From: Mycoplasma todarodis
GTDB taxonomy: Bacteria; Bacillota_I; Bacilli_A; Mycoplasmatales; Metamycoplasmataceae
Reading direction: 5' to 3'
NCBI RefSeq assembly: GCF_965212735.1
Contig: NZ_CBDBYJ010000003.1
Span: 102,099 to 118,997 of the forward strand
Length of the DNA stretch: 16,899 bases
The first letter of the stretch is position 1. The number at the start of each line of letters is the position of its first letter. Positions 1-16,899 of the stretch are shown here, in pieces. A program made the translations under genes and the position numbers. The notes beneath the pieces are model-generated. The model ran no database searches and had not been told where the DNA came from. It saw only the letters and a program-made list of their open reading frames with translations.

Positions 1-475
1 AGATTTCTTTATTCTTTTCAAAGTTATCAATTTCAGATTTTCTATCTCTTTTGTAAACTCTTTCTTTAAATGTTTCTCATGAACATGTAAGAACGATATA
101 TAGTTTTGGGAATCCAATTTTTAACATGTTTTCAACTTCTTCTTCTCAAATTTTTGAATAGTAGCCTCAAATTGCTGGTTCATCGCCAAATCTATTGAAA
201 GCAAAAAGCTTATCCTCAAGAATTGATCTATCAAATACATGTAAAAGACCTGTTTCAACTCTTTGTTTGTATATTCTTACTCTATTTAACAACATATCAA
301 ATTGGAATAAGTATGCTGATATTCCGTCGCCTTCCATCATTCCTTTTAGAAGTGCTCCTTGCATTTTATCGCTGTCGTCTAATTCTTGAACTGCTGGTAA
401 TTTTAGGTTTCTAACTAATGTAGATTTTCCTACGGCAACTGGGCCTCCAACTATAATTGTGTTTGCTTGTTTCAT
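1..475 (-). CDS. deoxynucleoside kinase (dNK/dGK-dAK family); C-terminal end runs off the left edge
   Basis: Track ORF 167..481 has the P-loop GGPVAVGKST and the DRS motif FDRSILEDKLFA. It reads on in frame through TGA at 167-169, 146-148 and 77-79 (Trp in table 4) as ...EPAIWGYYSKIWEEEVENMLKIGFPKLYIVLTCSWETFKER to position 1. ATG at 475 follows AAAGGAAAAGG; GTG at 481 is an alternative start. Confidence 0.85.
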
Positions 476-540
476 GTTCACCTTTTCCTTTACTTAAATA
501 ATAACAAATTGCATAATAAAAATAATTCAAAATGAACTAT

Positions 541-1887
541 TTATTTTCTTAAAATCGTTGAGAATACTATTTCATCTATTTTATCTATATTTCTTAATCT
601 AGTTGTTTCAACTCAATCTTTAAAGAAGTTGCATTCTTTTAATCTTCTAAATACGTTTGAATAAGCCATAGAAACATTAATAAGATTTTCTAAAGCTTCT
701 AAATCTTCATTTTTTTGTGTTGCACTTTGTGGTGTAACTGCACCCTTAGGATCTGCCTTTGTAGTTTTTGAATCTTTTGCTGTAGACTTTGGGTCTGTGG
801 TTGGTTTTTTTGGAGTTATCGATTTATGTATGTTGGCAACTAACAATGTTAAATCTTCTTGTGAAGCTTCAAACAAATCTTTATATCTTTCAGCAATACC
901 CGATTGAGAAAGTTTTGTTTTAATGTTTGCAGATACTTTACTTATATCTGTAGCTGCTTTGATTTCTTCACCTTTTGCTTTAGCATCATTAAATATTCCT
1001 TCAAATTCTTTAACAGTATTATCTAATTGCTCTTTAGCAGAAACTGTTGCAGCGTTCTTTTCAAATAAGTCAAATACTTCTGAAACAACTTTACCATCAG
1101 CATCTTTATGTGAAAACTTAATGTGTTCGATATTTTTACTTTGCATGTTTTTCAATGTATCAAATAACATTTTTGGAGTAAATGCTTTATCTGCTTGTTT
1201 ATTGCCAAGAGTAACATCTAAATCTTCAGACATTAGCATACCCATTCCTTTTGCAATTGATAGCATTACATCATTGATTGTATTTGCTTTGCTGAATTTA
1301 TCAAGTTCAACTTCTAAAACACCATTATTAAGTTTTGATGAGTCAATCATTTTTAATGAAGGTTTTAAGGGATGATATTCTAAATTTTGGTCAGTAATTA
1401 TTAAGTCTTTACTTTCTTTAATTGGGAATGTTTTCCTATCAGAAGTAACAGTAGCTTTAACTACATCCTGAACCATTAAATTGTTAACATTTTTAAGTTT
1501 ATCGTTCAGTATTTTAATTTTTTCTTGGAATGTTGTTTTGTTCTTCTCAAGTTCTTGAAAATCAAAATCTAAAACTGGTTGAAAATTCAATTTTTCTTTT
1601 GTACTTTCTTTATATCTCGCAACTTCTAATTTAAGGTGTGCACGTGCTTGTAATAGCATTCCTACAAGTCCTTCACCTAATTGAAGACTCATTTTTCCTT
1701 CACCATCTTTACCACTTAGGATTAATTCTTTTTCTAAATTAATTTTAATTGAAGAGTTATCTATATTTGAATCTGTACCGTTTCAATCCTTAGATAAACC
1801 ATCACTACAAGAAATCGCAACCGCCATTGGTGCAGCAACTACTAGGGCTAAAGAAGAAGATAGCATTAATTTTCTTTTAATTTTCAT
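541..1887 (-). CDS. predicted lipoprotein, 448 aa, function unknown
   Basis: Track ORF 613..1692 extends in frame both ways under table 4. Upstream it passes TGA 1783-1785 to ATG 1887 (RBS AAAGGAGAAGAAT), giving MKIKRKLMLSSSLALVVAAPMAVAIS-C, a signal peptide plus lipobox Cys. Downstream it passes TGA 613-615 to TAA 541-543. No family recognised. Confidence 0.8.
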
Positions 1888-1925
1888 ATTCTTCTCCTTT
1901 CTCACCTTGTAGTTTTATAGTTTAA

Positions 1926-1934
1926 ATTATATCA
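1926..1934 (-). promoter_or_regulatory. extended -10 element (TGATATAAT) for the lipoprotein gene
   Basis: The minus strand reads TGTTGATATAATTTAAAC about 40 nt upstream of ATG 1887. Confidence 0.45.
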
Positions 1935-1959
1935 ACATTCTTATAAAAGAAAAAGGCAT

Positions 1960-1986
1960 AAAAAAAGAACTATTTCTTTTTAGTTC
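1960..1986 (-). terminator. weak intrinsic terminator overlapping the topA stop
   Basis: Hairpin GAACTA (1967-1972) / TAGTTC (1981-1986), followed on the minus strand by T7 (plus-strand A-run 1960-1966). The stem is AT-rich and only 6 bp. Confidence 0.4.
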
Positions 1987-3823
1987 AATTTCTTTTACCA
2001 GTTCATCTTTTTCTATTAGGATCTGATGCTGTATATGTACATGCTGGTCAGTTAGCACAAGCGATGAATTTATCACCTTTTCTTGAACGTTTGAAGATTA
2101 ATTGACCACCATCTTCTGGACAAGGTTCTGTACTTGCTGGGATTGGAATTAGTTTTGTGTGTTCCATAGTATCTTGAGCACTTTCAATTTGGTCATTGAA
2201 TTTATCTCAGAACTCTTGCATTAATTCTTTGTAATCTGTATCGCCATCAGCAATTTTATCTAAATCAGATTCTACTTTAGCTGTATAGTCTTCATTAATG
2301 ATTTTTTGGAAGTGTGTAGTTAATTTTTCAGAAACAACTTTACCAAAATCAGTTGGTTTAAGAGCCCTTCCTTCTTTTTCTACATATTCACGTTCTTTAA
2401 TCTTATTAACTGTTGCAGCGAATGTTGAAGGACGTCCTACACCGATGTTATCCATCTTCTCGATGATAGAACCTTCATTATATCTTGCAGGTGGTTGTGT
2501 AGCCTTAGCTTCTTTAACGTATTCTTGAACGTTAACAATTTCACCTTTTTCATAAACAGGTAATTCATTATCGTTTGAGTAACCTGTAACTTTTAAGTAA
2601 CCATCGAATACAACTTTAGAAGCTGACATCTTGAATCTGTGTTCACCATTAACTAGTTCATATCTTAAGATTTCTCTTTCTGGTTGAACCATTAATGCTT
2701 GCATAGTCCTGTTGTAAATAACTTGATAAACTTTGAACTCTGCTGGTTTAAGTGAGAATATTCCTTTTGCTTTTGAAGGAGTCATCGCAATGTTTGTTGG
2801 ACGGATGGCCTCGTGGGCATCTTGATCTCCAGCAACACCTTTAACTTCTGATGATACGTATTCTGCACCAAACTCTTTAGCGATATATGCTTGAGCTTGT
2901 TTTACGAATGTAGCTGACATTCTTGTTGAGTCAGTACGTGGGTATGAGATAAGTCCACCATCTCCAAAACCTTCATAAAGTCTTTGAGCTGCTGATTGGA
3001 TTTGTCTTGATGAAAGACCTGTTGATGATTCTGCAGTTTTATAAAGAACGGCTTGTTTGAATGGTGTACGTTTTGCATCTTTACGTTTTGAAACTTTAAC
3101 TTCATCAACTGTTAGTGGTCCGTTTAATGCTGAGAATACTTCATCAATCTCATTTGGCATAATTCATTCTTTGTTTTTTTCAGCTGATTTTGGATTGTAA
3201 TATTTTGCTGTAACTTCATCATTGATAATTGCTTCAACATTGAAGTAGTCTACAGGAATGAATGCATCGATTTCTGCTTCTCTATCAACTATTAATTTAA
3301 GAGCGATTGATTGAACACGTCCAGCTGTTGGTCTAGTTGGGTAGTTAGACATCTTTTGAGCCATTAGTGTTGAAAGTCTATAACCAATGATACGGTCTAA
3401 CATTCTTCTTGTCTTTTGTGAGTTAACTAATGCTTCATCAATTACTGATGGTTTGTTTATAGCTTCGTTAACAGCGTCTTTTGTGATTTCGTTAAAACGA
3501 ATTCTTTTATACTTATCTTCAACTCCAAGGAATTCAACTAAGTTATCTCCTATGGCCTCACCCTCACGATCGGGATCGGTTGCGATATAAACGAAATCTG
3601 CTTTCTTAACTTCTTTTTTAAGATCGGCAACTACTGTCTTTTTAGTTGGGTCCAATTTATATTGTGGTTCTCATTTTTCAGTGTCAATTCCAAGACGGAA
3701 TAATCCTACTGAAGGCAGTTTAACTATGTGTCCAACTGATGCCTTTACTACATAACCTTCTCCAAGGTATTTTTCTATTGATTTTATTTTGTTTGGTGAT
3801 TCTACGATTACTAATTTATTCAT
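1970..3823 (-). CDS. topA: DNA topoisomerase I, 617 aa
   Basis: Track ORFs 2207..3160 and 3164..3655 are one frame joined through TGA=Trp at 3164-3166 and 2207-2209. The N-terminus extends through TGA 3671-3673 to ATG 3823 ([38 protein letters not shown]..., TOPRIM; DPDREGEAI). The C-terminus extends through further TGA codons to TAG 1970-1972 and includes a Cys-rich Zn-ribbon-like tail ([28 protein letters not shown]). Confidence 0.95.
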
Positions 3824-4001
3824 GCTAAAAGTTTACCCTATTTATCATGTTTTACAAAATGCCCCTTTATATATAAACACCTTATTCTTTAAAGGTGCTT
3901 GCCACCATGCCCTAATGAATGCTACTTTTTAATAAGTTTAAACTCTAAATAAAGGTTTATAATTGTAATGAAAAAATAATATTTATAAAGGAGAAAAATC
4001 A

Positions 4002-4172
4002 ATGGTTAAATTTACAAGAATCAAAGGAATGACACAAGAAAGTGTTGCTCAAAAAACAGCTGACGAAGCTTCAAGATTACTTAAAGAAGGATTTGAAATT
4101 ATTTCAATCACACAGTATGCAGATGCTGGTTCAATTGGTAGAAATAAAGCAGCTACAATTTACTACAAATAA
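4002..4172 (+). CDS. small hypothetical protein, 56 aa
   Basis: Not in the track (under 60 aa). A strong SD (AAAGGAGAAAAATCA) precedes ATG 4002 and a TATAAT lies at about 3958-3963. Product: MVKFTRIKGMTQESVAQKTADEASRLLKEGFEIISITQYADAGSIGRNKAATIYYK. It ends in a double stop TAATAA followed at once by a terminator. The track ORF 4042..4224 is a different frame of the same DNA. Confidence 0.55.
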   Translation: MVKFTRIKGMTQESVAQKTADEASRLLKEGFEIISITQYADAGSIGRNKAATIYYK

Positions 4173-4173
4173 T

Positions 4174-4199
4174 AAAAAAGAGCAATGCTCTTTTTTTAT
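4174..4199. terminator. bidirectional intrinsic terminator (small ORF / dprA)
   Basis: AAAAAAGAGCAATGCTCTTTTTTT: stem AAGAG/CTCTT flanked by an A-run and a T-run. It overlaps the dprA stop at 4196-4198. Confidence 0.7.
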
Positions 4200-4936
4200 T
4201 TATCCATATCTTTTATTGATGTAATTAGGTTGGCTCCTTGCTTAATTAATTCAGTGTTTCCATCATCTAAATTATCAGTTCCTGGGAAGCAATAAATCTC
4301 TTTTCCTTGGTTTAAAAATTGGGATACTAGGTTCATAATTCCACCATCTTTTTCGGAAGAAAACAGTACTAAAGACTCAGCAAAAGCAGCAATAATTCTG
4401 TTTCTAGCTCTCAATCTTTCCTTCTTAATGTTGGTGTTTTGAGGGTATTCTGACACCACTAAAACATGTTCTCCAGGTTCAATTTTGGTTGCTAAAAACG
4501 GGTCTTCAACGTTGTTTGCAGAGACTATTAACAGGTCTTTTTTATGCTCTAAAACCCTCTTTAAAACAAACTGATCCACACCTTTATAAATTGCAGAAAC
4601 AATGGCATGTCTATGTGTAATTTCACTTATTGAATTATTAATTCATTTCTTAACATTAAGAGTTAATTCATTACCACTTGCACACATAAATGTTTTCTTT
4701 AATATATCTAAATTCCCTCTATAAAATAGAACGAATGGTGGTTTATACGCTTTCTTTAATTGATTAGGATATCCAAGGTCTAATATGGTTATCGCGTTTA
4801 TATCCTGCTTTTTCATCTTTTCTTCTAAATCCTTCAATTCCCTGAGAGATATCTTTTCTTTTTCTTCAAGAGCTTGATAGATCCTATCTCAATCACCCTT
4901 GTATTTAATAGCAAATCATATTAATATTATGTTCAT
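4196..4936 (-). CDS. dprA: DNA processing protein DprA/Smf, 246 aa
   Basis: Track ORFs 4196..4579 and 4643..4837 share a frame and join through TGA 4643-4645. The frame extends upstream through TGA 4916-4918 and 4889-4891 to ATG 4936 (GGAGG 5 nt upstream), giving MNIILIWFAIKYKGDWDRIYQALEE.... DprA Rossmann-core motifs are RARNRIIAAFAESLVLFSSEKDGGIMN and GKEIYCFPG. The dprA-topA adjacency is a widely conserved synteny. Confidence 0.85.
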
Positions 4937-5041
4937 TCATACCTCCTACATATATATTGTTTTTATAAGAAAAAAATTCAAAACAAAAATATTACTTATG
5001 TAAATTGATGTATGTTTAATTGCGATTCAAAAGAGGAAATT

Positions 5042-5066
5042 AAAAAACACCAAGGTAGGTGTTTTT
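5042..5066 (-). terminator. intrinsic terminator after the propeller-protein gene
   Basis: AAAAACACC-AAGGTA-GGTGTTTTT, located 6 nt beyond the TAA at 5072-5074. Confidence 0.7.
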
Positions 5067-5071
5067 ACTTA

Positions 5072-6628
5072 TTATTCTGATTTTCTAAAGAAACAAATCA
5101 TAGCTAATAGCATTGATAGTCCAGCCATTATAGTTAGTATAACTAAGATGGTAAAACCTCTATTATCAGTCTTATCTGCAATCGGCGTGATACTTTTCTT
5201 CCCATTTATTTGTTTTGCGTTTATTTCTTTTTCTTCTGTTGTATTGAATAATGTACCCTTAATTGTCTTGGGTGTTTCGTATGGAGTTTTAACCTCAATA
5301 CTTACATTAATCTTCCCATTAGAAGGGTTTACAGAAGCTGTAATATTACCTAAAGTTGAATATTTCATTTTAGGTATTGTAATATCTGAATATTTACCTA
5401 ATGAATTAGAATCCACTATTTCTTTAGCTATTTCAGCAGCGGTTTTATTGCCTTGATTTTTAATTTCAACAGCTTTAAAAAGATTCTCGATAAAGTCTTC
5501 ATTTATTTTTGCAATCTTTGAATAATCAATTTTAGCAAGTCCTGCTTTCTCAGGGTCTTTAGATGTTAATCCTACATATATAGTATCCTTCATCTTTTGC
5601 ATAAATGTATATGAGTTTTGGTCATCAATAGTAGTGATTCTTCCATTAACTAATGTTCTTAAACCGCTTCCTGATCCTATGTAAATAATTCCATCTATTT
5701 TATTGATGAATGCACCTGCAACAGAGGTTTTATCGATTGTTCCGTCTTCAAATTTAGCAACTGGGCTTAACATCTTACCATCTAATTTCATAAGTCCTTG
5801 ATCGTAAGTTCCTACATAAACAACGCCATCGATTTCTTTCATGAAACCACCTGCAACATCAGTGCTATCATCACCTCCGGATGTTGTTTCTAATGCTGGA
5901 GTAAGTTTATCGCCCTCCAGTTTCATAAGTCCTTTATCATTTGTACCAACGTATATAGTTCCGTTTATCTCTTTTATGAAACCATTAAGAACACTTGTAG
6001 TGTCATCTTTACCAGATTTCTTTGCTGCCTGAACAAGTTCGCCATTTTCTAGTTTCATCAACCCTTTATCAGCAGTTCCTACATAAATAGTTTTGTTTAT
6101 CTCTTTGATAAACCCATGATGAACTTGCGTTTCGTCCACACTTGTATTTGTATTCTTGTTTGTCTTGTGCATAATTGGAAAAATGTTCCCATTTTCCCAT
6201 TTCTTTAACCCTTTATGAGCTGTACCTATATAGATTGTTTTACCTATTTTTTCTATAAAGCCATCTTCAAGATCAACTTGTGATTCAGGAAGCACAGGAA
6301 CTAATTTATTGTTTTCTAATTTCATAAGTCCTTTATTAGCTGTACCTACATAGAAAGTTCCATCTATTTCCTTGATGAATTTCTCCATGTTCTTATGTTT
6401 ATCAATCATTGTTACCGGAGGTTCAACAACCGGTGCACTTGGGGTTTGCATATATGAGTCTGTATAAATGGTCATACTGTTTTTTAAGTTATTATTCGCA
6501 AAAAGGTTTTCTTGCTTGTTGTTTTGACTTCCATTTAGGTTCGTTGGGCTTATTGCAGCTATAGTTATAGGCGCAACAACTGCAGCAACGACTCCTAATG
6601 ACATTGCGATTCTTTTATTTATTTTCAT
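5072..6628 (-). CDS. surface protein, 518 aa: N-terminal signal peptide, 7 propeller-like repeats, C-terminal TM anchor
   Basis: Uninterrupted ORF with RBS GGGAGAAAAAA before ATG 6628. The N-terminus MKINKRIAMSLGVVAAVVAPITIAAIS has no lipobox Cys. Seven repeats of F[IM]KEIxGT[IF]YVGTxxKGLMKLE resemble the Reg_prop / beta-propeller blade pattern. The C-terminus TILVILTIMAGLSMLLAMICFFRKSE is a TM helix plus a basic tail. Confidence 0.85.
   Translation of the reverse strand: MKINKRIAMSLGVVAAVVAPITIAAISPTNLNGSQNNKQENLFANNNLKNSMTIYTDSYMQTPSAPVVEPPVTMIDKHKNMEKFIKEIDGTFYVGTANKGLMKLENNKLVPVLPESQVDLEDGFIEKIGKTIYIGTAHKGLKKWENGNIFPIMHKTNKNTNTSVDETQVHHGFIKEINKTIYVGTADKGLMKLENGELVQAAKKSGKDDTTSVLNGFIKEINGTIYVGTNDKGLMKLEGDKLTPALETTSGGDDSTDVAGGFMKEIDGVVYVGTYDQGLMKLDGKMLSPVAKFEDGTIDKTSVAGAFINKIDGIIYIGSGSGLRTLVNGRITTIDDQNSYTFMQKMKDTIYVGLTSKDPEKAGLAKIDYSKIAKINEDFIENLFKAVEIKNQGNKTAAEIAKEIVDSNSLGKYSDITIPKMKYSTLGNITASVNPSNGKINVSIEVKTPYETPKTIKGTLFNTTEEKEINAKQINGKKSITPIADKTDNRGFTILVILTIMAGLSMLLAMICFFRKSE
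5525..6379 (-). repeat. seven imperfect tandem coding repeats (about 35-49 codons each) inside the propeller gene
   Basis: Blade starts fall at residues 84, 124, 173, 217, 262, 307 and 342 of the 518-aa product, with a conserved core IYVGT..KGLMKLE. Confidence 0.7.
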
Positions 6629-6909
6629 TTTTTTCTCCCTAGATCATTTAAAAAAATCAAAATATAGATTTGCCGTACCAATAGACAATAAATTTGATGA
6701 TTTAAATGGTTTTTATTTCAACATACATTAAAATTTAACCAATATCTAGAATATATAAATAATTCTTATTTCTTATTACAATACAATTATATTGTTTTTT
6801 GACTTATATCACCATTTTTTAGTTGCAAATTCAATAATTTAAACATATAAAATTACATACTCCCCTTTATATATGTGTATTTTTACCCATTTTTGTAAAA
6901 AAAATAAAG

Positions 6910-6933
6910 AAAAACCCAGGAACTAGTCCTGAG
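6910..6933 (-). terminator. intrinsic terminator after csp
   Basis: The minus strand reads CTCAGGA-CTAGT-TCCTGGGTTTTTCTTTATTTTTTTT: stem CAGGA/TCCTG, then a T-rich tail. Confidence 0.5.
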
Positions 6934-6956
6934 TTAAGCTATTTGTGATGTTCTAA

Positions 6957-7169
6957 TTAAGCGTTAGCTTGTTTAGTAACAACAACGTTTTTAGCTCTTT
7001 CTTTTCCATCTACAGTTTCAACTTCGAATTCAACTGTGTCATTTTGGTATAGGTTTCTGAAACCTGACCCTGAGATTGCTGAGAAATGTACGAATACGTC
7101 TTCTCTACCTTCAACACCGATAAATCCAAAACCTTTAGTTTCATTAAAGAATTTTACTTTTCCTGTCAT
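6957..7169 (-). CDS. csp: cold-shock domain protein (CspA family), 70 aa
   Basis: [32 protein letters not shown]... carries the RNP1 (KGFGFI) and RNP2 (VFVHF) motifs. RBS GAAGGAGATATATATT precedes the ATG. Confidence 0.95.
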
Positions 7170-7323
7170 AATATATATCTCCTTCCATATGCTTACACAC
7201 TTCTTGGAGCGTATACATAAATATATTATATAGTGTTTTAGAGGGTTGATGACATTAATATGCTTTTTCTTTTTTTATTGGATTTTATTATTCCCCTTAT
7301 ATATAGAGGGGTTAAAAATGACG

Positions 7324-7353
7324 TGAAAAAAACCCGCTCGCCAAAGACAGGTT
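7324..7353 (-). terminator. orphan minus-strand intrinsic terminator upstream of the csp promoter region
   Basis: The minus strand reads AACCTGTCTTTGGCGAGCGGGTTTTTTT. Two stem positions are G.U pairs only in the minus-strand RNA and are C/A mismatches in the plus-strand RNA, which favours minus-strand function. Confidence 0.5.
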
Positions 7354-7947
7354 TTCTTTGTACTCAGTCAAGCCAATAACCGAATACTTAATATTTATTC
7401 TGAGAGAGAATACACTTTATAATGAAGAATTAAATTCATATTATTCAGACTTTAATTCATAACGTGAGTGTGCATCGCCAAATAAACACAAGCACCATCA
7501 TAAAATGTTTTATATTAAAATTATTAATACACGTAATTTTTCAATTACATATTTATTATACACATTTTTTTTATCTTTTTTATCAGTTATATAAACTTTT
7601 TTAATTATTTTTATTTCTCAGAACAAAAAAAGCACCTATAGGACACCGCACACCTTAAATTTTATGCTATGAGTAGCAATATTCTTGGTGCAAATTTATT
7701 GAATTTTATAAATAAAGCCCATTTTAACATGCTTTTAGACCGGAAAACAGAGACTAATAAAACGTGTAATTTAGGCACTTGTTTTAACCTCGATATTTTG
7801 CATATTTTCACCTTAATTTTGATCAATTACATCTTCTTAAGTTTCGTGCATATTACCACCCTATTCACAGATGTTAAAGTCATTCAATCATAAGGTTTAA
7901 GGTCATTTAAAACACTCCGCGTTAAACTTGCTAACATAACCTTATTT

Positions 7948-7990
7948 AAAAGAGAACTACCTTAGATGAGGTGTTCTCTTCTTTTTATTT
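7948..7990. terminator. strong hairpin terminator downstream of clpB, also usable from the plus strand
   Basis: AAGAGAAC (7950-7957) pairs with GTTCTCTT (7973-7980), with an inner ACCT/AGGT extension. The plus strand continues CTTTTTATTT and the minus strand continues TTTTAAAT. Confidence 0.65.
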
Positions 7991-8017
7991 ATAAAGAATT
8001 AAAAAACAAATGTGCCA

Positions 8018-10153
8018 TTATGACATCATTGTTTTTCTATCTTTGATCTTAAATTGTTTTAATGAGTAATCTATTTCATAGTAGTTTTTAGCTTTTATTT
8101 CTCCAGAAATAATTGCTTTTGCTAATATAGATTCGATATTTCTTTTAATATATCTCTTGATTGGTCTTGCTCCAAATGCTGGATCGTATGAATTATCGGC
8201 AATTGCGGCTATAGCTTTTTCGGAGAAAGTTAGGCTGATTTTTTGCTCGTTAACCCTTTTTATTAATTTTTTAAGTTCTAATTCTACGATTTTAGCAATA
8301 ACTTTCTTGTCTAATGAGTTGAAAGGAGTAATCTCATCGATCCTATTAATAAACTCAGGACGTAGATATTTCATCAATATCTCTTTAGGTTTGATACGTT
8401 TCTTATCTAACATCTCTTGTGCACCTAAGTTTGTTGTCATTATTACTATTGTGTTCTTGAAGTTTACAAGTTTACCTTTTGAATCAGTAACTTGTCCATC
8501 ATCTAGTATTTGTAACAAGATGTTTAATACATCTGGGTGTGCTTTTTCGATTTCATCGAATAAAACAATTGAATAAGGTTTTCTTCTAACTGCTTCTGTT
8601 AGTTGACCACCATCACCATATCCCACATATCCTGGAGGAGAACCAATTAATCTGGCTACAGTGTGTTTCTCCATATATTCAGACATGTCTAATCTAATCA
8701 TGGCTTTTTCAGTGTCAAACAGGTTTCTTGCCAATGCTCTCGCAACTTCTGTTTTACCAACACCTGTTGGACCCATGAATATAAATGAACCAATTGGTCT
8801 GTTAGGATCATTAATATTTGCTTTTGATCTTAGGATAGCGTCAGTTACAAGTTCAAGTGCTTCATCTTGACCTTTTACTGACTCTTCTAATGATTCTTTT
8901 AATTTTAATAGTTTTTCTTTTTGTGACTCTAGTAAGTTGTTAAGTGGAATACCAGTTCATTTTGACACGATACCGGCTATCTCATCAGAAGTTACAACTT
9001 CTTTAACTAAAGTATTATTATTCTCTTGTATGTTGATTTGAGCTTGTTTAAGCTTCTCTTCAATTTCAGGAATTCTAGAATACATAATTTCGGAGGCATT
9101 CTCAAATTTTCCTTCAACTTGGAATCTATTCAATTCTGCTTTCGCATTTGCTAAATCCTCTTTAAGATTTTGTACACTAAGCACCACATCTTTCTCTTGT
9201 TTTCACTTATTAGTTAATTCTTCTTGGTTAGTATTAGCTTTTGAAAGTTCTTCTTCAATCTTAACTAATCTTTCCTTAACTGAATCTGTGTCTTCTTTTG
9301 AAAGTGCTGCTTTCTCCATCTCTAATCTAGCAATAAGTTGTTTTACTTTTTCTAACTCTTCAGGCATTGAATTCATTTCTGTTTGAATTGCTGCTGCCGC
9401 TTCATCAATAAGGTCAATCGCTTTATCTGGTAAAAATCTGTCTGATATATATCTTGATGAAAGTTTTACAGCTGATATCAATGCATCATCTTTAATTGTT
9501 ACTCCATGGAAAGTTTCTAATCTTTCCTTTAGTCCTCTTAATATTGAGATTGAATCCTCTACAGTTGGTTCTGCAACAGGAATCTTTTGCATTCTACGTT
9601 CTAGAGCAGGGTCTGACTCAATGTATTTACGGTGTTCATCAAGTGTTGTTGCTCCAATTAAGTGCATTTCTCCTCTTGCAAGCATAGGTTTAATGATTTG
9701 AGCGGCATCCATACCACCTTCAGCATTTTTACCCATACCTATTAGAGTATGTATCTCATCGATAAAGATTATGATCTTACCATCAGATTCTTTAACTTTC
9801 TTCATAAGAGATTTCATTCTTTGTTCGAATTGTCCTTGATAACTTGCACCAGCTATCATAGATGGTAAATCTATTTCATACAACTCTTTATCTTTAAGGT
9901 TTTCAGGCACTTCGCCATTAGCAATCTTTTGTGCTAATCCTTCTACTATCGCTGTTTTACCAACACCAGGTTCTCCTACAAGAACCGGGTTGTTCTTAGT
10001 CTTACGTGTGAGGATACGTATGATACGTCTAATCTCTTCATCACGCCCTATTACAGGGTCTAATTTATTCCTTACAGCTTCATCGATTAGGTTACGCCCA
10101 TATTCTTTTAATGGGTCCTTTTCTGATTGGTTTGGTGTGAAATTAAAATCCAT
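8018..10153 (-). CDS. clpB: ATP-dependent chaperone ClpB, 711 aa, lacking the long N-domain
   Basis: Track ORFs 9203..10153, 8957..9187 and 8018..8776 are one frame joined through TGA=Trp at 9203-9205 and 8957-8959 (the second gives the canonical IVSKWTGIP). Two Walker A sites are present ([18 protein letters not shown]), with a coiled-coil middle domain. RBS AAAAGGAGGATAAT precedes ATG 10153. Confidence 0.95.
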
Positions 10154-10199
10154 ATTATCCTCCTTTTATACAGAACATTATCATTTGTGTTCCTAAACA

Positions 10200-10208
10200 A
10201 TTATAACA
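10200..10208 (-). promoter_or_regulatory. extended -10 (TGTTATAAT) of the clpB promoter
   Basis: The minus strand reads GTATGTTATAATTGTTT, about 47 nt upstream of the ATG and 5 nt downstream of CIRCE. Confidence 0.6.
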
Positions 10209-10213
10209 TACTT

Positions 10214-10240
10214 TTAGCACTCTACACTTGCGAGTGCTAA
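10214..10240. promoter_or_regulatory. CIRCE operator (HrcA binding site)
   Basis: Perfect consensus TTAGCACTC-N9-GAGTGCTAA (N9 = TACACTTGC), positioned over the -35 region of the clpB promoter. Confidence 0.9.
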
Positions 10241-10277
10241 TTATTATTTATCGTCGTTATTTAGTCGTATAAGCATT

Positions 10278-10303
10278 AAAAAACCACCTTTTCAGGTAGT
10301 TTT
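10278..10303 (-). terminator. intrinsic terminator after the SHOCT membrane protein gene
   Basis: The minus strand reads AAAACTACCT-GAAA-AGGTGGTTTTTT (one mismatch), 14 nt beyond the stop at 10317. Confidence 0.6.
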
Positions 10304-10316
10304 AAAAGTTAGAATT

Positions 10317-11030
10317 TTATTTCTTAACTTCTTCTTTTGTTGTTTCTTCCTTTACTTCTTCAACTTTTTTAGTTTCTTTTGGTTCTTTTGATGGCTCTTC
10401 AATTGGTTCTTCTAATACAACCTCTTGTCCATTAGAATCCATAAGTTTAATTTCTTTTGTTTCTGTTTTAAGAATTCTTGTTACTCTCTCTTTAAGTTCT
10501 TGGTATTCCGCTTTCTTTAGGAATCCATTTTCATTTAAGTATTCAACTTGTTTCATTGCTTCTGATTTTGATGGTTTGGTTGCTGTGACTGTTTTGAATG
10601 CAAGTAGCACCATACCGAAGTTAATTAGACAACCGAAGTTAATTAATCATGGTCATATTGATCACACGTGTGTGATATCTAATATAGCCATCACAAACAT
10701 CACGACAGAAATAATTAATGTTGTAACAAATGAAATAGTAACAATCTTTTTGGCTGATTTGTTTAGTTTCAATGAGAAGAATACGATTGCCATTACAAGT
10801 ATCAATACTGATATAGCTATTAGTATTCCTCCTGTTGCTGCAGAACCTTTATCTCCTATGTTAATAAGGTTGTCTGCATCTACATTTATCCCTTTTGTAT
10901 TTACGCCCCCTCTTGCGCTGTATCCCTTACCGGCAACAAATACAAAGATTGCTCCGAGGAATATTGTAACCATAGCTAAAATTCATAAAATGAAGTTAGT
11001 TATTATTAGTAATTTTGTTTTTTTATTCAT
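10317..11030 (-). CDS. multi-pass membrane protein with C-terminal SHOCT-like domain and a K/E-rich tail, 237 aa
   Basis: Track ORFs 10662..10973 and 10317..10613 share a frame, joined through three TGA codons (10662, 10653, 10647: ...THVWSIWPWLINFG...). The frame extends upstream through TGA 10983-10985 to ATG 11030 (MNKKTKLLIITNFILWILAM...). The SHOCT-like segment is EAMKQVEYLNENGFLKKAEYQELKERV. Confidence 0.8.
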
Positions 11031-11054
11031 ACTCTAATTATACATTATTAGTCA

Positions 11055-11060
11055 TATAAT
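11055..11060 (+). promoter_or_regulatory. -10 box TATAAT, 6 nt before the cutC ATG (probably a leaderless mRNA)
   Basis: CATATAATACTATTATG, with no SD between the box and the ATG. Confidence 0.45.
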
Positions 11061-11066
11061 ACTATT

Positions 11067-11729
11067 ATGAGACCATTAACATTAGAGGTAATAGCACAAA
11101 GCGTAGAAGACGTAAAAGCTATAAATAAATCAAAAGCAAATCGTATTGAATTATGTTCAAACTTAGAGGTGGGTGGCTACACTCCAAATATAGAATTAAT
11201 AAAAGAAGCTACTGAAATTTCTAAGATACCAGTTATGGTTATAGTTCGTAATCATTCTGATAATTTCGAAATAAATGATGAACAGCTTAATCAGATTATT
11301 AAACAAATAAAAGAGATAAATAAAACAAAAGCTCACGGTATTGTTTTTGGGGCAATCTTGAACAATAAAGTAAACAAGAAAGCCCTTGAAACAATAATAA
11401 ACACTGTTGAAAACAAGGAAATTACATTTCACAAGGCATTTGATTATGTAGATGATAAAGAGTCTGAATCTTCTTATTTACACGAGCAAGGAGTTAATAG
11501 AATTTTAACTTCAGGTAGAAAAGGTAACCCTATTAATTTCTTAAAAGAATTAAAAGAAACAAACGAATCTGGAATAGAAGTTCTAATAGGTGGCGGAGTG
11601 ACAATTGATAATAAAGACACCTTAATTAAAAATGGTTTTAAAAACATCCACATAGGTCGAGCTGCAAGAAAAAACAATTCTTGAGACTGTGATATTGATA
11701 TCGAAAAAATAAACGAGTTTACAATTTAA
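11067..11729 (+). CDS. cutC: copper homeostasis protein CutC family, 220 aa
   Basis: Track ORF 11067..11684 (LEVIAQSVEDVKAI...NRIELCSNLEVGGYTP...FHKAFD...RILTSG) continues through TGA 11682-11684 as WDCDIDIEKINEFTI to TAA 11727-11729. Confidence 0.9.
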
Positions 11730-11797
11730 CTCATTATCTAATTCATTTCTTTGATAATATTCACAACCTTATTTCAATAGTAAAAAAATAAAAAAAG

Positions 11798-11824
11798 AAA
11801 TAACATCTCACCGATGTTATTTTT
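11798..11824. terminator. bidirectional intrinsic terminator (cutC / 100-aa ORF)
   Basis: AAATAACATC-TCACC-GATGTTATTT, flanked by an A-run (11783-11796 region) and TTTT. It overlaps the stop of the minus-strand ORF at 11817-11819. Confidence 0.7.
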
Positions 11825-12119
11825 GTACTTTTTTAACTACTTCAATTCATCCATCATAACGATCTTTTTGAATCTTCATGTTTCCATAAATATCTCCACC
11901 TAAAACAAATTGTTTTGTGATTGAATATCTAATTCCGTTTACTTCACCTTTAGTCACATCACCAATCGCATCGATTGATTTTTTAGATAATAGCATTCTG
12001 TTCTCAGGAACATGTGCTCCACCTTTTTCTTTTGGTCAAATATATGTGCCTGTTGGTTCACCTTCATTGCCGAAGCAATCAATGTTTTCAAACCTATCTC
12101 AACTTCATGTTTTCTTCAT
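11817..12119 (-). CDS. hypothetical protein, 100 aa, translationally coupled to the exonuclease gene
   Basis: Invisible in the track because it contains 4 in-frame TGA codons. RBS AAGGAGTAATT precedes ATG 12119 and lies inside the end of the upstream gene (its stop is at 12122-12124). Product: MKKTWSWDRFENIDCFGNEGEPTGTYIWPKEKGGAHVPENRMLLSKKSIDAIGDVTKGEVNGIRYSITKQFVLGGDIYGNMKIQKDRYDGWIEVVKKVQK. No family recognised. Confidence 0.65.
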
Positions 12120-12121
12120 AA

Positions 12122-12640
12122 TTACTCCTTAGTCTTCTTCATAAGTTCAAGTGTGTGTTTCGCATCACTCAATCCACGGTGATCTTCTTTTGTAGCTAAA
12201 TCTAGATCAATGATTAATGATTCTAATTTATAAGTTTTTCTATTAGGTCATTTTTGTTTGAATAACTTGATTGTGTCAAATCATTCTGTTTCAATATAAT
12301 CAATTGAATGCTTCATAAGATTTGTTCTAATGAAACCTTTATCAAATGGTGCATAGTGTGCATAGACATTTAGGTCACCAGCAAATTCTTTAAGTAATTT
12401 AAGCGCCATACTTAATGGAATACCACTTTCTTCAAGCATAGAATTAGTAATACCTGTTAAGTTTGTGATGAATGGTGGAACGTTACGTTCAATTTCAATT
12501 AAATATTCAAATGTATCAATGATTTCCATTGTTTGTCCATTTACTTTAATAGCAGCAATTTCTATAATGTCTTCTGTTTTTGGTGATAGTCCTGTTGTTT
12601 CAATATCTAGAACTAAAAAATCTTTTCCGTTGTTAATCAT
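12122..12640 (-). CDS. DEDDh 3'-5' exonuclease (DnaQ/epsilon-like), 172 aa
   Basis: Track ORF 12281..12688 continues through TGA 12281-12283 and 12248-12250 to TAA 12122-12124. Motifs: Exo I LVLDIETTG, Exo II YAHYAPFDKGFI, Exo III HRGLSDAKHT. The preferred start is ATG 12640 (MINNGKDF) behind AAAGGGGTCAAAT, rather than the track's upstream alternative start. Confidence 0.85.
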
Positions 12641-12701
12641 ATTTGACCCCTTTATTGTTAAGTTAATTATAAACAAAAAGCACCCCATAACCCCTAGATA
12701 T

Positions 12702-12726
12702 AAAAAAACACAGCTTTTGCCGTGTT
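12702..12726 (-). terminator. minus-strand intrinsic terminator just upstream of the exonuclease promoter
   Basis: The minus strand reads AACACGGC-AAAA-GCTGTGTTTTTTTTAT. One stem position is a G.U pair only in the minus-strand RNA. Confidence 0.55.
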
Positions 12727-12859
12727 AATACGTTTCACTTTCTCTCTAAATCATCTTAAGAAAATACAAAATAAACTAATAAGGAGTTATAAACGACCAT
12801 CAACGATTTTGAAGGCTTGATTTAAAAAATGTTATTTTCCTAAAATGAAAAAGTGCAAC

Positions 12860-12897
12860 GTGCCAATGCATTCAATCAAAATTGGCACATTTTTATT
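12860..12897. other. 8-bp hairpin GTGCCAAT-N13-ATTGGCAC, followed on the plus strand by ATTTTTATT
   Basis: Perfect inverted repeat 12860-12867 / 12881-12888. It could be a plus-strand terminator, or the 5' stem-loop of a minus-strand transcript starting at the adjacent -10 box. Confidence 0.4.
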
Positions 12898-12902
12898 ATA
12901 CA
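12895..12902 (-). promoter_or_regulatory. -10-like element (GTGTATAAT) heading the non-coding interval 12702..12890
   Basis: The minus strand reads TTGTATATACAAAAAAGTGTATAATAAAAATG, directly after the terminator of the 363-aa gene. Confidence 0.4.
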
Positions 12903-12946
12903 CTTTTTTGTATATACAAGTTATATTATATAAAGTAATTTGCATA

Positions 12947-12970
12947 GAAAAAAGCACTCTTAAAGTGCTT
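12947..12970 (-). terminator. intrinsic terminator of the 363-aa gene
   Basis: The minus strand reads AAGCACT-TTAAG-AGTGCTTTTTT. The stem overlaps the TAA at 12969-12971. Confidence 0.7.
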
Positions 12971-14060
12971 ATAAATCTCCAAGTAATTCATTCATGAAAT
13001 CTTCATCAAGTTCTTGAGTAACAATTTCTTTTTGTTCAGGTATTTTAGTTTCTCTATCATCTTCTTTAATAATAGGATCATTATATGTAACTTCTTCTAC
13101 CTCGATAATGTCTTCAACACTTTGTTGAACCAATGTATTTGAATTAAGCAATTCTTCCATGAAATCTTCATCAAGTGATTGATTATGTAGCTTTGTTTCT
13201 TCATTAAATAATGTTATTTTCTTTGGTTTAGCAACTCTTTTTGGTTGAATTCCTGCTTTTTCTTCAAGACCAACAGAATTCAATAGTTCATTAGCATACT
13301 TATCATCGTAGTTTCGATTGTGTAACTTTGTTTCTTTGTTTACTACCACTCTCTTTTTAGGTTGTGGTTTTGTTTTAACTGGTTCTGCACGTTTTGTTAC
13401 AAAGTCATCAGTCTTATCTAGTCCTCACGCTTTTAATAATTCTTGAGAATATTTTTCATCTAATTTTTCAGAATAAACTTCTTTATCTGGTTGTTTAGTA
13501 CGTTTAACTTTTTTATAAGTTTTTTCTGTTTTCTTCTGTTCTGGCATTCTATCTTTGATAAGTCCAAATTCTTTTTCAAAATCATTAAAGAATTCTTCAG
13601 AAGATTTACCCTTGAATAATGAATCCTTTAATATTTGTTCAACTTGTTCTAGTTTTGATTCTTCTTTATATTCTTTTTTCATGAATTCTACAAATCTTGA
13701 AGTTGAATTTATGAATGCAGTTAATAATAAATAGTTTTTGTCATCACTTGTATTTGTAAAAGCTAAAGTCATATCAACTTCTCCAAATGCAATATTAGCA
13801 ATAAAGATTTTTTCATTTTTATAAGTTACAAATGTTTTTGTTGTTCCATAAATAACTGATCTTATAAATTGAGCGTATTCAACTTTTTCTTTATTAAGTT
13901 CTAATCTTTCATTAAGTCTTGAATGAGCGTGATCTGTTAAAAATACACTTTTATCTCCGAATTTTTCTTTTGATTCAATTCTTAATGAACTCGATGGCAT
14001 TACTTGTTCTGTAAATTTATTTACGATGTGGCTTGTTAGTTTTAATTGGTTAAGAGTCAT
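12969..14060 (-). CDS. hypothetical protein, 363 aa: N-terminal HAxxRLxER domain plus a C-terminal repeat region with four acidic LDEDFMxELL-type motifs
   Basis: Track ORFs 13425..14060 and 12969..13349 share a frame and join through TGA 13425-13427 (...ELLKAWGLDKTDDFVTKRAEPVKTKPQPKKRVVVNKETK...). ATG 14060 has no SD but lies 7 nt after a TATAAT. Confidence 0.75.
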
Positions 14061-14067
14061 ATGTACT

Positions 14068-14073
14068 ATTATA
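14068..14073 (-). promoter_or_regulatory. -10 box (ATGTATAAT), 7 nt before ATG 14060; probably a leaderless mRNA
   Basis: The minus strand reads AAAAATGTATAATAGTACATATG. Confidence 0.45.
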
Positions 14074-14106
14074 CATTTTTACTAGCGCCCACTTGAAATG
14101 AGTAAT

Positions 14107-14130
14107 AAAAAACGAATCACGTATGACTCG
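14107..14130 (-). terminator. orphan minus-strand intrinsic terminator at the low-coordinate end of the gene desert
   Basis: The minus strand reads CGAGTCA-TACG-TGATTCGTTTTTT. One stem position is a G.U pair only in the minus-strand RNA. Confidence 0.55.
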
Positions 14131-14950
14131 CATTATTATTTAATATTAGTACAAGAAGAGTGCCACGTCCTCTGAATACTATTTATACGTTAAAGAAATG
14201 AATTGCACTTCTGCCAGAAAGTGCGTGTATTTGTTAATTTTATCTTTGTGAGGTTAAAATTCCTCACGTTTGCTTATATTGAGATAATATACTCAGCTTT
14301 TGATTCAACTTTATTTTTGTGGAAGACAAAAAGTTGAATTTCTTCAAATGGTGAGAAATGAAAAATCATCATAAGAACGATCATAATGCATTTTATGGAT
14401 GTTTTCAGTAACAAAGTATCATGCCATATATTTGCATTATCTTTTTATAAACCAGTGCCTTCCGATTGAATTATACCCTTAAAATTATTTTTATTTTTCG
14501 AGGCCATTTTTTTCAAAAAGCCCACAGAATTAACCTATTACGGGTTTTAACGCTTTCAAAAAAGCACATTTTTTTAAGGCCACCCTATATAAAATAACAT
14601 TTTTGTATAACTGTTCACTTATATAAGAATTTATGCAGAGAAAAAACTTATTTTTACTGAATTTAAACATAATGCCTCATTTGTCCTAAAATTCGCCATT
14701 TCATTTTTTAAAGGTATTAGTGCTTTTTCCTACTCTTTTTATAAAAAACAAGGCCCAATTTTGAAAACAACCTGTGTACTCAGGTGCTATTTTTTTATAA
14801 CTTAGGAAAAAAATAGGAAAAAACATACTTATTAGGTCAAAAAATGCATTTTTATTTTTGGGGGTACCTCCCACCCCATAATTTCATGGTTTTTCTTGTA
14901 AAAAGCACCATATAATTTAGTTGTCCTAGATTTACATGTAGGATGTTCGG

Positions 14951-15010
14951 ATGATTATTAAAAGATATGTGTTAGCTCTACTTAGGAATTGAGCTGATGG
15001 AAGTTCATAA
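14951..15010 (+). CDS. possible 19-aa ORF (MIIKRYVLALLRNWADGSS)
   Basis: AGGA lies 7 nt upstream of ATG 14951 and a TATAAT lies at 14911-14916. The ORF overlaps the next one. It may be chance or pseudogene debris. Confidence 0.2.
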
Positions 15011-15146
15011 AATATCTTTTAAAAATAAATATGGAAAAAACTCTTTTCGATCCATATTTGAAGTTGTCAAGTTTAATGATAAATGCAAGTCTATTGTTGA
15101 GCGTGGGGAACGTACCCCTCGATTATTTAAAGAAACGTTTAAATAA
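14997..15146 (+). CDS. possible 49-aa basic protein
   Basis: AGGAA lies 8 nt upstream of ATG 14997. Product: MEVHKISFKNKYGKNSFRSIFEVVKFNDKCKSIVERGERTPRLFKETFK. Its composition is more protein-like than other frames of the desert. No family recognised. Confidence 0.3.
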   Translation: MEVHKISFKNKYGKNSFRSIFEVVKFNDKCKSIVERGERTPRLFKETFK

Positions 15147-15451
15147 TTCGCCTAATAATTAATACAACTAATTAGTATTAATTAAATAAAACGATTATGA
15201 GCAACGCACTGAGAATATTATTAACACAGTAATTTATTAATCTAAATGTTTACACCTAACTAAGAACATACACCTGGATTATCAATATATTAAAATGCAC
15301 GATTTATTTTGCTAATTAGTTTCGCCATTGATTAGCATTCGCCAACTTAAAAAATGCAGTTGTTTTAGAATCAAATTACTTGTGACGAGTAACGCTAAAT
15401 ACTTTTATTTTAAAAAAACTTTTATATAACACGGTGAATTAATCACCACTT

Positions 15452-15487
15452 AAAAAGAACATAATGATTATTGTTCTTTTTTTTATA
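15452..15487. terminator. strong intrinsic terminator inside the gene desert (plus-strand T8; weaker in the minus direction)
   Basis: AAGAACA (15455-15461) pairs with TGTTCTT (15472-15478), with an inner ATAAT/ATTAT extension, followed by TTTTTTTT. Confidence 0.6.
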
Positions 15488-15625
15488 ACCTTTTTTAGCA
15501 TAGAACCTTATTTATTAATGCTTATTATTCTTTTTAAGGGGTAAAGTTATATTCAATGGGAAAATATATGTTTTGTTTGCACTCCCCTGTTAAAAGGCTT
15601 ATTTTAAACAAAGATAGGCCATATT

Positions 15626-15651
15626 AAAAAGAACTCAAGTGAGTTCCTTTT
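15626..15651. terminator. intrinsic terminator after the permease gene (bidirectional geometry)
   Basis: GAACTC-AAGT-GAGTTC, flanked by AAAAA and CTTTTATTTTT, 8 nt beyond the TAA at 15659-15661. Confidence 0.6.
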
Positions 15652-15658
15652 ATTTTTC

Positions 15659-16899
15659 TTATTTAAAGTCTCTTCCTAAGTATTTATAAACTACTAGACC
15701 AGCAAGAGATATAGCAATGATTGATCATACAACGTATACAATCACAGGTTTAACTCATGGTGTTTCTGTGTAGTAAGTTAATCTTAAGTCTGATTCATAT
15801 AGACCCATTTTAACTAGAGCTTCTGGTTTTTGTCATAAAGCACTATTAAATGCTGAAGAATCGTCTTTGAATTTTTTAACAAGTAAATAGTTGAAAGCAG
15901 GGATTTTTTCTAAGTTAGTATTATCATCTGTGTTTTCTGTTCATGAGAATCCTATTTTACTCATATTAATTACTAATCCACTAATTGCTTTGTCATATGT
16001 ATCTCAAGTATTGCTTCCTGTTCATATTGCTGGGTTACTGTAAATCTTATTAGCATCCTGAATATTGTTAGCAATTGTTTTACCACTTGAGTTTTTACTT
16101 CTGAACCCTTCTGGTTTAAAGTAAAGTAAACTATAGTCTTTACCATTTATGTTAACTTGCATCGCATTATTTGTAAAGTTATCATCTGAGTTTGATTTTC
16201 AATCAGTTACATTAATTAATGAAACATTTTTTGTTTGGAATGCTGAATAGAATTTGATAAGTTGTTGATAAACATCTATGTAAGCAACATATTTATATCA
16301 ACCTTTATCTTGTTCTTCGATTGCAGCTTTAAGAGTTACACCATCTTGGTCATAAACTCTTCCACTATTGTATGTTGTTGTTCCATCCGCTTTAATAGCT
16401 ATTACATTTTCTTGTCTTGCACCTGAAGAAATTTGTCCATTACCTAAAGGTGAAAGAATAAATGATGTAATAGAGAATACAAATGGAATAAGTATTGCTG
16501 TAACTAATGTCGCAATCTTACCGAATGAAGATGCTACAAATGTTATAACTGAAGACATGATCATTGTGATGATTAAGTTCCCTATAAATAAAGAACCTGC
16601 AAATTTTATCTTTTGAGTACCATTTGCGTTTGTATCTGCTAATGATATTATGATTCCAAGTAGAAAGATGAATACTGAAAAGAATAATATGTGTGCATAT
16701 AGAGCAAGGAATTTACCAACGATGATTTTAATTCTTTTTATTGGTTTGGCAACGATTATTAATTCTGTACCATCTTCTTCTCCATCTTTAAAAATTGTGA
16801 TTGCTTTTGTGGCTACATACAATGGACCAAATACAAATGGGAATAAGTAGTAGTAAGCTAATAGTCCATCAATAACTGCAGCATCTGATTCATTATTTG
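15659..16899 (-). CDS. ABC-2-type transporter permease with a large extracytoplasmic loop; N-terminus runs off the right edge
   Basis: Track ORF 16298..16822 (GTELIIVAKPIKRIKIIVGKFLA, several TM helices) is open upstream to position 16899. Downstream it continues through many TGA codons (first at 16298-16300) to TAA 15659-15661, ending in the TM helix VWSIIAISLAGLVVYKYLGRDFK. Confidence 0.8.

Follow-up and report, generated by a model that had tools for sequence, protein, structure and literature searches.

The window analysed here, a stretch of 16,899 nucleotides from Mycoplasma todarodis, contains between positions 14061 and 15658 a gap without genes, flanked by a gene for a hypothetical protein of 363 aa (minus strand, ATG at 14060) on one side and by an ABC-2 permease gene on the other. 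A preliminary description of this DNA had reported a gene-free gap of about 1.6 kb, and this was borne out under genetic code 4. Between 14078 and 15659 no ORF of at least 80 codons (table 4) is found except for a stop-free run of 118 codons on the plus strand (14194–14550), which had already been regarded as the longest such run and as non-coding and for which there was no homologue among 5.8 billion proteins. The accompanying statement that the other gaps of the window measure 36–328 nt was wrong, as genes are also lacking from 7170–8017 (848 nt) and 3824–4195 (372 nt). Among free-living cells, Mollicutes have the smallest genomes, with little non-coding DNA; therefore, a gene-free stretch of 1.6 kb that was kept throughout the existence of a clade demands an explanation. 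The cumulative GC skew levels off from about 14100.

Searches of the gap for known elements were negative. Pfam, NCBIfam and PHROGs gave no match on any of the six frames, blastn found no match to phage DNA, and terminal inverted or direct repeats were not detected; hairpins aside, a search for direct and inverted repeats returned only short pairs at chance level. A prophage, a mobile element and pseudogene debris, all of which the preliminary description had listed as candidates, thus found no support. The covariance models of Rfam 15, which include RNase P, tmRNA, SRP, 6S, T-box, riboswitches, OLE, GOLLD, ROOL, raiA and HEARO, gave no match at gathering thresholds across the whole window or in the gaps of four relatives. 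For 13900–15800 the best sub-threshold scores were eukaryotic snoRNA and miRNA noise (E 0.14 to 9.5), with OLE, GOLLD, ROOL, raiA and HEARO all unmatched up to E 10. ARAGORN found neither a tRNA nor a tmRNA. CIRCE occurs only upstream of clpB and not in the gap. Terminator-like sites number 8 between 13500 and 16200, as compared to 0.6 ± 1.0 in shuffled sequences.

An explanation at the DNA level, such as an origin or terminus of replication, a site of partition or recombination, or a scar left by a mobile element, would be in agreement with long AT-rich non-coding DNA that contains palindromes and with the flat GC skew. Such an explanation is extremely improbable. DnaA boxes are not enriched (67 matches with at most 2 mismatches, 72 expected) and form no local cluster, dnaA is absent from the window, and the arrangement of an origin, a DnaA-box cluster beside dnaA/dnaN, was not found. 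Remnants of a transposase or integrase are lacking, as are terminal repeats and phage similarity, and a G.U-specific strand asymmetry in the hairpins of the gap points to pairing of RNA rather than DNA. The features of the gap, including two candidate RNAs termed RNA-L and RNA-R, are given in Table 1.

Table 1. Features of the gap between the 363-aa hypothetical gene and the ABC-2 permease gene (positions in the window).
Feature	Position	Strand	Remarks
Extended −10 box TGTATAAT of 363-aa hypothetical gene	14068–14075	−	7 nt before ATG (14060)
Intrinsic terminator ending RNA-L	14104–14131	−	Stem 14131–14124 / 14119–14112, loop 14123–14120, then TTTTTATT
Candidate RNA-L	14105–14463	−	About 360 nt; ends predicted from −10 box and terminator
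RNA-L core with covariation support	14185–14339	−	H1, H2, H3 and invariant linkers AAAGAUAAAAUUA, AUUCAUUUCUUUAACGUAU
H1 of RNA-L	14224–14218 / 14211–14205	−	Core hairpin
H2 of RNA-L	14267–14262 / 14253–14248	−	Core hairpin
H3 of RNA-L	14339–14330 / 14312–14303	−	Core hairpin
H3 apical loop	14321–14326	−	UCUUCC (window, ENA, DT67) or UCCUCC (5H, L006); anti-Shine-Dalgarno-like
Purine motif at predicted RNA-L 5′ end	14458–14463	−	GGAAGG (window, ENA), GGAAGA (DT67), GGAGGA (5H, L006)
Candidate −10 box TATAAT of RNA-L	14470–14475	−	Plus-strand ATTATA, 6–7 nt upstream of purine motif
Central region between divergent −10 boxes	14476–14910		Length conserved, ~435 nt, without excess structure
Invariant block TTTTTTwAAGGCCAcC	14569–14584		Central region
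Invariant block TATTTTTTTATAACTTA	14788–14804		Central region
Invariant block AAAACATACTTATTAG	14820–14835		Central region
Palindrome AAAAATGCATTTTT	14840–14853		Central region, invariant
Candidate −10 box TATAAT of RNA-R	14911–14916	+	Within 20-nt run AAAAAGCACCATATAATTTA, invariant in three close species
P1 of RNA-R	14922–14928 / 14939–14945	+	
Candidate RNA-R core	14923–15101	+	At least 180 nt from ~14923; P1, P2/P2a, P3, P4
Invariant GGAUrUUCGGAU of RNA-R	14942–14952	+	
P2 of RNA-R	14958–14968 / 15012–15022	+	Encloses P2a
P2a of RNA-R	14972–14978 / 14991–14997	+	12-nt loop UACUUAGGAAUU
P3 of RNA-R	15026–15034 / 15052–15060	+	
P4 of RNA-R	15072–15081 / 15092–15101	+	
Weak terminator-like hairpin, GC island GGGGAACGTACCCC	15103–15121	+	Possible 3′ end of ~205-nt RNA-R (window, ENA)
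Conserved island G	15241–15337	+	Three-way identity 0.8–0.97
Island G hairpin	15310–15318 / 15329–15337	+	Loop GUUUCGCCAU with a TTCGCCA word
Bidirectional intrinsic terminator	15452–15484		A-run, stem AAGAACA/TGTTCTT, T-run
Variable filler	15485–15625		Partly missing from DT67
Terminator of ABC-2 permease gene	15626–15658		Hairpin 15631–15646, T-runs on both strands

The same spacer is present between the same two genes in four relatives, namely M. todarodis 5H, the MAG DT_67 (DT67), a metagenome contig from ENA and a contaminant contig, which with the window makes five gap-bearing genomes. M. marinum has the 363-aa gene without the spacer and without RNA-L. A permease-based scan of the genome collection yielded two species only, and metagenomes and viruses, when scanned with the promoter and 5′ motif of RNA-R, yielded no match. 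Over about 900 nt the motifs of the spacer are colinear in four species, at nearly identical distances. Taken over its whole length, the gap is not conserved more strongly than intergenic DNA elsewhere: its identity of 0.76–0.81 equals that of such DNA and the neutral rate (baseline 0.74/0.74/0.55). Conservation is strongly patchy, with a variance of windowed identity of 0.0348 as compared to 0.0078 ± 0.0015 upon permutation (p < 0.0005). Blocks of 60–140 nt are deleted without replacement in DT67, and in strain 5H a 161-aa ORF of no known family is located at the place of 15485–15625, at one end of the gap; tblastn found no remnant of this ORF in the window.

These observations could indicate that the gap is mostly decaying DNA without function, a relic of lost genes, with conserved patches that are promoters, terminators or operators of the flanking genes and hairpins that are incidental. 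Small bacterial genomes carry pseudogene relics, the neutral overall identity and the deletions in DT67 would be as expected, and the extra ORF in 5H suggests gene loss in the other lineages. Still, decay is quite unlikely to account for the gap. The six frames hold no trace of a protein family or homologue, and the flanking genes have their own promoter or terminator at the edges and do not need the internal −10 boxes and terminators. Order and length are kept over some 900 nt where neutral sites are only 55% identical. Furthermore, compensatory changes in 16 of the 27 pairs of three internal hairpins would be unexpected if these were incidental.

These three hairpins form the core of RNA-L, which is predicted on the minus strand. 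Its −10 box lies inside a 15-nt run, AATTATACCCTTAAA, that is invariant in the window, ENA and DT67, and AATTATAC at this box occurs in all five species. The conserved TATAAT gives RNA-L a predicted promoter of its own, as expected of an sRNA gene, with the reservation that −10 boxes were the sole basis for calling promoters in this AT-rich DNA. From the −10 box to the terminator the distance is 354–381 nt in five species. In the folds the order from 5′ to 3′ is GGAAGG, H5 (14441–14379), H4 (14370–14350), H3, H2, H1, H0 (~14185–14150) and the terminator. The latter, noticed earlier as a minus-strand terminator near 14107–14130, was confirmed at 14131–14112, and an intrinsic terminator closes the predicted RNA on the same strand in all five species. 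Its stem varies (GCGAGTCA/TGATTCGT in the window and ENA, GCGAATCA.. in DT67, AGTCTCTG/AGGGGCTT in 5H, TAACCC/GGGTTA in L006), the T-run follows the stem on the minus strand in all five lineages, and stability favours the minus strand in four species and is equal in L006.

MAFFT placed stems that differ in sequence out of register, which made its pair counts misleading, and model-guided alignments were used instead; these are fitted to the model structure and hence biased towards the model. In such alignments of five species 95.9% of the RNA-L core is paired (72.5 ± 2.8 in shuffles) and the 16 pairs changed on both sides compare to 7.1 ± 1.8, a number reached in none of 500 shuffles, in a set of four or five genomes from two subclades where many compensatory changes may be few events. 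Slid registers gave at most 5 double-sided pairs. A covariance model of the core made from a single sequence detected 5H at the syntenic site (49.8 bits, E 1.4e-6), and the refined model detected L006, which was left out of training (28.1 bits, E 0.0045). On the minus strand 8 G.U and 0 A.C cells are found in the core; H3 and H4 have no consistent strand preference by energy.

The apical loop of H3 is C/U-rich and complementary to Shine-Dalgarno sequences in five species, as in anti-Shine-Dalgarno repressors. The fourth base of the purine motif at the predicted 5′ end co-varies with this loop (A–U versus G–C), and in the full-length MFE fold of RNA-L GGAAGGCA pairs with UGUCUUCC, which connects the 5′ end to the H3 loop. 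The co-variation consists of one double-sided change and probably reflects a single evolutionary event.

RNA-L lies immediately upstream of the 363-aa gene and on its strand, with the terminator about 45 nt before the ATG, and the two occur together in all five genomes. It could therefore be considered a cis-acting 5′ leader like an attenuator or riboswitch, in which transcription from 14475 stops at 14131–14104 or reads through depending on a sensed signal. We regard this as unlikely. The extended −10 box TGTATAAT between the terminator and the ATG is conserved, and its spacing to the ATG unchanged, in six genomes, i.e. the five gap-bearing ones and M. marinum, which is without RNA-L. This putative box implies that the 363-aa gene has its own promoter downstream of the RNA-L terminator and a leaderless mRNA. 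As the gene is without a Shine-Dalgarno sequence, translation from the internal AUG of a read-through transcript would be poor. An attenuation leader should have no promoter between terminator and ORF, where the conserved −10 box is located here, and should adopt alternative terminator and antiterminator folds. The folds of RNA-L revealed no antiterminator pairing, and Rfam gave no riboswitch or T-box match.

RNA-R is predicted on the plus strand. Its −10 box and 5′ motif are kept in four species, with ATATAATTTA at the box conserved in all of them, and as a sequence prediction this is again a separate promoter. Independent folding yields one and the same hairpin order for the window and 5H (z −2.55 and −2.60). 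P2 and P3 recur in 5H at unchanged distances from the anchor, with double-sided changes in 4 + 4 of their pairs, and the two stems together were reproduced in none of 5000 position-constrained shuffles. The strand signal is 19 G.U versus 1 A.C on the plus strand. The compensatory changes emerge from the comparison of the window with 5H only; covariation among the three close species does not reach significance (69 of 500 shuffles), and a model made from these species scores 5H only at E 0.84. For P2 and P4 of 5H, the opposite strand gives the better fold. The P2a loop does not differ among the three close species except that DT67 lacks one base. For the 3′ end, two candidate terminators can be considered: the weak hairpin at 15103–15121 or the bidirectional terminator at 15452–15484. 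The first is dispensable because it is within a block (15093–15234) that is missing from DT67.

Further downstream, island G can be aligned only weakly to 5H (62%), and its hairpin shows one double change, C–G to U–A, between the window and both ENA and DT67. It may belong to the distal portion of a longer RNA-R or be an element of its own. The strong terminator that had been placed at 15452–15487 was missed by a simple scanner, since it has only 2 G–C pairs, yet it folds strongly (z −3.5/−4.7) and has counterparts in the alignment of DT67, ENA and 5H (AAAAGAGAACAT..ATGTTCTCTTTT); in ENA the stem differs (GAGCGT/ACGCTT), as judged by eye in the alignment and not by a formal count. It is likely to be the outer limit of plus-strand transcription. 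The hairpin and T-run of the permease-gene terminator, previously located near 15626–15651, were confirmed as well, and this terminator is kept in all four species with changes in the loop.

In the central region the invariant blocks are possibly operator sites. Candidates for protein binding are the central palindrome and a block AAGGCCACC. The preliminary description had further drawn attention to GC islands and recurring words. Their positions were correct, and as functional markers the GC islands and AGGCCA were rejected: the island at 14860–14877 is in a poorly conserved central stretch, that at 15105–15118 is in the block missing from DT67, and AGGCCA occurs 5 times in the window where 3.0 are expected, with only the copy at 14577 conserved. 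TTCGCCA is over-represented (5 versus 0.69 expected, 0 of 200 shuffles), and the copy at 15321, located in the loop of a hairpin, is the only one that all three close relatives retain.

The central region also contains a hydrophobic ORF of 23 codons (14844–14915, plus strand), which is intact and free of indels in the window, ENA and DT67. The gap might thus harbour tiny protein genes, this one possibly a type I toxin with an overlapping RNA, and type I loci typically have terminators that act in both directions and small transcripts that diverge or converge. There is, however, very little chance that this is correct. In 5H the ORF is broken by an 8-nt insertion and has no ATG, and its centre shows about 6 non-synonymous versus 2 synonymous changes (window versus DT67, read from the alignment), which is not the pattern of a small hydrophobic ORF conserved as a protein. 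The conserved ends are otherwise explained, the start being in the palindrome and the stop in the −10 box of RNA-R. No other ORF of at least 12 codons in the gap is intact across all compared species, and the conserved modules are marked by covariation and not by codon periodicity.

A single large structured RNA of about 1–1.3 kb that spans the gap, similar in size to OLE, GOLLD and ROOL, had been mentioned earlier as well. It would account for the conserved spacing and order of motifs over ~900 nt in four species, for the many hairpins, and for the confinement of the terminators of each strand to the outer edges. It is highly improbable in view of the folding profile: the ~600 nt between the two modules show no excess stability in the window or in 5H. 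Moreover, the modules favour opposite strands, the conserved −10 boxes face outwards from the centre, and OLE, GOLLD, ROOL, raiA and HEARO had no match even at E 10. The single large RNA was rejected on the z-score profile and the strand asymmetry. The more general suggestion of one or more structured ncRNAs is supported by two modules with compensatory changes, each with a conserved −10 box and terminator.

The gap is thus probably a clade-specific non-coding island with two independent, divergent structured small RNA genes, a control region of ~435 nt between them and terminators at the bounds. This proposal draws on the conservation of the locus, the patchy constraint, the conserved −10 boxes and terminators, the covariation of the RNA-L core, the architecture of RNA-R, the strand asymmetry and the absence of coding potential. 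We infer transcription, exact ends and function of both RNAs from sequence; they appear to be previously undescribed, clade-restricted small RNA genes of a known kind. Transcription of RNA-L on the minus strand would start about G14463, from TATAAT at 14475–14470, and would stop at 14131–14104, shortly before the next gene's own leaderless promoter. The transcript would fold as the hairpin series H5, H4, H3, H2, H1 and H0, and its 5′ purine motif (GGAAGG/GGAGGA) could pair with the H3 apical loop (UCUUCC/UCCUCC). RNA-R would be transcribed on the plus strand from TATAAT at 14911–14916, starting about 14923, and would form P1, the branched P2/P2a, P3 and P4 before ending at one of the two terminators mentioned above.

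By analogy, our best guess is that both are trans-acting, Hfq-independent regulators of the Firmicute type. The anti-Shine-Dalgarno-like H3 loop of RNA-L could block the translation of target mRNAs by binding to their Shine-Dalgarno regions, with the 5′ purine motif either masking this loop or shielding the 5′ end from RNase J, and the P2a loop could be the interaction site of RNA-R. A bolder and rather doubtful option is that RNA-L represents a new class of structured RNA of ~360 nt in which a 5′ Shine-Dalgarno mimic and a co-varying anti-Shine-Dalgarno mimic act as a switch that engages the ribosome itself. RNA-L would then, for example, titrate 30S subunits or the 3′ end of the 16S RNA, or act as a sensor by exposing either motif, and RNA-L, RNA-R and the control region of conserved length would jointly constitute a small RNA-only regulatory module of a minimal genome.

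The two candidates would add new RNA families to a group of organisms with very few comparatively supported regulatory RNAs. The predictions are concrete in coordinates, strands and pairings, including that of the 5′ Shine-Dalgarno-like motif with the anti-Shine-Dalgarno-like loop, and can be put to a direct test, as M. todarodis is available in culture. With about five genomes from marine invertebrates the finding is limited in reach, and there is so far no sign of a new principle.

Among known systems, RNAIII of S. aureus and RsaE (RoxS in B. subtilis) resemble RNA-L in being stand-alone genes with their own −10 promoter, an intrinsic terminator, several hairpins and an apical loop that is rich in pyrimidines and complementary to the Shine-Dalgarno sequence. 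To our knowledge, the host lineage lacks Hfq. There is no sequence or covariance-model similarity between these RNAs and RNA-L, which carries its UCUUCC/UCCUCC loop on a single hairpin, whereas RNAIII and RsaE/RoxS have repeated UCCC/CCCC motifs. RNA-L (~360 nt) is also longer than RsaE/RoxS, and we know of no intramolecular loop partner like its 5′ GGAAGG in either of these systems. In the STAB-SD of Bacillus thuringiensis cryIIIA mRNA, a Shine-Dalgarno-like purine motif at or near the 5′ end of the transcript, with no start codon after it, is proposed to protect the 5′ end; it is located in an mRNA leader and would act by binding the 30S subunit. RNA-L has a similar motif at or near its predicted 5′ end, but here it co-varies with an internal anti-Shine-Dalgarno-like loop, suggesting intramolecular pairing, and in most species it is not followed by an ORF.

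OLE, GOLLD, ROOL and the raiA motif are likewise sizeable multi-hairpin RNAs of long gene-free gaps that were recognized by comparative genomics and covariation and whose function is mostly unknown. The candidates described here, in contrast, are ~155–360 nt and ~180 nt long and on opposite strands instead of one RNA of 600–800 nt, are limited to about five genomes, and have no Rfam match at E up to 10. The predicted or detected sRNAs of Mycoplasma, for example the sets of M. hyopneumoniae and M. pneumoniae (PMC5088518), are intergenic, possess a promoter plus terminator, are restricted to a species or clade and have no Rfam family. Homology to them would not be expected; RNA-L and RNA-R share these traits and differ in having covariation support across several species.

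The window is Mollicute DNA (G+C 30.7%) in which the gene frames stay open only if TGA is read as Trp. It carries genes for a dNK-like kinase, a lipoprotein, topA, dprA, a second lipoprotein, cspA, clpB, cutC and a DnaQ-like exonuclease, and 1,598 nt separate the gene of a 363-aa hypothetical protein from an ABC-2 permease gene. The preliminary description singled out this gap for its terminators, GC-rich islands and recurring words. The observation is real: all coordinates listed for these elements are correct, and an ORF scan with TGA as Trp returned the reported 118-codon stop-free run and otherwise no ORF of at least 80 codons. Terminator-like hairpins number 8, against 0.6 in shuffles. 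The size range given for the other gaps is wrong, as gene-free stretches of 848 and 372 nt also occur in the window. The longer one, which had been missed, can be aligned to the metagenome-assembled genome DT_67 over 570 nt with 85% identity, higher than the gap, and is possibly a long cspA leader or a site of additional RNA genes. A perfect CIRCE (HrcA) operator, TTAGCACTC-N9-GAGTGCTAA (chance expectation 0), precedes the start codon of the minus-strand clpB gene (10153) by about 60 nt.

Positions of the features discussed (window coordinates unless a contig is named)
Feature	Position	Strand
Gene-free stretch, clpB stop to cspA start	7170-8017	
CIRCE operator	10214-10240	
363-aa hypothetical protein gene	12969-14060	minus
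TGTATAAT before the 363-aa gene	14060-14075; L007 (M. marinum) 9985-10003	
RNA-L intrinsic terminator	14131-14104	minus
RNA-L core H3-H2-H1	14339-14185	minus
RNA-L candidate TATAAT box	14475-14470	minus
Islands of three-way identity 0.8-0.97	14161-14220, 14296-14345, 14431-14490, 14566-14595, 14776-14850, 14881-15090, 15241-15330	
Significant folding-energy z-scores	14161-14340, around 14941-15060	
GC-rich islands	14860-14877, 15105-15118	
23-codon hydrophobic ORF	14844-14915	plus
RNA-R candidate TATAAT box	14911-14916	plus
RNA-R possible 3' hairpin	15103-15121	
Blocks absent from DT_67	15093-15234, 15485-15546	
Island G	15241-15337	
Bidirectional terminator	15452-15484	both
Copies of 9-mer ACTTAGGAA	14799-14807, 14981-14989, 15673-15681 (reverse complement)	
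ABC-2 permease gene	15659 onwards	minus
161-aa ORF of strain 5H	L003 11299-11784	
Two DT_67 inserts	L001 3987-5386, 12926-16292	

A protein bearing the label Mycoplasma todarodis matches the product of the 363-aa gene at 100% identity; the family of this product has only six members among 5.8 billion proteins. The order permease-gap-gene is also found in four other genomes: Mycoplasmatales DT_67 (L001/L004; gap of 1,359 nt), an ENA metagenome contig (L005; entire gap, 79% identity), M. todarodis strain 5H (L003; gap of 2,040 nt with a 161-aa ORF next to the permease) and a small contig within a large assembly (L006; only the first 398 nt of the gap). The gap is ancestral to this small clade. 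M. marinum does not possess such a gap, since only 221 nt lie between tatD and its homologue of the 363-aa gene, and the most conserved gap motif had no matches in metagenome and viral collections. In 5H the 161-aa ORF is flanked by the permease gene and the bidirectional terminator; it has two predicted hydrophobic stretches and no match among Pfam or NCBIfam families. The window, ENA and DT_67 lack it, and no remnant was detected there. Two inserts distinguish DT_67 from the window: a Band_7/NfeD gene pair, which 5H and M. marinum also have, and a block comprising an IS (rve integrase) and an AbiEii-like gene. The window lineage has thus either lost these genes or never had them. The window source and 5H both bear the label M. 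todarodis, yet identity between them is only 55% at four-fold degenerate sites and 69-73% for the proteins of the flanking genes; by these values they are probably different species.

Several readings of the gap found no support. As to a coding function, no ORF of at least 12 codons is intact across all relatives, Pfam, NCBIfam and PHROGs gave no matches to the six-frame translations, and no homologue of the 118-codon frame was found. As to a phage origin, the gap has no similarity to phage DNA, and terminal repeats were not found in it. DnaA boxes occur at chance level only, which speaks against a replication origin. Rfam families gave no matches in the window or the relatives, and no tRNA or tmRNA is present in the window. 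A 23-codon hydrophobic ORF (MHFYFWGYLPPHNFMVFLVKSTI) is intact and free of indels only in the three close species (window, ENA, DT_67) and broken in 5H; its ATG lies inside the palindrome AAAAATGCATTTTT and its stop inside the -10 box of RNA-R, a plus-strand candidate RNA.

The neutral baseline, taken from four-fold degenerate sites in the flanking genes, is an identity of 0.74 (DT_67), 0.74 (ENA) and 0.55 (5H). Identity over the whole gap (0.76-0.81 of aligned bases) is at the level of this baseline and of other intergenic DNA, so there is no block-wide conservation. Conservation is instead concentrated in islands: identity computed over 30-nt windows has a variance of 0.0348, compared to 0.0078 ± 0.0015 with columns permuted, and none of 2,000 permutations reached the observed value. 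Four species share short motifs whose spacing to the gene start hardly varies; TATAATTTA, for one, lies at 871, 854, 867 and 872 nt. The features stressed in the preliminary description are mostly irrelevant to this pattern. Its first GC-rich island is variable among relatives and the second lies in a dispensable block. Conservation among the recurring words is confined to AGGCCA at 14577 and TTCGCCA at 15321.

By folding-energy z-score just two modules stand out as significant, and they do so in 5H at matching offsets; over the approximately 600 nt between them z is near 0 in both the window and 5H, which speaks against a single large RNA. The earlier suggestion of structured non-coding RNA holds, but for two RNAs of modest size and not for the large one considered possible.

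The minus-strand candidate, RNA-L, would end at an intrinsic terminator followed by a T run, found in all five species with a stem sequence that varies between lineages (window and ENA are identical). Its candidate TATAAT box, about 360 nt upstream, is conserved in the five species at 354-381 nt from the terminator. Because MAFFT let the diverged stems slip out of register, a covariance model of the core hairpins H3, H2 and H1 was made from the window sequence alone. This model matched 5H at the syntenic site (49.8 bits, E 1.4e-6), and a refined four-species model matched the fifth lineage, L006, on which it was not trained (28.1 bits, E 0.0045). In the five-species core 95.9% of cells are standard pairs (shuffled 72.5 ± 2.8%), 16 of 27 pairs changed on both sides (7.1 ± 1.8) and 31 further pair types occur (19.9 ± 2.4), values reached by 0 of 500 shuffles in each case; an alignment made to follow the model leans towards structure, but the margin over shuffles is large. 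Sliding the partners by 1-3 columns reduces pairing to about 43%, with at most 5 both-sides-changed pairs. Read on the minus strand, the eight non-Watson-Crick pairs are without exception G.U and never A.C, and ENA has an intact H3 stem on that strand only. As far as computation alone can go, RNA-L has strong support as a structured RNA.

Two versions of the H3 loop exist: UCUUCC in the window, ENA and DT_67, and UCCUCC in 5H and L006. A purine motif located at the putative 5' end is GGAAGG or GGAAGA in the first of these groups and GGAGGA in the second. In the full-length minimum-energy fold the motif pairs with the loop. This contact is suggestive only, because it rests on one co-variation that is probably a single evolutionary event.

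RNA-L could also be a cis-acting leader of the neighbouring 363-aa gene. That gene has no Shine-Dalgarno sequence, and TGTATAAT is found 7 nt before its ATG, downstream of the RNA-L terminator, in six of six genomes including M. marinum. It is therefore predicted to have its own leaderless promoter and a conserved leaderless mRNA. With a promoter between the terminator and the gene, a leader role is unlikely.

For RNA-R the evidence for structure is moderate. The three close species share an invariant 20-nt run that contains its candidate TATAAT box; next comes UUGUCCUA...GGAUrUUCGGAU, which is conserved in four of four species. Folded separately, the window and 5H sequences (z -2.55 and -2.60) gave the same hairpin series P1 to P4, with P2 at an identical offset from the UUCGGAU anchor and P3 after an equal short linker. 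Between 5H and the window four pairs in P2 and four in P3 changed on both sides with pairing kept, and none of 5,000 dinucleotide shuffles of 5H showed both stems at those positions. The three close species are too conserved for covariation (two double changes, both in P2a, reached by 69 of 500 shuffles), and their model matched 5H at noise level only. A G.U to A.C ratio of 19 to 1 favours the plus strand, partly by construction; in 5H P2 and P4 are stabler on the opposite strand. The possible 3' hairpin is weak and missing in DT_67. The next candidate 3' end is the bidirectional terminator, present in four of four species, and between the two lies island G, whose hairpin loop contains UUUCGCC.

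The central region keeps its length and the invariant blocks AAGGCCACC, the palindrome and TATTTTTTTATAACTTA; neither structure nor an ORF was found in it. The 9-mer occurs there, in the conserved P2a loop of RNA-R and, as its reverse complement, in the last codons of the permease gene.

The simplest model would be two divergent small-RNA genes flanking a control region of about 435 nt, with the RNA-L terminator and the bidirectional terminators as probable outer limits. These predictions are directly testable. Hfq-independent regulators exist in Firmicutes and serve as a model for C/U-rich loops that bind Shine-Dalgarno sequences. By analogy, the C/U-rich H3 loop could bind such sequences, and the purine motif could mask this loop or protect the 5' end. 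RNA-L and RNA-R would represent new RNA families of a familiar kind, limited to a few Mycoplasma genomes from marine invertebrates.
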